In this document: piece by piece, positions 1 to 64,000 of the stretch
Layout of the letters: the number at the start of each line of letters is the position of its first letter
Numbering within the stretch: position 1 is the stretch's first letter
Virus record (IMG/VR): IMGVR_UViG_3300042997_002652
Coordinates: 202,968 to 266,967 of that record
Length of the DNA stretch: 64,000 nt
Strand: one strand, 5' to 3'
From: a virus
Taxonomy: Duplodnaviria > Caudoviricetes
The notes under the pieces: generated by a model
The model's database searches: none
What the model saw: only the letters and a program-made list of their open reading frames with translations
Told to the model about the DNA's origin: nothing
Program-made: the position numbers and the translations under genes

Positions 1-3000
1 TATAAACTGTGTAGCGTTGTTGTCAAAAATAGTATCGTTTGTAAAATCTTCGTCATCAATAAAATCAAACGTAGTACCTTCATAACGAGTAGCTACTGGT
101 GCGCTAATCACTACAGAATCATATTCGTTGAATTGAACTACTGATCCAAACTGAGTAGGTCCAAATTCATGCGGGCAGTTAATAACTTGTGTGTTAGTAT
201 ATATTTCAATACCTAGTTCAGTTAATGTAGTGGTATCAACCGCTGTTATTATTAGTTTCTGATTAACCTGAGTTAGATCAGTATTAATAACTTGAATCAT
301 TAGTTTATTATCTACAGTAGCCGCTGCTTGAATGTTAGTAATATTAGCAGAATTAATAGCATTAGCTACAACTGTTGCGTTTCCTATTGGCACGTTAACA
401 AAGTATCCGTTAATTAGTAAAGGACGAACAGCAGTAACATTACATTCGTTTACTCCAGTTACTAAACCAAATTTTGCTCCAGCATTTGTAAATCTATAAA
501 CAGCACCTTCTTGGTTTTCGTCACTAATTTCAAAAGGAGATCCTATTAATATTTCAGAACCTGATTGAATAGTATCAAGTGAATAACCAAACTGAGTGCC
601 TACTCTATTATTATAATTTGATGTAAAGGTCTGCGCGTAAGTAAACTTACTATCGCTTACTGTGATAATATCACCTGCTGTCAATGTACCTGAGTAAACG
701 AACGTACTACCTATCACACCATAGTTGTTATCTTGAACTATTACGCCGTTTCTAGATACGTATAATGGTGAGGTTTGCACGGTAGCAGTTACGTTAGAAA
801 CAGATCCTACGGTAGATATTGCCTCAGGAGTAATAGATGATCTTGAAGTTTTTATTGTTATATCAGATCCTGCAATACTTCTTATGTAGTAAACACTATT
901 TCCTTGAATACCGGTACCAAGTAAACCAGTACCGCTAAAGATAATAGGATCATTAACTGCTATTCCAGATACACTGTTTAATGTGATCAAGTTTCCTGTG
1001 GCATTAGTAGCACTTACTGTTCGTGATACTGTTATAGGTGTCCATGCTAATTGGAAAGTTTGTCCTATTGTATTAAACTGAACTTCAATATTTTGAACTG
1101 CTCTAGAAAATGCAAAAGCACTTCCCCAGTTAGCAATGTTGCCATCATAGTCTTTATCAGGAGCGCCCACTACCATCACATCACCATAGTAGTTTGTAGT
1201 AATAGACTTGCTAAACTTATCAGTTGATGATACTAAGCTTAAAGCTACTCCGTTGATTATTGTTGACGCTTTGTAAGTGATCTGAGTTGCTGCACCGGTG
1301 CCGGTACCTACTCCTGTTGCAACAAACGTGATACCTACTTTGCTTTCAATCGCACCAATTAATGTAAAGTCAGTAGTACCTAAGTCAGTGATAACATAAG
1401 TTTGTCCGGAAACAAAATATCCTGCATTAAGCAATATGTTTTGTTTCTGATAAACATGTACCTTATCGTTTGCAATATCAGAAATATATAACCAATTTTG
1501 GTCTCCGGAAATAGCTAGTTCGCTACCCCAATCTGTTACTCCGCCGGGTGCAGCGATTGTTTGATAAAGAACAAAATCGTCTGACAACTGACTATCATTA
1601 ATTACATATACATGAACTTCTGAAGCAGTAGTAGGTTCAGAAATTACATAAGTGTTTCCTGCATAAACGATCTTAGAACCAAATGATGTTCCGCCGGTTA
1701 GTGTTTCTACGATAAAGTAATTGTTAGCAGAATCTTGAGCGTAACGATAAACTTCGCCTGCACTAGCATCGCTTATTAAATACCCTGCTTGATCAGTGTA
1801 CGCAACTGCGCTACCAAATGTAGTGCTGTTAGTTTTTGTTACTTCATTATTATACTGATAGTTCAAACTCTTTCTATATACAGCCCAACTACCGTCAGTG
1901 CTTTCGTCTACCCATACAGTATTTTTTACAAACTCTGTATCCAGTAGCGGTAGGTTATTAATACTAGCAGGATTGCTTACTCTTTGTGATTGGAATGTTA
2001 AACCAATACCTTGACCAGTGCTTGCAATTTCAGTAGCTACCGGTAAGTTAATAATCACTTCATTCAAGTTAACTATGTTAGCTACTATGTAATATCCGTC
2101 TACGTTTGTTGCATAGTTTATAATAGACAGAGGTTGCAGTCTTACTAAACCGTGAGGTTGAGCAAATGTTATTGTAGCAGTATTGTTTAGATTACTTCTT
2201 ACTGCTATTACTCTACCAACAGATGTCCAAGCTAATACATCCCAGTTTCCTAGATAGTTAGCTAACCAAGCGTAGTCTCTTACATAAAAATCATTAATAA
2301 GTACAGGCTCATTATTTTTATCTCTTGCTACTGGTAACCCTGAATAGAAATAAGAAGACATTTTAACATCATCAAAGTTTACATATCCAGCATCAGGATA
2401 TACTTGTGTTGGAGTAGAAGGATCAATAGTACTTAAAATATTAGGAGAGTCAATAGGTCTAGCATAATTGAACAAACTATATATAGGCACTTCTTGTTGA
2501 GAACCCGGAGTATAAACACCGTTAGTCAAGCTAACAATTGATGGATTACCTGTTAGATATTGTTCGTTGATTTTAAAATCTACAAAGTTTTTGTTTAATA
2601 GTCCACCAAACTCACCGCTTTTAATAGCCCAGTTTTCATAGACTTCATATTCAATACCACCTTGCGGTAAGGTAGCTCCTCTAAATGCTTCTATCGCATT
2701 ACGAGTACCTTTGTTTTTAATCAAGTTTTGATAAACGTTAATCTGAGTAATATCAGTTAAGTCTACTAATGCCATGTAGTCACGAGGTCTGTAACCTATC
2801 AGTGAGAATCCTAATAGGTCTGCATCGTTTTCTAAGTTAGCTTTGTTAGTGTCATAATATAACGCACTTTCATATGATCTAGTTGAAGAGTTAGGTAATA
2901 ATCCTTTTTGAATTTGATCGTAATCGGTTTCTTTCCAATCTCTTTCATTGAAAATATTGCTAGGCTCAATTACTTTTAATGCAGTCCAGTATTTGTTTTT

Positions 3001-6000
3001 ATAAAGTACAATTGATCCTTTAGTGTACTTGACTGCTCTTGACCATTCTTTTATGTTGTCTTGATTTAATATAAATCCTGAAGCGGTAATAGTTCCGTTC
3101 CATTCAGCGGTTTTAGTTCCTCTTACATATATTCTGTTTTGTCTTAACCCAGTAATTAAATTGTATATAGTATCATTAAACAATGTAGTATTATCAAATA
3201 CCACAGCATGTTCAAAGTTACTTAAATTAAACTGTCCATAAGAAACAGTGTCACCTTGATTAAGTGCGGTAACACTAAACTCAGTACCGTTTCTAAACAC
3301 GCTTAAGTCTTTTGCTTGTATTGGATACAAGTTTTGATTCAATACAAAATTAGTATTTTGTACAGTAAGCGGTTGAACAATTGAACTTTCTTTGTCAATT
3401 TTCAATGTTTGAGCAGATGGATTTAATAAAAGAATACTTCCTACTTCCCAGCCAGTTTGTGACCAGTATAAGAATTCACTGATCATTTGATCCCAGTTAA
3501 CTTCTATTCCACCTAAGACATCGTTGAATATCATACCTTGTGAAGTTAGATATGCACCGTAACTAGACAAGAACTGTGCTACTTCTTGTTCGCTATAAAA
3601 CTTAGCACCATAAGGAATTAATAATTCGTTAGCAGTATAATCAACTGCAACTTTTACCTGAGCATCTTCAACTTGAATGTTATTGTATTTACCATTGTTT
3701 ACTGGCTTCAATACTTTAAAGTATGCATTAGTTTGTGAATTACCAAATACAGTATAACCATCCTGTGTTATTTGTATTACAACTCCTGAGTATACAATTC
3801 TATCAAACGGTTGATTATCATAAAGAAGCAATGAATAACTTTCGTCTGGAATTAACAATGATGCGTTTCTACTGTTTGGAGTTCCTTTTTCTACATAGAA
3901 CTTTAGCAAGTTTTTATCGCTATACCCAGCCAAACGATAAATTAATCTTACATCAAGGTTATCAAGTAAGTTAGTAATATTTTCAGTAGCATTTATTCCT
4001 ATTTGCTTTTCGTAATCAACTATCCAGTTAATATAACTTGTTTTTGCAGTACCTGAACCATAGATTTCAACATCACTTATTACTAAATGACTTCTGTTGT
4101 TTACCAAGTATTGATTAAACTCTAAGTTATATTTGTAGTTGTCTACATCTACTCCCAAGTTAAAGAAGTTAGCAGGTTTCATTAATGCAAATATTCTCAT
4201 CAGATCAAAAGGATATGCTGAGCTTCTACGATAGCTTAATTCAACCGGGGCATCATCACCCACTTTCCAATCTCTTTGGAATGTATTAGGGTTGTAGTTT
4301 CCTACTATTGCAACAAACGGAGAAACTAAATTACCTGCACTGTCTACTGGAATGATATTAGTTAAGCCAGGACGAGCAACTGTTTCAACTGTAATAGGTA
4401 CTCCGTCATTCCAAATTACACCCTGTTCTAAATCATTCCAAAGAATTAAGTTATCACTAGTATAAGGCGCAGGACCATATCTTTCTGTCCACCAAGTTGG
4501 TTGATCAGTAAAACCTAACATTTCCCATGGCGTAGCATTAGGGGTTGTAGTATCATAAAAGTATTGATACACACCTCTCCAATAACCTTGCTCAATCGGT
4601 GTATTAGTTAATTTGTTAGCTGCATTGGTGTAATTGTAAGTAAATTCATTTACTTTAGAAAAAACCTGAGTTTTGTAATTTAATCTGTTTTGCCCTACCC
4701 AGTTTAAGAAACTTTCACTATACATTTGCAAGAATTCGCTATATGTATAGTCGGTATCTCTAAAGAATCCCGGTAGCACTTCATATGTTTGAATAGGTAC
4801 AGTGCTGCTTAATTTTAAGTTGTTATAAATTCTTGTTTCAAATTCTAATAAGCCCTGATCTCTAAAGTCTTCTAGAACACCCAAATTAGTGTTATAAGAT
4901 CCGTATAACTTATTATAAGAACCATCGTGTCCTTTAATAAAATATGTTGGTTGAGTATAAGCAGTGTCTAACACTACTTGAGGAGTATAAGCAGGATATA
5001 AACCTAATTTTGTTGGTGTGTTAGGAACATAACTACCATAAGTTTGATTATATTCTTTAATAGTAATCTTGTCACCCGCAATCAAGTCTAACGTAACAGT
5101 TAGTGACGGGGCATCTTGACTTATAACATAGTCTTGATTAATAATCAATTGTTTCTGTATAGTTACACCGCTTATTATTCTTGACAAATAAACAATAACA
5201 CCATTATAGTTAGCAGTAGCAAAGTTATATGTTGTAGTTAAGGGATAAATGCTTGTATCTAAATTGTTTGCAAAAGTATAAGTGTTGCTTCTTAATGGTG
5301 ACTTAGCAGGTAACATGTCGCTCCAAAAGAACGCTTGTGACTCACTTTTAGCCGCAGTAATAATATCAATAGCTTGATCTAGTATTTCTGAAGGCGTGTA
5401 TCGTTGTACATATTCTGCATTATTAATAGTATCTACTAATAGATTTTTAAACTTAGTGTATTCGTTGCTATTAAATTGTAACGCATCAAACAAGTTGTGA
5501 TTTGTTTTACGCAAGAATGTGCCGGGTAATACTAAAGAAGCACTATTTTGAATTATGTTAGTTCCATATGGAACTAAGTTACCTAAGTCTCTATAATTGT
5601 TTGATCCAAATACTTGACCTAACATACCGGGAGCATTTACATAAATGTCTCTGTATTGTAATCTAATATCACCAACGTTAACTGTTTCTAAGTCTTGGTT
5701 AAATGGATTGTTACTTAAGTTAACAGGTATTGTATAATATGCTTGATTACTAACTTGGTTACTTAATATTAAAACTTCAATTGGTGTATCACTATCCAAT
5801 TCAGAAACGTCTAATAATTCAATGATCGTAGAATTTGCAGTAATAGTGTATGAATATTCACTTACGCACTGGCAAGCATTGTTTATGTACACCTGTACAC
5901 TAGTCCAAGAATCTTGACCTTCTACTTCAGATATAGCAGCAATGTCGCATACAAATGTTGTACTAGGATTATCCTTTAGATATGTAAATTGAAATACTTG

Positions 6001-8970
6001 ATACTGCGCACTAGGTGCTACCGCGGTTTGCCAACCTAATTCTCTAGTATATTCAGTTCTGTCATCATAATTAAACACATAACCTGTGTTAACTTTTTGA
6101 GTTATAGGAGTAGTTCCAGTAACATAATCAAATGTATCAGTGTTTAACGAAACATCAAAACTAATATCACCTACATTATCAATAGCACTGTATCTTATAG
6201 GAAATCCTAAAATAGGATCATCGGTTCCAGAGCCTATGCCATAAGAAAATAATGTACAGCCGGCAAAAGAAGTACCTTGATAAATTGTTGGATCGCTAAA
6301 ACTTATACCGTTTTCATCAAATACATCAAATAACGGTGCTTGATTTACAGTAACTTTTTCTTGTGCTGTGATCCAATTATCGTTACTAAAATAATAAGTA
6401 TTACCTTGATTATTATATCCTCTAGTAATAACTGCTTGATCATTTTCTTCACACAAACCATCCTGAGCTTCAGTTAATGTAATAACCGGTACTGATGATG
6501 GGGATAATTGAGAAAGTGCAACAACATATATTTTATTGCGTACATTCACATCCGTGTCTGCTGCAAATATAATTCTTGCTCCAGAGAATATAGAGTAATT
6601 ATTAACTGTAGTGTCTGTTGCAATAACGGCTACACTAGTAGCTGAGCCAACAGATTGTGATACGGCCCAAGACACTGTTAATACAGTGTTATTACCTGCT
6701 ATGGTTATATTTGTAATTTGTGTGTTGTTAGGTAAAATATCTAAGTAATCACTAATATACTGCCCAACTTGGAACGTTCCTACAATATCAGCAGTAGGAA
6801 TAGTAATAGTAGTTGATGTTCCTACAACAGATGCTATAGATACTGTATTTTCTGTATATACTTCTACATCAGGAAAATAATTGTTTAATCCTGCAATTTG
6901 CGATAGTGCATCAGTTGTTCTTTGATCAATGAAATCTACTGCATCTTTGCCACGAGTACCTGAGTTGAATAATCCTAAATTAGGATAAAATTCAATAATA
7001 GGTCTTCTTGCTTTATTTTCTGCTTTAGCGAATTCAGTAACTATTGATGGATTATTATTATAAATCGCAGTTTGATTAATTACTTGCGAATGAAACCATC
7101 TGTTGCTTCTAGACCAAGCATTTTTGTTTATTGCGTTTCTAGCAATAGTAATATAATCTAAATCTGTTGGTATAAACAAATCACTATCAAAGTTTGATAA
7201 ATCAAACGGAGTAGTATCAAACGGGACAAAGGTACTTGTAGTAAAATCTTCAGGTGATACTAATGTTTCAACTGAAATTAGTTCTATTGCCGAACCTACA
7301 CCTTCTACGTAATATTGTCCGGATAAGTATCTTGACGGGATAACGTCACCGTCAAATTCTACTTTTAGTCCATTAGTAAACACAACACCATTTGTTGAAG
7401 TGTAATTCTTTTTACCTAAAATATCAGTTTCTACATTTATAGTATTCGTGGTATTATTTTCAATTATTCTAATAATACCTACTTTGTTTGCAGAAGTACC
7501 ATCTTGATAGTAAAGCTGATCAAGCGGTGCAGTAATATAAGGTACTAAAGAAACAACACCTAGCGTATTTCTATAAAATTGTCTGTCAATCCAAGTTGAG
7601 CCGTACGTAGCTGTTATTTTTTGTTCAGTTGGTATTAAACCGTCTGGTATTAATCTTATAATTGGATTTGTAGGATCTGAGGGATCTACTACATAAGTAA
7701 TTCTGTAAAAGTTTTCACTAACTGTTGTATAGAACCCTTCTTCATACAATCCTTGATTTGCGTTAGCGGTCATTGTTCCGCTATCAGTAGTAAGCGGAAA
7801 AGTTGCTCCACCTAATGTATCAGAAATAGTAAATTCCGTAGAACTGTCTACACTTTTAATATAATAAATTGTACCTGCTGTTACTCCACCAAATACTGGA
7901 TTGTTAAATGTAATAGTATTGTTAACTACTAGCTGACTAGTATTTCCAGTTGATAAAGTAAATCTATCAGTTGATGAATTAGAACTTCCTATTGTAACTA
8001 CTAAAGGAGCTACTAATGCATTATCATTCGTATCAAATGAAGTTTCATCGTAGTATGCAGAAATATAACCAATCTCATTAACTACACCTGTGTCATAAAA
8101 CATAACACGTAAGTTGTTCAATGAAGTAATACTATCAATTGACCCTAATGCTGACAACGGAGCACCGTTGACATCTTCAAATGGTAGTGTGCTTATCACA
8201 TCAACTAAGTTGTTACCGGGGAATATAAACTCATCTTGTGCATCTTTACTAGGTACTGTAAAAGTAACTACACCCTGAGTAGCTCCGTTATTACTAACAC
8301 CATATACATCTCGTACCGGCAAATTAGGTTGAGTAGGACTGAATCCTGATACACCGGGTTCTCCTTGTATCCAAAACTGTGATGGCTGATTTACTGTAAA
8401 TCTATACGAACCACCTCTTAATAAAGTGATAGTAGGATTGGTACTGCCAGCAGAAGCTCCCAGTTCTCTTATATTATAACCATTAGCTAAATCAGTAACT
8501 ATATAATCATTGGTTGAATAGACTAGTGCAGAAGACACAGTTACTGCGGGAGGACCAGTAGGTATCCAGTAATATTGATTGTAATTTACTATTTTGTCAA
8601 AATCAGTAAATGAATCCCATGAATAAATCTGACTTTCAAACAGTCTTGAATTATTATTAGTAATTCCTCCCTGCAATTCTAGTGCATCTAAAATACCGGG
8701 ATAGCTAATAAAATCTTGAGCAGTTGACTGATTAGTTTTTGTAAATACAACACCGGGATCTAGTTGATAGTCTGTTCTTGTTTTATTTGGTTCTGTTACA
8801 TAATAATCATTAGCATTAACACCATAACCTACTTTACTACCAATATATCCTTGTATCTTTTTTGTGATAGGAGGATTTACTAGCTGGTCTAGTGTTGCTG
8901 ACAAAAACTCAGTGTTGGTTTTTGTTTGAAAAATTTCGGGAAGAAAATTAAGAGTTCTTATTCTTGTCAT
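1..8970 (-). CDS. Giant virion baseplate protein, gp7-like, with FG-GAP/integrin-type beta-propeller repeats; partial (C-terminus runs off the window, >2990 aa)
   Basis: Not in the ORF track because it has no stop in the window. ATG at 8970 gives MTRIRTLNFLPEIFQTKTNTEFLSATLDQLVNPP. Manual spot translations at ~8400, 7200, 6000, 5400, 4440, 3960, 2700, 1500, 1140, 540 and 1 are all open in this frame. Lies directly after gp6, the gp7 position in T4. Contains YQNLIKNKGTRNAIEAF (gp7-like KGT motif) and FG-GAP-like repeats such as QFGYSLD..ILIGSP..GAVYRF. Confidence 0.85.
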   Translation of the reverse strand, partial: MTRIRTLNFLPEIFQTKTNTEFLSATLDQLVNPPITKKIQGYIGSKVGYGVNANDYYVTEPNKTRTDYQLDPGVVFTKTNQSTAQDFISYPGILDALELQGGITNNNSRLFESQIYSWDSFTDFDKIVNYNQYYWIPTGPPAVTVSSALVYSTNDYIVTDLANGYNIRELGASAGSTNPTITLLRGGSYRFTVNQPSQFWIQGEPGVSGFSPTQPNLPVRDVYGVSNNGATQGVVTFTVPSKDAQDEFIFPGNNLVDVISTLPFEDVNGAPLSALGSIDSITSLNNLRVMFYDTGVVNEIGYISAYYDETSFDTNDNALVAPLVVTIGSSNSSTDRFTLSTGNTSQLVVNNTITFNNPVFGGVTAGTIYYIKSVDSSTEFTISDTLGGATFPLTTDSGTMTANANQGLYEEGFYTTVSENFYRITYVVDPSDPTNPIIRLIPDGLIPTEQKITATYGSTWIDRQFYRNTLGVVSLVPYITAPLDQLYYQDGTSANKVGIIRIIENNTTNTINVETDILGKKNYTSTNGVVFTNGLKVEFDGDVIPSRYLSGQYYVEGVGSAIELISVETLVSPEDFTTSTFVPFDTTPFDLSNFDSDLFIPTDLDYITIARNAINKNAWSRSNRWFHSQVINQTAIYNNNPSIVTEFAKAENKARRPIIEFYPNLGLFNSGTRGKDAVDFIDQRTTDALSQIAGLNNYFPDVEVYTENTVSIASVVGTSTTITIPTADIVGTFQVGQYISDYLDILPNNTQITNITIAGNNTVLTVSWAVSQSVGSATSVAVIATDTTVNNYSIFSGARIIFAADTDVNVRNKIYVVALSQLSPSSVPVITLTEAQDGLCEENDQAVITRGYNNQGNTYYFSNDNWITAQEKVTVNQAPLFDVFDENGISFSDPTIYQGTSFAGCTLFSYGIGSGTDDPILGFPIRYSAIDNVGDISFDVSLNTDTFDYVTGTTPITQKVNTGYVFNYDDRTEYTRELGWQTAVAPSAQYQVFQFTYLKDNPSTTFVCDIAAISEVEGQDSWTSVQVYINNACQCVSEYSYTITANSTIIELLDVSELDSDTPIEVLILSNQVSNQAYYTIPVNLSNNPFNQDLETVNVGDIRLQYRDIYVNAPGMLGQVFGSNNYRDLGNLVPYGTNIIQNSASLVLPGTFLRKTNHNLFDALQFNSNEYTKFKNLLVDTINNAEYVQRYTPSEILDQAIDIITAAKSESQAFFWSDMLPAKSPLRSNTYTFANNLDTSIYPLTTTYNFATANYNGVIVYLSRIISGVTIQKQLIINQDYVISQDAPSLTVTLDLIAGDKITIKEYNQTYGSYVPNTPTKLGLYPAYTPQVVLDTAYTQPTYFIKGHDGSYNKLYGSYNTNLGVLEDFRDQGLLEFETRIYNNLKLSSTVPIQTYEVLPGFFRDTDYTYSEFLQMYSESFLNWVGQNRLNYKTQVFSKVNEFTYNYTNAANKLTNTPIEQGYWRGVYQYFYDTTTPNATPWEMLGFTDQPTWWTERYGPAPYTSDNLILWNDLEQGVIWNDGVPITVETVARPGLTNIIPVDSAGNLVSPFVAIVGNYNPNTFQRDWKVGDDAPVELSYRRSSAYPFDLMRIFALMKPANFFNLGVDVDNYKYNLEFNQYLVNNRSHLVISDVEIYGSGTAKTSYINWIVDYEKQIGINATENITNLLDNLDVRLIYRLAGYSDKNLLKFYVEKGTPNSRNASLLIPDESYSLLLYDNQPFDRIVYSGVVIQITQDGYTVFGNSQTNAYFKVLKPVNNGKYNNIQVEDAQVKVAVDYTANELLIPYGAKFYSEQEVAQFLSSYGAYLTSQGMIFNDVLGGIEVNWDQMISEFLYWSQTGWEVGSILLLNPSAQTLKIDKESSIVQPLTVQNTNFVLNQNLYPIQAKDLSVFRNGTEFSVTALNQGDTVSYGQFNLSNFEHAVVFDNTTLFNDTIYNLITGLRQNRIYVRGTKTAEWNGTITASGFILNQDNIKEWSRAVKYTKGSIVLYKNKYWTALKVIEPSNIFNERDWKETDYDQIQKGLLPNSSTRSYESALYYDTNKANLENDADLLGFSLIGYRPRDYMALVDLTDITQINVYQNLIKNKGTRNAIEAFRGATLPQGGIEYEVYENWAIKSGEFGGLLNKNFVDFKINEQYLTGNPSIVSLTNGVYTPGSQQEVPIYSLFNYARPIDSPNILSTIDPSTPTQVYPDAGYVNFDDVKMSSYFYSGLPVARDKNNEPVLINDFYVRDYAWLANYLGNWDVLAWTSVGRVIAVRSNLNNTATITFAQPHGLVRLQPLSIINYATNVDGYYIVANIVNLNEVIINLPVATEIASTGQGIGLTFQSQRVSNPASINNLPLLDTEFVKNTVWVDESTDGSWAVYRKSLNYQYNNEVTKTNSTTFGSAVAYTDQAGYLISDASAGEVYRYAQDSANNYFIVETLTGGTSFGSKIVYAGNTYVISEPTTASEVHVYVINDSQLSDDFVLYQTIAAPGGVTDWGSELAISGDQNWLYISDIANDKVHVYQKQNILLNAGYFVSGQTYVITDLGTTDFTLIGAIESKVGITFVATGVGTGTGAATQITYKASTIINGVALSLVSSTDKFSKSITTNYYGDVMVVGAPDKDYDGNIANWGSAFAFSRAVQNIEVQFNTIGQTFQLAWTPITVSRTVSATNATGNLITLNSVSGIAVNDPIIFSGTGLLGTGIQGNSVYYIRSIAGSDITIKTSRSSITPEAISTVGSVSNVTATVQTSPLYVSRNGVIVQDNNYGVIGSTFVYSGTLTAGDIITVSDSKFTYAQTFTSNYNNRVGTQFGYSLDTIQSGSEILIGSPFEISDENQEGAVYRFTNAGAKFGLVTGVNECNVTAVRPLLINGYFVNVPIGNATVVANAINSANITNIQAAATVDNKLMIQVINTDLTQVNQKLIITAVDTTTLTELGIEIYTNTQVINCPHEFGPTQFGSVVQFNEYDSVVISAPVATRYEGTTFDFIDDEDFTNDTIFDNNATQFI

Positions 8971-8979
8971 TTTTAATGA

Positions 8980-11900
8980 TTACCTACCAATTTGTAACTC
9001 AGCGGGAGTTAATGCCGCTACTACCAATACATCATTTGCTACTGCCCCATTTGCAAAAATCTCATAAGGCATGCACTTTATTTCGTATAAATCACCAAAA
9101 CGCTTGCTAGGATCATTTGGTACTAATACAGCAGAACTTATTAATTCTCCGCATTCAGCATGTAGATATGCACTTAGTTCTGAGAAAAAGAACGTATCTC
9201 CAAAATTCCAATTGTTAATATTAAAATACTCATTCATTGCTGTTAATACTGCACTTCTGATTTCACTATCACTAGCATTAGTTTTACTTTGTTTAATTAC
9301 CTTTATTGTGGCTCTTAGCGCAGGTTCTGCTTTAGGACCAAATAACGGTTTGAATACAACACTATTTAACACCACAGAATCCGACAACATTTTGAAATTC
9401 TGAACTTGTGAGTACTCTTGATTTAGTTGATTGATCGTTGGCATATCTGGCATAGGTATTGTGTTAGTTGAATCTTGAATCCAATTTTGATACGCAGTAT
9501 AATAAGATTGCGTAACTACATAAAGATCAATAATATTAGTAGTAGCTGGATCTATTCTAGTAGTATTATTAGAATTATGTCTGTATTGAAAAGACAATCC
9601 TTGTCTACCCGGTTTTACTGAGTATTCAAGTTGTTCTACTAATACATATGAAGGTATAGTTACCGTTTGATCTTGTACTGATTTGTAAAACTTATTCTCT
9701 GTATATGCATAAAATAATTGTCCTAGAGGATAATCATATTTTACAACTTCTACTTGAGTTTTAGTAGCAAATTGATACACAACGTCAGTAGAAGGAACAA
9801 TAACTTCTCTTGATAAATTAATAGCATCTTGAATTAATCTAAAGAAAACATATATTCCTATATTTGAACCCGTATTATCGTAACCAGTAATTTGCTGAAA
9901 GAAATCTGGATTTAAGATTAACTGACTGTTATTAACATCAGTAGCCGCAATTTCAACTTGGAAATCATCTACATAACCGTCGGATTGAACAGTTTGTCCT
10001 AAAATATTAACTTTTACATCTTTACCTAAACTTTGTGAAGAATTAGGCTGAGAATTTACTTGTAAAACATTAATAAAGTCTTGAATAATTTTTCCAGTAA
10101 ACGGATCGTATACTAACTCATCTCGTGCAAACGTAAATCTAGTATCCGCAACACTACCAAAGTAATAAGTTAATGACTTAAGTGTAACAGTATATCTACC
10201 TGATCCCATACTTTGAAATTTAACAAAATAATTCTCGTCGGTTATAGGTCTAATAGTCCATCTTTCTTGATTTATAGTAAGGGCGTTATTGAATACTAAT
10301 GTAAAATTCTGTTCAAGTTCCATACGAACTACACACTCATTAATTAAAGTAGCAGATAATGAGTTGTCAAAAACAGGTATAACGCTAACTAATATTGATC
10401 CTGAAGGAACATATCCGTTTAGTGTTACGGGTCCTGTTCCATTAGCGAAACCACCTTCGCCGTTATTACTACCGTCTCCTATAACGTTTAATACAGTAGT
10501 CCAAATAAAATATTGTTCAGAATTTGCGGGGATCCCTGCTACCAATCTATTGTTGGCATCATAGTAAAATCCTGACGGTGCACGAAATCTTAAAATTGAT
10601 CCAGTAGTAACATACTTTGCATTAGTAGTAGTAAAGGTTCCCAACGAAGCGGGAGTATTATTACTACCAGATATGTTATAAAAATATCCTGATTCACTAG
10701 AAGCATCTACTGAACTAGTTTGCCAATATACCCAAGTGTTGTTAGGAGCTACTTGTGTATTTGTAATAGTATATCTAGGATAATTCTGAATGTAATACTG
10801 ATTAGCTTTATTTTCTGCAAGAACAGACGCAAGTGTATTATTAAAGAATGCAATAATATCACTTATGTTATCTATAGTAAGTTCTAAAAATCCGTCAGTA
10901 TCGTTTTGATAAAGAGCACCATCTGAACCAAACGAATTAGTACTTGAATATTTTCCTGTTGGGTCTAATAAGTCAAAGTTTTTAGAAATACCCACTGAAC
11001 TACGATTAATTGCTTTACTTTTTATAATAGAACTATAAAGAGTATAAGGGAAGTTGTTGTAGTCTTCACCGTTTACCATTCTGTTTTGCGTGTAATAACG
11101 AGTAGGTGCTCGTTGTTTAATTTCTGATAAAGGCTCTCTAACTTGCGCGTTAGATACAGCAAGTGGTAACTCTAATCCCAATGTTAGTGTTTCATTTCTT
11201 CCTTGACGATTCACATAAGTAAACGCTACCGTAATGCCTTGCATTTCTGACGGGTCAATTACATATGTTTGAGCGTTACTAGAACGTACATATGCTCTAA
11301 ATAATCCTACCGGTACTTCAGAAAATACGCCATCACCGAAAATATAAGTAACTTGATCGTTAAATCTAGAATTTACTGAAAATATTTTTTTGTCAGAAAA
11401 CTCTGTTTGTAGGTATGCGTCTGCATAAACGTTGTCAACTTTTCTCCAAAGTGTTCTATCACCATTGTTATTGTTTAACTGATATAACCACGTGTCTGTA
11501 TTATTAACACCTTGAATACTACCTATATCTACTGTTTGATTTGATATTTGTTGTTCTAAATTAAAATCAAAGTTTTGTAGTGTCCCTTGTTTGAAGTAGA
11601 AAAAGAATCCAGTTTCAGGACTACCGTATCCCAACTTGTCATTACGATATAAAATGTTAAATCTACTACTAGGGTCAGGTGGAATTTCGTATATATAATC
11701 TTCACCTAAACTAGTTACAGATACTAACTCAAAACTCATGTTCTGTCCATCTACTGAAGAAGTAAACGGAGCAATGGGCAAACTATTATCAGGAATTTTT
11801 ATTGAATATTCGTTTGTTGTTACATTCACTATGTCAGTAGAATTACCCGGTCTACCTATGCGTTGAGTATCAACTAGAGTAGCATTGATAATAGTGTTGA

Positions 11901-12366
11901 ATTGTTCTAACCAATTTGGATTTGCTGGGTCATTCCAAAGTATAGGTATATTATTTAAATTAACACCATTGATGTCTAAAAGATTTTGTGTAGTTTGGAT
12001 ACTAGTAACTTTCAAATAACCTTGAGCGGCTAAGTTTCTTTTAGGAGTATAGCTTACTAAGTTTGCTAACTTGATTACTGAGTCTCTGCGTTCAGCAGTG
12101 TCAATAAAGTTTTCACGAGAGTTTAAGTCGTTTCTAAAAGCAAGACCCTGACCCATATAAGCCATAACGTCAAGCAGAGCAATAAACTCTGAACTTTCAA
12201 TATAGTCGTTAAAAGTTTCAGGATAATATAATTGCAAATAGTCTATAAAACTCTTTCTAAGAGTTTCATAGTCATAGCTTCTAAAATCCGCTTCTCTGAA
12301 TGTCTGGTAAATCTGCTTCCAGTCATTGACTCCAAAAAGTCCGCTTTGTCTAGATGATGTTGCCAT
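8980..12366 (-). CDS. gp6: Baseplate wedge subunit, T4 gp6-like (baseplate J family)
   Basis: N-terminal DFRSYDYETLRKSFIDYL..FNDYIESSEFIALLD..AY..NSRENFIDTAERRDSVIKLANLVSYTPKR and central APTRYYTQNRMVNGEDY are gp6 signatures; follows gp25. Confidence 0.9.
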   Translation of the reverse strand: MATSSRQSGLFGVNDWKQIYQTFREADFRSYDYETLRKSFIDYLQLYYPETFNDYIESSEFIALLDVMAYMGQGLAFRNDLNSRENFIDTAERRDSVIKLANLVSYTPKRNLAAQGYLKVTSIQTTQNLLDINGVNLNNIPILWNDPANPNWLEQFNTIINATLVDTQRIGRPGNSTDIVNVTTNEYSIKIPDNSLPIAPFTSSVDGQNMSFELVSVTSLGEDYIYEIPPDPSSRFNILYRNDKLGYGSPETGFFFYFKQGTLQNFDFNLEQQISNQTVDIGSIQGVNNTDTWLYQLNNNNGDRTLWRKVDNVYADAYLQTEFSDKKIFSVNSRFNDQVTYIFGDGVFSEVPVGLFRAYVRSSNAQTYVIDPSEMQGITVAFTYVNRQGRNETLTLGLELPLAVSNAQVREPLSEIKQRAPTRYYTQNRMVNGEDYNNFPYTLYSSIIKSKAINRSSVGISKNFDLLDPTGKYSSTNSFGSDGALYQNDTDGFLELTIDNISDIIAFFNNTLASVLAENKANQYYIQNYPRYTITNTQVAPNNTWVYWQTSSVDASSESGYFYNISGSNNTPASLGTFTTTNAKYVTTGSILRFRAPSGFYYDANNRLVAGIPANSEQYFIWTTVLNVIGDGSNNGEGGFANGTGPVTLNGYVPSGSILVSVIPVFDNSLSATLINECVVRMELEQNFTLVFNNALTINQERWTIRPITDENYFVKFQSMGSGRYTVTLKSLTYYFGSVADTRFTFARDELVYDPFTGKIIQDFINVLQVNSQPNSSQSLGKDVKVNILGQTVQSDGYVDDFQVEIAATDVNNSQLILNPDFFQQITGYDNTGSNIGIYVFFRLIQDAINLSREVIVPSTDVVYQFATKTQVEVVKYDYPLGQLFYAYTENKFYKSVQDQTVTIPSYVLVEQLEYSVKPGRQGLSFQYRHNSNNTTRIDPATTNIIDLYVVTQSYYTAYQNWIQDSTNTIPMPDMPTINQLNQEYSQVQNFKMLSDSVVLNSVVFKPLFGPKAEPALRATIKVIKQSKTNASDSEIRSAVLTAMNEYFNINNWNFGDTFFFSELSAYLHAECGELISSAVLVPNDPSKRFGDLYEIKCMPYEIFANGAVANDVLVVAALTPAELQIGR

Positions 12367-12391
12367 AATAAGTCTCGGTTAATATATACTA

Positions 12392-12399
12392 TATTTATC
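12392..12399 (-). promoter_or_regulatory. T4-late-like promoter motif GATAAATA before gp6
   Basis: Matches the recurrent intergenic N(A/C)TAA(A/G)TA motif. Confidence 0.6.
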
Positions 12400-12429
12400 A
12401 TTTTGAAAAACCGAGAGTTTTATGATTTA

Positions 12430-12879
12430 TTAAATTCTAGAGGCTACACTAGTATCTTGATTAAAAAATACATTTAAAACTAATGCTTGATTGAATGGAG
12501 TTACTGCCATTTCTACTTCTATTAGTATACCGTTGTCACGAGGATAAATATTTACATAGTTAAGTTGAAGTCTTGGATCTAAACTAGCAACTCTTCTGAC
12601 TTCAGTTTCTAACTGCTGCTGCGTATCAAAATTATTAGGCTCAAATACAAAACTCCAAAGAGTAGTTCCATATCCTGGTTGTCCTACTTTTTGTCCTAAG
12701 GGTATATTAAGTGCATTTATAAAGTCTTGAATAACTAGTTGACTATCCACCATTCTAAACTTTTTACCAAATACGATAGGATCAGTTATACCGCCGGTGC
12801 CGGCATCACTACCGGGCCTAGCGTTAGTAGTTTTTGGTTTGTCTGCATTTATTGTACTGAATCCGATGTATGTTGGCAT
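12430..12879 (-). CDS. gp25: Baseplate wedge subunit gp25-like
   Basis: 149 aa; DFINALNIPLGQKVGQPGYGTTLWSFVFEP..EVRRVASLDPRLQL matches the GPW/gp25 pattern; lies between gp5 and gp6. Confidence 0.85.
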   Translation of the reverse strand: MPTYIGFSTINADKPKTTNARPGSDAGTGGITDPIVFGKKFRMVDSQLVIQDFINALNIPLGQKVGQPGYGTTLWSFVFEPNNFDTQQQLETEVRRVASLDPRLQLNYVNIYPRDNGILIEVEMAVTPFNQALVLNVFFNQDTSVASRI

Positions 12880-12894
12880 GATGTATTTATTCTT

Positions 12895-15800
12895 TTATTG
12901 TTGGTTACTTATTGCGTCTATTCTTGCTTGATAGTCTCTTTTCTTAGCAAATAGTGCATCAAGTTTTGCTTGTACTTCATCTTTTTTACGTTTAACTTCG
13001 GGATCGCCGGCTGGAGAATTTTGCTCTTCTGTTAATACAGCTATACCCTCTGTTTGTTTTACCCTTAATATTTGTATATTTACACCCTGTATCTTTTCTC
13101 TAAGATCAATTATTTCTCTGTCCACTCGTCTTATATCAGTTAAGCTTTGTACAGCCTGTCTAGAAACTTCTCCAGTAAAAGTTGGATTAGGTATTCCTGG
13201 ATCTCCTAACAATGAAACTGTTTTCTGATTGATAGATTCTCTGTTAGTAGTGTTTACTGCAACTGATAATGTTCTAGATTTTCCTTTGCCGCCAAACAAT
13301 GATTTTACAGCAGAAATAGCAGACATTGCACCAGCAATAGATCCTATCGGCAATCCTGAAAGAGATTTTGCTAGTCCACCTGATAATCCACTAGTTATAC
13401 CTCCTAGTCCACCTGTTAAGCTACTAGTTATACCTCCTAGTCCACCTGTTAAGCTACTAGTTATACCTCCTAATCCGCCTGTTAAGCTACCGGTTATACC
13501 GCCTAGTCCACCTGATAATCCGCTAGTTAAACTGCTCAAGTCACCTGGTAATTTTGGAAGAGGTAAATTATTCATTGCAGAGCTAAAAGATCCAGTGACT
13601 AATGACGATATTTGACCAGATCCGGGAATGCTAGTTAAATTTGGTAATGCTTTATCAGTAAAAGATGCAATTGATTTCAATCCACCGGGCATATTGATTA
13701 TCCCGCTAGCTATATTAGTAGATTCCAAGAGTGAAGTGCCAGTGAATCCCTGTAATGCTTGAGCACCTAACGAACTAACGGGATTTAATTTACTAATAAC
13801 ATCTGCGCTAGCTTGCCCTACTACATTAGAAAGTGAATCAGAAACTATTTGCTGACTACTAACCGAAGTACCTAAATTAGTAGCTACTCCAGCTCTGAAA
13901 GAAGGGAATGACAAGTTTATTGCAGAAAATGTAGAGCCCACAATACCGGTATTACTTGCTATCGGGCCACTAATACTTGGTGATATAGACATCGCATTTA
14001 CTGCTTGTGAAATTCCGCCGAAGCCTTCTATTGTGTTTGTTGCTTCTGTCACAGATGCGGTAGCTAAACCTATGTCTCTTAGTACAGAAGAATCAGTAGT
14101 ATTTTTATTAACTACAGTTCTTACTGTAGTTACTGTGTTACTTAAACCAGAGTTAACACCTGAAAAAACCACTCCTGCTATTTGACCTGATGTTTCTCTT
14201 CCTGTAATTACACCCGTATTAGTTAACGCTGTTTGTGATTGTCGCAGTGTTGTAACAACCGTGTTAGTTTGAGATTGTATTTGTCTAGTATAGGTACTTA
14301 AATTCTCTGCACCAGAGTTACCAGTAAACAATGTACTTGGCATAGCCTGCGTAATATTAGCCCCTGAACTTACTAATGAATTAATTAGCCTATCTGATCC
14401 CGGTTTCAAGACACCAGCACTTGCTAGTTGCGCCGGGCTTTGTGCAAATGCTCCTATCGCAGCGATTCTTGACGAACCCACATTTACTACGGATGCTCCT
14501 CGTTGTATAGCCGAAGATAGAGGTCCTGAAGCTGCTTGCTGAGCAGTAGCACCTATTAGTGCAGTAGTAGCTGAACTGTTTAAAGATTTGCTAATGGCTC
14601 CGGCAGTAGGCGAGGACAATGCAGTTGCTAGTCTTGCCGGCACAGCACCTGTTCTAAGTCCTGCTTGTACTACATTAGATAAAGCTGAACTAGGACCCTG
14701 AGGTAGTTGTGAAGAAGAACTTAGATCAACCTTTATGTCTACTCCTTGACCTGCATGAGCCCATGGCGCGTGAGCAGGTGCCCTAGATGTTACACTCATC
14801 AACTTACCAGGCGCTGCGGTAAATCCCTTTTGATTATCAAAAAGAGTATCAGTGTGCGCTATTAAAGGAGTAGGTGCTGCATCTAAAGGAATAATAGGAG
14901 ATTTACCTGTGTTTAAATTTATTAGTCCTCCGTTTATAAAAGTTAATGCAGTACTTGAGAATGAAGCTATACCGGTAGCTTGAAGACTCATTGCTCCTAA
15001 AACTTTAGTTGTAACCATTCCTAAAGCAGAAGTTATTAAGTTCATACCTATAGATTGTGTTAATGATTTATCAGTGGCTATATTCATGTTTTCTGCATGA
15101 ATATTTAAATTTTTAGCCGCGTGTATATTCAAGTCATTGTCAGCGTGTAAATTTAGATCACCGTGAGTTCTTAAGTTAATGGAATTTGTAGAGTAAATGT
15201 CTACTGTACCTTCTTTACCTAATTCTATATACGATTGTCCGTTGGAGTGTAGAACCATTAATGTTTGTCCGTCATCACTCATAAGTATTTGATGACCTTT
15301 TGCTGTTCTTATTCGGACTAACTGATCTCTACCTATAACATCACCGTCATCCATTACAATAGAATGTCCGCCGCGTCTAGATATCACTCGTAATTTTTGA
15401 TCAATGTTTGTTGGGTTATTTTTTATATTTTCAGCAATTGTTTCATCATCAAAACCTCCTTCATATATAGGTCTACCGGGTGTGCTTACTCCCCATCCCA
15501 CTCTACTAGAAGTTTCTCGTTGTGCGCTTGATGATATCGGACCTCTCACTGGATCTCTTATTATACCTTGCTGTTCCATGATAGCCGCTGTATAACTATG
15601 TACTGGTTTGGTTGCAGTTATAAAACCCGGCTTGTTAGATTCAGCTTGGTTATTTGTATTCATATTTGTAGTAGGTAGTCTGGGCGCCCCTCCGTAAGTA
15701 GAACCCTCGCTATCATTATTGAATGATACATTTTCTTGTTGATCGGTAAAAGTTGCACCAATAGCAGGAACCATATGTAAAGTTTCTGGGTCCGGTACGC

Positions 15801-16173
15801 ACCCTATGTAAAAACCATAGTTTACATCCCCGTTAACAAAAACACAAATTACAGTAGTTCCTATATCGGGAGGGGCGTGCCACTCACCATATGACGATGG
15901 ATTGTGTTTAAAATCTCCAGAACCCTCACTACTTGAAGTTGGTCTAACACTTCCAAAAAAGTTAGTCATATATCTCACAGTTACCCAACCAGAAGAATTC
16001 TCTGGATCTAAACTGTTTAAACCGGATATGTAAACTTTAAGCCTACCTGCCCTGACAGGGTCAATATTATCTTTTACTATACCAAACACAGGAGAAGACC
16101 TGATAAATGCTCCACCTGAGTCAGGTTTATATGCGTTCAATGTTCCTCTAGGTTTGAATACGTTTTCAGCCAT
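12895..16173 (-). CDS. gp5: Baseplate central spike, gp5/VgrG-like (OB-fold plus beta-helix, no lysozyme domain, long S/G/A/T-rich C-terminal extension)
   Basis: FGIVKDNIDPVRAGRLKVYI..W..V..PPDIGTTVICVFVNGD OB-fold; RRGGHSIVMDD..RIRTAKGHQILMSD beta-helix start; position before gp25. Confidence 0.8.
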   Translation of the reverse strand: MAENVFKPRGTLNAYKPDSGGAFIRSSPVFGIVKDNIDPVRAGRLKVYISGLNSLDPENSSGWVTVRYMTNFFGSVRPTSSSEGSGDFKHNPSSYGEWHAPPDIGTTVICVFVNGDVNYGFYIGCVPDPETLHMVPAIGATFTDQQENVSFNNDSEGSTYGGAPRLPTTNMNTNNQAESNKPGFITATKPVHSYTAAIMEQQGIIRDPVRGPISSSAQRETSSRVGWGVSTPGRPIYEGGFDDETIAENIKNNPTNIDQKLRVISRRGGHSIVMDDGDVIGRDQLVRIRTAKGHQILMSDDGQTLMVLHSNGQSYIELGKEGTVDIYSTNSINLRTHGDLNLHADNDLNIHAAKNLNIHAENMNIATDKSLTQSIGMNLITSALGMVTTKVLGAMSLQATGIASFSSTALTFINGGLINLNTGKSPIIPLDAAPTPLIAHTDTLFDNQKGFTAAPGKLMSVTSRAPAHAPWAHAGQGVDIKVDLSSSSQLPQGPSSALSNVVQAGLRTGAVPARLATALSSPTAGAISKSLNSSATTALIGATAQQAASGPLSSAIQRGASVVNVGSSRIAAIGAFAQSPAQLASAGVLKPGSDRLINSLVSSGANITQAMPSTLFTGNSGAENLSTYTRQIQSQTNTVVTTLRQSQTALTNTGVITGRETSGQIAGVVFSGVNSGLSNTVTTVRTVVNKNTTDSSVLRDIGLATASVTEATNTIEGFGGISQAVNAMSISPSISGPIASNTGIVGSTFSAINLSFPSFRAGVATNLGTSVSSQQIVSDSLSNVVGQASADVISKLNPVSSLGAQALQGFTGTSLLESTNIASGIINMPGGLKSIASFTDKALPNLTSIPGSGQISSLVTGSFSSAMNNLPLPKLPGDLSSLTSGLSGGLGGITGSLTGGLGGITSSLTGGLGGITSSLTGGLGGITSGLSGGLAKSLSGLPIGSIAGAMSAISAVKSLFGGKGKSRTLSVAVNTTNRESINQKTVSLLGDPGIPNPTFTGEVSRQAVQSLTDIRRVDREIIDLREKIQGVNIQILRVKQTEGIAVLTEEQNSPAGDPEVKRKKDEVQAKLDALFAKKRDYQARIDAISNQQ
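13371..13529 (-). repeat. About five tandem 33-bp coding repeats (L[T/S]GGLGGIT[S/G][S/G]) in gp5
   Basis: Unit ctagtccacctgttaagctactagttatacctc and variants at 13371, 13404, 13437, 13470 and 13503; no spacers. Confidence 0.9.
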
Positions 16174-16184
16174 TTTTTTAACCT

Positions 16185-18305
16185 TTAATCATCTGTTGTT
16201 GATGTTGTACCGAGTCTAAACGGTATTTGTATAGTAGATTCAGCAGGAACTGGATTAATTTGTGGTACTATATTAGTTACTAAGTTCTTAATAAATCCAG
16301 TATTGGACGTAGTTACATTACTGTTTGTTGTAGTGGGACCTGTTCCGGTAGTTTTAGGACCTATAGTAGAGTCAGTAAACTGGTAAGTCATTTTACATGT
16401 TAACACTTGTTTGAATACTCCTCCTGAAAAAGTACTGTCTACGTTTACTACTTGATAACTTATTCCTTTAATATTAGCTGTTTCCGGATAGTTCCAAAAT
16501 CTAATTTGATCATTAATAGAAAGAGTGCCTGTATTGTAATTATAATCTTTTGCTTCTCTAAAATCTAATTCTATAAAAACTTGTCCGCCGTTAGCACTAA
16601 TAGTAAAGTTGTTTGCTCCATAAAATTGATTGTAAACTTGATTAGGGCTATCTATTGTGTCTTCCATTAAAAAGTCCGGGTCGCCTAATATTGTTATCTT
16701 TGCCTCAGCAAAACTTTTAGGATCAGATAAATCAGTTAATACACTGTTTTCAGCAGCAAGGTTCGTATCTGTAGGGGCCCCGGTGTTATCTCCATTAACC
16801 GATTGAGTACCAAGAATACGAGGAGTTTCTGGTGCTATACCTGGACCTGAATTTTCATTTATATCCGGAAGATTATTTGGATTAAATATTATCATAAAAT
16901 AATTGTTATCCAATCGCTGTTCGTATTCAAGCACTTCAGAATTTTGACCAGTATACCAGTATTCGTATCGTTTACTAGGTCCATAATATCCTATGCCAGG
17001 ATTAGCTAACGGATTAATAATAACAGGGGTATCATACTTTTGTAGTACGTATGTTATGATATAAGCATAGTCTTTTATTTTAGGATCCCATATACCACCA
17101 GAAACACGGGCGCTTAATGTATACCAAGAAAAGCTTTTACTAGAATTTGATATAATCCTTCTGTCGCGTTTAGTTGGATCAGGTTCAAGATCGGTAGTTT
17201 GTATTTGTCTTAACGCATCTGTCAGATAACTGCTTTGTTTTATTATTTGACTTATTCCTTGCATTATAGAAATTTTTTCAAAAGTAAACTCTTTTTTAGT
17301 AGGATCATATGCTGCTCCCTGGCGTTCATTTACCTGATTGACAGTCAGAGCACCACTACCTGATGTTCTAAGTTTCTCTATATCACTATCATTAACTATA
17401 GATGCTTTTGCTATAGGATTATCTGTTGAATTTGGTGAATCCGGAAATCCATGGTATTCTAGCCTATAAAGAGTTGGCTTTATGTCATTATTATATTCTA
17501 ATCTAAGTTGCTCATTATTAAGACCGTCTATTAGTTGTTGTAACGATTCCCCTACTGTACTTGCAGAAATAGAAACAGCATTATTTATAAATCCTTTTTT
17601 TGTGCCGAATCCGGTGTTTTGATCTATAGGGCTTGCTATAATATCATAAACAGTTGCTTTTCCGTCAATTTTAAATTTTATGTTTGTAATAGTTAAAAAG
17701 TAATACCTATTAAAAAGTCTGTTACTATCATTATTAAAATCTAGCGATACATCATCATATTGTTGATTACCCGACATTAAGTTTCCATTCTTATCATACC
17801 CTAAAAACCCAACACTTAACACAAAAGGCATTCGTGTGGGATTATTAGGAAATGAAGTAGCAACAGCAAAACTATCTCTAGCTTTTTTTAAATTGCTTAT
17901 AAAAGAAAATCCATATGGTTCTATAATCTTAAATGAAATATTAGTTACATTAGTAAATGTATGATTTGTTGCACCGGTTTTATTTTTTATTACTAAGTCA
18001 TCTATATAATAATCTAGTTCAAATCCCGGTGCTGTATTAGAAGTAGTATTGTTTATGCCGCCGTTTTGTGCTACTAAGTAAGCGGTATTAGTGTCATTCA
18101 AAATAGTACCGTCTTTTGCATTAGTTGACCTAAACAAATCCATTCCGGTTGGTGTTACTAAGTATAAGCCAATTTGATAATTATAACTAGAATAATAACC
18201 TAAAGGATTTTTAGTTCTTCTACCTGGTTTATTTTCAATATTAGGAGGTGTAACATTATAAAATCTAAATTCATCAGATGAATCATCATTTACTGTATTT
18301 GTCAT
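16185..18305 (-). CDS. Baseplate hub protein (gp27/gpD-like by position)
   Basis: 706 aa directly upstream of gp5; C-terminal AKITILGDPDFL and YQVVNVDSTFSGGVFKQVL are typical of contractile-tail hub proteins. Confidence 0.6.
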   Translation of the reverse strand: MTNTVNDDSSDEFRFYNVTPPNIENKPGRRTKNPLGYYSSYNYQIGLYLVTPTGMDLFRSTNAKDGTILNDTNTAYLVAQNGGINNTTSNTAPGFELDYYIDDLVIKNKTGATNHTFTNVTNISFKIIEPYGFSFISNLKKARDSFAVATSFPNNPTRMPFVLSVGFLGYDKNGNLMSGNQQYDDVSLDFNNDSNRLFNRYYFLTITNIKFKIDGKATVYDIIASPIDQNTGFGTKKGFINNAVSISASTVGESLQQLIDGLNNEQLRLEYNNDIKPTLYRLEYHGFPDSPNSTDNPIAKASIVNDSDIEKLRTSGSGALTVNQVNERQGAAYDPTKKEFTFEKISIMQGISQIIKQSSYLTDALRQIQTTDLEPDPTKRDRRIISNSSKSFSWYTLSARVSGGIWDPKIKDYAYIITYVLQKYDTPVIINPLANPGIGYYGPSKRYEYWYTGQNSEVLEYEQRLDNNYFMIIFNPNNLPDINENSGPGIAPETPRILGTQSVNGDNTGAPTDTNLAAENSVLTDLSDPKSFAEAKITILGDPDFLMEDTIDSPNQVYNQFYGANNFTISANGGQVFIELDFREAKDYNYNTGTLSINDQIRFWNYPETANIKGISYQVVNVDSTFSGGVFKQVLTCKMTYQFTDSTIGPKTTGTGPTTTNSNVTTSNTGFIKNLVTNIVPQINPVPAESTIQIPFRLGTTSTTDD

Positions 18306-18306
18306 C

Positions 18307-18618
18307 TTAAATGCCTAACACCTGTTTTAATGTGCTCATTTTAGGTATATAAATTGATATACCTGCAACAAAGTCAAAATATGGATCGTAACCTAGTTTG
18401 TTGGGATTGCGTTCAGCAAATACCCACCATAATCTAGAATCACTATATAAGTCATAGGCTAGCATATCAGGCCTAAATTCATAAACTTGAGGTATAATAT
18501 ATAATACATCAGAAGCTAACTTAGGTATAGGTCTGTACCTCAATGTATCTAGATACTTATCATCATTAATATCTGTCAGATAATAAGGACTTGTTGCAGG
18601 ATATATACTATTTGACAT
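18307..18618 (-). CDS. Baseplate wedge gp53-like / LysM-like protein
   Basis: YIIPQVYEFRPDMLAYDLYSDSRLWWVFAERNP..DP..DF..GISIYIP matches the gp53/tail-X pattern. MSNS start at 18618 preferred over 18624 (TAATG overlap with the upstream stop). Confidence 0.75.
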   Translation of the reverse strand: MSNSIYPATSPYYLTDINDDKYLDTLRYRPIPKLASDVLYIIPQVYEFRPDMLAYDLYSDSRLWWVFAERNPNKLGYDPYFDFVAGISIYIPKMSTLKQVLGI

Positions 18619-19511
18619 TACCATATACCTTTTGTAGTTAAACTACCGTTAGCATATTGTTCTAAACTAAATTTGTCTCTGATGTCATTTCTAGAAACAA
18701 CTGGATATGCTGTTAACTGTATTTGTATCTGTGTAGGAACATATGTTGCGTCAGTAAATTTACCCGGTCTCGGCGGAGAGAATACTGTAGGTGGTGCTTC
18801 TCCGCCGGGCAATAAAGTTAACCCTAGTCTGGCTATTCGCTGTATTATTGTGGGCTCTTTTGCTTGTGTTCCTTCTTGAGCACCGGTTGGTGGCTCGTTA
18901 TTTGGAACCGGGGACGGAGACTCAAGTTGCGCCCTTATATAATCTACTTTATCAGGTAGACTATAGTTAAAACTAGTAATTACTATAGGATGATTATTGA
19001 ACTGATAAGTGCCTAACCCTGATAGAAAACACAACGGGGGAGGAGTACCGTTCACTGGCATTTGATCTCGACCATAAAACATTTTAGTAACTGATTTAAA
19101 AAAGTGTATAACTGCTAACATATAGTTGGCTTCTTCAGTATCTTGCGCTGTAAAGGTAGCAGTTATTGAAATTTGATCTACACTACTGTTTCTGTACTGA
19201 TAAATTTTATAATTAGAATGAACAGGTTCTGTAGGTTCATAGTTTGCAGCATAACTTACCTGAATTTGTGGTGTGTAAGGGAATATCACACCTTTAGTGC
19301 CGTTAAGGGGTTTAAGTATACCTGGCTTTGATGCTTTATATAAATATGTTGCATCCGGCGCTAGGCTTAGTCGCACTCTCCAGTCATTCTGCGCCTGTTC
19401 AAATTGATTGTTAGTTGCAGATTCTTGTGTGCGAGTTATATCCCCAGGCAAGCCGGCAAGCTTGCCAAGACCTTTTCTTATTAGACTTTGTGTAAACGGA
19501 CTTATTGCCAT
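18618..19511 (-). CDS. Baseplate tail-tube cap/initiator (gp48/gp54-like)
   Basis: DWRVRL..GVIFPYTPQI..Y..ISITATFTAQ..PPPLCFLSGLGTYQFNNHPIVITSFNYSLP is a tube-initiator-like pattern; first gene of the baseplate operon. Confidence 0.65.
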   Translation of the reverse strand: MAISPFTQSLIRKGLGKLAGLPGDITRTQESATNNQFEQAQNDWRVRLSLAPDATYLYKASKPGILKPLNGTKGVIFPYTPQIQVSYAANYEPTEPVHSNYKIYQYRNSSVDQISITATFTAQDTEEANYMLAVIHFFKSVTKMFYGRDQMPVNGTPPPLCFLSGLGTYQFNNHPIVITSFNYSLPDKVDYIRAQLESPSPVPNNEPPTGAQEGTQAKEPTIIQRIARLGLTLLPGGEAPPTVFSPPRPGKFTDATYVPTQIQIQLTAYPVVSRNDIRDKFSLEQYANGSLTTKGIW

Positions 19512-19544
19512 TGATTAATTCCTATGATAAATAGTATCTCATTG

Positions 19545-19552
19545 TATTTATC
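19545..19552 (-). promoter_or_regulatory. T4-late-like promoter motif GATAAATA heading the baseplate operon
   Basis: 34 nt upstream of the ATG at 19511; an inverted copy lies at 19526-19533 on the + strand. Confidence 0.6.
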
Positions 19553-19584
19553 ATTCAAAAAATCGCCAAATTTTCCCTTTGTAC

Positions 19585-19613
19585 TTGATATAAGTGCATG
19601 ATTTGTATATAGT
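19585..19613 (+). promoter_or_regulatory. Sigma70-type (early) promoter for gp55
   Basis: TTGATA (19585-19590), 17-nt spacer, TATAGT (19608-19613), 28 nt before the ATG. Confidence 0.7.
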
Positions 19614-19641
19614 TTAACTTCTACAATTACTAAGAGGTATT

Positions 19642-20547
19642 ATGATTACAACTATAACAGCTACACCAAAGAAAGTTAATTATTTAAATAACAAAGATAT
19701 TTTAAAACAAATACACGAAAGCAAAACATCATATTGCGCATTTACAAACAAAGACTATCATAGATATGATTTGATTATTGACAAACCCACAGAAAGCATA
19801 GAACAAAGTTTAGATCATGCTTATTTACCTGAACAAATTCAACAAGCAAAAGAAGTTAGAGCAGCAAGACTATCACATGAGCTAGGTGAAAAGATTCTTC
19901 CTGAAAGTATACAACAAACTGATCTCGTATTTAGAGTTATGACTTGGGATCATATTCCTGTTGCAGTTAAACAACCTAGAAAAACAGTAGTAAAAAAATC
20001 AGCCAAAGACTTAATTTTGTTTGACGATCATGAAGGTTTAGACGCTTTTGCTGACTTAGAAGATCCGGTAACAAAAGTTGAAGTAGACGATATGGTACAT
20101 GTAAAGGTAAACTTTCCCCCATTTCAGCATTTTAAATTAGATGAAAACAACAGCTTTATATGCGTGGGCAAGTCGCATTGGAAAGGTGACTTACAAACCG
20201 GAGAGTTTTCCAAAGAGCACGGAAAGATTACTGACAAGTTAGCTAGAATGTATATTATGCTTTGCGAAAAGTATGCTATGAAGTTTAACTGGCGCGGATA
20301 TACTTATAATGATGAAATGCGTGGTGCAGCCATTTTACAACTAACTTATGTTGGCTTAAGATTCAATGAAGCGAAATCAGCTAATCCATTTGCTTATTAC
20401 ACTGCTGCTATTACCAATTCTTTTTGTAGAGTTTTAAATACCGAAAAACGAGTACAACACATTAGAGATGATATATTAGAAGCTAATGGGTTAGCCCCAA
20501 GTTGGACTAGACAGGGTGAAAACTCTGATAAAGATTATCAAGGGTAA
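19642..20547 (+). CDS. gp55: Late-transcription sigma factor, T4 gp55-like
   Basis: N-terminal KVNYLNNKDILKQI and C-terminal LARMYIMLCEKYA..NWRGYTYNDEM..RFNEAKSANPFAYYT..NSFCRVLNTEKR; next to gp47/gp46 as in T4-like phages. Confidence 0.85.
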   Translation: MITTITATPKKVNYLNNKDILKQIHESKTSYCAFTNKDYHRYDLIIDKPTESIEQSLDHAYLPEQIQQAKEVRAARLSHELGEKILPESIQQTDLVFRVMTWDHIPVAVKQPRKTVVKKSAKDLILFDDHEGLDAFADLEDPVTKVEVDDMVHVKVNFPPFQHFKLDENNSFICVGKSHWKGDLQTGEFSKEHGKITDKLARMYIMLCEKYAMKFNWRGYTYNDEMRGAAILQLTYVGLRFNEAKSANPFAYYTAAITNSFCRVLNTEKRVQHIRDDILEANGLAPSWTRQGENSDKDYQG

Positions 20548-20561
20548 TATTACCTTTCTAG

Positions 20562-20590
20562 TTGATCTCTTTCTATTAACATACTATACT
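20562..20590 (+). promoter_or_regulatory. Sigma70-type promoter for gp47-gp46
   Basis: TTGATC (20562-20567), 17-nt spacer, TATACT (20585-20590). Confidence 0.55.
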
Positions 20591-20597
20591 ACGGTTT

Positions 20598-21617
20598 ATG
20601 ACTAATAATTTATTTAAAAAAGCAGCAGTTTTTACCGATATTCACTTTGGAAATAAGAGCAACAGCACAATTCACAATCAAGATTGTTTAGACTTTGTTG
20701 AATGGTTCATTCAAAAAGCTAAGCAAGAGGGTTGTGAAACTTGTTTTTTCTTGGGTGATTGGAATCATCATAGAGCAAGTATCAACATTCAAACGCTACA
20801 GTTTGGCTTAAAAGCATTAGAGAAAATGAACGATGCGTTTGAAAAAGTCTACTTTATTCCAGGCAACCACGATTTATACTACAGAGATCGTAGAGATATT
20901 AGCTCAGTAGAATGGGCTAAACATCTACCCAATATTATAATTGTTAACGATTGGTTCAAGCATGAAGATGTTGTTATTGCTCCTTGGTTGATCGGAGATG
21001 ACTTTAAAAAGCTTTCTAAAATGAAGGGCAAGTATTTGTTTGGACATTTTGAACTACCCAACTTTTTTATGAATGCGGCCGTGCTGATGCCAGATCACGG
21101 AGAAGTTAGTGATACTCATGTAAGTGGGTTTGAAAAAGTATTCTCAGGGCATTTTCACAAGCGACAAGCTAGAAAAAACATTTGGTATATTGGAAATGCA
21201 TTCCCTCACAACTATGCAGATGCTGGTGATGATGCTAGGGGAATGATGATTCTAGAATGGGATCAAGAACCTGAGTTTCATGCTTGGCCTAAACAACCTA
21301 CATTTAGAGTGTATAAGCTAAGTGAAATCTTAGATAACCCTGATGGTTTGCTATTATCTCGCTCACATGTTAGAGTACATCTTGATATTGATATTTCATA
21401 TGAAGAAGCTAACTTTATCAGAGAAACATTGATTCCTCAATATAATTTAAGAGAAATGACTTTGATCCCAATGAAGGGTGACAGTGTTTCACAAGACAAT
21501 GCGCAAACTGAACTAAAATTTGAGTCAGTGGATCAAATTATTTTACAAGAAATCACTAACATTGAAAGTGATTTTTATGATACAAAGACCCTATTAGAGT
21601 TATACAAAAATCTATGA
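20598..21617 (+). CDS. gp47: Recombination nuclease subunit, gp47 (Mre11/SbcD-like)
   Basis: Metallophosphoesterase motifs DIH, GD, PGNHD, GHF, SGHFH. Confidence 0.92.
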   Translation: MTNNLFKKAAVFTDIHFGNKSNSTIHNQDCLDFVEWFIQKAKQEGCETCFFLGDWNHHRASINIQTLQFGLKALEKMNDAFEKVYFIPGNHDLYYRDRRDISSVEWAKHLPNIIIVNDWFKHEDVVIAPWLIGDDFKKLSKMKGKYLFGHFELPNFFMNAAVLMPDHGEVSDTHVSGFEKVFSGHFHKRQARKNIWYIGNAFPHNYADAGDDARGMMILEWDQEPEFHAWPKQPTFRVYKLSEILDNPDGLLLSRSHVRVHLDIDISYEEANFIRETLIPQYNLREMTLIPMKGDSVSQDNAQTELKFESVDQIILQEITNIESDFYDTKTLLELYKNL

Positions 21618-23689
21618 TCGTACTAAAGAATTTAACAATTAGAAATTTTCTTTCTGTTGGAAATGTTACCCAAGCAGTAAACTTTGATAACAAAGACTTA
21701 ACACTTATTCTGGGCGAAAACTTAGACTTAGGGGGCGATGGTGCCAGAAATGGTGTTGGTAAAACAACAATGATTCAAGCAGTATCTTACGCAATGTTTG
21801 GTTCTCCAATTAATAACATCAGAAAAGATAATTTAATTAACCGTACAAATGGAAAGGGTATGTTAGTTACTCTTGACTTTAATGTTAATGGTACTGAGTA
21901 TAAAATAGAGCGCGGTAGAAAGCCCAATCTTTTGAAATTTTACATAGGCGGAGAAGCAGTAAAAGACAGTGAAGACTCTGCACAGGGTGAAAATAAAGAA
22001 ACTCAGGTACAAATAGAAAAAATTATAGGTATGAGCAATGATATGTTTAAACATATTATTGCTTTGAATACTTATACTGAACCGTTTTTGTCTATGAAAG
22101 CAGCAGATCAGCGTGACATTATTGAACAGTTAATGGGTATCACACTGCTATCCGAAAAAGCTGAAAAGCTAAAAATCTTGGCTAAAGAAACAAAAGATCA
22201 AGTACAGTTAGAAGAATTTAAAGTAAAAGCTATTGAAGAAGCCAATAAGCGTGTACAAGAACAAATAGACAGTTTGATACGCAGACAAAAACTTTGGACA
22301 GCTAAGCATGATGAAGATGTAACTAATTTGGCTGTTACATATGATGATCTTAGTAAAATCAATATTGAGCAAGAATTACTAACCCATAAAGAATTGGCTT
22401 TGTATTTTGAGCGTAAGAAAAAACAAGATGCTTATGAAGCATTACTTGCTAGACAAACTGCTTGGAAAGAAAAGAACGAAAGTGAAATTGCTGTTCTTTT
22501 AAAATCCTACGACCAACTAAGTCATATTGATATTAGTGCTGAACTACAAGCACACAAAGATTTAACTAGCCATCAAAAGAAAAAAGCAGAACTAGCTCTT
22601 TTAAACAAAACAATTGTTTCATTACAAACTACACTAGCCAAAGAAGAAAAGCTAGTAGACAAACTATTAAAAGAAGTTGAAACTCTTAAAGATCATAAAT
22701 GCTATGCTTGTGGACAAGATTTACATGATACAAAGCATGATGAAGTTTTAGGTCAGAAAGAAGCTTTGTTAGCATCAGCACAAGGAGATGTTGCCCAAAC
22801 CCAAAATGAATTAGAAAAAAATAAAAATTCTATTTTTGAATTGGGTTTGGAACCTAACACTTATTACGATACTGAAGCAGAAGCGTTTAAGCATAACTCT
22901 GAACTAGAAAGTATCTTAAACATGATTCAAGCTAAGCAAAATGAAACTGATCCATATCAAGAACAAGTTAGTGAACATGTTGTTGAAACTTTAGGTACTA
23001 TGCCCAAAACTCATTACGATACTGAACAAGAAGCTATTGAGCATAAAAGTAAAGTTAGCAATTTGCTAGAACAATTAGAAAAGAAAGCTAACGAAATTGA
23101 CCCTTATATTGATCAAATTGCAGACATGAAAAAAGATGCACTACAAGAAATCAAATTTGATACGATCAATGAACTTAGTAAAAAAGCTGATCATTTGAAG
23201 TTCTTGGTTGAATTGTTAACCAGTAAAGACTCATTTGTTCGTAAAAAGATTATTGATCAGAACTTGTCGTATCTTAACAGCAGATTGACACATTATCTTG
23301 ACAAGATTGGATTGCCTCATCAAGTTGTGTTCAAAAATGACTTGAGTGTAGAGATTACTGAACTTGGTAGAGAGTTAGATTTTCATAATCTTAGCCGCGG
23401 AGAAATGAACAGACTGATATTAGCATTGTCTTGGGCGTTCCGCGATGTATGGGAAAACTTGTACTCTCCAATCAATGTATTGTTTATTGACGAATTGTTA
23501 GACAACGGTACTGATAGTGTTGGTGTTGAAAACTCATTGTCAGTATTAAAAGATATGAACAGAACTAGAAATAAATCTATTTGGTTGATTAGTCATAAAG
23601 ATGATCTAGTCAATCGTGTAACTAGCGTACTGCGAGTAGTTAAAGAAAACGGATTTACAACCTTTGCTACTAGCAGTGAAGATGTATGA
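21614..23689 (+). CDS. gp46: Recombination ATPase subunit, gp46 (Rad50/SbcC-like)
   Basis: Walker A GARNGVGKT, coiled coils, CYAC zinc hook, LSRGE signature, FIDE Walker B, ISH switch. Confidence 0.93.
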   Translation: MIVLKNLTIRNFLSVGNVTQAVNFDNKDLTLILGENLDLGGDGARNGVGKTTMIQAVSYAMFGSPINNIRKDNLINRTNGKGMLVTLDFNVNGTEYKIERGRKPNLLKFYIGGEAVKDSEDSAQGENKETQVQIEKIIGMSNDMFKHIIALNTYTEPFLSMKAADQRDIIEQLMGITLLSEKAEKLKILAKETKDQVQLEEFKVKAIEEANKRVQEQIDSLIRRQKLWTAKHDEDVTNLAVTYDDLSKINIEQELLTHKELALYFERKKKQDAYEALLARQTAWKEKNESEIAVLLKSYDQLSHIDISAELQAHKDLTSHQKKKAELALLNKTIVSLQTTLAKEEKLVDKLLKEVETLKDHKCYACGQDLHDTKHDEVLGQKEALLASAQGDVAQTQNELEKNKNSIFELGLEPNTYYDTEAEAFKHNSELESILNMIQAKQNETDPYQEQVSEHVVETLGTMPKTHYDTEQEAIEHKSKVSNLLEQLEKKANEIDPYIDQIADMKKDALQEIKFDTINELSKKADHLKFLVELLTSKDSFVRKKIIDQNLSYLNSRLTHYLDKIGLPHQVVFKNDLSVEITELGRELDFHNLSRGEMNRLILALSWAFRDVWENLYSPINVLFIDELLDNGTDSVGVENSLSVLKDMNRTRNKSIWLISHKDDLVNRVTSVLRVVKENGFTTFATSSEDV

Positions 23690-23727
23690 AAATAAATTGG
23701 ACAGTTTGAAACACGATAATTAATGAT

Positions 23728-24261
23728 ATGACATCACCACAAAAAGCAAAAGGTAATTCTTGGGAAAGAACAGTCGCTATATATCTTAGCGACTTATATC
23801 AATCCAGCTTTCATAGAATCCCTAATTCAGGAGCTTATGTTGGTGGAAAGAATTCTGTAAGAAAAGAATCTCTTGACACGAACCAAGTAAAGTCTTTTAA
23901 AGGTGATATAGCTGCTCCAGATTCATGGGTTAACTTCAATTGTGAATGTAAATCTTATGGAGACTTCCCGTTTCATCAAGTTCTAGCAGGTAGCTGTAAA
24001 CAACTTGATGGATGGTTAGAACAGTTAATGGCAGTAGCAGATAAAGACGATCTAAACATTTTGTTTGTTAAGATCAATCGCAAAGGTAAGTTTATCGCTG
24101 TTCAAACTAAGTACACATGGGTTACTGACCAGTTTATGTACTATACATCTAAAAATCAGGGTGATTGGATTCTCGTTGACTTTGATCATTTTTTTAATCA
24201 TAATAAAGACCTTCTTAAAGTATATTCAAACTCTAATTCTCAACCCGACACCAAGTCATAA
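23728..24261 (+). CDS. PD-(D/E)xK nuclease, Hjc-type Holliday junction resolvase-like
   Basis: KAKGNSWER..FHRIPNSG..GDI..NCECK matches the Hjc pattern (K-G-x-x-x-E-R, D, E-x-K); follows gp46. Confidence 0.7.
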   Translation: MTSPQKAKGNSWERTVAIYLSDLYQSSFHRIPNSGAYVGGKNSVRKESLDTNQVKSFKGDIAAPDSWVNFNCECKSYGDFPFHQVLAGSCKQLDGWLEQLMAVADKDDLNILFVKINRKGKFIAVQTKYTWVTDQFMYYTSKNQGDWILVDFDHFFNHNKDLLKVYSNSNSQPDTKS

Positions 24262-24270
24262 TTATTAACA

Positions 24271-24750
24271 ATTCGTTTAGTCGGGATAGCCCGACTCTCC
24301 TTGAGACTGCTAGCATAGTGCTATTGCCGTTGGATTCTGGAGTAAGCGTACAATCTAGTAGTAATTGATTGTACGGAACACCGACAGGGCTCTCGTTATG
24401 TGTGCGAACCCTGAATGAGTCTATATTTTATTCTATCTTGCGGATATAGAACATGCGTTGCTGAAGCGATAGTGATTTGTTCACTATTAGTCTTCAACTA
24501 CAGTCCCAGCAAACCTTACAGAGCAACCGGTGGCGTTAGGTAGCTAAACGGCTAACTCTAACGGGGAACAGATGGCAAAGGCGAGAGGCCGCAAGGAATC
24601 TTAACCAGTGGTAGTGCTGTTTAGCACTACCATGGCTTCAAGACTGCAATGATTTAAACCCCAGATATAATTTAATCAATATGATACCGAAATGAGTATG
24701 AGCAAAGCGAATACGAATGAGTGTATCAGTTGTCCGTAAGGACAACTTTT
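24271..24750 (+). ncRNA. Putative large structured non-coding RNA of unknown family
   Basis: The only ~500-nt gene-free gap in the window and visibly richer in G+C than its flanks. About ten stems can be read directly, e.g. AGTCGGG/CCCGACT (24279-24296), CGTACAATC/GATTGTACG (24347-24375), TGGTAGTGCT/AGCACTACCA (24609-24632) and AGTTGTCC-GTAA-GGACAACT (24728-24747). G-U wobbles and a GNRA loop favour the + strand. Confidence 0.75.
24728..24750 (+). terminator. Intrinsic terminator-like hairpin closing the structured element
   Basis: Perfect 8-bp stem with GTAA tetraloop followed by TTT, just before the stop of the converging minus-strand gene. Confidence 0.65.
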
Positions 24751-24758
24751 AATATAGA

Positions 24759-24986
24759 TTAAAAGAATGGAAGTTTAGATTTCTTTGTTGTTTCTAAGTT
24801 GGATTCAATTAGTTCACTTACTAATTTTCTTTCCGGTGCAGATAAATTAAGGGCGTCTGTATATGACAGTCCGCCCCTAGAATACCATGAAAAAGAAAGT
24901 GCTTGTCTTTTTATCTCAATACATTCTTTTTCTAGCTGGTCAATCAGGCTCTTTATATCCTCAGGGGCTAAACTAAGGAGCCTCAT
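24759..24986 (-). CDS. Small protein downstream of gp26 (gp51-like baseplate hub assembly factor by position)
   Basis: 75 aa, ATGA-coupled to gp26; T4 has gp51 next to gp26. Assignment is positional. Confidence 0.5.
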   Translation of the reverse strand: MRLLSLAPEDIKSLIDQLEKECIEIKRQALSFSWYSRGGLSYTDALNLSAPERKLVSELIESNLETTKKSKLPFF

Positions 24987-25816
24987 CCGAAAAAATCGGA
25001 TACATTCAACGTAAATGGTTGTTGATATTGGTGATTACATTCACCGCATTGTAATGCCAAAGGTTTTAAGTTAGTTTTTTCTTTTAAGTTAGCGTTATGC
25101 TCTTTGATTGCATTAAAAGTATCTCTAGAACAGTTTCTTAAAAAGTCTTCAATAAACTCTTTATTATCTACTCTATGCCCATCAGGAGTTTCAACATATT
25201 CTATAGTTTTAGCTATAAGTTTAATTGATAACTCTGTAATAGTTTTTAACCCTTCTTGAGATTTTTGTTCTTTTATTGAAGCATCTTTTTCTTGTTCAAC
25301 GGACAATAGCAACCTTTGTAAATCAAATTGTGCTAAATTAGCTTGATTGATGTCATTATAATCCAAAGGATTAAACTTTAACTTTAGTTCAAGAACTTCT
25401 AATTTTTCTTCATAGTCAGGTGACGTTAGCCCACTTAGTACAAAATTTAGATCAATTGCATAAGTTGCTTTATTCTGGCAAGCAGGGCACTGTGAATCTA
25501 GTTCTAAACTATTTCCAGTAGAAGCTACTTTGATTCCAATCAATATAGTGTCTAAATCAATATTGTTTATTTTCCATGGATCTTTGATATCAGGTATACA
25601 ACTTTTTATAAGATCAACTATTACATTACCGTTAAACAATGCATCGGGTGTTTTTGTAGTAATTTCATCAATCGCTGTCATAGGATAAACAGGTATTTCT
25701 TCTGTTTCTGGATAATTTAAAACATCAGGAGTATAATATTTACCCTTGGATGGTAGCTTGATATAGATAGCTGGTCTTCTAAAGTATTGCTTTAGTGGGT
25801 TATTAGATGTACTCAT
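24983..25816 (-). CDS. gp26: Baseplate hub assembly protein, gp26-like
   Basis: NPLKQYFRRPAIYIKLPSKG..YPMTAIDE..DLDTILIGIKVAS.G..CPAC..CGECNH are gp26-family motifs. Confidence 0.8.
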   Translation of the reverse strand: MSTSNNPLKQYFRRPAIYIKLPSKGKYYTPDVLNYPETEEIPVYPMTAIDEITTKTPDALFNGNVIVDLIKSCIPDIKDPWKINNIDLDTILIGIKVASTGNSLELDSQCPACQNKATYAIDLNFVLSGLTSPDYEEKLEVLELKLKFNPLDYNDINQANLAQFDLQRLLLSVEQEKDASIKEQKSQEGLKTITELSIKLIAKTIEYVETPDGHRVDNKEFIEDFLRNCSRDTFNAIKEHNANLKEKTNLKPLALQCGECNHQYQQPFTLNVSDFFG

Positions 25817-25850
25817 TTGATATCCTCATATTTTGGAGTTATTCATTAAC

Positions 25851-25875
25851 ACTAAATAGTGTTAGTATATTTATG
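25851..25875. promoter_or_regulatory. Divergent late-promoter-like motifs (ACTAAATA on +, CATAAATA on -)
   Basis: Between the divergent gp26 and tape-measure genes; one motif points into each gene. Confidence 0.6.
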
Positions 25876-25901
25876 TACCAAAAATAACCGGAATAAAAAA
25901 A

Positions 25902-28900
25902 ATGGCTTTAAATTTAGATGAATTACAAGATCAAATTAATGAATTTACTCAACAATTAGCCGATGCTAATATAAAAAGAGTTCAAGAGATCCGTACAACT
26001 GGCCAAGTATCCACCCAGCTTGATGACCAAATTAAAGATTTAACTGTTAAATTAAAAAATCTTACTGATACTCAAAAAAAGCTGGATGAGCTAACAAAAA
26101 CTCTTACTACTAGCTTCATGAGTCTTGGATCCACGTTATTAAACGTGTCAAACGATATAACTAAATTTTCTCCTGTAGTTAAGGGTGTAGTAAGTGGCGC
26201 CGGCACATTAGCGTCAGGTTTAGCCAGTGCGTCAAATGCGTCGCCTATATTTGTTAAGTCCATTGAATTTGCTACCAAAGCAGCAGAAATATTTGCAGAT
26301 AGCTTAGTAAAGTACACTGGAACTATCATAAAAACATTTGATTCTGTTGCTACTATAGGGGGAGCAGCAGGATTAACAGCCACTGAGCTAGAGCGTTTAG
26401 GAAGAGAATCAAGATTTTCAGGTGATGATTTACAAGTTTTTGGTGATATAGTAAAAAAGCAAGGTAGCACCTTAGTAGCACTTGGTGGAGGAGTTGCGGG
26501 AGGTGTAGAAGCTTTTGCTAGTTTTGTTCATGTAGGAGAAGATCAACTTAAAAAGTATAGAATGTTGGGTATATCTCAAACACAACTAGCTGAATATCAA
26601 GGTCATTATGCTAGTAGTTTGTTACGAAGTGGTATATCTTTGGATAGAAGTGAGAGCGGACAAAAAAAATTACAAGAAGCCTCACTTCAATATAGAGATG
26701 TTTTGTATGCTTTAAGTACTTTATCAGGAGATACGTTAGAGCAGCAACAAAAAGCTATGGAATTTCAACAACAACATGCTAACTTTCAAGCGTTAATGAC
26801 AGATAGAGATATAGAACTAATAAGAATGGAGGAGGAGTTATCAGCAAAAAAATCTACATTAAGTCAGGAAGAAATAGCAACAAGAGAAGCTGACATCAAT
26901 CGTATGAAACTTGTGAATCAAGTATTAATGATAACAGCAACTAGTATTAGTCCTGAAAAAATGGGTGTCAAACAAGCTGCTGATGCGATGACATCCTTAG
27001 CAACACAAGGCATGGCTTTTACTGAAGGTATAGCTTCTATAGAAATGGGTTTTAATCAAGCTGGATTGTCATTTGTGGGAAATGTTCGTGAGTTATTTAA
27101 CTTTGAGGGATCGTTAGAAGAAGCTGCGGTACTTGTTGCAAATTTCACAAAAGATTTACAAGTTTCATCCGATGCAATAGTAGACAATAGTAACGGTCTT
27201 GCAGCACTTTTAGGACCAGAATATTTAGAAGTATATGGAAGTTCAGTTGAAAGATTGGGAGCATCTGCTGTAACTAGAAGACAAACTGAAGAAGAAAGAT
27301 TAGCTTTGATTACGGCAGCATTCGCAAAGATAACAGAATCAGCAGATGGCACAACAGATCCAGTAATGAATTTGCAATCAGAATTGGAAGAATTGGGTAG
27401 AAACTTTAGAGAAGTAGTATCTACTATTAGTGCAAATGTACTTCCAAGTCTGACTAACTTTGCATCAAAAACACTTGAAACAGGTAATGCTCTTTATGAG
27501 ATAATAACAGGTGTATCTAAAGAAGAACGCAATAATGAAGTATCAGGTGCGGGTATTTCTGGATTAGGAGCAGCAGTAATTGGAGCCTTAGGTGTAATCT
27601 TAGCACCAAAAATAGTAACTAGTCTTGCGAGACGAGTGTTAGGGGGAACACCCGCCGGTACTGCTGCCGCCGGTACTGCTGCTGCTGCCGGTACTGCTGC
27701 TGCTGCCGGTACTTCAACCAGTTCTACAATTCGTCAACAAGTAATGAGATCGGGACAAATAAGACCTACATGGCAAACTGTGTCTAATTCAAATTATACT
27801 CCGCCATCAACACCAAGTCCGACACAGGCAGGATCCTCAAGATTCAGTCAATTCCTTCAAAAGGTAAGCACTAAATTAGGACCTAGAGTAGCTGGAAAAT
27901 TGGCTTTGTCAGCAGGTTTACTAGTTGTGCCGGGCCCTGGTTGGATTATGGCGTTAATTAACTTAGGTCTTAATGCATCTACAGCCTGGGCTGTATACCA
28001 AATTTGGAAAGAATTTAGCGGAAGTAGTGATACTGAAACTCAAGAAGAAGAAGCAGTTACCGGAAACATATCTTCTGCTTTTGGTACCGCGACACAGGAT
28101 TTAGCTCAATCATTATCTCAATTAACCGGTGATGATACAACTGTAGGTAAAATACCTACACTAACAAACTCGTTTGATGATTTAGTATCTACTACTGATT
28201 TACTAATAGAAGCATTTGGATCATTAAGTATAGCAGTTAGATCACCTGACTCTGAAAATACAAATTCTCAAACTACACCTGCTCCGCAAGTTAGTACAGC
28301 AACAGATACAGGAATAACTTCTACTACACCTGCTCCGCAAGTTAGTACAACAACAGATACAGGAATAACTTCTTCTACATCTGCTCCTCAGGTTAGTATA
28401 GCAAGAAATACAGGAACTAATGTATCTGACCAACAAGCAAAAGATTTTATAATAAACAATGAAGGTATAAGATATGAACCATATCAAGATACTTTAGGTA
28501 ATTGGACTGTTGGAGTGGGGCATTTAATCGGTAGTAATTTGCCGCCTGAAATGAACAGAAGATTTAGTCATGATGAAGTAATGGATATGTTTGATCAAGA
28601 TTACATGCATCATAAAACGGCGGCACAGAGCATACCTAGATTTAATCAGTTAGATGGATTAGGGCAAACAGCATTAACAGACTTAACATTTAATATGGGT
28701 CCAAATTGGCTAAGTGGGTGGCCTAACTTATCTAACCAACTTAATGAAGGAGATATAGGTTCTGCTGCTGATAATTTACGAAATAGTAGATGGTATGATC
28801 AGGTAGGCGGAAGAGGGCCAAGAGTTACAAACATGTTAGACTCAGCAACGATATCAGCAGCTACCGGCGGTATAGCATCAGGCCCTGAAACCGGATACTT

Positions 28901-29144
28901 AGGAAAGTTACATGGAACTGAGTTAATACAACCTATTAATTCGGACTCAATACTTTCTAGATTAGCTACTACTCCGGACAATCAACCAACTGAAATTAAC
29001 AATGACTCACAATCAAGATTAGCCGACTTGTACAGATCAAACATGTTATTAGTAGAAACATTAAATTCTAAATTAGACAACATGATTTCTAAATTGGGTG
29101 AAAGTAATTATATTCAAGAAAGAATATTAAGTAATACTGTATAA
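25902..29144 (+). CDS. Tape-measure-like protein with C-terminal T4-type (GH24) lysozyme domain
   Basis: 1080 aa, largely helical and A/G/L-rich with hydrophobic segments. Lysozyme triad E-x8-D-x5-T in NEGIRYEPYQDTLGNWTVGVGH, plus FNMG and SRWYDQVGGR (~28440-28850). Confidence 0.75.
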   Translation: MALNLDELQDQINEFTQQLADANIKRVQEIRTTGQVSTQLDDQIKDLTVKLKNLTDTQKKLDELTKTLTTSFMSLGSTLLNVSNDITKFSPVVKGVVSGAGTLASGLASASNASPIFVKSIEFATKAAEIFADSLVKYTGTIIKTFDSVATIGGAAGLTATELERLGRESRFSGDDLQVFGDIVKKQGSTLVALGGGVAGGVEAFASFVHVGEDQLKKYRMLGISQTQLAEYQGHYASSLLRSGISLDRSESGQKKLQEASLQYRDVLYALSTLSGDTLEQQQKAMEFQQQHANFQALMTDRDIELIRMEEELSAKKSTLSQEEIATREADINRMKLVNQVLMITATSISPEKMGVKQAADAMTSLATQGMAFTEGIASIEMGFNQAGLSFVGNVRELFNFEGSLEEAAVLVANFTKDLQVSSDAIVDNSNGLAALLGPEYLEVYGSSVERLGASAVTRRQTEEERLALITAAFAKITESADGTTDPVMNLQSELEELGRNFREVVSTISANVLPSLTNFASKTLETGNALYEIITGVSKEERNNEVSGAGISGLGAAVIGALGVILAPKIVTSLARRVLGGTPAGTAAAGTAAAAGTAAAAGTSTSSTIRQQVMRSGQIRPTWQTVSNSNYTPPSTPSPTQAGSSRFSQFLQKVSTKLGPRVAGKLALSAGLLVVPGPGWIMALINLGLNASTAWAVYQIWKEFSGSSDTETQEEEAVTGNISSAFGTATQDLAQSLSQLTGDDTTVGKIPTLTNSFDDLVSTTDLLIEAFGSLSIAVRSPDSENTNSQTTPAPQVSTATDTGITSTTPAPQVSTTTDTGITSSTSAPQVSIARNTGTNVSDQQAKDFIINNEGIRYEPYQDTLGNWTVGVGHLIGSNLPPEMNRRFSHDEVMDMFDQDYMHHKTAAQSIPRFNQLDGLGQTALTDLTFNMGPNWLSGWPNLSNQLNEGDIGSAADNLRNSRWYDQVGGRGPRVTNMLDSATISAATGGIASGPETGYLGKLHGTELIQPINSDSILSRLATTPDNQPTEINNDSQSRLADLYRSNMLLVETLNSKLDNMISKLGESNYIQERILSNTV
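27655..27713 (+). repeat. Short GT(A)n coding repeat in the tape-measure-like gene
   Basis: ccggtactgctgc(t/c)gc tandem units encoding GTAAAGTAAAAGTAAAAGT. Confidence 0.85.
28272..28420 (+). repeat. Three 51-bp tandem repeats (TTPAPQVSTxTDTGITS), a linker before the lysozyme domain
   Basis: Units start at 28272, 28323 and 28374; the first two are nearly identical, the third is degenerate. Confidence 0.9.
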
Positions 29145-29147
29145 TAA

Positions 29148-29155
29148 ACTAAATA
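29148..29155 (+). promoter_or_regulatory. Late-promoter-like motif before the portal gene
   Basis: ACTAAATA. Similar motifs at 30964, 31296, 35331, 36130, 37567, 45095, 45510, 51599, 52226, 53555, 58584 and 63033, each just upstream of a gene. Confidence 0.6.
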
Positions 29156-29179
29156 CACTATTAACTAAGTAGATTAATT

Positions 29180-30961
29180 ATGTCATATAAAAAGAAATTT
29201 TTAAACAAAAGCGGTATATCTAGTCCGATTTCTGGTGTGAATAGCAATCTAGGCGCCTGGAATGGTTCACCTGGACAAAACGGATCATCTACCGGCGGGT
29301 GGAATAATCATGACATGGGCTATAAAAACTACATGTCAAGATTACCTGAAGTATATACTGGACATCCAAATAGAATAGAACGTTACAATCAATATGAAAT
29401 GATGGATGTTGATGCTGAAGTTAACGCATGTTTAGATATCATTTCAGAGTTTTCTACTCAACGTAATGAACACAATAAAACTCCTTTTGATGTAGAATTT
29501 ACTGAAGAACCCACACCGCACGAAATAGAAATGATTAAAACTCAGTTACAACAATGGTGTAAACTTAATCAATTTGATACTAGAATATTTAAGATTTTTA
29601 GAAACACGCTAAAATACGGTGATCAAGTATTTGTAAGAGATCCAGAAAACTTTAAGCTTTATTGGATAGACATGACTAAAGTAGTCAAAGTTATTGTAAA
29701 CGAAAGTGAAGGTAAACAACCAGAACAATATGTAATCAAAGATATTAATATCAATTTACAAAACTTAACCGTAGCCCAAAAGACTAATACAGACTTTGCT
29801 GCTAATCCTGCTACTGGATCGGGAGGAACAGGTGGCGGTGGTGCTGGAGGAGGATATACGGTTCCTGCAATGCCTTACAATACTACTGGTTCAAGATTTA
29901 CTTTAGGACAAAGTGAAAGTGCTATTGATGCTAAACATATTGTACATCTTAGCTTAACTGAGGGATTAGACAGATTTTGGCCTTTTGGTCAATCAATTTT
30001 AGAAAACATTTTTAAAGTCTACAAGCAAAAAGAATTGCTTGAAGATGCGGTTCTTATCTATCGTGTTCAACGCGCTCCTGAACGTAGAATGTTCAAAATT
30101 GACGTTGGTAATATGCCAAGTCATTTGGCTATGGCTTTTGTAGAAAGAATTAAAAATGAAATTCATCAACGAAGAATCCCTTCAGCACACGGTGGAGGAT
30201 CAGTAGTAGATGCTACATATAATCCACTAAGTATGAACGAGGATTACTTCTTTCCGGTAACTGCTGATGGTAGAGGTTCTTCAGTTGAAGTATTACCTGG
30301 TGGACAAAACTTAGGTGAAATTGATGACTTGCGTTATTTTAATAACAGACTTGCTCGTGGTTTAAGAGTACCAAGTTCATATCTACCAACTGGTCCTGAT
30401 GATAATACTACTCCATTAAGTGATGGTAGAGTAGGTACTGCAATGATTCAAGAATTTAGATTCAATCAGTACTGTGAAAGATTACAAAATTACATGTCAA
30501 TGAATCTTGATGAAGAATTTAAACTGTTCATGAGATGGAGAGGTTTCAACATTGACTCAGGATTATTCACGTTAAGATTCAATCCACCTCAGAACTTTGC
30601 TGCTTATCGTCAAAGTGAACTAGACTCAGCTAGAGTTAGTACATTTACTACAATGGAAGCAGTGCCTTATATATCTAAGCGTTTTGCATTAGAAAGATTC
30701 TTGGGCTTGAGTGAAGAAGAAATTGCTAAAAACGAAAAGCTTTGGGAAGAAGAAAATCAAGAAGAAGTATATAGCGATCCTGCAGGTAGTGACTTACGTA
30801 ACGTGGGTGTTTCAACCGGAGACTTTCAAACTGATCAAACTACTGCCGATTCAATAGAAGCAGGTGAAGAAGCAGGCGCCGAATTGGGACCTGAGGTAGC
30901 TGGTCCGGTAGGTGGAGGAGAAGCTGGTGGAATACTACCAACAACTCCTCCGGCGGGCTAA
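29180..30961 (+). CDS. gp20: Portal protein, T4 gp20-like
   Basis: YEMMDVDAEVNACLD, LEDAVLIYRVQRAPERRMFKIDVGNMP, EDYFFP..GRGSSVEVLPGGQNLGEIDDLRYF..L.RGLRVP.S. Confidence 0.95.
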   Translation: MSYKKKFLNKSGISSPISGVNSNLGAWNGSPGQNGSSTGGWNNHDMGYKNYMSRLPEVYTGHPNRIERYNQYEMMDVDAEVNACLDIISEFSTQRNEHNKTPFDVEFTEEPTPHEIEMIKTQLQQWCKLNQFDTRIFKIFRNTLKYGDQVFVRDPENFKLYWIDMTKVVKVIVNESEGKQPEQYVIKDININLQNLTVAQKTNTDFAANPATGSGGTGGGGAGGGYTVPAMPYNTTGSRFTLGQSESAIDAKHIVHLSLTEGLDRFWPFGQSILENIFKVYKQKELLEDAVLIYRVQRAPERRMFKIDVGNMPSHLAMAFVERIKNEIHQRRIPSAHGGGSVVDATYNPLSMNEDYFFPVTADGRGSSVEVLPGGQNLGEIDDLRYFNNRLARGLRVPSSYLPTGPDDNTTPLSDGRVGTAMIQEFRFNQYCERLQNYMSMNLDEEFKLFMRWRGFNIDSGLFTLRFNPPQNFAAYRQSELDSARVSTFTTMEAVPYISKRFALERFLGLSEEEIAKNEKLWEEENQEEVYSDPAGSDLRNVGVSTGDFQTDQTTADSIEAGEEAGAELGPEVAGPVGGGEAGGILPTTPPAG

Positions 30962-30990
30962 AAGATAAATAGCATATAAAGGAAATTCTA

Positions 30991-31218
30991 ATGAAGTTAC
31001 TAGAAATGTTTGATACGCCCGTTGCGGGAATGCAAGATGTTGATCAAGACAACTCTAAACCTACCTGGAAAGCTTCTAGAAAAACTAAATTAACACTTAA
31101 ACAAATCAGAAAATTACGTAAAATGCTTGACGTTAGACAGTATGAACGCCAACAACATTTGAAAAAAGTAAGAAAGCAGTATGGAGCAAAAGCAGAAGAT
31201 GGTGTTCCAAGTATCTAA
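30991..31218 (+). CDS. Small basic protein in the head operon (prohead core candidate)
   Basis: 75 aa, K/R-rich; GGA RBS and a late-promoter-like motif upstream; sits in the gp67/gp68 slot of T4. Confidence 0.6.
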   Translation: MKLLEMFDTPVAGMQDVDQDNSKPTWKASRKTKLTLKQIRKLRKMLDVRQYERQQHLKKVRKQYGAKAEDGVPSI

Positions 31219-31340
31219 TAAGATTGTGAATTTTTCATAAATCTTGTCAAAAATGTAAAAAATACACACTTAATGACTAGTTTTTTATACTATAGTCTAA
31301 ATAACTATAAGACAAAGCCATTCTATTCAGGAGACTAATA

Positions 31341-32096
31341 ATGGATAACAAAAAATTTGAAAAGTTGATTGATCTTATCATCAACGAAAATACAGAACAA
31401 GCTAGTGATTTATTTCATGATATCGTAGTAGAAAAATCCCGCGAAATTTATGAATCTATCATGGAAGAAGAAATGATGGATGACGACATGTATGACGAAG
31501 GCATGGGCGGTGAAGTAGGTGATCTTTTAGACGAAATTCAATCTGAAGAACATGGTATGATGGAAGATGAAGAAGATGTAGAAGCAATGGACGATGAAAT
31601 GGACATGGCTGACGCTGATGACTCTTTTGACTTAAACGATGAGGATTTCGGTGACGAAGAATCAGGTGAAGAAGTAGAAGATGCTGTAATCAGAATTGAA
31701 GACAAACTAGACCAGCTAATGGCAGAATTTGAATCAATCATGGGCGGCGACGCTGACATGGATGATGCTGAAGAAGTAGAAGTAGATGCTGAAGAAGATT
31801 CTGAAGAAGTTATGGAAGCAGTACAACTTCAAAAAGTATCTGTAACTCACGGTGACAATGGTGTACAAACTAAGTCAACTGTAGCTGCAAACTCAGGTCA
31901 GCGCGGAATGGCAAGTAAGCCAGTAGCAGCAAGTACTACTACTGAAACAGGTCGTACAGCACCAACTACTAAAGATTTAAAAGGCGCAGGAAGTTTTAAA
32001 AATGCTCCTGGACAGAAAAAGCAAGATTTGAGTGCTGCTCCTAAGCCAGTAACTAAAGACGGTTCATCAAACGACCGTAGTCCAGTTGCTAAGTAA
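31341..32096 (+). CDS. Highly acidic prohead core/scaffold-type protein
   Basis: D/E/M-rich centre, AGGAG RBS, located between portal and protease. Confidence 0.65.
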   Translation: MDNKKFEKLIDLIINENTEQASDLFHDIVVEKSREIYESIMEEEMMDDDMYDEGMGGEVGDLLDEIQSEEHGMMEDEEDVEAMDDEMDMADADDSFDLNDEDFGDEESGEEVEDAVIRIEDKLDQLMAEFESIMGGDADMDDAEEVEVDAEEDSEEVMEAVQLQKVSVTHGDNGVQTKSTVAANSGQRGMASKPVAASTTTETGRTAPTTKDLKGAGSFKNAPGQKKQDLSAAPKPVTKDGSSNDRSPVAK

Positions 32097-32138
32097 AAAA
32101 TCTGAGACAAATGGCTTTGTTACTCAGTAACAGCAAAA

Positions 32139-32160
32139 AAGGGGATCGTAAGGTCCCCTT
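32139..32160. terminator. GNRA-capped hairpin upstream of the protease gene
   Basis: AAGGGGATC-GTAA-GGTCCCCTT, a 9-bp stem with one G-T pair, preceded by an A-run. Confidence 0.6.
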
Positions 32161-32177
32161 AAACTGAGAAGTATAAT

Positions 32178-32831
32178 ATGCATAATAAATCAGTACTACA
32201 AGAATATTTAAACCCTTCACTAGCTAAAACTAATGTTATGCTAGAAGAAGGTACAGATGCATTTGGAAACAAAGCTAAAAATATGTACATGGAAGGTATA
32301 TTCATCCAAGGCGATGTAAGAAACGCAAATGGAAGAGTATATCCAAAGAATGAAATATACAAAGCAGTACAAACTATACAAGAACAACTTAAAAGCGGTA
32401 TTTCTATTTGCGGAGAAGTTGATCATCCAGATGATTTAAAAATCAACTTAGATCGTGTTAGTCATTGTATTACTAGTATGAATGTAGATGGTTCTAACGG
32501 TACTGGTAAATTAAAGATTCTTCCTACTCCAATGGGTCAGCTTATTAAAACTATGCTAGAAGCAGGAGTAAAGTTAGGTGTATCATCAAGAGGTTCAGGC
32601 AACGTTAACGATATGAATGGTCATGTTAGTGACTTTGAAATCATTACTGTAGATATCGTAGCACAACCTTCAGCACCTGATGCTTATCCAAAAGCTATTT
32701 ACGAATCATTAATGAATTATAAGAACGGTAGTTACATCAAAGAAGGTTTACAAGAGTCGTTAGAAGTAAAGAAGTTTCGTGCTTCTTTGCAAAAAGATAT
32801 TACAAAGTTTATTAAAAACTTAAAATTATAA
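32178..32831 (+). CDS. gp21: Prohead maturation protease, T4 gp21-like
   Basis: GIFIQGDVRNANGRVYP, GEVDHP (His), LGVSSRGSG (Ser), DIVAQPSAPDAY (Asp). Confidence 0.95.
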   Translation: MHNKSVLQEYLNPSLAKTNVMLEEGTDAFGNKAKNMYMEGIFIQGDVRNANGRVYPKNEIYKAVQTIQEQLKSGISICGEVDHPDDLKINLDRVSHCITSMNVDGSNGTGKLKILPTPMGQLIKTMLEAGVKLGVSSRGSGNVNDMNGHVSDFEIITVDIVAQPSAPDAYPKAIYESLMNYKNGSYIKEGLQESLEVKKFRASLQKDITKFIKNLKL

Positions 32832-32840
32832 AGAATTTAT

Positions 32841-32862
32841 CAAAGTAGGAATTCCTACTTTG
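32841..32862. repeat. Perfect 22-bp palindrome between protease and scaffold genes
   Basis: CAAAGTAGGAATTCCTACTTTG is its own reverse complement. Confidence 0.9.
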
Positions 32863-32914
32863 TGTTAACTCAAGCACTAGAGTATAAACAGGCAATAAGA
32901 GAAGGGGAATAGAT

Positions 32915-34018
32915 ATGCTAGACGCTATCAAACCATTGTTAGAAAGCGGATTAATTAACGAAGATATTGGGCAGCAGATTAATGAAGCCTGGGAAGCTAA
33001 GTTACATGAAGCCAAAGAACAAGTACGCGCAGAACTTAGAGATGAGTTTGCAAACAAGTATGAACACGATAGAAGTGTTATGGTTGAAGCCCTTGATAAA
33101 ATGGTAACTGAAAGTCTTTCTGAAGAAATTAAAGAATTCTATCAAGAAAGACAAGCAATGAACGAAGACCGCGTTAAAGCCAGACAGCAACTAAGCGAAT
33201 CTGCACAAAAATTCAATAACTTTATGGTTCAAAAATTGGCTGAAGAGTTAAAAGAATTAAGAACAGATCGTAAAGTGCAAATGGAAAATCAACAAAAGAT
33301 TGAAAAGTTTATTGTACATGCTCTTGCTAAAGAAATTAAAGAGTTTGCACAAGACAAGCAATCAGTTGTTGAAGCTAAGGTTAAGTTGGTTGCAGAAGGT
33401 CGTGCTCAATTAGAAAAACTTAAAGCTAAGTTTGTTGCTGAAAGTGCTAAGAAAATTAACGCGATTGTTACTACACACATCAAAGGTGAAATGTCACAAC
33501 TTAAAGAAGACATTAAACTTGCCAAAGAAAATAACTTTGGTAGAAAAATTTATGAAGCATTTGCTGGCGAGTTCTCTGTAACTTATCTTAACGATAAAGT
33601 AGAAACTAAAAAGCTTATGAATTCATTGATTGAAAAGGATACAAAATTAGCCGAGTCTTTTGAAAAACTTCAACAAGCACAAAAACTAATTGAAACAAGG
33701 GATCGTGAAGTTCGCATTATCAAAGAATCTACTCAACGTTCTAAAGTACTAGATGATTTAGTATCTACTTTAAACGAAGAAAAGGCTCAAGTAATGAAAT
33801 CTTTACTAGAAAGCGTACAAACATCAAAATTGAAAGTCGCTTTCGACAAATATTTACCCGCAGTACTGAACACAGGTAATCAGTCAAGAACAGGGAAATC
33901 TGTAATTACTGAAAGTCTAGTAGAAGTAACAGGTAATAAATCTGCCAAAAACAATAAAGAAGTTGATATGTCTGATAAAGACAATGTTATTGACATCAAG
34001 CGTTTGGCAGGGCTTTAA
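32915..34018 (+). CDS. gp22: Prohead scaffolding protein, T4 gp22-like
   Basis: 367-aa E/K-rich coiled coil between protease and major capsid gene. Confidence 0.85.
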   Translation: MLDAIKPLLESGLINEDIGQQINEAWEAKLHEAKEQVRAELRDEFANKYEHDRSVMVEALDKMVTESLSEEIKEFYQERQAMNEDRVKARQQLSESAQKFNNFMVQKLAEELKELRTDRKVQMENQQKIEKFIVHALAKEIKEFAQDKQSVVEAKVKLVAEGRAQLEKLKAKFVAESAKKINAIVTTHIKGEMSQLKEDIKLAKENNFGRKIYEAFAGEFSVTYLNDKVETKKLMNSLIEKDTKLAESFEKLQQAQKLIETRDREVRIIKESTQRSKVLDDLVSTLNEEKAQVMKSLLESVQTSKLKVAFDKYLPAVLNTGNQSRTGKSVITESLVEVTGNKSAKNNKEVDMSDKDNVIDIKRLAGL

Positions 34019-34045
34019 TAGACATAGATCAGGAGAAAATATCAC

Positions 34046-35242
34046 ATGTCAAAAATACTCTTAGAAAGCCGTTGGGACGAGACCAAAGAGGCCCTGTTAG
34101 AAGGCTTGAAAGGCACTCGCAAATCAACAATGGGTGTTATCTTAGAAAACACCAAGAAGCAACTACTTGCTGAATCTTCAGCTGGTACAACAACTGCAGG
34201 CAACATTGCTACTCTTAACCGCGTAATTCTACCGGTTATCCGTCGTGTAATGCCAACTGTTATTGCTAACGAACTAGTTGGTGTACAACCAATGACTGGT
34301 CCCGTTGGTCAGATCCACACGTTACGTGTACGTTACGCTCAGTCATTGACTGATACTTCAGCAGCATCAACTTCTGTTACTGCTGGTGAAGAAGCACTAA
34401 GCCCGTTCAAAATTGCACAGGCTTATTCTCGTGTAACTAATGCTGCAACTACTACTGATCAGTACACTGGTGCTAACACTGCTACTTTAGAAGGTAACGG
34501 CGGTAAGCAAATTTCCGTGCAAATCTTAAGACAAGCTGTTGAAGCTAAGTCACGTAAGTTGCAAGCACGTTGGACTTTTGAAGCTGCTCAGGACGCACAG
34601 TCACAGCATGGTATTGATGTAGAAGCAGAGATCATGGCTGCTCTTGCACAAGAAATCACCGCTGAAATAGATCAGGAAATTCTATTGTCATTGCGTACTC
34701 TTGCTTCAACTGAGTTCACTTACAACCAAGCTACTGTATCAGGTACTGCTACTTACGTTGGTGACGAACACGCTGCTTTAGCTGTGTTGATCAACCGCGT
34801 TGCAAACTTGATTGCACAGCGTACCCGTCGTGGTGCTGGTAACTGGGCTGTTGTATCTTCAGCAGCATTGACTGTTCTACAGTCTGCAACTACTTCAGCA
34901 TTCGCACGTACTACTGAAGGAACTTTTGAAGCTCCAACTAACACTAAGTTTGTTGGTACTTTAAACGGTGCAATGCGCGTATTCGTTGACTCTTATGCTC
35001 CAGACACTACTCCGGTATTGGTTGGATATAAAGGTTCAAGCGAAACTGACGCAGCAGCATTCTACTGCCCATACATTCCATTGATGAGCAGCGGTGTTGT
35101 ACTTGATCCAAGTACTTTCGAACCAGTAGTTAGCTTTATGACCAGATATGGTTATATTGAATTGACGAACACTGCATCCTCGTTTGGTAATGCGGCGGAT
35201 TACGTTGGGGAAATTGCGGTCCAGAACTTAACATTCCAATAA
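34046..35242 (+). CDS. gp23: Major capsid protein, T4 gp23-like
   Basis: ILPVIRRVMPTVIANELVGVQPMTGPVGQIH, VEAKSRKLQARWTFEAAQD, ALAQEITAEIDQEIL, FYCPYIPL..DPSTFEPVVSFMTRYG. Confidence 0.97.
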   Translation: MSKILLESRWDETKEALLEGLKGTRKSTMGVILENTKKQLLAESSAGTTTAGNIATLNRVILPVIRRVMPTVIANELVGVQPMTGPVGQIHTLRVRYAQSLTDTSAASTSVTAGEEALSPFKIAQAYSRVTNAATTTDQYTGANTATLEGNGGKQISVQILRQAVEAKSRKLQARWTFEAAQDAQSQHGIDVEAEIMAALAQEITAEIDQEILLSLRTLASTEFTYNQATVSGTATYVGDEHAALAVLINRVANLIAQRTRRGAGNWAVVSSAALTVLQSATTSAFARTTEGTFEAPTNTKFVGTLNGAMRVFVDSYAPDTTPVLVGYKGSSETDAAAFYCPYIPLMSSGVVLDPSTFEPVVSFMTRYGYIELTNTASSFGNAADYVGEIAVQNLTFQ

Positions 35243-35283
35243 AATCTCACTTTTCAGTGATTTTTTGAATGTAATTCAAAAAC

Positions 35284-35312
35284 AGAAAGGGCGCTTAGGC
35301 GCCCTTTCTTAT
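35284..35312 (+). terminator. Intrinsic terminator after gp23
   Basis: AGAAAGGGCGC-TTAG-GCGCCCTTTCT perfect 11-bp stem. Two further inverted repeats lie just upstream (35241-35265 imperfect; TTTTTGAAT/ATTCAAAAA at 35262-35282). Confidence 0.85.
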
Positions 35313-35359
35313 TGCTTTTTATCTAGGTATGATAAATAATATCACTGAAAGGTGAAATT

Positions 35360-36130
35360 ATGTTCAACAACACAAAATATACAAAGCTTTACTATCAAAT
35401 CATAACACCAACTCTGAACAGAGAGTTGAATACATATAAAGAACTACATCATATTATTCCACGATCATTGGGTGGAACCGATGACAAAGATAATCTTACA
35501 TATCTAACCGCTAGAGAACATTTTATCTGTCATTGGCTTTTGGTAAAGATGACTGAAGGACAAGCTAGAAGTAAAATGATCTATGCGCTACAAGGTATGA
35601 GAGCACAAAATGATAGTCAGCAGCGTTACGAAACAAAGATAACCTCTAGAGTATATGAACACTATAGAATAGAACACGCTAGAATACATTCTGAAACAAT
35701 GAAAGGAAAACCTGCTTGGAACAAAGGCAGAAAACTAGAAGGCGATGAACTAGAAAGACAAAGAGAAAGAACTAGAAATAGAAAGATAGACCCTGTCAAA
35801 CAAGCAGAAGGTCAGCTAAAGAGAATTGCGAAAGTTACTGGAAGAAAAGATTCTGAAGAGACTAGGTTAAAGAAAAGTACCGCACATAAAGGTAAATCAA
35901 ACGGTCCTATGAGCGAAGAAGAGAAGTTAAAACGATCAGTTGCTAATAAAGGAAAATCTAAACCGGAAGGATTTGGTGATAAAGTTGCTGAAAGAATGAG
36001 AGAAGAGTTTTCTTACAATAATCCTAATAGAAGAGCCGACCTTAAGAAAGTTTGTGAGCATTGTGGAATTAAAACTGGACCTAGTAATTATACACGCTGG
36101 CACGGAAACAACTGTAAAGAAAAAACCTAG
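35360..36130 (+). mobile_element. Free-standing HNH homing endonuclease with NUMOD3-type DNA-binding repeats
   Basis: ELHHIIPRSLGGTDDKDNLTYLTAREHFICH (HNH); SEETRLKKSTAHKGK and SEEEKLKRSVANKGK (NUMOD3-like); C-terminal CEHC..H..C. Confidence 0.85.
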
Positions 36131-36157
36131 CTAAATAATAGAGAAGAGGTACTCGTT

Positions 36158-36451
36158 ATGATAGCTAAAGACAGTCAAGTAGTTGAAGTATTAGAAGATG
36201 GCACTTTTTATGCATTTGACTTAGAAGTGTGTGATCGTGAAGCAGAAAAAGCATTAAAAAACTTACTGAAAAAAGAAGGCAAACTGTTTAACTATGATTA
36301 TGGTATGACAGTGTTTACTCTATTTGTGTATTGTGTTCATATCTTGCGTGAAGCGGGTTGGGAAACAGAAGAACTAGTTAACGAAGTATTAGATCATACT
36401 GCAATATATGACGGTACTGATGATGACGATGACGAAGATAACGAAGAATGA
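36158..36451 (+). CDS. Hypothetical protein with acidic tail
   Basis: 97 aa, GAGG RBS, ATGA-coupled to the next gene. Confidence 0.65.
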   Translation: MIAKDSQVVEVLEDGTFYAFDLEVCDREAEKALKNLLKKEGKLFNYDYGMTVFTLFVYCVHILREAGWETEELVNEVLDHTAIYDGTDDDDDEDNEE

Positions 36452-37143
36452 AATTATTATTAGGTCCTGAAAATTTACAAACTGAACTTGACTTCACTCT
36501 TTTTAAAAAGAAGGGTCCATTTTATATAGTTAATAATACAATATCTGCTCATGTAAAAAGAATTGGTGTTTACGTATCAGGTGGATTAGATTCTACTGCT
36601 CTTTTGTGTTTGATATTAAGTGAGTTGAAAAGTATTGACAAGTTACATGAAATAGAAGTAGTTTGTTTTACTATAGAAAAAAGCGATGGTCCAACTTATT
36701 ATGCAACACAAGTTATTGAACAAGTAGAAAAGCATTTTAATGTTAAGCTAACACATATTAACAACATAAAAAATGATCCTATTCCAGACTTAACTGGAAA
36801 TATTGGACCAACGCCTATAAAAGAAATTAGAGATTACGATCCCAACAATATGATTATATTCATGGGTATTAATCGTATGGCTCCTCCTGAATTAAAAACT
36901 TATACTTATCCATTGAAAATAGATTATGGATATCAAACTCAAGGGTATCATTATAATTCACCATTTTTGTTCTTACATAAACCACAAATACTAGATATCT
37001 ATTATAAGTTAGGTTGTGAAAATATTATACCCTATACGCATACCTGTACTCAACTTGAAGTGGGCCAATGCGGTATTTGTTACTCTTGTGAAGAAAGAGC
37101 TTGGGGTTTTGAAATGCTCGGTAAACAATATGTTATATCCTAA
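36448..37143 (+). CDS. QueC-like PP-loop ATPase (7-cyano-7-deazaguanine synthase family)
   Basis: YVSGGLDSTALL PP-loop and C-terminal THTC-x7-CGICYSCEER zinc site. Confidence 0.75.
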   Translation: MKLLLGPENLQTELDFTLFKKKGPFYIVNNTISAHVKRIGVYVSGGLDSTALLCLILSELKSIDKLHEIEVVCFTIEKSDGPTYYATQVIEQVEKHFNVKLTHINNIKNDPIPDLTGNIGPTPIKEIRDYDPNNMIIFMGINRMAPPELKTYTYPLKIDYGYQTQGYHYNSPFLFLHKPQILDIYYKLGCENIIPYTHTCTQLEVGQCGICYSCEERAWGFEMLGKQYVIS

Positions 37144-37501
37144 AGCTATCACTGTCTACTGTAACATTTAATATAGATTTTTTATCTGATTTTGATTGTT
37201 TTCTATGTAATCTGCTGCAATTAGCGCATAGTGTTAATAAATTGGTTGTATCTTTGTTATTTTTATCTGCGTCTTTGTAAACCAAATCAAGTTGACATTT
37301 ATCTTTTGCTACGAATCCGCAATGCTCACAAATTAGTTTTTTATCTAATATATGTTTGTATTTGTCGTTATAAATTGCTTTAGCACAATCACTACAAAAT
37401 TTGTGCCATAGTTGAAATCCATACTTACTTTTGCCATTTTTTTTAGCTAAAGATAGCTTACAATGTTTGCATCTGGGGCGGGGTTTTTGTTTTGTTAACA
37501 T
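37133..37501 (-). CDS. Zinc-finger protein with degenerate HNH domain
   Basis: CKHC, C..C, CEHC..QLDLVYKDADKNN...NLLTLCANCSRL: an HNH scaffold lacking the usual His residues. Confidence 0.65.
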   Translation of the reverse strand: MLTKQKPRPRCKHCKLSLAKKNGKSKYGFQLWHKFCSDCAKAIYNDKYKHILDKKLICEHCGFVAKDKCQLDLVYKDADKNNKDTTNLLTLCANCSRLHRKQSKSDKKSILNVTVDSDSFRI

Positions 37502-37599
37502 CTTTTATTTATCAATAAAAAAGATATTTAGGGTGCTTAATTAGAGCACTCAGAATAAAAGTTTTAGATAAATACTATATCAGATAATGGAATATTTTC

Positions 37600-39486
37600 A
37601 TGGCATCAGAACTTTTTAATTCAATAAGCGGATATTCAACAGGAATACCGCCTAAACAGGTTATAGATTCTACTGGCAACGTAGTAACTAACGTAAATGC
37701 CCCTACTTCAAACGTTACTGCAAACACAGTTTATGCTAATACGTACAGATATGCTAATGGTGTTTTATTTTCTTCCAATGCCGGCGGAAATAATACTCAG
37801 TTACAGTTCAATAATAACGGAGCTTTTGGTGGAATACCCAATGTTACTTGGAATGGTAATATTTTATCTTTGGGTAATGTTAATACTGTTTCTATTACTG
37901 GCGGAGAAAACGGATACTTTTTACAAACAGACGGTAGCGGTGGATTAACTTGGTCTCCTGCACAAGGTGGTAATGGAGGCAACGGCAACCCAGGTGGTGC
38001 TAACTCACAAGTCCAGTTTAATGATGCTGGTGTTTTCGGTGGTGATTCAGGTTTTACTTATAATAAAGTTACTAATACTCTTACTGTAGACACTGTATCA
38101 TCAGCAAATGCAAACATAACTAATGTTTCTGCTGAAACCGTTACTGCTAACTTCTTTATAGGCGACGGATCGCAGTTAACAGGTATATTACCTAACAATG
38201 CTAACTTTGTTATACAGCCAACGCAATCTAATATAACACAAGTGGGGACATTAACTCAGTTAACTGTGTCGGGCAATGCAGGTTTTCAATCTAATGTAAA
38301 TTTAGGGTCAGTATCAAATATACAAATAAGTGGTGGAATTCCCGGGTATGTTTTAACTACTGACGGTACCGGAAATGTTTCTTGGCAAATTCCCGGAGCT
38401 GGTGCCGGCGCCCCCGGTGGATCCAATACAAGTATTCAGTTCAACAATAATGGAAATTTTTCAGGCACTACTGCGTTTACATTTAACAATGTGTCAAATG
38501 CAGTTAACTTAACTGGAAACTTGGCTATACAAAATTTAACTGCAAACAATGCAACCAATTATGGTAATATCATTGCAACAGGAAATATAACTGCTAATGG
38601 ATTATTTTTTGGAGATGGTAGTTACCTAACAAACGTACAAGCTAATGTAGCAAACACCGTAGCAGTTTCAGCACAGCCTAATATTACCTCAGTTGGAACA
38701 TTAGTAAATTTATCAGTAACAGGAAACATAGCAACATCACAAACAGTAAGTGCAAGCGGGTTTCAAACTTCAGGTAATGCTAATGTCGGTATTTTGCGTG
38801 TATCAAATACTGCTACTATAACAGGAAATTTAACTGCTAACGGAAATGTGAATTTTTCTAATTCTGCAAACATTAATTTGGGATCAGTAGCTAATATACG
38901 AATTTCCGGGGGACTAAACGGATACGTACTATCAACAGACGGATTGGGTATTTTATCATGGGTGCCCCAAGGCGGCGGTGGAAACACATCATCTCCCGGT
39001 GGCGCTAATACAAATATTCAGTATAATAAAAATAACGAGTTTGCGGGTAATGCATTCTTTACTTACAATGATACAACTAACACAGTGCAAATAGGCGGTC
39101 TGATGATTGCTAACACTTTCCAAGTTGGTTCAGGTGCTTACAAGTTCGGTACTTCATCAGTATATTTTGCAGTAACAGCATCACCGATTAAACAAGTGTT
39201 GTATTCTATTCCGGTGTCAGAAGTTTCTGGTGTAGATTTTGAAATTATAGGAACAGACTCAGTAGGACAAAAAAGACAAGCAGTAAAGATTTCGTCTGTT
39301 TATTATGCAGGCATTGTTCAATATAACGAATATGCCGGACTATATGTTAACGGAGGAGTCGGGACTTTTATTGTTGAATATAATCCAGGAGATGTAATAA
39401 ATCCGCCATCTTTAGATTTAAGTGTAACGCCTGATACTTCAAACAATACGGTATATAAAATGTTAATCACGATATTAGCACCGTGA
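37600..39486 (+). CDS. Virion fibre-like structural protein (N/G/T-rich repeats)
   Basis: Repeated GGxNTxxQFNxxGxFxG units; late-promoter-like motif upstream; paralogous to the next two genes. Confidence 0.7.
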   Translation: MASELFNSISGYSTGIPPKQVIDSTGNVVTNVNAPTSNVTANTVYANTYRYANGVLFSSNAGGNNTQLQFNNNGAFGGIPNVTWNGNILSLGNVNTVSITGGENGYFLQTDGSGGLTWSPAQGGNGGNGNPGGANSQVQFNDAGVFGGDSGFTYNKVTNTLTVDTVSSANANITNVSAETVTANFFIGDGSQLTGILPNNANFVIQPTQSNITQVGTLTQLTVSGNAGFQSNVNLGSVSNIQISGGIPGYVLTTDGTGNVSWQIPGAGAGAPGGSNTSIQFNNNGNFSGTTAFTFNNVSNAVNLTGNLAIQNLTANNATNYGNIIATGNITANGLFFGDGSYLTNVQANVANTVAVSAQPNITSVGTLVNLSVTGNIATSQTVSASGFQTSGNANVGILRVSNTATITGNLTANGNVNFSNSANINLGSVANIRISGGLNGYVLSTDGLGILSWVPQGGGGNTSSPGGANTNIQYNKNNEFAGNAFFTYNDTTNTVQIGGLMIANTFQVGSGAYKFGTSSVYFAVTASPIKQVLYSIPVSEVSGVDFEIIGTDSVGQKRQAVKISSVYYAGIVQYNEYAGLYVNGGVGTFIVEYNPGDVINPPSLDLSVTPDTSNNTVYKMLITILAP

Positions 39487-39515
39487 TATTATAAGGAATA
39501 AAATAGGAAAATACT

Positions 39516-42500
39516 ATGGCATTAAAACCATTTAATTCAGTAGCCGGGTTTTCAGTAGGCGAAATACCCGCACTTAATATAATATTAGCAAACGGTGATA
39601 TCACTGCGTCTAATGCTACTCTTACTGGCAATTTGGTTATATCAAATGCTAACGCTAGTTGGGGCGTACTAACAAATAATCTTTATTACGCCAATGGTGT
39701 ACCGTGGGATTTACAAGAAGCAGCAGGCTCAAATAATCAAATTCAGTTTAACAATAATAACAATTTTAGTGCTAGTGCTAACCTAACATTTGACCCAGCT
39801 ACTAACTTACTTACTGTAGCAGGAAACTTAAACGCTACCGGAGTGACTGCAAGCACATTAACATCAAATGTTGCAGTAGGTACTGCACCAATAACAGTTA
39901 CATCCACAACTAAAGTAACAAACTTAAACGCTGACTTGCTTGATGGTTATGATTCTTCTACAAGTAATACTGCTAATACAGTAGCAGTGCGTAACGCTGA
40001 TGGTAATTTAACTGCAAATTATTTTATAGGTAACGGATCACAGCTAACTGGCATTGATGCTACTAGCATTCAAAATGGAAATAGTAACGTAAAAGTAGCA
40101 GCTAACGGTAATGTTTCTATTAGCGTTACGGGAACTTCTAACGTAGTTATTGTTACTGATACCGGTATGAACGTAGCAGGCTACATAAATTCAACCGGCA
40201 ATGTTACTGTCAACTTAGAATTTCAGGCTAATACTGCAAACTTTGATGGCAATGTTACAATGGATAGTTGGTTATCGGTTGCAAACACAGCCAACGTTGG
40301 TAATTTACGTACTGATAATCTATTGTATGCAAACGGCGTGCCATGGGACATGCAAGAAGCTGCAGGCAGCAACAATGAAATTCAATTCAATATCAATGAT
40401 AATTTTGCAGCAAGTGCAAATCTAACTTATAATGATACTACACAACAGTTTACTGTTTTGGGTAATAGTCAGTTTAATAATGCAAATTTAGGCAACATAG
40501 CAACTGCTAATTTTGCTAACATTGCAAGTAATGTAACTACAAGTAATGCAACAGTTAACTTAGAACTTGCAGGTAATACAGCAAACTTTACAGGTAACAT
40601 AGCTGCTTTAAACACAAATGCAGGCAATTTATTAACTGCAAACTTTGCAAACTTTGCAAGTAATGTAACTACAAGTAATATAACGGTTAACTTAGAACTT
40701 GCTGGTAATACAGCAAACTTCAGTGGTAATGTTATTGCCGCAAACTTTACGGGTGCTTTAGCTAACGGCAATAGTAACGTAAAAGTATACAGCAACTCAA
40801 ACGTAGAAATCAGTACAAACGGTGTCGCAAACGTTGCAACATTCTCTGGTAATACATTATTAGTTGTAGGTAATATACAATCAACATCAGGCAACATGCT
40901 TGCTAATGGTAACATAAGCGCAAATGGTTTCTTGAATGGCGGAAATGCAAATGTAACCGGTGAAGCAAAACTAGGTAGTGTATTGACATCAAATATCACT
41001 TCAAACGGTAGTTTGACAATCACTGCATCTGGCACAAATGAAAATATCATTCTTGTACCTGCGGGCACTGGTACAATCAATGTTAGTTTAAAGAACATCA
41101 CACAAGTTGCTGCTCCAGTCAATCCAAATGACGCAGCAACTAAAGAATATGTTGATAGCACAGCACAAGGTTTAACAATACACACAGCAGTTCGTACAAC
41201 AAGCGTAACTAACCTGAACGCTACTTACGCAAACGGTGGCAGCGTATTGACTACAATCGCAATTACCGGCGGCACAACAATACAGTTTAGTGCTGCTCAC
41301 GGTTTGAGTGTAGATGACGAACTTGCATGGGATAACAGTTTCAATGGTATAATCAACAACGATTCATACTTTGTATTCAGCATACCAGCACCCGACACTA
41401 TCACAGTGAAAGCAGGATATTTCGGTGCTGAAGTCACAACATTGACTAACGGCACTGGCTTATCACAAACTGCAAGAGCAAACACTGGTGTTGGTGCAAC
41501 ATTAACAAACGCTGGCGCGAATGCGGCAATCAGTATTGATAGCATCGCACTAGCATCAACAAATAGAGTTCTTGTTCAAGGCCAAACAAACCAGTCTGAA
41601 AACGGCGTCTATACTGTAACAACTGTGGGCGATGGTTCAACAGCGTGGGTACTAACAAGAGCAACAGCCGAAGATACATATAGCCCAGTAGACACATCGG
41701 CACTAGGTTATGGAGACTACTTCTTTGTTCAACAAGGTACTAGTTATGCCGGTAGTTCTTATGTACTAACTACACCGGTTAGTGAGATACTATTTGGTTA
41801 CACAAATATATTATTCAGTCAGTTTAGCGCAGCAGGTAGTTTCACTGCGGGTAACGGTATTGCTATTACTGGTACAATTATCAGTGCAAACGTTGACGGA
41901 GTAACAACAGACATTGTTGGCGGCAATATTGTTGTTAAATCAAGTGCAAACTTGACTACACCAAATTTGGGCGATGCAACATTTAGCAGTTTGTCATGGA
42001 ATAATCAAAGCAACGGTAATGTCACAGCTAATAACTTGAGTATTGGTAACATTGCAAATATTACTCTTGATTTAACAGTAGGCGGTAATGTTCAGGTCAG
42101 TGGTAACATTGACAGTAATGCTAACATCTATAGCAATAATTCAGATGTAAGTAACTTCTTGACTGTCGGCGGAAACACAACGTCAAACAACATTACATCC
42201 AACAATTGGTTGAACACAGCAAATGCAAATGTAAGTGCTAACCTCATTACAAGTAATGCAACAGTTAACTTAGAACTTGCAGGTAATACAGCAAACTTTA
42301 CAGGTAACATAGCTGCTTTAAACACAAATGCAGGCAATTTATTAACTGCAAACTTTGCAAACTTTGCAAGTAATGTTGTAACAAGTAACTTAACTGTTAA
42401 CTTAGCTTTATCTGGTAATACAGCTAATTTTACTGGAAATATTATAGTCGCTAACGCGAACTTAGGTAACTTAGCAACTGCGAACTTCTTTACCGGTGTA

Positions 42501-43031
42501 TTGATAAATGGCACAAGTAATGTAACGGTTGATAATAACAGTAATGTTAATTTAACCGCTAATGGTAACACTACACTTGTAGTAACTAGCACCGGTGCTA
42601 ATATTACTGGATATGCAAACATCACGGGTAGTGTGACTGCAAATAACGTTACTATAACAAATAACTTATCTGCTAGCATTGCTAATATCGCTACTAGAAT
42701 AGATTTAGGTAATACTGATATAGGATGGGATACTGTAACAACAACATCAATATCAGCCAATCAGACTATTTCTACTTACGCAGTTTCAGGAATTACTGGA
42801 ATAGAATTCTTAGTAAAAGGGGTAGATGCTACCGGAGGTAAATATAGTGTAGCTACTGTTCAAGCAGTTTCAAACGGAACAAGTGTTGATTATGCAACAT
42901 TTGCTACTGTAAACTTAGGCGGATTAACCGGTGTATTAGCTGTCAACATTGTAGGTAGTAACGTAGCACTTCAAGTTTCACCTAGTAGTGCTAATTCAAC
43001 GATATGGACAACACAATATAGGACTATCTAA
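39516..43031 (+). CDS. Long virion fibre-like protein with internal repeats
   Basis: 1171 aa, N/A/T-rich; duplicated YANGVPWD.QEAAGSNN.IQFN modules; DAATKEYVD...RVLVQGQTNQSENGVY module typical of phage fibres. Confidence 0.7.
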   Translation: MALKPFNSVAGFSVGEIPALNIILANGDITASNATLTGNLVISNANASWGVLTNNLYYANGVPWDLQEAAGSNNQIQFNNNNNFSASANLTFDPATNLLTVAGNLNATGVTASTLTSNVAVGTAPITVTSTTKVTNLNADLLDGYDSSTSNTANTVAVRNADGNLTANYFIGNGSQLTGIDATSIQNGNSNVKVAANGNVSISVTGTSNVVIVTDTGMNVAGYINSTGNVTVNLEFQANTANFDGNVTMDSWLSVANTANVGNLRTDNLLYANGVPWDMQEAAGSNNEIQFNINDNFAASANLTYNDTTQQFTVLGNSQFNNANLGNIATANFANIASNVTTSNATVNLELAGNTANFTGNIAALNTNAGNLLTANFANFASNVTTSNITVNLELAGNTANFSGNVIAANFTGALANGNSNVKVYSNSNVEISTNGVANVATFSGNTLLVVGNIQSTSGNMLANGNISANGFLNGGNANVTGEAKLGSVLTSNITSNGSLTITASGTNENIILVPAGTGTINVSLKNITQVAAPVNPNDAATKEYVDSTAQGLTIHTAVRTTSVTNLNATYANGGSVLTTIAITGGTTIQFSAAHGLSVDDELAWDNSFNGIINNDSYFVFSIPAPDTITVKAGYFGAEVTTLTNGTGLSQTARANTGVGATLTNAGANAAISIDSIALASTNRVLVQGQTNQSENGVYTVTTVGDGSTAWVLTRATAEDTYSPVDTSALGYGDYFFVQQGTSYAGSSYVLTTPVSEILFGYTNILFSQFSAAGSFTAGNGIAITGTIISANVDGVTTDIVGGNIVVKSSANLTTPNLGDATFSSLSWNNQSNGNVTANNLSIGNIANITLDLTVGGNVQVSGNIDSNANIYSNNSDVSNFLTVGGNTTSNNITSNNWLNTANANVSANLITSNATVNLELAGNTANFTGNIAALNTNAGNLLTANFANFASNVVTSNLTVNLALSGNTANFTGNIIVANANLGNLATANFFTGVLINGTSNVTVDNNSNVNLTANGNTTLVVTSTGANITGYANITGSVTANNVTITNNLSASIANIATRIDLGNTDIGWDTVTTTSISANQTISTYAVSGITGIEFLVKGVDATGGKYSVATVQAVSNGTSVDYATFATVNLGGLTGVLAVNIVGSNVALQVSPSSANSTIWTTQYRTI
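40538..42376 (+). repeat. Exact 129-bp direct repeat pair (40538-40666 and 42248-42376) inside the 1171-aa fibre gene
   Basis: Both copies read tacaagtaatgcaacagttaacttagaacttgcagg...gcaaactttgcaagtaatgt; offset 1710 bp = 570 codons. Confidence 0.92.
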
Positions 43032-43098
43032 TGATAGCTTATGTGTTAAAATATGTGATTGCGAAGTACGTATTAAATATGGCTAAGGTATGGAGTAA

Positions 43099-45096
43099 AT
43101 GGCAGAAACAAAATTAAATTCTATACAAGGCTTCTCGGTAGGACCTAATAGCGTAGCTGTAATAGATATAAATTCTAATGTAGCGGCAGCTGCTATTACT
43201 GCCAATGGGAATGTTACCTTTACTGGATCAAATGTATCTTTAGGTAATGTTTCTAATCTTCATATATTAGGCGGTAATGCTAATCAAGTTTTATCTACAA
43301 ATGGATCAGGTAACTTATCGTGGGTTGATCCAACCGCCGGAGGTGGAAATGCTATTGTTACGATCAGTACTACTCCTCCCGGATCTCCGGTTAATGGGCT
43401 ACTTTGGTGGGATAGCGAGGATGGTAATAGCTACATAAGATATGATGACGGTAATTCAACGCAGTGGGTTTTATTTGCTAGTTTAACTGCTACAATAGGC
43501 GCTACTGGTATAACAGGTGCTACTGGTATAACAGGTGCTACTGGTGCCTCGGGTGCTACAGGTATTACTGGTGCTACTGGATCAGGCGCAACTGGTGCTA
43601 CTGGCTTAACAGGTGAAGTAGGTGCCTCGGGTGCTACAGGCCCAACTGGTGCCACTGGATCAGGCGCAACCGGTGCTACTGGCTTAACAGGTGAAGTAGG
43701 TGCCTCGGGTGCTACAGGCCCAACTGGTGCTACTGGATCAGGCGCAACTGGTGCTACCGGATTAATAGGTGCTACCGGCATTCAAGGAACTCCAGGAGGT
43801 GCTACCGGGGCTACCGGCGTAGGTGCCACTGGTGCTACCGGTGTTCAAGGAGAAACAGGTGCCACTGGAACAGGCGCTACTGGTGCTACTGGCTTAACAG
43901 GTGAAGTAGGTGCCTCGGGTGCTACCGGCGTAGGTGCCACTGGTGCTACCGGTGCTACCGGCATAGGTGCCACTGGTGCTACCGGTGTTCAAGGAGAAAC
44001 AGGTGCCACCGGATCAGGCGCTACTGGTGCTACTGGCTTAACAGGTGAAGTAGGTGCCTCGGGTGCTACAGGTATTACTGGTGCTACCGGTGTGGGTGCC
44101 ACTGGTGCTACCGGATTAATAGGTGCTACCGGCATTCAAGGAACTCCGGGAGGTGCTACCGGTGCAACTGGACTCAATGGAGTAGACGGAGCTACCGGCG
44201 CTAGCGGACCTGCAGGTAGCCCCGGCGGGGCTACAGGTGCTACCGGTGCAACTGGACTCAATGGAGTAGACGGAGCTACCGGCGCTACTGGATTATCCGG
44301 ATCCAGGACGTATAATGTAACAAATAGTGGAGCTAGTGCATTTACAATTGATGGTTCAAATAACCCTGCACTGTATTTGTTACGAGGATTTACATATGTA
44401 TTTTCGGTAAATGCAAGCGGTCATCCATTTTGGATAAAAACTACACCAGTTACTGGTACAGGCAATGCTTATTCTAACGGAGTAACAAATAACGGCACTG
44501 CTGTCGGAACTATAACGTTTGCAGTTCCTTATGATGCACCTAGCACTTTATATTATATATGTCAATTTCACTCAGCAATGCAGGGTGTAATTAACATTAG
44601 TGACGTAGGACCAACCGGAGCAACAGGTGCTACTGGACCGATAGCGGGTAGCAACACTCAAATAGTGTTCAATGATGCCAGCACTGCAAATGGTAGTGCT
44701 AATTTAACTTTCAACAAAACAACTTCAGTATTAACGGTTACAGGCAATATTAGCGTTGCAAATATAACATCTTCTTCTTATTCTATTGCATCAGTGGGAA
44801 CAGGAATTTCAGCGGCAGGCACTGTACAATCAAATGCAACCGGGCTTACAACACAATTTAATGTAGTATCAACTGTAGCTTCAAGTGAAGGAGTTAGATT
44901 ACCAAACGCTATTGCCGGCATGAGAATAACAATCTTAAATACGAGTGCTAATTCGTTATTAGTTTATCCAGAATCCGGCGGTATAATAAATTCACAATCA
45001 GCTAATGCTGCGTACTCTCAACCAGCCGGCGCAAGACTAGATTTTATATCTACTACTACTACTCAATGGTATACTTTGAATGCTACATATAGTTGA
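43099..45096 (+). CDS. Collagen-like fibre protein with a cupredoxin-like domain
   Basis: Long Gly-X-Y tract dominated by G-A-T; then SGHPFW...[12 protein letters not shown]. Confidence 0.8.
43495..44295 (+). repeat. Collagen (Gly-Ala-Thr)n repeat region
   Basis: ggtgctac(t/c)gg nonamers with several higher-order duplicated blocks. Confidence 0.95.
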
Positions 45097-45126
45097 TAAA
45101 TATAAAGACAAAGAGAGACTCTTATT

Positions 45127-45465
45127 ATGGCGTTAAATTTTCCAGACAATCCTACAGTAGGGCAACAATATATAGATCCTAACGGAAACACATGGGAATA
45201 TACCGGTGTCGTTTGGAACATATTAATTAGTATTGAACCCGGCGCTACCGGACCAACTGGTGCTACTGGACCAACTGGTGCTACTGGATTAACAGGGGCA
45301 ACTGGCCCAGCACCTACTTTTGATTTAGATCCTATTACGGCTGCAATCGTTTTTGGTGGTGGAGGATTAGATGAAGCAGGATTAAATCGGTCATCTCAGC
45401 GAGTTGCTGAATTGGAAGAACAAATAAGGGCATTAGTAGCACAACTAGGAAATACACAATATTAG
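45127..45465 (+). CDS. Small collagen-repeat fibre protein with C-terminal coiled coil
   Basis: MALNFPDNPTVGQQY..W.YTG..W N-terminal module, short GAT/GPT repeat, RVAELEEQIRAL. Confidence 0.7.
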   Translation: MALNFPDNPTVGQQYIDPNGNTWEYTGVVWNILISIEPGATGPTGATGPTGATGLTGATGPAPTFDLDPITAAIVFGGGGLDEAGLNRSSQRVAELEEQIRALVAQLGNTQY

Positions 45466-45561
45466 TGATATAAAATTTTATAAAACTCACTAACGAATTA
45501 GAGATGTAAGATAAATAAAGATAAATAAATAATAGATATAAGTAACATTTGAGAAACAAAT

Positions 45562-45882
45562 ATGCCAACAACATTCACTAATGCAATAGCAAACAACGTA
45601 GGTACAACCGACGTAGAAGTTTATACTGCACCATCTAAATCAATCGTAATAGGATGTAGTGTTAGCAATTTATTATCTAGTACTGTACCTATTACAATAA
45701 AAACACGCAGAGCATCAACTGATACTTTTATATACAAAGATAATCGTATAGAAGCAGGTGACCCCTCTGCATTAATGCAAGGCAACAAATTAGTGTTATT
45801 AACCGGTGATAAGTTAGTAGTATCAGCGAAGGTAGCGGCTAGTATTGATGTGATGTTTTCAATTTTACAAGGAGTATCATAA
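45562..45882 (+). CDS. Small beta-rich virion protein (hypothetical)
   Basis: 106 aa in the fibre cluster; stacked late-promoter-like motifs upstream. Confidence 0.65.
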   Translation: MPTTFTNAIANNVGTTDVEVYTAPSKSIVIGCSVSNLLSSTVPITIKTRRASTDTFIYKDNRIEAGDPSALMQGNKLVLLTGDKLVVSAKVAASIDVMFSILQGVS

Positions 45883-46112
45883 TGGGCGGATTTTATACCG
45901 GTACTGACTTAGCCGATAAAGTATTTTACGGTTTCAGGCTTACACCAGACGACGGAAATTTAGATATAGAAGTGTTGGACGGTGATCTTCCAGTTTCATT
46001 ACCAGTACCTTACATAATTGATAAAAATGATTATAAACAATGGATTTGGTCTAAAGATACTATTGAGTTTCTTTGGGGTACTAACGGTCATTTACTTATG
46101 AGGTTAGTGTAA
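45882..46112 (+). CDS. Hypothetical protein
   Basis: 76 aa, TAATG-coupled, GGAG RBS. Confidence 0.6.
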   Translation: MGGFYTGTDLADKVFYGFRLTPDDGNLDIEVLDGDLPVSLPVPYIIDKNDYKQWIWSKDTIEFLWGTNGHLLMRLV

Positions 46113-46113
46113 T

Positions 46114-49100
46114 ATGAGTCAACTAATTGATTTAGGAAAATTACGATTTTATTGGGCCGGTACATATAGCTCTGTAACTCAGTATGAATTAAATGACGTA
46201 GTGCGCTACGGCGGTAATGTTTATGTTTATATAAATGTTGTAAAAACTAACGGCAACGAGCCTACTGATCCAGCCTACTGGGCTTTAATGGTAGAAGGTA
46301 TTAACTTTCTTGGTACTTGGAACAGTGCAACACAATATTACATTGGCGATGCAGTTGCATATGGTTCTACTGTATATGTTGCTCTTGATGACAACCTTAA
46401 CAAACAGCCAGATTTGTTCCCGCTTGTTTGGTCTCAATTCGTTGAAGGCATTCAATTTGAGGGGGAATACAGCAGTGTCACAACTTATCAAGCAAATGAC
46501 GTAGTTACTTACGGTCCCTCAACATATATTGCTAAAGGTACTACTAATAATAACTTACCAACAAACGCAACATATTGGGATCCTTTTGTTGAGGGTATTT
46601 CTCCTGAAGGCGTATATAATGGCGCTACAGCTTATGTCCCGGGCAATATTGTAGCATATGGTGCAAATCTTTATGTTGCTATAGCCAACACTACTGGTAA
46701 TATACCAACAAATGCAACTTATTGGACTCTATTTATAGAATCGTTTGATAACAGAGGTGCATGGGCAACCGCAACTCTTTATTATGTAAATGATTTAGTA
46801 CAGTTTGGTGCTAATAGCTATGCATGTGAAATACAAAACACTTCAGGGGTGTTTGCAACTGACTTAGCTGCCGGTAAATGGTCTTTGTTTGTTTCAGGTT
46901 TACGCAATCGCGGCCCCTGGACTACTGCAACATTATATCTTCCTTATGATATTGTTGTATACGGCGGAAATACTTACTCATGCTTAATACAAAATAATTC
47001 AGGAGTGTTTGCAACTGATTTAGCTGCTGGTAAATGGGAAATATTTAACGGCGGTATTCGCTGGAGAAATGAATGGACTTCTGCTACTCCATATTTGACT
47101 AATGATATTGTTCGCAATGTAGGATCATCTTATATTGCTACAGAAGATTTTACTTCTGGAGGTAACTTTAATACTGAATTTGTTGCTGGCAAATGGGAGT
47201 TCTTTGCACAAGGTGCTGATGATGTACTTCCTATCATAGGTGTAGGTGAAGAAGGATATTCTTTAACAGTAAATGCTGATGGTGCCACAATTGACTGGAT
47301 CAATGCTACTGGATCACCTAATGTATTTTATGTTTCTCCGGACGGAAATGATAGTAACCCAGGTACTAGTTTAGCATTACCGTTTGCTAGTATACAAGCT
47401 GCTGTTGCCGCTGTTACTGTTGGACAAATGTCTACAATCTTTGTCAAGACTGGTACATACCAAGAAGCTGCGCTTCCTATTGTTGTACCTCCTAACACTG
47501 CTATTGTAGGTGATAATCAACGTACTGTTATTGTTACTCCAGCAGCTGGTTTAGCTGCTGACGGAGTTACACCAAACAATCAATCCATGATGTGGCAAAT
47601 GTCTAATGCGTCTATATTAAACTGCATGACATTTACTGGTATGACCGGCTGGGTTGCTGGATCTACACCAGCTGACATTACTACTTCTGTTATTAAAGGG
47701 GTGTTTGTTGGATTTAATCCTGCGTCCCCGGTTACTAGTAAGTCACCTTACATTGTAGAATGCTCTGCAATATCCCCCGGCGGTGTTGGTGGTTATGTAG
47801 ACGGATCTGCTCATGCATCCGGTAACAAGTCAATGCTTTTCCATGCATTTACTATTATTAATGATTTGGGTATAGGATATTATGTTAGAAATCAAGGTAA
47901 AGCTGAAATAGTTTCTTGCTTTACATATTTTTGTTATTTTGGATACGCTACATCGGGCGGCGGAATTATACGAGCACTAAATGGTAATAACTCATACGGT
48001 GTTTGGGGTGTCGCTGCTCGCGGGTTTGATACTACTGAAGTACCTCTGTTAGGTGCTCTTTATGGTACACAACTTACTGTTACTACTGACCCTATCACTA
48101 CAGGGTTCACGGCGGGATTAACAGCCACTGGAGTAACATCCGGCGCCACTGCAATTATCACTAATAGACAGGCTAACGCCGCTAAACTTTATATAAAATA
48201 TACAGGTGGATCACCTGTATTTGTGCAAGGAGAAGATATTACTGACGGAACAGGGAATACTCTAACTATTGTTAATAACGCTAGCGGTGTTACTGGTCAA
48301 AAAGGTGTATTACTCGTAATGAACGGTCTAAGTGCTGAACCATTACCGGGAGCAAGTATACAATTAACAGGCGATGCGTTTTCATATGTTATTCAGTCAG
48401 TATCCGGTACTTATGTTAATAGCTCAAGCATTATGATTATAGCATTAGCTCAAGAAAAACCAGATGCGTCTCCAGACGGCACAGTAGTAACAATACGCTA
48501 TAAGTATTCACAGATCCGATTAACAGGACACGACTTTTTAAGCATAGGAACGGGCGGTATAGCTACTACTAACTATCCTAACACTCCACTTCAACCGCCT
48601 GCCCAAGGTCAAGAGGTTGAAGAAATATTCCCGGGTCGTGTTTATTATGTATCTACAGACCAAGACGGTAACTTTAGAGTAGGTGAATACTTTACAGTTG
48701 ATCAGGGTACGGGTACAGCAACACTAAACGCAAATGCGTTCAATTTATCAGGATTAACATCGTTACAACTTGGTTCTATCGGTGCTCAGTTAGGGGAAAC
48801 AATTAATGAGTTTTCTTCTGATGTTACTATGGGCGGCGCCTCCCCAACTAACTTAGCCGTTCCCACTGAGTTTGCGGTTTCAGGTTTCGTGCAAGCAGAA
48901 ATAGCAACACAACAAGCATATGTTGATAACCGAGTTCCGCAAGCTATTCCAACGGCAGTAGGTGAAACTGGTAAGTACCTGCTTAGTAATGGTTCTATTC
49001 CTACATGGTCCGCTCTTAGTTTAAATGAGATTGTTGGAGCCAGTTCAACATTTGCAAGAACGGGTACGGCTGCTACATATAGTTATTCTATTTTTTCAAA

Positions 49101-50460
49101 CACGATTCTAACTCCTGCGACTTGGTCGCTATCTGGCACAGTTCCTTCTGGTATATCAATAAACTCCTCTACTGGTGTACTGACTATAGGTTCATCCGTA
49201 TCAACCGGGTCATACTCGTATACTATTAATGCAGTTGGTGCTGAGAGTACTGGTACTCTCACTGAAACTATTTCAACAGTTGTCAATCCTGCTTATCCAG
49301 TGTTTAGTTCAACTGTTTTGCCTTCAGCAGTTACTCCGTCTTCAGCTTTTACATCTACTGCTACACAAGCAACGGCATCATCCGGTACGGTAGTACATAC
49401 GCTCACTGGAGGAACTCTTCCATCATGGGCGTCACTAAGCTCTGCTGGAGTGCTTTCAGGAACTGCCCCGGCAAGTCCTACAGGATTTGCCGGTCCGTAT
49501 ACCTTTACAGTAACAGCTACTAACGGAATTTATGTTGCTGTTAAGGCCTTTACTTGGACTTATTACTTAGGGTTGATTCAAGGTCAAAACTTATATAACT
49601 CTTCTGGTACTTACTCATGGACAGCACCAACATCAGTTACTTCTGTTTCTGTAGTAGCTATAGGTGGCGGCGGAGCCGGCCAAGACAACTGGGCTAATCC
49701 AGCTGGCGGCGGAGCTGGATTAGGATGGAAAAACAATATTACAGTTGTTCCCGGTACTGCGTACACTGTAGTAGTTGGCGGAAGGGGAATTAGTACTAGT
49801 AGTAGTGGCGCTACACAACTGAAAGGCGGTGACTCTTACTTTATCTCTTTAGCTACTGTTTCAGGATACGGTGGCGGTAACAATTCTGGCTCTGGTAGTT
49901 ATGCTACCGGCCCTAATGTTCGAGGTAATACCGGCGGTGGTTATGTAGGTGACGGAGGCGGACCAGGTGGACAGGCTAACAGTTCCTGGTCAGGTGGCGG
50001 CGGCGCCGGGGGATATTCTGGAAGAGGCGGTGATGTTAATGAGACTTGGAATTACCCTACAGTTCGCGGCGCTTATGGCGGATCCTCTTATAGTTCTACT
50101 TACGGTACTGGCTCAGGCGGAGGAACAGGCGTTCTAGGCGAAACCAGTTATCCTAGTTCAGGTAATGCATTCTACAATCCGTTTACTGGCTACACCAACG
50201 TAAGTAGTTACGGAAGCGGCGGCACGGGCTTTAGTGGTGGCGGTAACGGAATGTATGGTGAAAATCCATTCAGCGGCTCGGGACAAAGTTCAGACAACAT
50301 TCAAGGCGGAGATTACGGTGGTGGCGGTGGCGGTCCGGGCACTAGTTGGCCATCTTCATCTGGAAATGGCGGACTAGGCGCAGTACGTATTATATGGGGA
50401 TCCGGCCGAGCATTCCCTAGTACAAATACCGCAGACGTTACACCTAGCGGCCCGGCTTAA
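46114..50460 (+). CDS. Large multidomain tail fibre/spike (CBM5/12-like repeats, beta-helix, Ig-like domains, Gly-rich tip)
   Basis: Repeated W..AT.Y..(G/N)D.V.YG...Y units; VFYVSPDGNDSNPG..PFASIQAA beta-helix entry; LSGTVPSGISINSSTGVL Ig-like; GTYSWTAPTSVTSVSVVAIGGGG Gly-rich domain; followed by a chaperone gene. Confidence 0.8.
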   Translation: MSQLIDLGKLRFYWAGTYSSVTQYELNDVVRYGGNVYVYINVVKTNGNEPTDPAYWALMVEGINFLGTWNSATQYYIGDAVAYGSTVYVALDDNLNKQPDLFPLVWSQFVEGIQFEGEYSSVTTYQANDVVTYGPSTYIAKGTTNNNLPTNATYWDPFVEGISPEGVYNGATAYVPGNIVAYGANLYVAIANTTGNIPTNATYWTLFIESFDNRGAWATATLYYVNDLVQFGANSYACEIQNTSGVFATDLAAGKWSLFVSGLRNRGPWTTATLYLPYDIVVYGGNTYSCLIQNNSGVFATDLAAGKWEIFNGGIRWRNEWTSATPYLTNDIVRNVGSSYIATEDFTSGGNFNTEFVAGKWEFFAQGADDVLPIIGVGEEGYSLTVNADGATIDWINATGSPNVFYVSPDGNDSNPGTSLALPFASIQAAVAAVTVGQMSTIFVKTGTYQEAALPIVVPPNTAIVGDNQRTVIVTPAAGLAADGVTPNNQSMMWQMSNASILNCMTFTGMTGWVAGSTPADITTSVIKGVFVGFNPASPVTSKSPYIVECSAISPGGVGGYVDGSAHASGNKSMLFHAFTIINDLGIGYYVRNQGKAEIVSCFTYFCYFGYATSGGGIIRALNGNNSYGVWGVAARGFDTTEVPLLGALYGTQLTVTTDPITTGFTAGLTATGVTSGATAIITNRQANAAKLYIKYTGGSPVFVQGEDITDGTGNTLTIVNNASGVTGQKGVLLVMNGLSAEPLPGASIQLTGDAFSYVIQSVSGTYVNSSSIMIIALAQEKPDASPDGTVVTIRYKYSQIRLTGHDFLSIGTGGIATTNYPNTPLQPPAQGQEVEEIFPGRVYYVSTDQDGNFRVGEYFTVDQGTGTATLNANAFNLSGLTSLQLGSIGAQLGETINEFSSDVTMGGASPTNLAVPTEFAVSGFVQAEIATQQAYVDNRVPQAIPTAVGETGKYLLSNGSIPTWSALSLNEIVGASSTFARTGTAATYSYSIFSNTILTPATWSLSGTVPSGISINSSTGVLTIGSSVSTGSYSYTINAVGAESTGTLTETISTVVNPAYPVFSSTVLPSAVTPSSAFTSTATQATASSGTVVHTLTGGTLPSWASLSSAGVLSGTAPASPTGFAGPYTFTVTATNGIYVAVKAFTWTYYLGLIQGQNLYNSSGTYSWTAPTSVTSVSVVAIGGGGAGQDNWANPAGGGAGLGWKNNITVVPGTAYTVVVGGRGISTSSSGATQLKGGDSYFISLATVSGYGGGNNSGSGSYATGPNVRGNTGGGYVGDGGGPGGQANSSWSGGGGAGGYSGRGGDVNETWNYPTVRGAYGGSSYSSTYGTGSGGGTGVLGETSYPSSGNAFYNPFTGYTNVSSYGSGGTGFSGGGNGMYGENPFSGSGQSSDNIQGGDYGGGGGGPGTSWPSSSGNGGLGAVRIIWGSGRAFPSTNTADVTPSGPA

Positions 50461-50474
50461 TTTAGGAGAGTTAA

Positions 50475-50930
50475 ATGTTTTATATTAAATTAGATGAAAA
50501 TAATAATCCAATGAATCATCCAATGTCAGGAGACAATCTCAAAGACGTACTGGAAGTAGCTTATTTGGACGATAATGTTTTAAAAGAATTTGGATATGCA
50601 AAATTTGAACGTTTCAAAGACGCACCAAATGCAGTGACCATTCACACAACTGATTATTACATGGATACAGACGGAGTAGTCAGAAATCGGGCGTCTGTTC
50701 GTGAGTTTACACAAGAAGAGCTTATTGATCAGTTTATTAGAAGGCGCCGCAGTTATTTACTAGCAGCATGTGACTGGACTCTAGCAGTAGATAGTCCTTT
50801 ATCTGCGGAGAAAAAAGAAGAATGGGCAAATTACCGTCAAGCTTTGCGAGACCTTACATCGGTTTATAGCACAGCACAGTCGGACAGTGATGTTATTTGG
50901 CCTACTGAACCAACCAAGGGTAATTCATGA
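50475..50930 (+). CDS. Tail fibre assembly chaperone (Tfa-like)
   Basis: RRRSYLLAACDWT..DSPLS..KKEEWANYRQALRDLT..VIWPTEP is the Tfa C-terminal motif. Confidence 0.85.
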   Translation: MFYIKLDENNNPMNHPMSGDNLKDVLEVAYLDDNVLKEFGYAKFERFKDAPNAVTIHTTDYYMDTDGVVRNRASVREFTQEELIDQFIRRRRSYLLAACDWTLAVDSPLSAEKKEEWANYRQALRDLTSVYSTAQSDSDVIWPTEPTKGNS

Positions 50931-51571
50931 GTACTTTTTTAAGTGGAATTTTTGCAACACCACTACTTATTGGAAATAGTCACGATATTGATATTCGTGA
51001 AAAAATTTGTGCGCTGGCGTTACAGTTTAGAGAGAATGCACACGATGCAAAACTAGTGTCTGAAGGATGGAATTACGGAAGATCATCTTCTTCTCAGGAA
51101 GATTTTAATCAATACGGAGTTACATCTTTTAGTTCACAGTCTCTTTTGGACGATCCTGACTGGAAAGATGTAATGACTTTTTTATATGACTTTGCTAATG
51201 CAATGATCGCCAGTGTAAATAATACAACCGGTGTTATGTCGTTTGTTAATAGCTGGGTTACGATATATCCACCGGGCACGTATATACCAGAGCATATTCA
51301 TTCAAATTCAATGTTGAGTGGAGTGTTTTATGCAAAAGTACCTGAGAAAGCGGGTAACCTTTTATTTAAAGATCCTTCTGCTGTGGCTAAAACTATGTAC
51401 ACTCGTCACTATAATGATTTTCCTACAGTGCCTACTATACACACTCATGTAGTGGAAGAAGGGCAAATGATTATTTTTCCTTCTTGGCTTCCTCATATGA
51501 CTGAGATCAACAAGTCCCAGGATAATCGGATTATGGTAAGTTTTAACATTAATATGATTGATCCTGAGTAA
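50927..51571 (+). CDS. 2OG-Fe(II) oxygenase (TIGR02466-like)
   Basis: HIH..LSGVFY..EGQMIIFPSWLPH..RIMVSFN. Confidence 0.85.
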   Translation: MSTFLSGIFATPLLIGNSHDIDIREKICALALQFRENAHDAKLVSEGWNYGRSSSSQEDFNQYGVTSFSSQSLLDDPDWKDVMTFLYDFANAMIASVNNTTGVMSFVNSWVTIYPPGTYIPEHIHSNSMLSGVFYAKVPEKAGNLLFKDPSAVAKTMYTRHYNDFPTVPTIHTHVVEEGQMIIFPSWLPHMTEINKSQDNRIMVSFNINMIDPE

Positions 51572-51668
51572 TAAAAATTAAATCACGGTTTCATTATTAC
51601 TAAATAAAAAACAATCAACTAGTGTTTGGTTGTTTAACTAAGACGTAACTTTTTACCGGAGATTTTAA

Positions 51669-52214
51669 ATGTTTAACGATGCTTACTGGGCATGGGACGG
51701 TGTATTAGACAAAGCTTTTTGCGAGTATGCACTTAACCGGCTTGACTGGGATAAAGCTGACGAAGCACGAGTACGAGAGACCGGAGTCCCGGCAGATCCT
51801 TCAGTCCGAATCACGCAAGTTTTATGGGAAGAATACACTTCTCCTATTGCAGCAGTTGCTTTTTACTATACTCATCTTGCTAATAAACTAGCAGGTTGGA
51901 AATTTCAAATTGATTACCCTCAACAAGTGCAAATAGGACGGTACGCAAAAGATGGTCACTATGACTGGCATATTGACGCTCAATTACCTGATACTGAGGG
52001 GTTTCAACGTAAGCTAAGTTGTTCTATTCTATTAAATGATGCTTCAGAATACGAAGGAGGAGATTTGGAGATTAGAGGAGTTAAAATAGCACCACCTAAA
52101 ACACGCGGCACAGTTATTGTATTTCCGTCTATACTAGAACATCGTGTTCTTCCAGTGACGGAAGGTGTTAGGTATTCTGCTGTTTGTTGGACTATGGGGC
52201 CTGCTTTTACGTAA
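51669..52214 (+). CDS. 2OG-Fe(II) oxygenase, prolyl-4-hydroxylase-like
   Basis: Y..DGHYDWHID..RKLS..LND..YEGGDL..GTVIVFPS.LEHRV.PVT.GVRYS.V.W. Confidence 0.88.
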   Translation: MFNDAYWAWDGVLDKAFCEYALNRLDWDKADEARVRETGVPADPSVRITQVLWEEYTSPIAAVAFYYTHLANKLAGWKFQIDYPQQVQIGRYAKDGHYDWHIDAQLPDTEGFQRKLSCSILLNDASEYEGGDLEIRGVKIAPPKTRGTVIVFPSILEHRVLPVTEGVRYSAVCWTMGPAFT

Positions 52215-52320
52215 CAGACTCTAGCTATAAGTATTAGGGCACTAGAAAAGAAAGTATCAAACGATATACGAAGATAACTATACGAAAAGAACACTGAAAA
52301 TACATAGAGAAAAATGTAAC

Positions 52321-52860
52321 ATGACGTTAAAAGAACAAACTAAAGATTTACACGAAATAGCAGAAAAAAATCCATTTGCTCAACGACTTCTTTCAGGTAA
52401 TATATCTAACACCGAATATGCATGTTACTTAACTAACCTAGAACCTATTTATAATGCAATTGAAAATTTAGCAGAAAACAGTGGCATACTTATTGATGGC
52501 ATAGTTCATATAAAGAGAACAGAACTAATTCGTGAAGATTTAGCAGAATTAAAGCAACTAGGAGCAAATCATTACGTAATATTTGAATCTACTTGCAGGT
52601 ATGTTGATTATCTTAATCAACTTGATAAAGGTAAGATACTTGCTCACTTATATACCAGACACTTTGGTGATTTATACGGCGGGCAAATTTTAAAAACTAA
52701 AGTTCCGGGTAAGGGAAAAATGTACGAGTTTGTTGAGCGAAAAGCATTGATTGATAAAACACGTATGATGCTTAGCGATGATCTTGGACCCGAAGCACGA
52801 ATAGCATTTCAATATGCGATATATCTTTTTGAGGAACTTACTAATGAGTTTAATATTTGA
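52321..52860 (+). CDS. hemO: Heme oxygenase
   Basis: LKEQTKDLHEIAE (proximal His) and LAHLYTRHFGDLYGGQ (distal helix); adjacent to a bilin reductase. Confidence 0.9.
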   Translation: MTLKEQTKDLHEIAEKNPFAQRLLSGNISNTEYACYLTNLEPIYNAIENLAENSGILIDGIVHIKRTELIREDLAELKQLGANHYVIFESTCRYVDYLNQLDKGKILAHLYTRHFGDLYGGQILKTKVPGKGKMYEFVERKALIDKTRMMLSDDLGPEARIAFQYAIYLFEELTNEFNI

Positions 52861-53512
52861 TAAATTGTTACAACACGCAAGTGAATTTCAAACTATACTA
52901 AATACATTAGACCGATCTGACGAAGTACATGAGTTTCCTTGGGACAATTTGGTTTATACTTCTAAGTATATTAGGCGGGCCCACTTAGACATAGTAGACA
53001 AACGAGAAGATCGTAAATTGCTAATGATGCATTTATGTGTTTTTCCTCATACTGACTCAGATGCACCTATATACGGGTTTGATCTAATTGCGGGTCCTAA
53101 TAAAGTTACAGGAGCATTTCATGACTTTAGTCCTTGTACTAATAACAACTCTTCTCATCCTCTTAGTGAATTATTTGCTGGAGAAGTAAAAAAATATTCA
53201 TGGTCAAAACAGCGTGAACTGCCTGAATGGGCTAAAAAAATATTTAGTCCTTGGATGGTTGCAGCAGGTAATATTAAAGATATTGACGAACTTTCTGAAG
53301 TACTTGAGCTATCTAAAAATAATTTGATTTCATATATTGAATGGATGAAAACTAACTATGCTACAAGTGATCAAGACTATACACAACAACAAAACAATTA
53401 TTGTATTAATCAAAAGCAAAATCCGCATACTCCTCGTGTAATGGAAAGTTTAGGTTATGATCCAGATACTGTCCAAAAGTTTATACAAAATTGCCTTTTT
53501 CCGGAAGTTTAA
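52844..53512 (+). CDS. pcyX: Ferredoxin-dependent bilin reductase, PcyX-type
   Basis: RRAHLD..LLMMHLCVFP..PIYGFD..GAFHDFSP and NPHTPRVM..LG. With the start at 52844 (GAGGA RBS), D49/M61/H63/D80 have the spacing I recall for PcyX Asp55/Met67/His69/Asp86, with Asp where PcyA has Glu76. Confidence 0.8.
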   Translation: MSLIFDKLLQHASEFQTILNTLDRSDEVHEFPWDNLVYTSKYIRRAHLDIVDKREDRKLLMMHLCVFPHTDSDAPIYGFDLIAGPNKVTGAFHDFSPCTNNNSSHPLSELFAGEVKKYSWSKQRELPEWAKKIFSPWMVAAGNIKDIDELSEVLELSKNNLISYIEWMKTNYATSDQDYTQQQNNYCINQKQNPHTPRVMESLGYDPDTVQKFIQNCLFPEV

Positions 53513-53569
53513 CAATCAGCATAAACACTTCTTATATAGGGTAACTTATATCAAGATAAGTAATATGAT

Positions 53570-54013
53570 ATGAATGCTTTTCAACTTGAATTTTACACTA
53601 GACTTAGAGCTTGGAACAACCTAAGAACTGACCTAATACATTTGCCACTGCACGAAAAATGTGTTGAAGTAGATAAGTTTTGGCAACAGTGTCCAGAAAC
53701 AACACATTATTTACATCCAGCAGATATAAAATCATGGCCTGATCCATGGCAGTTATTAGATGATAATATGTATTGCCCATATGCTAGAGCATTGGGCATA
53801 ATTTATACTTTAATTTTATTGGGAATAACCGACATTGACTTAGTAGATGCTATTGATTATAATAGTGTATCTGTGGTATTAGTCATGGTTGATAGCGCAA
53901 AATATGTACTTAATTACTGGCCCGGCACTGTAGTAAATAATAAACTCAGCGACTTCACTGTAGTTAGACACTATGACATAACACCCATCATTCAAAAAAC
54001 AGGAACACTATGA
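53570..54013 (+). CDS. Hypothetical protein upstream of nrdA
   Basis: 147 aa, ATGA-coupled to nrdA; function not recognised. Confidence 0.65.
   Translation: MNAFQLEFYTRLRAWNNLRTDLIHLPLHEKCVEVDKFWQQCPETTHYLHPADIKSWPDPWQLLDDNMYCPYARALGIIYTLILLGITDIDLVDAIDYNSVSVVLVMVDSAKYVLNYWPGTVVNNKLSDFTVVRHYDITPIIQKTGTL
53835..53863 (+). promoter_or_regulatory. Sigma70-type promoter for nrdAB, embedded in the upstream ORF
   Basis: TTGACT (53835-53840), 17-nt spacer, TATAAT (53858-53863). Confidence 0.65.
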
Positions 54014-56328
54014 AGATTTACGTTACTAAAAGATCAGGGAACACAGAGCCCTTGACCATTGAAAAATGGCAACAGCAAATAGCTACTATATGCAAAGGAA
54101 CAGCAGATGTAAGTCAATCAATGATTGAAATCAAAGCGCAGCCGCACTTTTTTGATGGTATTACAACAAGCGACATTGATGAAATAACACTAAGAGCTAT
54201 CGTAGACTTAATTGATGTAGAAAATAACCCAGACGTTGGGCACACAAACTATCAGTATGTAGCTGGTAAGCAACGTTTATCAATGCTAAGAAAAGATGTT
54301 TTTGGTCAATATCAACCTCCCCACCTTTTTGAAATTGTAAAAAAGAATGTAGCCACTGGGTTGTATACACCAGAATTATTAGAATGGTATACAGAAGATG
54401 ATTGGAATAAGATGAATGATATTATTGATCATGAGAAAGATGAACAGTATTCTTATGCCGCCATTGAACAATTGATTGAAAAGTACTTAGTAAAAAACCG
54501 CGCTACAAAAGAAATATACGAAACACCTCAGATCAGATACATGATCGCAGCAGCTACAGTATTTCACAAAGAAGAACCCAACTCAGCAAGAATGCGATAC
54601 ATTCGTGAATACTATAACGCTTCTAGTGACGGCTTGTTTACACTAGCTACTCCAGTATTAGCAGGATTAGGCACTCCAACTAAGCAGTTTAGTAGTTGCG
54701 TATTGATTAAAACAGACGATGATCTTGACAGTATTTTTGCTTCTGGTGAAATGATGGCCAAGTATGCTAGCAAACGCGCAGGCATTGGGTTAGAAATTGG
54801 TAGACTTAGACCTTTAGGTTCTCCGATCAGAGGAGGTGAAGTCATGCACACTGGTATGATTCCTTTCTTGAAAAAATGGTTTGGTGATCTTAGATCCTGT
54901 TCACAGGGAGGAATCAGAAATGCTTCCGCCACTATCACATATCCGATTTGGCACTATCAGTTTGACGATCTTATTGTACTGAAAAACAATCAAGGCACAG
55001 AAGAAACTCGCGTAAGACACATGGATTACAATGTAGTCTTATCAGCATTCTTTTGGAGACGATTTAAGAACAAAGAAAATATTACATTCTTTGACCCCAA
55101 CGAAGTACCTGATCTTTATGAAACTTTTTACAGCGATACTAAAAAGTTTGAAGAACTGTATGTAACGTATGAAAAGCGTAAAGACTTGCGTAAAAAAACA
55201 ATGAATGCTGAAGATGTATTCAAAAGTGGTATTCTTAAAGAACGCACAGACACTGGTAGAATTTATTTAACCTTTATTGACAACGTACAAAATCAAGGAC
55301 CGTTTGATACCAGTTATCATACGATTTATCAATCTAATCTTTGTCAAGAAATCTTGTTGCCTACTAAGTCATTTAAACGATTAGATGATGATAAGGGCCG
55401 AATCGCCTTATGCACCTTGGGCTCAATTAATTGGGGAGCATTTAGAAATCCAGAAGATATGCGCAGAGCATGTAGAATTCTTCAGCGTAGTTTATGTAAT
55501 ATTCTTGACTATCAGGATTTCTTGTCTATTCAGTCTAAATTAAGCAATGATGAAATTCAACCTCTTGGTATTGGTGTTACTAATTTAGCATATTGGCACG
55601 CTAAACGTAGTTTTAATTATGGTGAACAAGACTCTTTACAAGAAGTTAAAAGCTGGATGGAACATCAAGCATTTTATCTAACTGAAGCAACTGTAGAACT
55701 TGCTAAAGAACGAGGCAAGTGTGTAGATTCAGATAAAACTTGGTATGGTCAAGGTATATTTCCCTGGGAACGTAGAGCTAAAGGTGTTAACGAATTAGCA
55801 GACTTTACTCCCGAATTAGATTGGGAAGCACTTAGAGAACAAATGAAAACATATGGTGTTAGAAATGCTACTCTAATGGCAATTGCTCCAGTAGAAAGTT
55901 CGTCTGTTGTAATCAATAGTACTAATGGTATTGAAATGCCCATGAGTTTGATTACAGTAAAAGAATCTAAAGCAGGTAGTTTTATTCAAGTTGTTCCAGA
56001 ATATCACAGATTGAAAAACAAGTATCAGTTAATGTGGGATCAAACTAATTGCGTTGACTACTTAAAAACAGCAGCAGTCTTACAAGCTTATGTGGATCAA
56101 AGCATAAGTACTAACACGTTTTATAACCCAGCACACTTTGCAGACAGAAAAGTACCTACAACAATGATTGCTGCAAACTTGATGTTGTTTTATTACTGGG
56201 GCGGAAAGACACTTTATTACAGCTTGATTAATAAAGCAGGATCTAAAGCTGATGCAGAAGAATTACCCCAGATGTTAGAACCCGTTAATTACGATGAAGA
56301 AAGTGATTGCGAATCATGCAAATTATAA
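54010..56328 (+). CDS. nrdA: Class Ia ribonucleotide reductase alpha subunit
   Basis: N-terminal ATP cone (YVTKRSG), QFSSC, SNLCQE, CTLGSIN, APVESSS, C-terminal CESC; uninterrupted. Confidence 0.97.
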   Translation: MKIYVTKRSGNTEPLTIEKWQQQIATICKGTADVSQSMIEIKAQPHFFDGITTSDIDEITLRAIVDLIDVENNPDVGHTNYQYVAGKQRLSMLRKDVFGQYQPPHLFEIVKKNVATGLYTPELLEWYTEDDWNKMNDIIDHEKDEQYSYAAIEQLIEKYLVKNRATKEIYETPQIRYMIAAATVFHKEEPNSARMRYIREYYNASSDGLFTLATPVLAGLGTPTKQFSSCVLIKTDDDLDSIFASGEMMAKYASKRAGIGLEIGRLRPLGSPIRGGEVMHTGMIPFLKKWFGDLRSCSQGGIRNASATITYPIWHYQFDDLIVLKNNQGTEETRVRHMDYNVVLSAFFWRRFKNKENITFFDPNEVPDLYETFYSDTKKFEELYVTYEKRKDLRKKTMNAEDVFKSGILKERTDTGRIYLTFIDNVQNQGPFDTSYHTIYQSNLCQEILLPTKSFKRLDDDKGRIALCTLGSINWGAFRNPEDMRRACRILQRSLCNILDYQDFLSIQSKLSNDEIQPLGIGVTNLAYWHAKRSFNYGEQDSLQEVKSWMEHQAFYLTEATVELAKERGKCVDSDKTWYGQGIFPWERRAKGVNELADFTPELDWEALREQMKTYGVRNATLMAIAPVESSSVVINSTNGIEMPMSLITVKESKAGSFIQVVPEYHRLKNKYQLMWDQTNCVDYLKTAAVLQAYVDQSISTNTFYNPAHFADRKVPTTMIAANLMLFYYWGGKTLYYSLINKAGSKADAEELPQMLEPVNYDEESDCESCKL

Positions 56329-56338
56329 GGATTATTAA

Positions 56339-56542
56339 ATGAAACAGAAAATTTTAAAAGCACTAGAAGCACATTTTGTAGGACATATTGAAAAGCATAA
56401 AATGAATATAGAGATTATGTTAGCTAATCCTTTAGCTATTCACGATCACACTGATCTTATGAGTGCTATTGAAAAAGAAATTCAACAATTAGTAGAATAT
56501 CAAGACAAACTTGACGCACTTAAACAACATTTCGGGGATTGA
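56339..56542 (+). CDS. Hypothetical protein
   Basis: 67-aa helical ORF filling the nrdA-nrdB gap, with AAGGA RBS. Confidence 0.65.
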   Translation: MKQKILKALEAHFVGHIEKHKMNIEIMLANPLAIHDHTDLMSAIEKEIQQLVEYQDKLDALKQHFGD

Positions 56543-56545
56543 TAA

Positions 56546-57646
56546 ATGTCAAAACAACAGTATAACTTAGAAACAAAAACAGATTACTTGTCAAGAAAGA
56601 TGTTTTTAGATCCCGCAGGTCCGGTAACTATTCAAAGATTTGAAGAATTTAAGTATCCCAAAATTGCCAAGCTGGAAGAAACTGCTAGAGGCTTCTTTTG
56701 GATCCCCGAAGAAGTTTCACTAACGAAAGATGCACAAGATTTCAAAGATGCCAGTGACGCGGTCAAACATATTTTTACTAGCAATGTTTTAAGACAAACT
56801 GCACTTGATAGTTTACAAGGCAGAGGACCCAGTCAAATCTTTACTCCTGTTATTTCACTACCTGAACTAGAAGCATTAGTTTACAATTGGACTTTTTTTG
56901 AGACAAATATTCATAGCAGAAGTTATAGTCATATTATTCGTAATATTTACAATGTACCAAAAGACGTTTTTAACACTATTCATGACACGCAAGAAATTAT
57001 TGATATGGCGTCAAGCGTAGGTCAATACTATGACAAGCTACATGTGCTTAACTGTAAAAAAGAGCTAGGTCACAAGATTGACGAAAAAGAACATATCAAA
57101 GCTATTTGGATGGCACTAAACGCCAGCTATGCATTAGAAGCATTTAGATTTATGGTATCTTTTGCTACTTCATTAGCAATGGTTGAGAACAAGATTTTTA
57201 TTGGTAATGGAAACATTATTAGCTTGATCTTACAAGATGAAATTTTACACAAAGATTGGACTGCTTATATCATTAACCAAGTAGTAAAAGAAGATCCAAG
57301 ATTTGCTCAAGCTAAACAAGAATGCGAACAAGAAGTTTATGCTCTTTATATGGATGTGATCAGAGAAGAAAAAGCATGGGCGGATTACTTGTTTAAGAAA
57401 GGCCCGGTTATTGGCCTCAATGCTAATATTTTAAAAGAGTTCGTAGATTATACTGCTATGAATGCGTTAAAAGAAATAGGTATTAAGTATCAGTCTAGTG
57501 CTCCTAAGTCTACTCCAATTCCTTGGTTTAATAAGCACTCGTCAACAAGTAACAAACAAACTGCACTACAAGAAAACGAAAGCACAAACTATGTTATAGG
57601 AATTATGTCTAATGACGTAAACTATGATGAATTACCCGATTTATAA
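56546..57646 (+). CDS. nrdB: Class Ia ribonucleotide reductase beta subunit
   Basis: FFWIPEEV, LDSLQ, ETNIHSRSY, EAFRFMVSF, QDEILH iron/tyrosyl motifs. Confidence 0.96.
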   Translation: MSKQQYNLETKTDYLSRKMFLDPAGPVTIQRFEEFKYPKIAKLEETARGFFWIPEEVSLTKDAQDFKDASDAVKHIFTSNVLRQTALDSLQGRGPSQIFTPVISLPELEALVYNWTFFETNIHSRSYSHIIRNIYNVPKDVFNTIHDTQEIIDMASSVGQYYDKLHVLNCKKELGHKIDEKEHIKAIWMALNASYALEAFRFMVSFATSLAMVENKIFIGNGNIISLILQDEILHKDWTAYIINQVVKEDPRFAQAKQECEQEVYALYMDVIREEKAWADYLFKKGPVIGLNANILKEFVDYTAMNALKEIGIKYQSSAPKSTPIPWFNKHSSTSNKQTALQENESTNYVIGIMSNDVNYDELPDL

Positions 57647-57658
57647 AAGGAAAATATA

Positions 57659-58588
57659 ATGAATAAAATGTTAGTTATGTTAGGCATCACGGCAGTATTA
57701 GTAGCCTGTCAGCCAAACTCGTTAGAACAAAGTACTGGTCCAAAAACTGAAACACCCACATTTGACTTAGATTACAGTCAGAGTTGCACTGATAAAGGTG
57801 AACCCACTATTAGTGGTAACTCTGTATTTTTTGGATCAGGAGATCAATGTCAAGCAGGTAGAGTAGTATCTACGCAAAGTTATGCTAATATTACTGAATT
57901 TAGAGCCACTGTGGATTTGAGCAATCTGACAAATGATTATGTAAATGCGTCTGTATACTTTATACAAAATCCAAACGATCCACAAACACAGCCTAAAGCA
58001 ACCGCAGATCATACTGGATCATATTGTGACGCTGGTACAGGTGCCGATTCGCATCCTGAACGAAATTGCAGAGAAATTGATCTTATGGAAACAAACGGCA
58101 ACAAGTTGTTTCAAACAACATTGCATTTAGGCAATGGTGGAAGTTCAGCTCCTGAGCGTTTTGAATATGCATATGCAGCGCCTGCGTTAACTGATTCTAA
58201 CTTTAATGCTGCAAATATGAAGAATAGTCCTACAGTAGGATTACATGATATTACTAGTATTGATATGTCTAAGCCATTTGATATTATTGCAACTTTTACA
58301 TATGATATACCTAGAATGGTTATGACCTATGAACAAGGTTCTATTAGTATCGTAGTATATGATACCGGTGATGGCTATGGCGCTAATGGCAGTCAAACAC
58401 CTGATCTGTCTGATTTAGTTACTACTATGCAAAACGGTTACTGGATTGAGATTTCGTTTTGGCAAGGGTACAGTCCAGAAGGCCCTGGTAATAGTCCATG
58501 GTGGAATGGTTCTGATGGCTGGGGTGCATTGTGTAATAACACTGGCTCATACTGGAACATACGCAATATCCAAGTAACAACACTATAA
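57659..58588 (+). CDS. Lipoprotein with clan GH-B glycoside hydrolase fold and GH7-type motifs
   Basis: Lipobox LVA-C17; TVDLSNL..VNASVYF, YCDA, catalytic EIDLME (E139/D141/E144), QTTLH, IDMSKPFDII..F, MQNG..I.ISFW, IRNIQ. Confidence 0.7.
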   Translation: MNKMLVMLGITAVLVACQPNSLEQSTGPKTETPTFDLDYSQSCTDKGEPTISGNSVFFGSGDQCQAGRVVSTQSYANITEFRATVDLSNLTNDYVNASVYFIQNPNDPQTQPKATADHTGSYCDAGTGADSHPERNCREIDLMETNGNKLFQTTLHLGNGGSSAPERFEYAYAAPALTDSNFNAANMKNSPTVGLHDITSIDMSKPFDIIATFTYDIPRMVMTYEQGSISIVVYDTGDGYGANGSQTPDLSDLVTTMQNGYWIEISFWQGYSPEGPGNSPWWNGSDGWGALCNNTGSYWNIRNIQVTTL

Positions 58589-58619
58589 ATACAAGTATCA
58601 CACTTAACCGGAGATTTAA

Positions 58620-59168
58620 ATGAAAAAACAACTTATGATTTTATTTTTAATATTTTTTAGCGTAACTGCACAAGCCGCTAGATACGAAGTATGTACAGGA
58701 CAATTTGCGTTCTGCGGAGCTTCAGGTGCTACCCCGACAGGAAAAACTATTACAGTAAATACACCTACTGGTACGGCTGAGTTTAATGAAGCTGTAGCTC
58801 AATGTCCAGTAATGACCGGATCTGCTGTTGCAGATGTACTCGGTGGTAATATGCAGGGTTCATGCGAACCTTTAGAATCAGGACATGTATGGTCTTTGTT
58901 TGCCCCGCTCGGTCAAGTTCCCATGGCCCCTACTTGGAGTGTACAAACAGCTACTCCAAGATTATACATTAGTAGCAAAGAAGCAAATAGCAGTAATATG
59001 TTTTCAATGGATTGTGTTTTAGGTAAAGTAATCAATGGAGTTCAGATTGCCGATTGTTATGGTCCTATCAATGAAAATCTTAGAGGCGGGTCTATTCCTG
59101 ACGGTACTACTATGTTAACTGAAGCTCCTCTCGATGTGACATTCCCGGTATCTGGCCCGTTGCCTTAA
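58620..59168 (+). CDS. Secreted cysteine-containing hypothetical protein
   Basis: Signal peptide MKKQLMILFLIFFSVTAQA-A, six Cys, GGAG RBS, TATAAATA upstream. Confidence 0.7.
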   Translation: MKKQLMILFLIFFSVTAQAARYEVCTGQFAFCGASGATPTGKTITVNTPTGTAEFNEAVAQCPVMTGSAVADVLGGNMQGSCEPLESGHVWSLFAPLGQVPMAPTWSVQTATPRLYISSKEANSSNMFSMDCVLGKVINGVQIADCYGPINENLRGGSIPDGTTMLTEAPLDVTFPVSGPLP

Positions 59169-59178
59169 GGATATCATA

Positions 59179-59406
59179 ATGCAAAAAGCAATTATATGGA
59201 GTAAGTCAAACTGTAGTTATTGCGATCAAGCAAAGCAGTTACTAACCATGAAGGGAATAGTATTTGAAGAAAGAAAGATAGGTGCTGAATGGACTAAAGA
59301 ACAACTGTTAGAAGCAGTTCCTACAGCAAGAGCAGTCCCACAGATTTTTCTAGACGATCAATATGTGGGCGGATTTACTGAACTAAGACAAAAACTTAAC
59401 AACTAA
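59179..59406 (+). CDS. Glutaredoxin (RNR reductant)
   Basis: CSYC active site; AVPQIF and VGGF motifs. Confidence 0.92.
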   Translation: MQKAIIWSKSNCSYCDQAKQLLTMKGIVFEERKIGAEWTKEQLLEAVPTARAVPQIFLDDQYVGGFTELRQKLNN

Positions 59407-59414
59407 GGAAATTT

Positions 59415-59714
59415 ATGAATATTAAAGAAAATGAGATTTTTTCAATCAAGTTAAACTCAGGAGAAGAATTGATTACTAGAGTTAAAAAAGTAACACCTGA
59501 ATATCTGATCATTTCAGAGCCAGTATCGGTAGCACCCGGGCCTCAGGGTATGGGATTAGTACCTAGTGTGTTTACTGCAAATCCAAGCGGAGAATTTACG
59601 CTAAATAGAAATAGCATTGCAATTATATGCGAAACAGAATATAATATTAAAACCAAATATTCAGAAGCAGTTTCTGGAATAAAAGTACCAGAAAAGAAAA
59701 TTTTAGTAGGATAA
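59415..59714 (+). CDS. Small beta-rich (Sm-like) phage protein
   Basis: IKLNSGEELI..I..P pattern seen in T4-like phages; function unknown. Confidence 0.55.
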   Translation: MNIKENEIFSIKLNSGEELITRVKKVTPEYLIISEPVSVAPGPQGMGLVPSVFTANPSGEFTLNRNSIAIICETEYNIKTKYSEAVSGIKVPEKKILVG

Positions 59715-59724
59715 GGATTACGTT

Positions 59725-59994
59725 ATGAAACCGATTTGCAAAATGGGTGATATAAATACAGGTTTAGGAAAAGTTATAGCAACCTCTAGAACAGTGTATG
59801 TTAATTTTTTACCAGTAGCACTCATGGGTAATATGCTTACACCTCATATTAAGGGGCCCAGACATGCTGTATCAAAAATAATTACCGGTAGTCCAACAGT
59901 ATTTGTTGAAGGTAGACCTGTAGCAAGATTAGGCTCAATATCTTCTTGTGGTCACAAAATGATTACTGGTAGCCCTAACGTACTTACATCATGA
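59725..59994 (+). CDS. PAAR spike-tip protein (gp5.4-like)
   Basis: PICKMGD, PVALMG..H, TGSPTVFVEGRPVARLG..CGH..TGSPNV. Confidence 0.88.
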   Translation: MKPICKMGDINTGLGKVIATSRTVYVNFLPVALMGNMLTPHIKGPRHAVSKIITGSPTVFVEGRPVARLGSISSCGHKMITGSPNVLTS

Positions 59995-62900
59995 GTTTAA
60001 CAGGAAAACAAAGTCCGTTAGGGGTAAATCTTCAGGGTGCTATACTGAACAATCAGGGCATGGGCATAAACTCTGTTGTTACCAATGTAGCAGGAATTTC
60101 TAAAACAAATAATGATTATGTTTTTGGGAATTTAGTACAAGACACTGTACTAAGATTACACACTTGGGGGATTAATGATGCTTATGTGCGAAATTTGGTT
60201 AGTAGAACATCATCAACTGATACTTATGATAACCTAATAAACGTAGGAGCAAACTCTATTCCTTCGTTAGCCAACACTAAACCACCAACATATGAAGTAG
60301 AAGACCCTTCAGGCACTTGGACTACTCTAGCAGAAAACTATGGAGCACAAAAAGGAGTAGCACCTTCTTTGCCTGGGCCCGCTAACAGTGGATATGCATT
60401 AACCGGCAACACTGGTCAAGGACAACAAGCATCATGGTTACCGTATACTGGTGTAGCCGCTACCAATCCAAATACATCTATAACACAATGGGGTCACGTT
60501 AGATTATATACACTACAAGCATGGAATGAATTTAATTGGAATGGCGGAGTAGTTAATCAAACTACTCCTGAATATAAAGAATTTTTAACTTCTTTTCTAA
60601 GTGCTCAAGCGTTTATGGAAAGTACTAACAAAAGTATATATGCTATGCACAACTCTAAAACTTTCTTAGAGGGAGTATATAGCAATATGAACGACCTTAT
60701 CACGGCTGAAATCGCAGGAGTTAGTTTAGCTACAAAAGACTTTGGAGCAGACTTAGTTAATTTAGGAAAAGCTATAGACCTAAACACAATAGATGCTTTT
60801 GGATTACCATCAAATTTATTGCAAGTTTTATGTAACAACAGCGCACTTAATGAAGAATTAGTATATGCTTTGCTATCAGTAGGATTGTCAAGCACTGAAA
60901 TAAACAATATAGCATTCGGGGAAGTAGATACGATATCATTAAGAACTCAACAATTAATATACGGCAGTTTTTTATTGATAACTGATGAGCCGTTGAGAGA
61001 TGTATTAGCATTACTACAGTGCGTCACACCAGGAATTCAAACTTTAGCTGATTTACTAAGCGTTAAAAAATTGTTTCCGAATAGCTATGAAACATTAACT
61101 GTTCCCGTTTATAATATTAGCCCCGGACCTACTAATAGTAAAACTTATTATTTGTTATACGCAAATCAAGGTTTAAATGCACAATTAACTTCTCCTGCTA
61201 TCATAGAACAAATAGGAACGCAGCTTCCGTTAAGTATCGCTATAATCAATGAAACTTTAGTTGAAGGTACTAACTATACAGCACCTTCGGAAGGTTTCGG
61301 TTCGTACTTATATAATATTATACCCCAAGCAGATGCAGTAGCAGCAGGTGCGTTCGCATACTCAATGCAACAAATAAGAAATATCCGATTTTGTGATTTT
61401 CAAACCTTTGCCCAGGCGGTTAGATCGTTAGAAATTGACACTGGTTTACAGCAAGTGAATGGTACTAACAAACCCACAGATGAAACTTTAGCAGATGCAG
61501 GGTTATTACGAACAGCTTTAGGAAGTGGAGTACACGGTACTTACACTATGTCTGACTTTTTTGGGTGCATGACGGGACTTCCTTATCCCGGGTCTCTAGT
61601 AAGAAACAGAATTGATCAATTACAAACTACTAAACTACAAAACATTTACCGAGAAAACTTTTTAGCTATAACATGGGAAGGTGCTCAAGTAACTGTTCAG
61701 TATTCTACATCAGTAGTTGAGGATCCACCTGGCATATTCACAACTTACTACACTGTTACTGGAGTTACTCTTACCGGAGACGGTGGCGGCTATGGAAGAG
61801 GTAGTGCACCTGCTCCTGCTATAACTATTTCAGGCGGATCAGGAGCAACGGCTGTGTGTACTATCGGCACTAACGATAGTGACGCAGGCTCTAACGGTAC
61901 AGGAACATTTGGTCGTGTTACATCAATAACATTAACATCCGCAGGTTCTTCTTCAGTAACTATACCTACTATTACGATTGAATATCCACCTACTGCTACG
62001 TTAGCAGTACAAGCAAACGGAAGTGTGGCAACCGGTGGAACTAACACTGCCTCAGGCACGACAGGTTGGCCGTCGCCTATGAACGGTGTGGTACAAGCGT
62101 ATATTGATCAAGCAAATACTGAAATAGAAGCGATACAAGCATCTAATCCCATAGAAAGTAGAATTCTCAACACGTACTGGAACATCTGCGGTGATCAACT
62201 GGCTAGAGAGCAACGTGCTAGATATATAGCAATCCCGCCGGTAGAAGTAATAGAGCCTGATTCAAGCAGCGTAGTACGCAAAGATTACTTTGCTAATCCG
62301 TATCCAGGAACTCAATCTGCGTTTACTGATTCGGTTCCGGAATTCGCACAAGATACTAGACCGCACATGACAGCGCAATCATTGGAAGCTATAGCAAATC
62401 TTTGTACTGCTGGTGGACAAAGTTTGATAGCATTAATGCGAGAAAGTAGAAATAATGTAAGACTACAACTAGCGGGAATCACGTTAGATAATACTATACC
62501 TGATGCTATGTCAGATGAACAACTAAAACAGTTGACCACGAATGGTGTTCTTCCTAATCCCGGAATAGGCCCAGTATCTACTACTATACCAGCATGGGCT
62601 AACACAATAGATTGTCAGACCGGAGAACTGATATATCCTATACCAAATGGTGTATTTGCTAATGGTCAATTTAATCAAACTAATGAAGTTGCGTTCGGTG
62701 ATATTATTCCTATAATAGAAAATCAACTCAATCCCGTAGTAAGTACGTTAGTACCTGTAGGTCCTCAAATACAGCCCTCTATTGGAGGAGTTGGTATCGG
62801 AGGAACTGGTATCGGAGGAACTTCTATTTCAGGAGAAGGAGTACCCATTTCTGAACCATATATAATTGCAGTCCCTATACAAGTTAACCCAGCTATTCCT

Positions 62901-63011
62901 CCGCAATTAGACACCCAGTATACAAGCAGCACGATGCTGCCAGCTAGTCCAACTATCCAAGAAGCAATTGATAAAGTAATAGAATGCAATTGTGACTGTT
63001 GGGTAAATTAA
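59991..63011 (+). CDS. Large hypothetical protein, probably virion-associated
   Basis: 1006 aa, ATGA-coupled to PAAR; internal GGGYG..AP.ITISGGSGATA motif of phage structural proteins. Confidence 0.6.
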   Translation: MSLTGKQSPLGVNLQGAILNNQGMGINSVVTNVAGISKTNNDYVFGNLVQDTVLRLHTWGINDAYVRNLVSRTSSTDTYDNLINVGANSIPSLANTKPPTYEVEDPSGTWTTLAENYGAQKGVAPSLPGPANSGYALTGNTGQGQQASWLPYTGVAATNPNTSITQWGHVRLYTLQAWNEFNWNGGVVNQTTPEYKEFLTSFLSAQAFMESTNKSIYAMHNSKTFLEGVYSNMNDLITAEIAGVSLATKDFGADLVNLGKAIDLNTIDAFGLPSNLLQVLCNNSALNEELVYALLSVGLSSTEINNIAFGEVDTISLRTQQLIYGSFLLITDEPLRDVLALLQCVTPGIQTLADLLSVKKLFPNSYETLTVPVYNISPGPTNSKTYYLLYANQGLNAQLTSPAIIEQIGTQLPLSIAIINETLVEGTNYTAPSEGFGSYLYNIIPQADAVAAGAFAYSMQQIRNIRFCDFQTFAQAVRSLEIDTGLQQVNGTNKPTDETLADAGLLRTALGSGVHGTYTMSDFFGCMTGLPYPGSLVRNRIDQLQTTKLQNIYRENFLAITWEGAQVTVQYSTSVVEDPPGIFTTYYTVTGVTLTGDGGGYGRGSAPAPAITISGGSGATAVCTIGTNDSDAGSNGTGTFGRVTSITLTSAGSSSVTIPTITIEYPPTATLAVQANGSVATGGTNTASGTTGWPSPMNGVVQAYIDQANTEIEAIQASNPIESRILNTYWNICGDQLAREQRARYIAIPPVEVIEPDSSSVVRKDYFANPYPGTQSAFTDSVPEFAQDTRPHMTAQSLEAIANLCTAGGQSLIALMRESRNNVRLQLAGITLDNTIPDAMSDEQLKQLTTNGVLPNPGIGPVSTTIPAWANTIDCQTGELIYPIPNGVFANGQFNQTNEVAFGDIIPIIENQLNPVVSTLVPVGPQIQPSIGGVGIGGTGIGGTSISGEGVPISEPYIIAVPIQVNPAIPPQLDTQYTSSTMLPASPTIQEAIDKVIECNCDCWVN

Positions 63012-63074
63012 TAATCCTTTTTTATTGATTTTGATAAGTATTAATGATAATGTATAAATGTATTAACTCATAAC

Positions 63075-63635
63075 ATGGAGATTAACATGGAAAATGTATT
63101 AAGAGCACTATCAAGCGTATTGGGTATTATCCTAGCTTGTATATTTGTGGCTAGTATTAGCAATTTCAAAATAAACGAATACAAGACCCAAGTAAGCACT
63201 TTATCTGAATATGATCACCCTACCGCAGGGCATATAGAAGAAGAGCTAGCCTGTATGGCTTTGAATATCTACAGAGAAGCAAGAGGCGAGCCTTTTGAAG
63301 GAAAAGTGGCTGTAGCACAAGTTACTATGAACAGAGTAGCACATGAGGATTTCCCTGATACAGTGTGTGCTGTGGTACATGAAAAAAACATTTTTATGAA
63401 ACAAGTAGTTTGTCAGTTTAGCTGGTATTGTTCTAGTAGAAATCATGTAACACCTACTAACTCAGTAGCTTATGCTGAAAGTTTTGAAGTGGCTAAAAAA
63501 GTAATGTTAGAAGATTTTAGACTAGACAGCGTAAAAGATGCTATTTACTTTCATGCTGACACTATATCACCTAATTGGCGTTATCAGCAAGTAGCTAAAA
63601 TAGGTGCCCATGTATTTTATCAGGATCGTAGCTAA
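63075..63635 (+). CDS. Cell wall hydrolase, SleB/Hydrolase_2 family, with N-terminal membrane anchor
   Basis: CMALNIYREARGE..GKVAVAQVTMNRV..VC.VV..CQFSW..YFHA..P.W..IG.H.FY. Confidence 0.88.
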   Translation: MEINMENVLRALSSVLGIILACIFVASISNFKINEYKTQVSTLSEYDHPTAGHIEEELACMALNIYREARGEPFEGKVAVAQVTMNRVAHEDFPDTVCAVVHEKNIFMKQVVCQFSWYCSSRNHVTPTNSVAYAESFEVAKKVMLEDFRLDSVKDAIYFHADTISPNWRYQQVAKIGAHVFYQDRS

Positions 63636-64000
63636 TGGAAAATAATACCGAAATTAAAACTGATTATAAACTAATGATTAATGGAATCTATATGAAAGTA
63701 GTTGATTTTTTTAAAACCCAATTTAGTGATTTTACAAACTCAATCGCTAGAGTATCATCAGATACAGTAGAATGGGTAGGTGTCATAGCGTTACATGGCG
63801 CTACAATACCTACAATGTTAGGTTTAATGATGGGGTTAACCGATAACACTCCTCCGATTGATGTAGTACTAATTTTATGGGGAGCATTAACTATGTTCTT
63901 TATAAAAGCAGTTATCAAAAAAGATATACTTAATATTATTACTATTGGTTTAGGATTTATAGGTCAAGCGGTATTAATGGCACTAATATTCTTTAAATAA
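63635..64000 (+). CDS. Small multi-pass membrane protein
   Basis: 121 aa with about three hydrophobic segments; TAATG-coupled to the hydrolase; stop TAA at the window end. Confidence 0.7.
   Translation: MENNTEIKTDYKLMINGIYMKVVDFFKTQFSDFTNSIARVSSDTVEWVGVIALHGATIPTMLGLMMGLTDNTPPIDVVLILWGALTMFFIKAVIKKDILNIITIGLGFIGQAVLMALIFFK

Follow-up and report, generated by a model that had tools for sequence, protein, structure and literature searches.

A structured RNA of about 470 nt encoded behind a resolvase-like nuclease gene in uncultured T4-like phages

The 64,000-nt stretch of phage DNA analysed here (the window) contains, at positions 24262-24751 of the + strand, the gene for a stand-alone structured RNA of ~470 nt, carried by an uncultured T4-like giant phage. 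The RNA recurs in hundreds of related phage contigs, and belongs to a large, uncatalogued family from uncultured T4-like, often giant, phages. Its structure is far beyond chance: compensatory changes support nearly every helix, including two pseudoknots, and two short boxes displayed by the RNA change in step between relatives.

Genomic setting and relatives

The RNA gene lies at the start of 24262-24982, the longest interval of the window that lacks long open frames (the runner-up measures 349 nt). The GC content of the RNA stretch is 0.40-0.46, compared with 0.30-0.38 in its flanks, and its + strand folds better than shuffled sequence (z -3.8). The flanking genes agree with an earlier note, made from the letters of the sequence alone, that had assigned this DNA to a T4-like phage. 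They encode a Metallophos (gp47-like) protein, an AAA_23 (gp46-like) protein, a nuclease (Pfam PDDEXK_15 at 4.7e-25; phrog_244, RusA-like Holliday junction resolvase), a gp26-like protein (Pfam T4_baseplate at 3.2e-18), and a lysozyme-bearing hub protein of 1080 aa. The gp26-like gene is found downstream of the RNA in 75 loci. Between the terminator and this gene lies a 75-aa ORF (24759-24986, - strand), conserved in 23 related loci, for which no Pfam or PHROG family was found.

The 267-kb record of the phage contains a single copy of the RNA and no tRNA genes. Outside the window, the same record (G000:C1, ~168987-169409, - strand; locus L303:388-814) has a permuted (two-piece) tmRNA gene, which scores 78.9 bits with the Rfam tmRNA_permuted model (gathering score 47) and 64.9 bits, below the gathering score, with beta_tmRNA; the tag peptide according to ARAGORN is ANDEFALEDIRLAA. 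This tmRNA may hint at a betaproteobacterial host of the phage.

A protein search with the nuclease returned 21 IMG/VR loci, 15 of which have a downstream gap that is 68-82% identical to that of the window. The signature pattern of the invariant hairpin P11 (Table 1) is present in at least 117 IMG/VR contigs, some of them 244-524 kb long. Profile searches with nhmmer gave 135 matches (97 full-length, 61 below 92% identity), and further collection yielded 188 distinct homologous stretches in IMG/VR phage contigs; a lack of conservation in relatives, which according to the earlier note would have refuted a functional RNA, is thereby dismissed. No similar DNA was found among 50,697 deposited phage genomes, and a scan of 185,579 bacterial and archaeal genomes with the signature pattern did not find it there.

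Table 1. Genes and RNA elements of the locus, with positions in the window
Feature	Position	Strand	Remarks
Resolvase-like nuclease gene	23728-24261	+	177 aa, PD-(D/E)XK; upstream neighbour; last gene of the gp47-like/gp46-like operon
5' leader	24262-24278	+	Conservation from about 24268 (ACAAUU.GUUU; alignment A2)
P1 hairpin	24279-85/24290-96	+	Single hairpin in 75/75 homologues despite sequence change; covarying columns
P2 long hairpin	24297-24342	+	CUCC/GGAG base; conserved internal loop UUGAG / GGAU(U)CU; variable distal stem-loop 24309-27 (stem 24311-15/24319-23)
P3 hairpin	24346-24376 (stem 24347-55/24367-75)	+	Variable length; RNAalifold compensatory pairs
Central four-way junction	24379-24532	+	Closed by P4 (24379-83/24528-32); model R1, alignment A4
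P5	24385-24413 (stem 24385-89/24409-13)	+	Inside the four-way junction
P6	24415-24454 (stem 24420-27/24443-50)	+	Inside the four-way junction
PK1 5' strand	24433-24438	+	P6 loop; partner 24570-24575
P7	24457-62/24522-27	+	Encloses P8 and the near-invariant joining strand 24497-24521
P8	24462-24496 (stems 24462-66/24492-96, 24469-75/24481-87)	+	Hairpin in 73/75 homologues
PK2 5' strand	24504-24507	+	Joining strand within P7; partner 24564-24567
P9 hairpin	24535-24562	+	9/9 pairs with compensatory changes
Strand GGGGAACAGAUGGCAAA	24563-24579	+	Provides the 3' halves of PK2 and PK1
P10 hairpin	24580-24606	+	Ends pair in 53/65 homologues; Box A in apical loop
Box A	24589-24596	+	P10 apical loop; GCAA loop in this phage
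P11 hairpin	24609-24632 (stem 24609-17/24624-32)	+	Both strands invariant in the main family (61/61 sequences); loop variable
Conserved tail UGGCUUCAAG...	24633-24651	+	Contains Box B
Box B	24644-24651	+	Tail after P11
A/U-rich linker	24652-24682	+	Length and sequence vary (alignment A2)
P12 hairpin	24683-24727 (24683-87/24723-27)	+	Tandem G-A motifs; core GAGC-AAA-GCGA
Intrinsic terminator	24728-24751 (stem 24728-35/24740-47)	+	8-bp stem, GUAA loop, U run; stem covaries
75-aa ORF and gp26-like baseplate gene	24759-25816	-	Convergent; downstream of the RNA

Covariation and fold of the RNA

The overall fold (Table 1) consists of a 5' domain (P1-P3), a four-way junction (P4-P9) with the pseudoknots PK1 and PK2, a 3' domain (P10 and P11), the hairpin P12, and the terminator. 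RNAalifold predicts 66 pairs from 61 sequences, 47 of them with compensatory changes. For the central domain we used a covariance model (R1, 196 positions) to realign 97 sequences. Covariation among relatives, on which the earlier note had made its claim depend, is plain in this alignment of the central ~200 nt: 98.5% of the pair cells are paired, as opposed to 30-37% when the partners are slid, and both sides change in a compensatory manner at 33 of the 39 pairs. None of 500 shuffles reaches any of these measures. The alignment was fitted to the model and therefore leans slightly towards structure; an analysis that relied on MAFFT only agrees with its result. PK1 is 99.6% paired in 93 sequences, with compensatory changes at all five core pairs (slid controls, 22-60%), and PK2 is 98-99% paired, with such changes at every pair. 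At each stem of variable sequence (P1, the distal part of P2, P3, and P8), 62-75 of 70-75 homologues keep one hairpin; for P3, the hairpin forms in 62 of 70, with a median z of -4.6. All of the stems that the earlier note had listed by eye are present where it placed them, and nearly every one is real, with compensatory changes in relatives; the GNRA hairpin that it took for a terminator is the GUAA-loop intrinsic terminator.

The homologues contain 128 G-U or U-G cells vs 6 A-C or C-A cells, from which it follows that the RNA is read from the + strand, the strand initially proposed. The same asymmetry bears on the idea that the locus functions at the level of DNA, as a structured replication origin, a packaging site, or a protein operator. 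Such an element could account for P11, an invariant 9-bp inverted repeat, and for a position between convergent units beside recombination genes; however, an excess of G-U over A-C is sensible only for a + strand RNA, the pseudoknots covary, and P11 is replaced by a different hairpin in diverged variants. We find a DNA-level element scarcely credible, and a replication origin, which had been the main alternative in the first reading, is disfavoured because of the strand asymmetry and the pseudoknots. P11 as a DNA operator was ruled out separately: the length of its spacer varies across relatives, which is consistent with the loop of a hairpin but not with a dimer site in double-stranded DNA.

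No conserved ORF was found in the RNA. The 42-codon frame of the window is open in just 5 of 61 homologues, and the longest ORFs in the homologues are no longer than those in shuffled sequence; a conserved small ORF, another outcome that would have overturned the initial claim, did not materialize. The generic criteria for a structured non-coding RNA (compensatory changes above controls, strand-specific G-U pairs, and the absence of a conserved ORF) are thus met.

Several details of the fold deserve comment. RNAalifold also proposed a long-range helix, GGAGU/GCUUC, which is invariant and competes with the CUCC/GGAG base of P2. We prefer the latter, given one compensatory case (CUCU/AGAG in one homologue) and a covarying counterpart in the diverged V2 variants (CCCA/UGGG). 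Mimicry of the anti-Shine-Dalgarno sequence by CCUCCUU in P2 was likewise rejected, as these variants carry CCCA/UGGG at that place. In the junction, position 24532 of the P4 3' strand covaries not only with 24379, to which it is paired, but also with 24515 of the joining strand; the three nucleotides could be a base triple or reflect an alternative pairing. The invariant ACUAC of the central joining strand (24497-24502) recurs as part of the P11 3' strand (24626-24630), and both copies could pair with GUAGU of the P11 5' strand. Perhaps it is because of this alternative pairing that P11 never varies.

Comparison with known RNAs

A covariance-model search of Rfam, suggested in the earlier note as a check, returned no family: none of the 4227 families of Rfam 15 matches the entire window at the gathering score, and at E<=10 the interval 24100-24900 gives merely two chance-level fragments. 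ARAGORN detects no tRNA and no tmRNA in the window. With Rfam models and ARAGORN, then, RNase P RNA, group I/II introns, tmRNA, SRP RNA, 6S RNA and tRNA are all unmatched, in keeping with the failure of the first reading to recognize a tRNA, tmRNA, RNase P RNA, SRP RNA, or group I/II intron by eye. The same tools detect the permuted tmRNA elsewhere in the genome, so they work on this DNA. A by-eye impression of an RNase P-like P4 and of group I-like elements is unsupported by the Rfam models. We did not find the RNA described in the literature, with the reservation that fragments of it are not excluded from the IMG/VR structured-RNA catalogue, which contains motifs of 29-151 nt only (PMC10690425).

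GOLLD, ROOL, and OLE are large multi-domain, covarying non-coding RNAs of unknown biochemical function, the first two of which are found in phages (PMC12286853). The window RNA resembles them in being large for a non-coding RNA, multi-domain, strongly covarying, and without a known function. It differs from them in being smaller, in not being located beside tRNA genes (none adjoins it in 60 loci), and in having no sequence or structure match to them; whether it self-assembles is unknown. Covariance models of GOLLD, ROOL, OLE, HEARO, and raiA do not match it at the gathering score or at E<=10, and ten variant loci are unmatched at E<=1.

The closest known relative emerges from the diverged variants. 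Phages in which the nuclease is 53-63% identical carry diverged RNAs at the same place. Variant V2 retains P1, P2 (with CCCA/UGGG for CUCC/GGAG), P5, a UACAG-G.CAAC-CG core, the G-A-rich hairpin, and the terminator, and has a different GC-rich hairpin in place of P11; the window RNA shares its P12 module UGAGCGAUAGCGAA with diverged variants. Variants V1 and V2 have their 3' half in common (69-77% identity over 130-226 nt), and the first ~135 nt of the ~550-nt V1 RNA match RF01718, the Polynucleobacter-1 motif, with 112 bits in locus L223 and 103 bits in L231 (membership threshold, the gathering score of 37 bits). The window RNA itself does not match RF01718, either at E<=10 (24100-24900) or, for the whole window, at the gathering score. 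Our profile of the main family matches the 5' domain of V2 loci only weakly (26-31 bits), and model R1 gives a single weak match on the diverged loci (L019, at the expected place, E=0.02). The link between the window RNA and RF01718, on which membership in an uncatalogued, Polynucleobacter-1-extended superfamily would rest, is a chain of partial similarities with no single significant direct alignment; accordingly, we regard RF01718 as the closest known relative of the window RNA and not as its family.

The Polynucleobacter-1 motif was reported in 2010 by Weinberg et al. from Burkholderiales and from freshwater and estuary metagenomes, and appeared there among the possibly cis-regulatory elements, without a known function (PMC2864571). 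Like the window RNA, it sits directly after the nuclease stop codon in the related phages of loci L223 and L231 and comes from freshwater or estuary samples; the function of both RNAs is unknown. The rest of the V1 RNA that bears it is linked by sequence to variants with P1, P2, P5, and a P7/P4 core like those of the window RNA. Motifs that can be read as shared are the UACAG-G.CAAC-CG core, a GC-rich hairpin between twin boxes (Box A and Box B; Table 1), a G-A-rich hairpin, and a terminator. In contrast, the 5' domain of the window RNA (P1-P3) is unlike Polynucleobacter-1, and RF01718 covers just 141 nt and is possibly cis-regulatory, whereas the window RNA is a terminated gene of ~470 nt. 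The earlier suggestion of a functional non-coding RNA, possibly of a new class, must be qualified accordingly: the RNA is real and has no Rfam family, but it is not wholly isolated, given that diverged sister RNAs start with Polynucleobacter-1.

A further RNA of this kind (L306:4600-5114, - strand) is encoded on a 6.5-kb contig binned as a Haliscomenobacter MAG. It matches RF01718 with 92 bits; behind the match come a core resembling the one in the phage RNAs, the twin boxes AUCGAAAU, and then a G-A-rich hairpin with a terminator. No nuclease and no gp26 homologue was found on this contig.

Expression, neighbours, and twin boxes

A conserved sigma-70-like promoter was not found upstream of the RNA in relatives; one site at 24176-24204 that agrees with the sigma-70 pattern in 10 of 12 positions is unconserved and was treated as chance. 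We infer that the RNA is most likely the 3' end of the transcript of the gp47-like/gp46-like/nuclease operon. In the absence of transcript data, statements about its ends, processing, and abundance are inferences. The terminator, the stem of which covaries in relatives, faces the convergent gene.

Such an arrangement would also suit an RNA without any role in trans, that is, a cis-acting 3' UTR that protects or regulates the operon mRNA or insulates convergent early and late units from each other. The RNA has no conserved promoter of its own, ends in a terminator, and closes an operon opposite convergent late genes, all of which is consistent with this explanation, as is the listing of Polynucleobacter-1 as possibly cis-regulatory (PMC2864571). 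Nevertheless, a stabilizer or terminator would need far less than ~400 nt with a pair of pseudoknots, joining strands that hardly vary, and boxes that change in step, and the RNA is retained where the upstream gene changes. We therefore consider a purely cis-acting element unlikely, although it remains possible that the RNA acts in cis on the operon mRNA.

An RNA that lacks its own promoter depends on processing at its 5' end, and the knotted core could be catalytic, for instance in releasing itself from the operon transcript. The size of the RNA, its double pseudoknot, and the near-invariant unpaired nucleotides of its junction resemble those of large ribozymes. We nonetheless judge a ribozyme to be quite improbable, because there is no similarity to an Rfam ribozyme family, no cleavage site or activity is known, and diverged variants swap entire domains.

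Proximity to the nuclease gene raises the possibility that the RNA serves the PD-(D/E)XK enzyme as an obligate partner, a guide, or an inhibitor. In 85 of 86 loci the RNA follows the nuclease gene, starting at a median distance of 12 nt from its stop codon. The nuclease gene is present in at least 578 IMG/VR loci, and among the best 80 of these the RNA is found in 78, the remaining two being cut off by the contig end. Moreover, a four-way junction, the shape of the RNA core, is bound by resolvases. However, the linkage breaks in several ways: an additional ORF lies between the nuclease gene and the RNA in L230, L234, L235, and L246, about 20 loci of a variant nuclease clade have other ORFs (e.g., a FabG-like reductase) and no RNA, the RNA is absent in the cultured relatives PA5oct and Phosso, and L306 has a related RNA with no nuclease homologue on the contig. 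We also tried a guide hypothesis and rejected it, as the variable linker and other segments give only chance-level matches in the 267-kb phage genome. Because both flanks, the nuclease and the gp26-like gene, are conserved, the adjacency of nuclease and RNA is simply gene order; the nuclease is a conserved neighbour of the RNA, not an obligate partner, and we hold a machine composed of the two to be highly doubtful.

The omega RNAs of TnpB and IscB offer a comparison, being likewise structured RNAs encoded directly beside a small nuclease gene. The window nuclease differs in being a resolvase-like PD-(D/E)XK enzyme and not a RuvC-type one, and there is no transposon end. The window RNA fails the criteria for an omega-RNA-like guide: it has no variable guide with a target, its linker having no target-like match in the phage genome, and its co-occurrence with the nuclease breaks in relatives.

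Three observations concern these nucleases and their surroundings. The nucleases of the RNA-bearing clade have Ser/Thr/Asn-rich C-terminal tails of variable length (window 24210-24261; alignment A5), which are missing from the nucleases of RNA-less relatives (alignment A5). In a sister clade, a gene for a FabG-like short-chain dehydrogenase overlaps the nuclease stop codon at the place of the RNA (L248:3009-3647), and no RNA was detected there; the same arrangement without the RNA is found in L249, L251-L253, L259, L264, L282, and L285. Finally, Sinorhizobium phage Phosso has 1 kb without annotated genes immediately upstream of its resolvase gene (L141:1487-2500), in which model R1 finds nothing significant.

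The RNA also carries a pair of boxes (Table 1), Box A and Box B, whose common core comes in at least 10 types and switches jointly in the two boxes from one relative to another. The commonest, GGCAA, is present in the majority of sequences; the other cores are GGCAU, GGCAG, CGGUAA, AGCAAU, CAGCAU, AGCAGU, GAUAAU, AGUAAU, and GUUGAA. Of 29 RNAs with a non-consensus tail, 17 have an exact 6-mer in common with the P10 loop of the same molecule, vs 13% of other RNAs, a comparison that is uncorrected for shared ancestry. The variants have twin boxes too, located in two loops with ACUC and AUCU as flanks (for example, GGAUGAA, AGAUGAA, GAUGAU, AUGAAGAG, and AUCGAAAU). For this phage and the relatives closest to it, agreement between the boxes is limited to GCAA and its flanks (7-mer Hamming distance 1); in this phage and some relatives the two boxes are unlike at the first core position. 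GGCAA, the consensus box, also occurs within the P7 3' strand, so part of the box identity could be ancestral. We searched the RNA for an anti-box that varies in step and found none, and the non-consensus boxes have no internal complement at all. Complements of GGCAA in the P2 distal strand and the P7 5' strand were rejected as anti-boxes, since they remain unchanged when the boxes change. The absence of an in-step complement within the RNA implies a partner in trans.

These features lead us to favour, with somewhat more confidence than doubt, an operon-derived scaffold that acts in trans and presents the same short sequence twice to a partner. The RNA would be made as the last part of the gp47-like/gp46-like/resolvase-like operon transcript, with its own terminator as the 3' end, and it would then act as a compact folded scaffold, possibly with proteins. 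Its knotted core is predicted to display both boxes, that of the P10 loop (Box A) and that of the tail behind P11 (Box B), as single strands, and the RNA most likely recognizes the same short sequence twice, either on a single partner nucleic acid or on two copies of it. The mechanism is inferred, and both the partner and the outcome are unknown.

One more specific idea about the partner is that the boxes are codon-like specifiers by which the RNA holds two like tRNAs by their anticodon loops. Every box type has a core that can be read as a triplet with an A behind it, as would be seen if the box paired with a tRNA anticodon plus U33; in the main family these triplets are GGC, GGU, AGC, AGU, GAU, and UUG, and in the variants AUG, UCG, and CCG. 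We rate this idea as very unlikely. The boxes resemble the specifier in Stem I of T-box riboswitches in logic only, in that a short exposed triplet plus A changes between relatives and the scaffold stays constant. Unlike a T-box, which is defined by a 5' leader position and an antiterminator with UGGN, the window RNA follows a gene and is not the 5' leader of an aminoacyl-tRNA synthetase or amino-acid gene, has no antiterminator, and contains two boxes (differing at the first position in this phage) instead of one specifier box; the Rfam T-box riboswitch model does not match it.

Whatever the partner of the proposed scaffold, large and intricate RNAs of unknown function are rare, and earlier examples led to new biochemistry. 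The RNA described here is abundant, its hundreds of phage contigs including many from genomes of 240-520 kb, and, by the pattern scan of 185,579 cellular genomes, phage-only, and its covariation is strong enough for modelling, probing, or cryo-EM. Polynucleobacter-1 now has the look of a 5' domain that can be exchanged within a much larger modular RNA, and no longer that of a short cis-regulatory leader. For finding the partner, the jointly changing boxes provide a concrete handle. If the tRNA reading were true, the RNA might protect tRNAs against the anticodon nucleases of the host or offer them to an enzyme that repairs or modifies them, and would represent a new type of phage-host RNA interaction.

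Follow-up and report, generated by a model that had tools for sequence, protein, structure and literature searches.

A structured RNA of uncultured jumbo phages with two predicted adjacent pseudoknots resembles, but does not match, known large ornate RNAs

Large ornate RNAs with no assigned function are uncommon. For three of them, GOLLD, ROOL and OLE, recent structures have revealed unexpected RNA-only assemblies. H-type pseudoknots, in which a hairpin loop pairs with a downstream strand, are found in tmRNA, in P4 of RNase P and at viral frameshift sites, and kissing-loop complexes are formed by the HIV-1 DIS and by ColE1 RNA I/II. GNRA tetraloop hairpins can take part in tetraloop-receptor docking. 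The RNA analysed here is similar in kind to the large ornate RNAs known from bacteria and phages (GOLLD, ROOL, OLE, raiA), but matches none of their models. With GOLLD and ROOL, and also with OLE and raiA, it shares a length of several hundred nt, a multi-domain organization and long-range covarying pairings between loops and strands, as well as carriage by phages or prophages, the lack of a known function and its discovery by comparative genomics. In contrast to these RNAs it has another helix order, is smaller (about 470 nt), gives no covariance-model match and occupies one fixed syntenic slot behind a PD-(D/E)xK gene in a single jumbo-phage lineage. What is new is a base-pair-level map of two adjacent pseudoknots, each supported by compensatory changes, in an RNA of ~470 nt that is not yet catalogued.

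The window, i.e. the whole stretch of 64,000 nucleotides that was analysed, comes from a 267-kb IMG/VR virus entry with a T4-like gene set. Its nuclease gene is followed by a gap of ~500 nt without a conserved ORF, and this gap holds the complementarity under study as well as the RNA to which it belongs (Table 1). A preliminary description of the region, made from the letters of the window, had noted that CTTGCGG in the loop of a hairpin is the exact complement of CCGCAAG 150 nt away, and had read this match as a tertiary kissing or pseudoknot contact within a large folded RNA rather than a mere cluster of terminators.

Homologues were collected along several routes. Distant-mode blastn with the RNA gave zero matches among GenBank phages (50,697 records). 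Anchoring on the nuclease protein in IMG/VR yielded 21 loci, in 15 of which nhmmer located the RNA directly downstream of the gene, and a search pattern taken from the invariant P10 hairpin led to more than 117 further viral contigs. Full-length copies of the RNA number about 112, of which 88 are distinct, with 56-86% identity to the window (nhmmer). P10 is invariant also in the protein-anchored set, which had no selection for it; in the larger set its invariance is a matter of ascertainment because P10 served as the search pattern there. Scanning metagenomes with the pattern returned 120 loci, and the only true family members among them, L208 and L217, belong to the 6-member clade of the window. 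Across about 185,000 species genomes the P10 pattern had a single match, in a Chlorobiaceae MAG (L140), which we rejected as a chance match since nhmmer was negative. In the collections searched, all members of the RNA family thus come from a single lineage of uncultured jumbo phages.

The surroundings of the RNA are conserved along with it. Nearly all recovered flanks show the same order of gp47, gp46, nuclease, RNA, converging small ORF and gp53-like gene. Wherever a homologue locus extends far enough, the nuclease gene sits immediately upstream of the RNA; the one exception is L084, where no match was found. At least a hundred uncultured jumbo phages keep the RNA in this one genomic slot. 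In more distant loci (L017-L021) the same gap holds a different-looking structured RNA that can be aligned in the 3′ tail only; this tail, at 24699-24721 in the window, is the sole part of the RNA matched there.

Comparison with catalogued RNAs gave no assignment. Nothing in the whole window reached a gathering score in Rfam 15 (4227 models), whose models, we take it, include GOLLD, ROOL, OLE, raiA, HEARO, RNase P, tmRNA and group I/II introns. Within 24100-24900 at E <= 10 there were two sub-threshold Rfam matches (20 nt and 49 nt), both far under gathering scores, and seven other family members gave no Rfam match at E <= 1. ARAGORN found no tRNA or tmRNA gene in the 64-kb window, and by ARAGORN and Rfam the RNA is without homology to tmRNA, RNase P or viral frameshift sites. 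An RNase P, considered for the P4-like GUCC and ACAGA motifs, and a group I intron, considered for a P3-P7 order, were both ruled out by the helix order together with the lack of a model match. A riboswitch was set aside since the same strand carries no downstream gene ahead of the terminator. We also considered a guide RNA for the neighbouring nuclease, and nothing spoke for it or against it. The RNA is not described in the full-text literature and recent preprints that were searched. Our working view is that it may act as a stand-alone folded RNA or as the core of an RNP, and that it would be supplied either by the end of the recombination-gene transcript or by a promoter of its own. A sigma-70-like site lies at 24176-24204, which is no more than chance would give in this region, and the window shows no enrichment of the T4 late-promoter motif TATAAATA, with 6 occurrences against 11.4 expected.

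Based on the homologues, we mapped the fold of the RNA using RNAalifold, MI and pair counts. The RNA has a folding z-score of -4.1, and its G-U pairs, together with the U-run that follows the last hairpin, place it on the plus strand. An intrinsic terminator, found by terminator scan on the plus strand only, closes it on the 3′ side, and the terminator stem itself covaries (98% paired, up to 5 pair types). P4 encloses a central four-helix domain that contains P5/P5a, P6 and P7. The TCTATAT/ATATAGA hairpin of the preliminary description (24420-24426 with 24444-24450) is borne out as part of P6, which covaries throughout: both sides have changed in all 12 of its pairs, and the pair 24426-24444 has the highest MI of the whole RNA. 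The stem ends with G24443-U24427 (96% paired, 4 pair types), and a further U-G pair at 24428/24442 is weak (38% paired). Inside P7 lie a variable hairpin, P7a, and a conserved ACUACAGUCCC...UUACAG strand. In a separate pair count, eight of nine P8 pairs reach 94-100% pairing and show up to 6 pair types. As P2 is invariant, covariation is silent on it either way. An A/U-rich linker separates the P10 domain from the small 3′ hairpin. The domain of P9, P10 and box B aligns poorly with MAFFT, and the fold given for the wider 3′ domain is tentative.

Table 1. Features of the RNA and of its locus in the window (positions count from the first letter of the window)
Feature	Position	Strand	Remarks
gp47-like and gp46-like genes		+	in the window
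PD-(D/E)xK (PDDEXK_15) nuclease gene	23728-24261	+	Pfam E = 4.7e-25; upstream of the RNA
Whole structured non-coding RNA (predicted)	24268-24751	+	about 470-480 nt; 5′ end approximate, 3′ end from the terminator
P1 hairpin	24279-24296	+	MI pairs 24280-82/24293-95; 94-100% paired, 2-4 pair types
P2	24297-24342 (24297-24304 with 24336-42)	+	CUCC(UU)GA with UC(U)GGAG; 100% paired, invariant
P2a variable hairpin	24305-24331	+	enclosed by P2
P3 variable hairpin	24347-24375	+	24347-50/24372-75 93-98% paired, 3-5 pair types
P4	24379-24383 with 24528-24532	+	98.9% paired; both sides changed in 3 of 5 pairs
P5/P5a hairpin	24385-24413	+	100% and 99.6% paired; both sides changed in 6 of 8 pairs
P6 hairpin (TCTATAT/ATATAGA)	24415-24454 (24415-17/24452-54 and 24420-27/24443-50)	+	94% paired
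PK2 5′ strand, CUAUCU	24433-24438	+	in the P6 loop; pairs with 24570-24575 (AGAUGG)
Segment 1, CUUGCGG	24437-24443	+	last 2 nt of PK2, linker UGCG (24439-42) and stem base G24443
P7	24457-24527 (24457-62 with 24522-27)	+	96.8% paired; both sides changed in 4 of 6 pairs
PK1 5′ strand, UCCC	24504-24507	+	in the P7 internal loop; pairs with GGGA 24564-24567
P8 hairpin	24534-24563	+	both sides changed in 8 of 11 pairs
Receiving strand for both knots	24564-24575	+	PK1 3′ strand 24564-67, AC spacer, PK2 3′ strand 24570-75
P9 arm	24580-24606	+	outer GG/CC pairing tentative
Segment 2, CCGCAAG	24589-24595	+	P9 closing pairs and GNRA tetraloop; twin box A
P10	24609-24632	+	invariant 10-bp hairpin UGGUAGUGCU-GUUU-AGCACUACCA, then invariant UGGCUUC
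Twin box B, CUGCAAU	24644-24650	+	after P10
Small conserved hairpin region (GAGCnnAGCGAA type)	24699-24721	+	register uncertain; pair 24702-24718 99% paired
Intrinsic terminator	24728-24751 (stem-loop 24728-24747)	+	8-bp stem, GUAA loop, UUUU
75-codon ORF and gp53-like baseplate gene		-	converging, beyond the gap

The P6 loop is engaged in a long-range pairing, termed PK2, and right beside it on the receiving strand lies a second one, PK1, which comes from the P7 interior. PK2 is 97% paired with both sides changed in five of six pairs, and PK1 is 93% paired with both sides changed in all four. Pair states in PK2 alternate between UA (49) and CG (35), GC (44) and AU (39), and CG (64) and UA (19), and across the family the two strands read, among others, CUGUC/GACGG, UCGUU/AACGA, UUGAU/AUCAA, CUGCU/AGCAG and AUGUU/AACAU. 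When MI is computed for all column pairs, 24433-24575 ranks fifth, and 24435-24573, 24437-24571 and 24436-24572 are listed as well. Three PK2 pairs each show at least 14-17 state changes on a tree built without these columns, and by this tree test the compensatory changes are repeated and independent rather than one inherited event. Independent contrasts point the same way, with seven of seven in the same direction (p = 0.016). Even within the window's own 6-member clade the pair 24435/24573 flips between A-U and G-C. The first pair of PK1 occurs as UA (55), CG (14), AU (8) and GC (3), with 18 state changes on the tree.

Taken together, PK1 and PK2 are 95.4% paired compared with 82.6% in shuffles. 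Their covariation of 0.484 is reached by 0 of 500 shuffles, which give 0.230, and no slid register exceeds 0.144; both partners have changed in 145 cells, versus 42.8 in shuffles. PK2 crosses P4 and P7 from within the P6 loop, and since P4, P6 and P7 all covary as well, PK1 and PK2 are true crossings. In isolation, the duplexes of the window copy have energies of -4.1 (PK2) and -4.4 kcal/mol (PK1). As in an H-type pseudoknot, bases of the P6 loop pair outside their own hairpin, with P6 as stem 1, the 6 bp of PK2 as stem 2 and short flanking loops. Unlike the classic form, a connector of ~120 nt holds P7, the 3′ strand of P4 and P8, and PK1 adjoins. Comparative analysis of the sequences indicates that the region is one large, multi-helix, doubly knotted RNA that belongs to an uncatalogued family; the preference for a large folded RNA over a cluster of terminators is upheld by the many helices, their covariation and the double knot.

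The complementarity that first drew attention to the P6 loop has a different standing. Its letters are as had been reported: CTTGCGG (24437-24443) and CCGCAAG (24589-24595) are fully complementary, and T24436/G24596 adds a flanking U-G pair. The placement of CTTGCGG in the hairpin loop is correct for 24437-42 only, as G24443 belongs to the P6 stem. The loop does knot over a long range, but its partner is PK2's 3′ strand, 14-25 bases upstream of the one that had been proposed. In the 476-nt RNA there are five exact 7-mer complements at long range (>60 nt), compared with 5.5 +/- 3.2 in dinucleotide shuffles, 98.6% of which contain at least one.

We examined the proposed helix in alignment A2, which comprises 321 core columns and 88 distinct sequences, with partner shuffling among sequences and slid registers as controls. 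Among the cells of the eight proposed pairs, 54.8% are paired, where shuffling gives 53.7 +/- 0.7%, and there is no excess of covariation (0.118 versus 0.119 shuffled, with registers slid by -2 or +3 equal). Of 87 sequences, 6 have the central pair C24441-G24591, for which independent contrasts give p = 1. Poor alignment of the P9 region limits the power of column-based tests there. We therefore added an alignment-free test of the best complementarity between the 8 nt equivalent to 24436-43 and the whole stretch from PK2 to P10, taken within a sequence or across different sequences. The WC run was 3.89 for own and 3.85 for cross comparisons (permutation p = 0.27), and in this set a 7-bp match was present in the window and L003 only. 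Within the 6-member clade, CCGCAAG is constant while the loop strand has changed twice, each time uncompensated in the partner segment: C24441 to A in L002 and L041, and G24443 to A in L217, the latter being compensated inside the P6 stem. The contact named in the preliminary description fails because the two segments vary independently in homologues and do not undergo the compensatory changes that had been put forward as its check. Its likeness to kissing loops is confined to the window sequence, in which seven complementary bases lie partly in two hairpin caps. In contrast to kissing loops, the partners are not both free loops, since only four of the seven bases of segment 1 are free and segment 2 takes in the pairs that close its tetraloop, and the pairing lacks covariation and is gone beyond a few close relatives. 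The match between 24436-43 and 24589-96 is thus very probably a coincidence in a few close relatives, the P6 loop forming PK2 instead with PK1 adjacent. Mutate-and-rescue or oligomer tests on 24437-24443/24589-24595 would then probe a coincidence; PK1, PK2, the P10 hairpin and the twin boxes offer defined mutants for testing, in a family whose core is by now well supported and whose strand and 3′ end are clear.

Other readings were weighed against the same data. That the region is a protein-coding or DNA-level element has a negligible probability. An ATG-started ORF of 42 codons (42 aa) is present at 24415-24543, and the P10 stem is invariant on both arms like a DNA palindrome that might bind protein; however, the ATG is gone in 30 of 88 homologues, where AUG becomes ACA within a covarying pair, both partners have changed in dozens of pairs, G-U pairing is seen for the plus strand only, and the unit is closed by a terminator. 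It is very improbable that the helix 24436-43/24589-96 is real in this phage and its nearest relatives, be it as a tertiary contact or as a conformer that competes with PK2 and P9, i.e. a switch. With -11.6 kcal/mol in isolation for the window copy it is far more stable than PK2 or PK1, so this duplex could compete in vitro or be a clade-specific conformer, and the window, L003 and L208 have it complete, with 6 bp left in L217. Yet it forms in only 3-4 of about 90 distinct sequences, meets an uncompensated central A-G mismatch in relatives as close as L002 and L041 (85-87% identical) and rests on a 7-mer match of chance-level frequency. To form, it would also have to displace PK2, one pair of P6 and the P9 cap, and of these PK2 and P6 are backed by compensatory changes. 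A family-wide contact of 2-3 bp between the P6 linker (U24439-G24440) and the P9 cap (C24592-A24593), of which the 7 bp of the window would be an extension, is unlikely. UUG (24438-40) and CAA (24592-94) are complementary in 78-100% of aligned sequences, and because both are nearly invariant such a contact is beyond the reach of covariation. Against it, neither own-versus-cross complementarity nor covariation gives a signal, U24438 is already taken by PK2 (98% paired), and the linker still reads UUGA or UUUG where the P9 cap is without CAA (L051, L084, L093) or has CAU instead (L035, L055, L058, L101, L102).

The covariation that argues for PK1 and PK2 would be the same for intramolecular and intermolecular pairing, and there is a small chance that one or both are bridges between RNA copies, leading to dimers or larger assemblies, much as the preliminary description had suggested for its own pairing. 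A precedent exists in ROOL and GOLLD, where covarying pairs taken as tertiary (J6/8-L8 and L20-J13/15, respectively) proved to be intermolecular by cryo-EM (bioRxiv 10.1101/2024.12.08.627333). By analogy, PK1/PK2 might bridge copies of the present RNA into a dimer or cage, and the twin boxes flanking P10 would then be two identical recognition sites on the assembly, a picture to which we give only a slim chance. The knot geometry is, however, sterically ordinary in one chain by our reading, no observation demands a second chain, and the intramolecular reading is more economical. We infer that PK1 and PK2 form within a single molecule; with 4-5 nt and 4 nt in the loops flanking the 6-bp stem, and some 120 nt of connector, a single-chain knot is feasible by ordinary loop-length considerations. 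In this single-chain fold, the strand running out of the P4-closed domain after P8 would be linked by PK1 and PK2 to the P6 loop and the P7 interior, which both lie inside that domain. Both knots would clamp the four-helix junction into one compact core, from which the 3′ domain with P9, P10 and the twin boxes probably projects.

The segment that had been proposed as the partner of the P6 loop has a local structure of its own. In the window clade the apical hairpin of P9 reads GAGA-GG-CC[GCAA]GG-AA-UCUU (24583-24602) with tandem G-A, and folds locally with an MFE of -8.1 kcal/mol at a frequency of 0.69. The cap C24590-[GCAA]-G24595 appears in both MFE and centroid folds as a GNRA tetraloop, which family-wide is only GNRA-like: the window has CC[GCAA]GG and some relatives have GUAA or GCAA caps, and in folds of family members the cap is usually GCAA, GGCA, GGCAA or GCAAA. 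Most members carry GGCA, GGCAA or GCAAA, and, unlike ordinary GNRA caps, the cap co-varies by identity with box B. The variant sequences contained no consistent site that could serve as a third internal box pairing with the twin boxes, and the P6 linker does not track the changes of the boxes. Boxes A and B themselves vary in parallel and stay alike, as in CGGTAAT, GGCATG(T), AGTAAT, GATAAT, GGCAG, AAGCAG, GTTGAA and AGCAAT(AT). The longest common word shared by the two boxes of one sequence is longer than that shared by boxes taken from different sequences, a difference reached in 0 of 2000 permutations, and the base 2-3 positions upstream of the boxes also changes in parallel, with GGGC/AAGC against GGTC/AATC.

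The 10-bp stem of helix P10 and the UGGCUUC that follows it (24609-24639) are invariant on both strands, including in the protein-anchored set, i.e. the loci collected by matching the nuclease protein with no use of the RNA sequence. Unlike P10, the other stems of the RNA vary in this set. Because both strands are invariant where other stems vary, the conservation suggests that the P10 region is recognised sequence-specifically, by a protein or through alternative pairing, and is not constrained merely by maintenance of the helix.

P10 is flanked by two short boxes that change in parallel between phages while keeping their mutual likeness, as seen in the window and the homologue loci compared with it (variants include CGGTAAT, GGCATG, GATAAT, AAGCAG and GTTGAA). 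A partner complementary to these twin boxes was sought inside the RNA and none was found. They may represent two identical recognition sites on either side of P10.

Coordinates of the twin boxes, the P2 strands and the gene-free gaps of distant relatives
Feature	Position	Sequence or location	Remark
Twin box A	24589-24595	P9 cap	same columns compared in L002-L136
Twin box B	24644-24650	~10 nt downstream of the invariant hairpin P10	same columns compared in L002-L136
P2, first strand	24296-24305	CCUCCUUGAG	paired with second strand
P2, second strand	24336-24344	UCUGGAGUA	paired with first strand
Gap, L017	3517-3895		
Gap, L019	1773-2260		
Gap, L020	3517-3990		
Gap, L021	3517-3990		

Helix P2 shows no variation on either strand in the protein-anchored set, and its pairs are of one type throughout all 88 homologues. 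Its invariant first strand matches the anti-Shine-Dalgarno core of 16S rRNA exactly, and the invariant partner strand is Shine-Dalgarno-like. We also observed a three-way covariation, in which G/A24532 is kept complementary to both C/U24379 (P4) and C/U24515 (a strand within P7); positions 24514 and 24533 are 96% paired. The pattern could reflect a base triple, a tertiary contact of 2 bp or alternative pairing with the P4 end.

Upstream of P1, GACACCA(A/C)GTC is conserved as the last stretch of the nuclease gene, at 24245-24261 in the window and at the corresponding site of almost all homologue loci. It encodes the protein end ...DTKS/DTTS before the stop and is a small inverted repeat in its own right. 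In many homologues TATAAAAAT(T) follows the gene end, 10-15 nt upstream of P1; it is absent from the window copy. A sigma-70-like TTGACT-17-CATAAT (10/12) lies within the nuclease gene's 3' end (24176-24204), ~70 nt before P1; sites of this kind are about as numerous in the region as expected by chance.

Four more distant loci (nuclease 53-56% identical) have a gap without genes of 380-690 nt in the same slot, carrying a different, G+C-richer structured sequence. They match the window's RNA family only in the 3' tail, made up of the GAGCGAnAGCGAA hairpin and the terminator (nhmmer E about 1e-3), and share motifs among themselves, e.g. GAGGTACCGnACAACCGCCTC and TTTGCCCnnnnGGGCAAAG. Their structured sequence is probably a diverged sister class.

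Elsewhere in the window, a single open frame of >2990 codons occupies the baseplate region on the - strand (1-8970) and continues past the window edge.

Follow-up and report, generated by a model that had tools for sequence, protein, structure and literature searches.

A predicted GH7-type lipoprotein of minimal size encoded in the nrdA-nrdB-grx cluster of some T4-like jumbo phages

The gene and its variable surroundings

The window, by which we mean the whole 64,000-nucleotide stretch of DNA analysed here, comes from an uncultured giant phage, and shortly after its nrdB gene it carries an open reading frame whose product we predict to be an exported, minimal GH7-type glycanase (Table 1). A first-pass annotation, made from the letters alone, had described this frame as a phage gene for an exported lipobox protein with GH7 signature motifs, and both the 309-aa frame and all of the motifs that it named, including the lipobox (LVAC), are indeed found at the residues it gave.

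Table 1. Positions of the gene, its parts and the surrounding cassette in the window
Feature	Position	Strand	Basis
Whole ORF, 309 aa plus stop; predicted exported minimal GH7-type glycanase	57659..58588	+	ORF list, homologues, relation to GH7
Shine-Dalgarno-like AAGGA, 7 nt upstream of the ATG	57647..57651	+	Sequence read
Signal peptide and lipobox, residues 1-17 (LVAC, 14-17; Cys17, predicted lipidated residue)	57659..57709	+	Motif; weak LPAM_1 match
Low-complexity tether, residues 18-32, little conserved, its first part modelled with low confidence	57710..57754	+	Alignment, pLDDT
Predicted clan GH-B beta-jelly-roll catalytic domain, residues 33-309	57755..58585	+	AF2, VIA-align, Foldseek
TVDLSNL (84-90) and VNASVYF (95-101), GH7 'VDVS..(LP)C..NGALY'	57908..57961	+	Alignments
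YCDA, residues 122-125, GH7 'YCDAQ' motif	58022..58033	+	Alignments
CREIDLME, residues 137-144, predicted catalytic strand	58067..58090	+	Conservation; aligned to ExDxxE of 8POF and Cel7B
TTLH, residues 153-156; invariant His156 aligns with the conserved GH7 His past the catalytic strand	58115..58126	+	Alignments
IDMSKPFDIIATF, residues 201-213, GH7 'VDTSKPFTVVTQF'	58259..58297	+	Profile alignments
MQNGYWIEISFW, residues 257-268, GH7 'GMVLVMSLW'	58427..58462	+	Conservation, profile alignments
1.55-kb cassette: GH7-type gene and secreted 182-aa ORF (58620..59168)	57664..59211	+	blastn against L085

The N-terminus, MNK-MLVMLGITAVLVA-C17, has the features of a bacterial lipoprotein signal (an SPase II substrate), namely a positive n-region, a hydrophobic h-region and a lipobox of the form [LVI][ASTVI][GAS]C within the first ~35 residues; the Pfam LPAM_1 match of the window protein is weak (E 0.2), and the +2 residue after Cys17 is Gln. 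In about two thirds of the full-length homologues L-[AST]-[AG]-C occupies the equivalent position, and the majority of the rest have an ordinary signal peptide, so that nearly all full-length family members carry one or the other. From the lipobox, the window protein is predicted to be exported and lipid-anchored.

The stop codon of nrdB ends at 57646, only 12 nt before the start of the frame, and no terminator-like site was seen between the two; scans for sigma-70 promoters and terminators were uninformative. This short gap without a terminator makes it probable that the gene is co-transcribed with the nucleotide-metabolism genes, and thus expressed well before lysis. With 6 occurrences versus 11 expected, the window shows no enrichment of the T4 late-promoter consensus TATAAATA.

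In L085, the phage most closely related to this one, some 25 nt stand where the cassette would be, between flanks that are 92-97% identical by blastn, and it lacks exactly two genes: the GH7-type gene and the secreted gene that follows it. Since this relative does without it, the gene is dispensable. Moreover, the gene was found in none of 69 nrdA-nrdB-grx loci that were fetched independently, through nrdB, and where it does occur there are two alternative insertion points, nrdA-X-nrdB and nrdB-X-grx. It is accessory cargo in a hot spot of variation within the nrdA-nrdB-grx cluster, carried by a minority of a large T4-like jumbo phage lineage. We had also considered it as a core gene of the lineage, a view rejected on the result from the 69 loci; its fixed position in the first 74 loci was an artefact of how these had been fetched.

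The 182-aa neighbour has no family match in Pfam, PHROG or NCBIfam, and its AF2 model is poor (pLDDT 59). The GH7-type gene is surrounded by further metabolic genes of host origin (RNR, heme oxygenase, bilin reductase). No carbohydrate-related partner gene was found in the neighbourhoods outside the nrd cluster or in those of the bacterial homologues, and neither the phage nor the bacterial loci have a transporter or a downstream sugar-catabolism gene beside the family gene. The window also encodes a 1448-aa fibre-like protein with CBM5/12-like tandem repeats, followed by a tail-fibre chaperone. Matches to such repeats in other phages, taken with no control set, each fall below the Pfam cut-off, and the repeats count only as a lead towards a glycan receptor.

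A closer relationship to GH7 than to GH16

Taken singly, these sequences reveal little of their ancestry. Searches of Pfam, PHROG and NCBIfam with single sequences gave no GH7 or GH16 match at E<=1, and phmmer of the window protein against the PDB returned nothing useful. The Pfam model for GH7 (PF00840) and the GH16, XgeA and SKN1 models all failed to match the window protein or 24 family members at E<=1; among 20 further, distant members neither PF00840 nor PF00722 gave a match at E<=0.1, and none of these bridges the gap. PF00840 also matched nothing in the Halioglobus genome that carries a family member, and nothing in 401 Gammaproteobacteria, the latter being a weak negative since the control genomes gave no match either. 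By sequence, then, the family does not fall into GH16 (PF00722, PF26113 or PF03935), and its similarity to GH7 is at the profile level, below the gathering threshold of PF00840. Because PF00840 recognises no family member, the assignment could be either to GH7 proper or to a sister family.

Profiles built from the family gave a much clearer picture. Run with hmmsearch against the PDB sequences, a 40-sequence family profile found 8POF at E=4e-15 and 11 other GH7 sequences at E<=2e-3, with canonical GH7 cellulases as significant or near-significant matches (2.8e-6 to 2e-3), whereas the GH16 sequences were non-significant (E 0.11-0.15); a 24-sequence profile gave 8POF at E=6e-8. In these comparisons HMMER pairs VDLS/VDMS, NAA-Y, YCDA, C-E-D--E, H, SKPF-VV and SLW with their GH7 counterparts. 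Profile-profile alignment with hhalign gave 99.8% (E=2.4e-28, 200 columns) against 19 haptophyte-type GH7s that Pfam annotates with PF00840, and 99.4% against the PF00840-positive metagenomic sequence P0124. Against 12 GH16 domains it gave a non-significant 33% (E 4.6e-4) over 70 columns around the catalytic strand. At the level of profiles the resemblance to GH7 is thus far beyond chance. The better GH16 match that could have overturned the first-pass annotation was not found; its suggestion of a missing link between GH16 and GH7 is, however, not supported: the family lies clearly on the GH7 side and its value against GH16 is only slightly above that of the haptophyte GH7s themselves (6.5%, 22 columns, non-significant).

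The predicted structure points in the same direction. The AF2 model has a pLDDT of 86.9 (below 50 at residues 1-14 and 20-23), and a Foldseek search with it, a check that the first-pass annotation had proposed, gave best 43 matches that are all GH7. By VIA-align the best match is again 8POF (Z 18.2, rmsd 3.2 A, 236 residues, 21% identity, model residues 28-309), followed by Cel7B (Z 16.6) and a Cel7 cellobiohydrolase (16.1); GH16 structures align at Z 12-14.7 over 175-210 residues, below all three GH7 representatives. The jelly-roll fold of the clan is common to GH7 and GH16, so that some alignment with GH16 is expected for a member of either family. Identity in the structural alignments is 16-21% to GH7 versus 7-14% to GH16, and the GH7 alignments span 200-245 residues, including the C-terminal half, versus the 70 columns of the GH16 profile alignment. 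In the ESM Atlas the closest named cluster is haptophyte GH7, with TM 0.64-0.65 for GH7 versus <=0.55 for GH16; the BFVD viral structures offered nothing beyond weak matches, either GH16-like or unnamed (TM <=0.45). The nearest structural neighbours of the predicted clan GH-B fold are GH7 enzymes. Profile, profile-profile and predicted-fold comparisons thus agree that the family is related to GH7 and not to GH16, as had first been proposed.

Across 40 aligned sequences with a mean column identity of only 22%, Y122, C123, D124, C137, E139, D141, E144, Q152 and H156 are invariant, Gln152 directly preceding TTLH, and Trp268 is at least 90% conserved; D86, N96 and Y100 are invariant among 24 aligned sequences and at least 90% conserved among the 40. 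The catalytic motif is present in every full-length family member, the cysteines are conserved and co-vary across the family, and IRNIQ lies at residues 301-305. The GH7 flanking motifs (NGALY, YCDAQC, His, SKPFTVV, SLW) are all aligned and conserved, with the exception of the Gln of YCDAQ, which is replaced by Gly126; this Gly shows no variation among the 24 sequences and is at least 90% conserved among the 40. The dN/dS ratio is ~0.08, similar to that of nrdB (0.07). Such invariant residues and purifying selection fit an active enzyme, and the protein is likely to be one.

Comparison with known enzymes

Small GH7s are already known and have been described structurally. The best match by both profile and structure, RsSymEG1 (PDB 8POF), is a smaller GH7 endoglucanase from a termite-gut protist symbiont, and at 321 aa it is close in size to the phage protein. 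It is an active CMCase of 605 U/mg, according to Todaka 2010 as cited in PMC4885837. The two share the motifs VD-S, NAA-Y, YCDA, C-E-D--E, H, SKPF-VV and SLW. However, RsSymEG1 is a secreted digestive enzyme of a eukaryote, while the protein described here is a predicted lipoprotein of a type encoded by phages or bacteria, at ~21% identity to it; the phage family has Gly for the Gln of YCDAQ and a C-terminal signature of its own (W-Q-G-Y-S-P...W-W-N...C...C).

On sequence grounds, the phage family is bridged to canonical GH7 by the haptophyte-type GH7s (the group of Prymnesium parvum AB1Y20_015220, and P0124), which PF00840 recognises and which align with the phage family through a C-terminal W...W-L-D-G-G-C...C region. 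Unlike the phage proteins, these are eukaryotic proteins of 376-678 aa that lack a lipobox and carry a long Pro-rich extension at the C-terminus. The canonical Cel7A cellobiohydrolases and Cel7B/EG I endoglucanases have the same fold and ExDxxE strand, but their catalytic domains of ~370-450 aa bear tunnel or cleft loops and many more disulfides, often together with a CBM1. In an aligned core of 189 positions canonical GH7s have ~30-80 residues more than the phage protein, the cellobiohydrolase being at the upper end, and the view of the phage enzyme as a minimal form is well borne out. Its proposed open cleft may exist, to judge only from the missing loop residues.

GH16 enzymes (bacterial laminarinases, lichenases and agarases; plant XTH) have the same jelly-roll in 200-300 aa with a similar catalytic motif, but they are without the YCD, SKPF and C-terminal Trp motifs of the phage family; bacteria commonly encode them, and the BFVD matches indicate that some phages and giant viruses do as well. 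GH7 was long thought to be fungal and was later found in other eukaryotes, prokaryotes using other families instead (PMC7571853). In the literature searched, we found no paper on a bacterial, prokaryotic or viral GH7 and no lipoprotein-anchored GH7-type enzyme.

The family itself numbers at least 77 homologues. It is found on 74 viral contigs, in one giant-virus MAG, in one labyrinthulomycete transcriptome (where the member is expressed) and in 5 of 185,579 bacterial species genomes, so that the abundance of classified bacterial homologues that would have refuted the first-pass reading is absent; the database copies are all annotated "hypothetical protein", and tblastn against 50,697 deposited phage genome records gave no match. 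In bacteria the homologues belong to free-living heterotrophs (Halieaceae, Planctomycetes) and are lipoproteins or secreted proteins; some carry FG-GAP/VCBS domains or dockerin-like matches that are weak and borderline. The eukaryotic, giant-virus and bacterial members, like the absence of the cassette from the closest relative, go beyond what the first-pass annotation had noted.

It is conceivable, if rather unlikely, that these proteins belong to a cross-domain family of small GH7s near the root of GH7 that was spread by viruses, with the classic eukaryotic GH7s arising by loop elaboration and viruses serving as the vehicle between domains. Its members would come from jumbo phages, one or more giant viruses, a few bacteria, labyrinthulomycetes and the haptophyte-type forms, and the phage gene would then be something other than an isolated copy of a cellulase gene from a eukaryote. 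An attempt to read the donor and the direction of transfer from a phylogeny rooted on the eukaryotic sequences was dropped, as its deep nodes were weak and it contained long-branch joins.

Possible function and alternatives

The explanation that we favour overall, with a probability of roughly 0.6, is that the gene encodes a divergent, minimal lipoprotein of the GH7 lineage that is most likely a retaining endo-beta-glycanase and would act as an accessory envelope enzyme. By homology to GH7, Glu139 is predicted to be the nucleophile acting on the anomeric carbon, Asp141 the residue that helps to position it and Glu144 the general acid/base; the invariant Tyr122-Cys123-Asp124, Gln152 and His156, along with Trp268, would line the -1/-2 subsites, and the catalytic strand is probably braced by the conserved Cys123-Cys137 pair. 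Sec export followed by lipidation at Cys17 would tether the enzyme to the envelope of a Gram-negative host, the Gln at +2 suggesting the outer membrane, by a sorting rule from E. coli that might not apply to this host. Where the gene is present, it is kept under purifying selection. As to its role, we lean tentatively towards the cleavage of a beta-linked polysaccharide of the host surface or periplasm, most likely of a beta-1,4-glucan type; the destruction of a receptor or barrier glycan might block superinfection and prevent progeny from adhering to debris or matrix. Counted against this explanation were the replacement of the YCDAQ Gln by Gly, the lack of carbohydrate-related neighbours, the failure of PF00840 and the dispensability of the gene.

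The same enzyme could instead be the product of an auxiliary metabolic gene, digesting environmental beta-glucans at the surface of the infected cell and so feeding the host carbon and energy during a long jumbo-phage infection; the polymers in question would be algal or plant cellulose, mixed-linkage glucan or laminarin-like polymers. We find this doubtful, though it fits the secreted or lipid-anchored homologues of free-living heterotrophs, some of which have weak dockerin-like matches or FG-GAP/VCBS domains of a kind typical of extracellular enzymes, the expression of a member by an osmotrophic decomposer (the labyrinthulomycete) and the host-derived metabolic genes nearby. A glycoside hydrolase from a soil virus, a chitosanase shown to be functional (PMC9485262), also offers a precedent. 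Auxiliary hydrolases of this kind are likewise encoded by accessory genes in variable parts of viral genomes and are exported, not part of the virion, although unrelated in fold and family. However, no transporter or sugar-catabolism gene accompanies the family gene in phages or bacteria, a lone endo-enzyme would yield oligosaccharides of use only to a host already equipped to take them up, and a gain within a single infection cycle is questionable.

A glycan-modifying function short of degradation seems to us improbable: the protein would be either a transglycosylase, like the GH16 XTH/Crh enzymes, or a non-hydrolytic glycan-binding lipoprotein, and would remodel or mask an envelope glycan. 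Natural transglycosylases do occur among the retaining clan GH-B enzymes, and the Gln to Gly change in YCDAQ shows that substrate-site residues deviate from canonical GH7. Masking of a receptor by an early phage lipoprotein also has a precedent in Llp of T5, which blocks the receptor and is likewise an exported accessory host-interaction gene product, although of unrelated fold. Nevertheless, the full catalytic triad and its neighbours are invariant in phage, bacterial, giant-virus and eukaryotic members, which argues against a binder since mere binding does not need the triad, and the nearest characterised relative is a hydrolase. Least probable by far is a GH16-type enzyme (of the beta-bulge ExDxxE laminarinase/agarase type) with convergent GH7 motifs. 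The shared fold and motif, the structural alignments up to Z 14.7 and the 33% of hhalign speak for it, but it is largely refuted by the silence of the Pfam GH16, XgeA and SKN1 models, by PDB profile E-values that favour GH7 so heavily and by GH16 alignments that are shorter and of lower identity than those to GH7.

Textbooks treat GH7 as a cellulase family confined to eukaryotes, and it is the chief ingredient of the cellulase mixtures used in industry. The conserved and evidently functional lineage predicted here in phages and a few bacteria, which Pfam and NCBIfam do not detect, would extend the range of GH7-type enzymes to the viruses of prokaryotes, and it supplies a concrete set of sequences for the study of GH7/GH16 divergence. 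At ~275 residues it ranks with the smallest natural scaffolds of GH7 type encountered here and would allow tests of the GH7 core without its loops. For the jumbo phages, it adds a candidate accessory enzyme directed at the envelope or its glycans, and the clean presence/absence polymorphism between near-identical phages is one that could be used experimentally.

Relationship to the GH7 and GH16 families

Searched singly, the GH7-like protein encoded directly downstream of nrdB gives no GH7 or GH16 match, even at E≤1, in Pfam, PHROG, NCBIfam or the PDB sequences. With a profile built from 24 family sequences there was a single match among the PDB sequences (8POF, E=6e-8), and with one of 40 sequences, which includes the most distant family members, 8POF scored 4e-15, eleven further GH7 enzymes 2.8e-6 to 2e-3, and the best GH16 entries E=0.11-0.15. 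The structure 8POF is RsSymEG1, a "smaller GH7 endoglucanase" (structure title) from a termite-gut protist, to which a CMC-degrading activity of 605 U/mg is attributed (Todaka 2010, as cited in PMC4885837). In a large protein database the 40-sequence profile also matched P0124 (E=1e-18), a metagenomic haptophyte-type protein that lies well above the Pfam GH7 threshold (64.6 bits vs 27). Its contig is of eukaryote type, with P4-type flippase genes adjoining it, and its relatives are all annotated with PF00840, among them a Prymnesium parvum protein with the UniRef name cellulose 1,4-beta-cellobiosidase. Comparison of the family by hhalign gave 99.4% against P0124 and 99.8% (E=2.4e-28, 200 columns reaching the C-terminus) against an alignment of 19 P0124 relatives.

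The predicted fold points the same way. An AlphaFold2 model made from family sequences only, with no templates, has a mean pLDDT of 86.9 and a pTM of 0.86, and the Foldseek comparison of such a model, which the first-pass annotation had proposed, returned GH7 structures as all of its 43 best PDB matches. VIA-align, which is independent of Foldseek, also ranks three GH7 representatives first, with Z scores of 18.2 for 8POF (rmsd 3.2 Å over 236 residues, 21% identity), 16.6 for Cel7B and 16.1 for a Cel7 cellobiohydrolase, as against ≤14.7 for GH16 enzymes (175-210 residues aligned, 7-14% identity). In the ESM Atlas the nearest clusters by features are the family's own three viral ones, after which the nearest named cluster is a 355-aa haptophyte GH7; by structure, the GH7 clusters reach TM 0.64-0.65 and the GH16 clusters ≤0.55. 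The Pfam GH7 model nevertheless recognises no member of the family, and found nothing in one genome that carries such a member. Since sequence profiles, bridging sequences, fold and ESM Atlas agree, whereas the Pfam GH7 test fails, we would describe the family as a divergent branch of the GH7 lineage and not as an established GH7 member; it is farther from canonical GH7 than are the small protist and haptophyte forms.

The first-pass annotation had seen here a minimal, exported, GH7-like phage lipoprotein, and this core reading is supported in silico by the profiles, the predicted fold and the export signal. Its further suggestion of a missing link to GH16 finds no support beyond a faint hint: against 12 clean GH16 domains from Gammaproteobacteria and one planctomycete, hhalign gave the family 33% (E=4.6e-4, 70 columns near the catalytic strand), a little more than the haptophyte GH7s with 6.5% (22 columns), and both are non-significant. 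That the protein is itself a GH16 enzyme we regard as extremely improbable.

Small GH7 endoglucanases of termite protists such as 8POF were already known, haptophyte GH7s are already annotated in databases, and GH16 enzymes have been described in phages and giant viruses. A search of 50,697 deposited phage genomes found no GH7-type protein, the literature searched held no publication on a GH7 of bacterial, prokaryotic or viral origin, and according to a review GH7 is restricted to eukaryotes while prokaryotes rely on other families (PMC7571853). It is thus the minimal, lipoprotein-type and virus-borne branch of the lineage that appears to be new.

Conserved residues, cysteines and export signal

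The GH7 motifs listed in the first-pass annotation were all recovered in place (see the table). The YCD and C-x-E-x-D-x-x-E motifs are kept in all full-length family members, and in 40 family sequences whose column identity averages 22% the residues Tyr122, Cys123, Asp124, Cys137, Glu139, Asp141, Glu144, Gln152, His156, Gly260 and Pro273 are invariant. Homology to GH7 predicts that Glu139 acts as nucleophile, Glu144 as acid/base and Asp141 as helper, and the protein would be a retaining endo-beta-glycanase. One difference from GH7 is that the Gln of its YCDAQ motif is Gly in the present family. Within the 189-position core Cel7B has ~30 and a cellobiohydrolase ~80 extra residues, and the smaller core of the phage protein fits lost or missing tunnel loops and, presumably, an open cleft.

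The N-terminus carries a lipoprotein-type signal, MNK-MLVMLGITAVLVA-Cys17. An export signal stands at the start of nearly all full-length family members: a lipobox at residues 13-17 in about two thirds, and an ordinary signal peptide in most of the others. The protein would be exported by Sec and then lipidated at Cys17, and the Gln at +2 would probably direct it to the outer membrane, by a sorting rule that is E. coli's and may not be the host's. Cys123 and Cys137 are present in 78/78 family sequences. A second pair, in the alignment columns of window residues 181 and 286, co-varies (both in 68 of the 78, neither in 8, a single one in 1), and the window copy, with neither, has probably lost one disulfide. 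In this pattern the cysteines resemble those of an oxidised, exported protein.

Over 14 phage copies dN/dS is ~0.08, compared with ~0.07 for the adjacent nrdB (rough values, as dS is near saturation), which is purifying selection; where present, the gene is evidently kept by selection.

An accessory cassette in the nrd cluster

The window is the final 64 kb of a 267-kb record with an estimated completeness (CheckV) of 76%. It has T4-type genes (gp55-like late sigma factor, gp46/47-like SbcCD, portal protein, gp23-like major head protein, lysozyme-containing baseplate hub, tail fibres and a tail-fibre chaperone), and its capsid protein shares 64-67% identity with the counterparts in jumbo myoviruses of Proteobacteria (Vibrio phage 2.275.O, Pseudomonas PA5oct and relatives, Sinorhizobium phage Phosso and E. 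coli jumbo phages). Its gene content confirms a T4-like jumbo phage. The record is labelled "provirus" in IMG/VR, yet its content is that of a lytic phage, and the label seems to be an artefact of classification. The window also encodes, at 50927-53512 (+), two 2OG-Fe(II) oxygenases, a heme oxygenase and a ferredoxin-dependent bilin reductase; the capsid is nearest to Proteobacteria jumbo phages and not to cyanophages.

The GH7-like ORF begins 12 nt past the nrdB stop codon and is preceded by AAGGA; no terminator-like site was found between the two, and the ORF is likely to be co-transcribed with the nrd genes. The enzyme would be made before lysis. Of 74 viral loci retrieved with the protein, ~55 have the gene within the nrdA-nrdB-grx cluster, between nrdB and grx in some and between nrdA and nrdB in others. 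A conserved nrd-cluster position was rejected as an artefact of fetching loci through the protein. In an independent set of 80 loci (L085-L164) fetched through nrdB alone, from at least 598 matching contigs (NrdB 83-98% identical to that of the window), the gene occurs in 0 of the 69 with a complete nrdA-nrdB-grx interval. The two gaps range from 0 to 4143 nt among these 69 relatives and must therefore house different cargo genes. In L085, the closest relative, the flanking DNA is 92-97% identical and ~25 nt stand in place of window 57664..59211, a segment that holds exactly the GH7-like gene and the next, secreted 182-aa ORF. These results make the gene an optional piece of cargo, carried in a hot spot by a minority of the lineage.

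The 182-aa protein has 6 Cys that are invariant in 5 homologues; no family match was found for it, and its AF2 model is poor (pLDDT 59). The ORF is directly downstream of the GH7-like gene in the viral loci L025, L062 and, outside the nrd context, L071; in L120 it is present without that gene. It could encode a partner or an inhibitor of the enzyme. The T4 late-promoter consensus before it may be there by chance, since the window shows no excess of this motif (6 found vs 11 expected).

Features of the GH7-like gene, its surroundings and a giant-virus relative (window positions unless a locus or residues are named)
Feature	Position	Strand	Remarks
GH7-like ORF	57659..58588	+	309 residues
TVDLSNL	residues 84-90 of GH7-like protein
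VNASVYF	residues 95-101 of GH7-like protein
YCDA	residues 122-125 of GH7-like protein
CREIDLME	residues 137-144 of GH7-like protein
TTLH	residues 153-156 of GH7-like protein
IDMSKPFDIIATF	residues 201-213 of GH7-like protein
MQNGYWIEISFW	residues 257-268 of GH7-like protein
IRNIQ	residues 301-305 of GH7-like protein
Residue 181	58202-58204		Asn in window copy; Cys in 68/78 family members
Residue 286	58514-58516		Asp in window copy; Cys in 68/78 family members
T4 late-promoter consensus TATAAATA	58584-58591	+	overlaps GH7-like stop codon; 29 nt upstream of 182-aa ORF
182-aa secreted, Cys-rich ORF	58620-59168	+	co-inserted with GH7-like gene relative to L085
nrdA-nrdB gap	56329-56545		variable; insertion hot spot in lineage
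nrdB-grx gap	57647-59178		variable; insertion hot spot in lineage
Fibre-like protein, 1448 aa	46114-50460	+	~five tandem CBM5/12-like repeats (40 bits total); He_PIG Ig domain; glycine-rich domain
Phage_tail_APC chaperone	50475-50930	+	after fibre-like protein
Giant-virus family copy	L083:5662-6756		MAG GVMAG-S-ERX556045-73 (Nucleocytoviricota); type IA topoisomerase adjoins

Distribution of the family and its possible role

The family is small: 77 homologues came from a word-indexed search among 5.8 billion proteins, and only 45 from an exhaustive one among 1.8 billion representatives. No precomputed Pfam domain was found among them, and all public copies with a descriptive name are "hypothetical protein". 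It occurs on 74 IMG/VR contigs, several of 158-525 kb, and two contigs, of 344 and 359 kb, carry copies as well. Among prokaryotes (one genome per species) it was found in 5 of 185,579 species, four Halieaceae MAGs and one Planctomycetes MAG; a wider survey of Halieaceae found it in 4 of 201 genomes, one copy being a fragment, and the Halieaceae copies have ordinary chromosomal neighbours (uvrB, purEK, LysR regulators). A cluster of eukaryotic sequences (P0111, P0147-P0158) comes from marine-eukaryote transcriptomes, including that of the labyrinthulomycete Mucochytrium quahogii; with the Nucleocytoviricota copy, this extends the family across phages, bacteria, eukaryotes and a giant virus. 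A tree of the family places the window copy in an 18-member phage clade (SH-aLRT 100), of which it is the earliest and longest branch, and the Halieaceae copies branch among the phage clades without resolution. Because the eukaryotic sequences form very long branches close to the root, the tree allows no claim about the direction of transfer. A metagenomic protein of 5241 aa (P0118) weakly resembles the family in six stretches (E 3e-5, 26% identity), but its best-matching region has Calycin-like and other beta-sandwich Pfam matches and no C-x-E-x-D-x-x-E motif; it is probably merely a distant jelly-roll repeat protein.

As to function, our tentative reading, with a probability of about 0.4, is that the enzyme cleaves a beta-glycan of the host surface or periplasm, and so would destroy a receptor or barrier, which would exclude superinfecting phages and free the progeny. 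Such a role fits a dispensable, patchily distributed and, as we infer, early-expressed envelope lipoprotein. An auxiliary metabolic role, in the digestion of environmental beta-glucans, seems unlikely, even though the bacterial and labyrinthulomycete members, and the forms that have FG-GAP/VCBS domains or weak dockerin-like matches, resemble ordinary extracellular enzymes; a transglycosylase or mere binder, in a family that keeps its predicted catalytic residues, is less probable still. For the cleavage of host glycans a weak lead comes from the fibre-like protein of the window: single CBM5/12-like repeats, of a chitin/cellulose-binding type, are also found in giant fibre-like proteins (5894-6463 aa) of three other carrier phages, each sub-threshold and with no control set, and these repeats hint at a glycan receptor.
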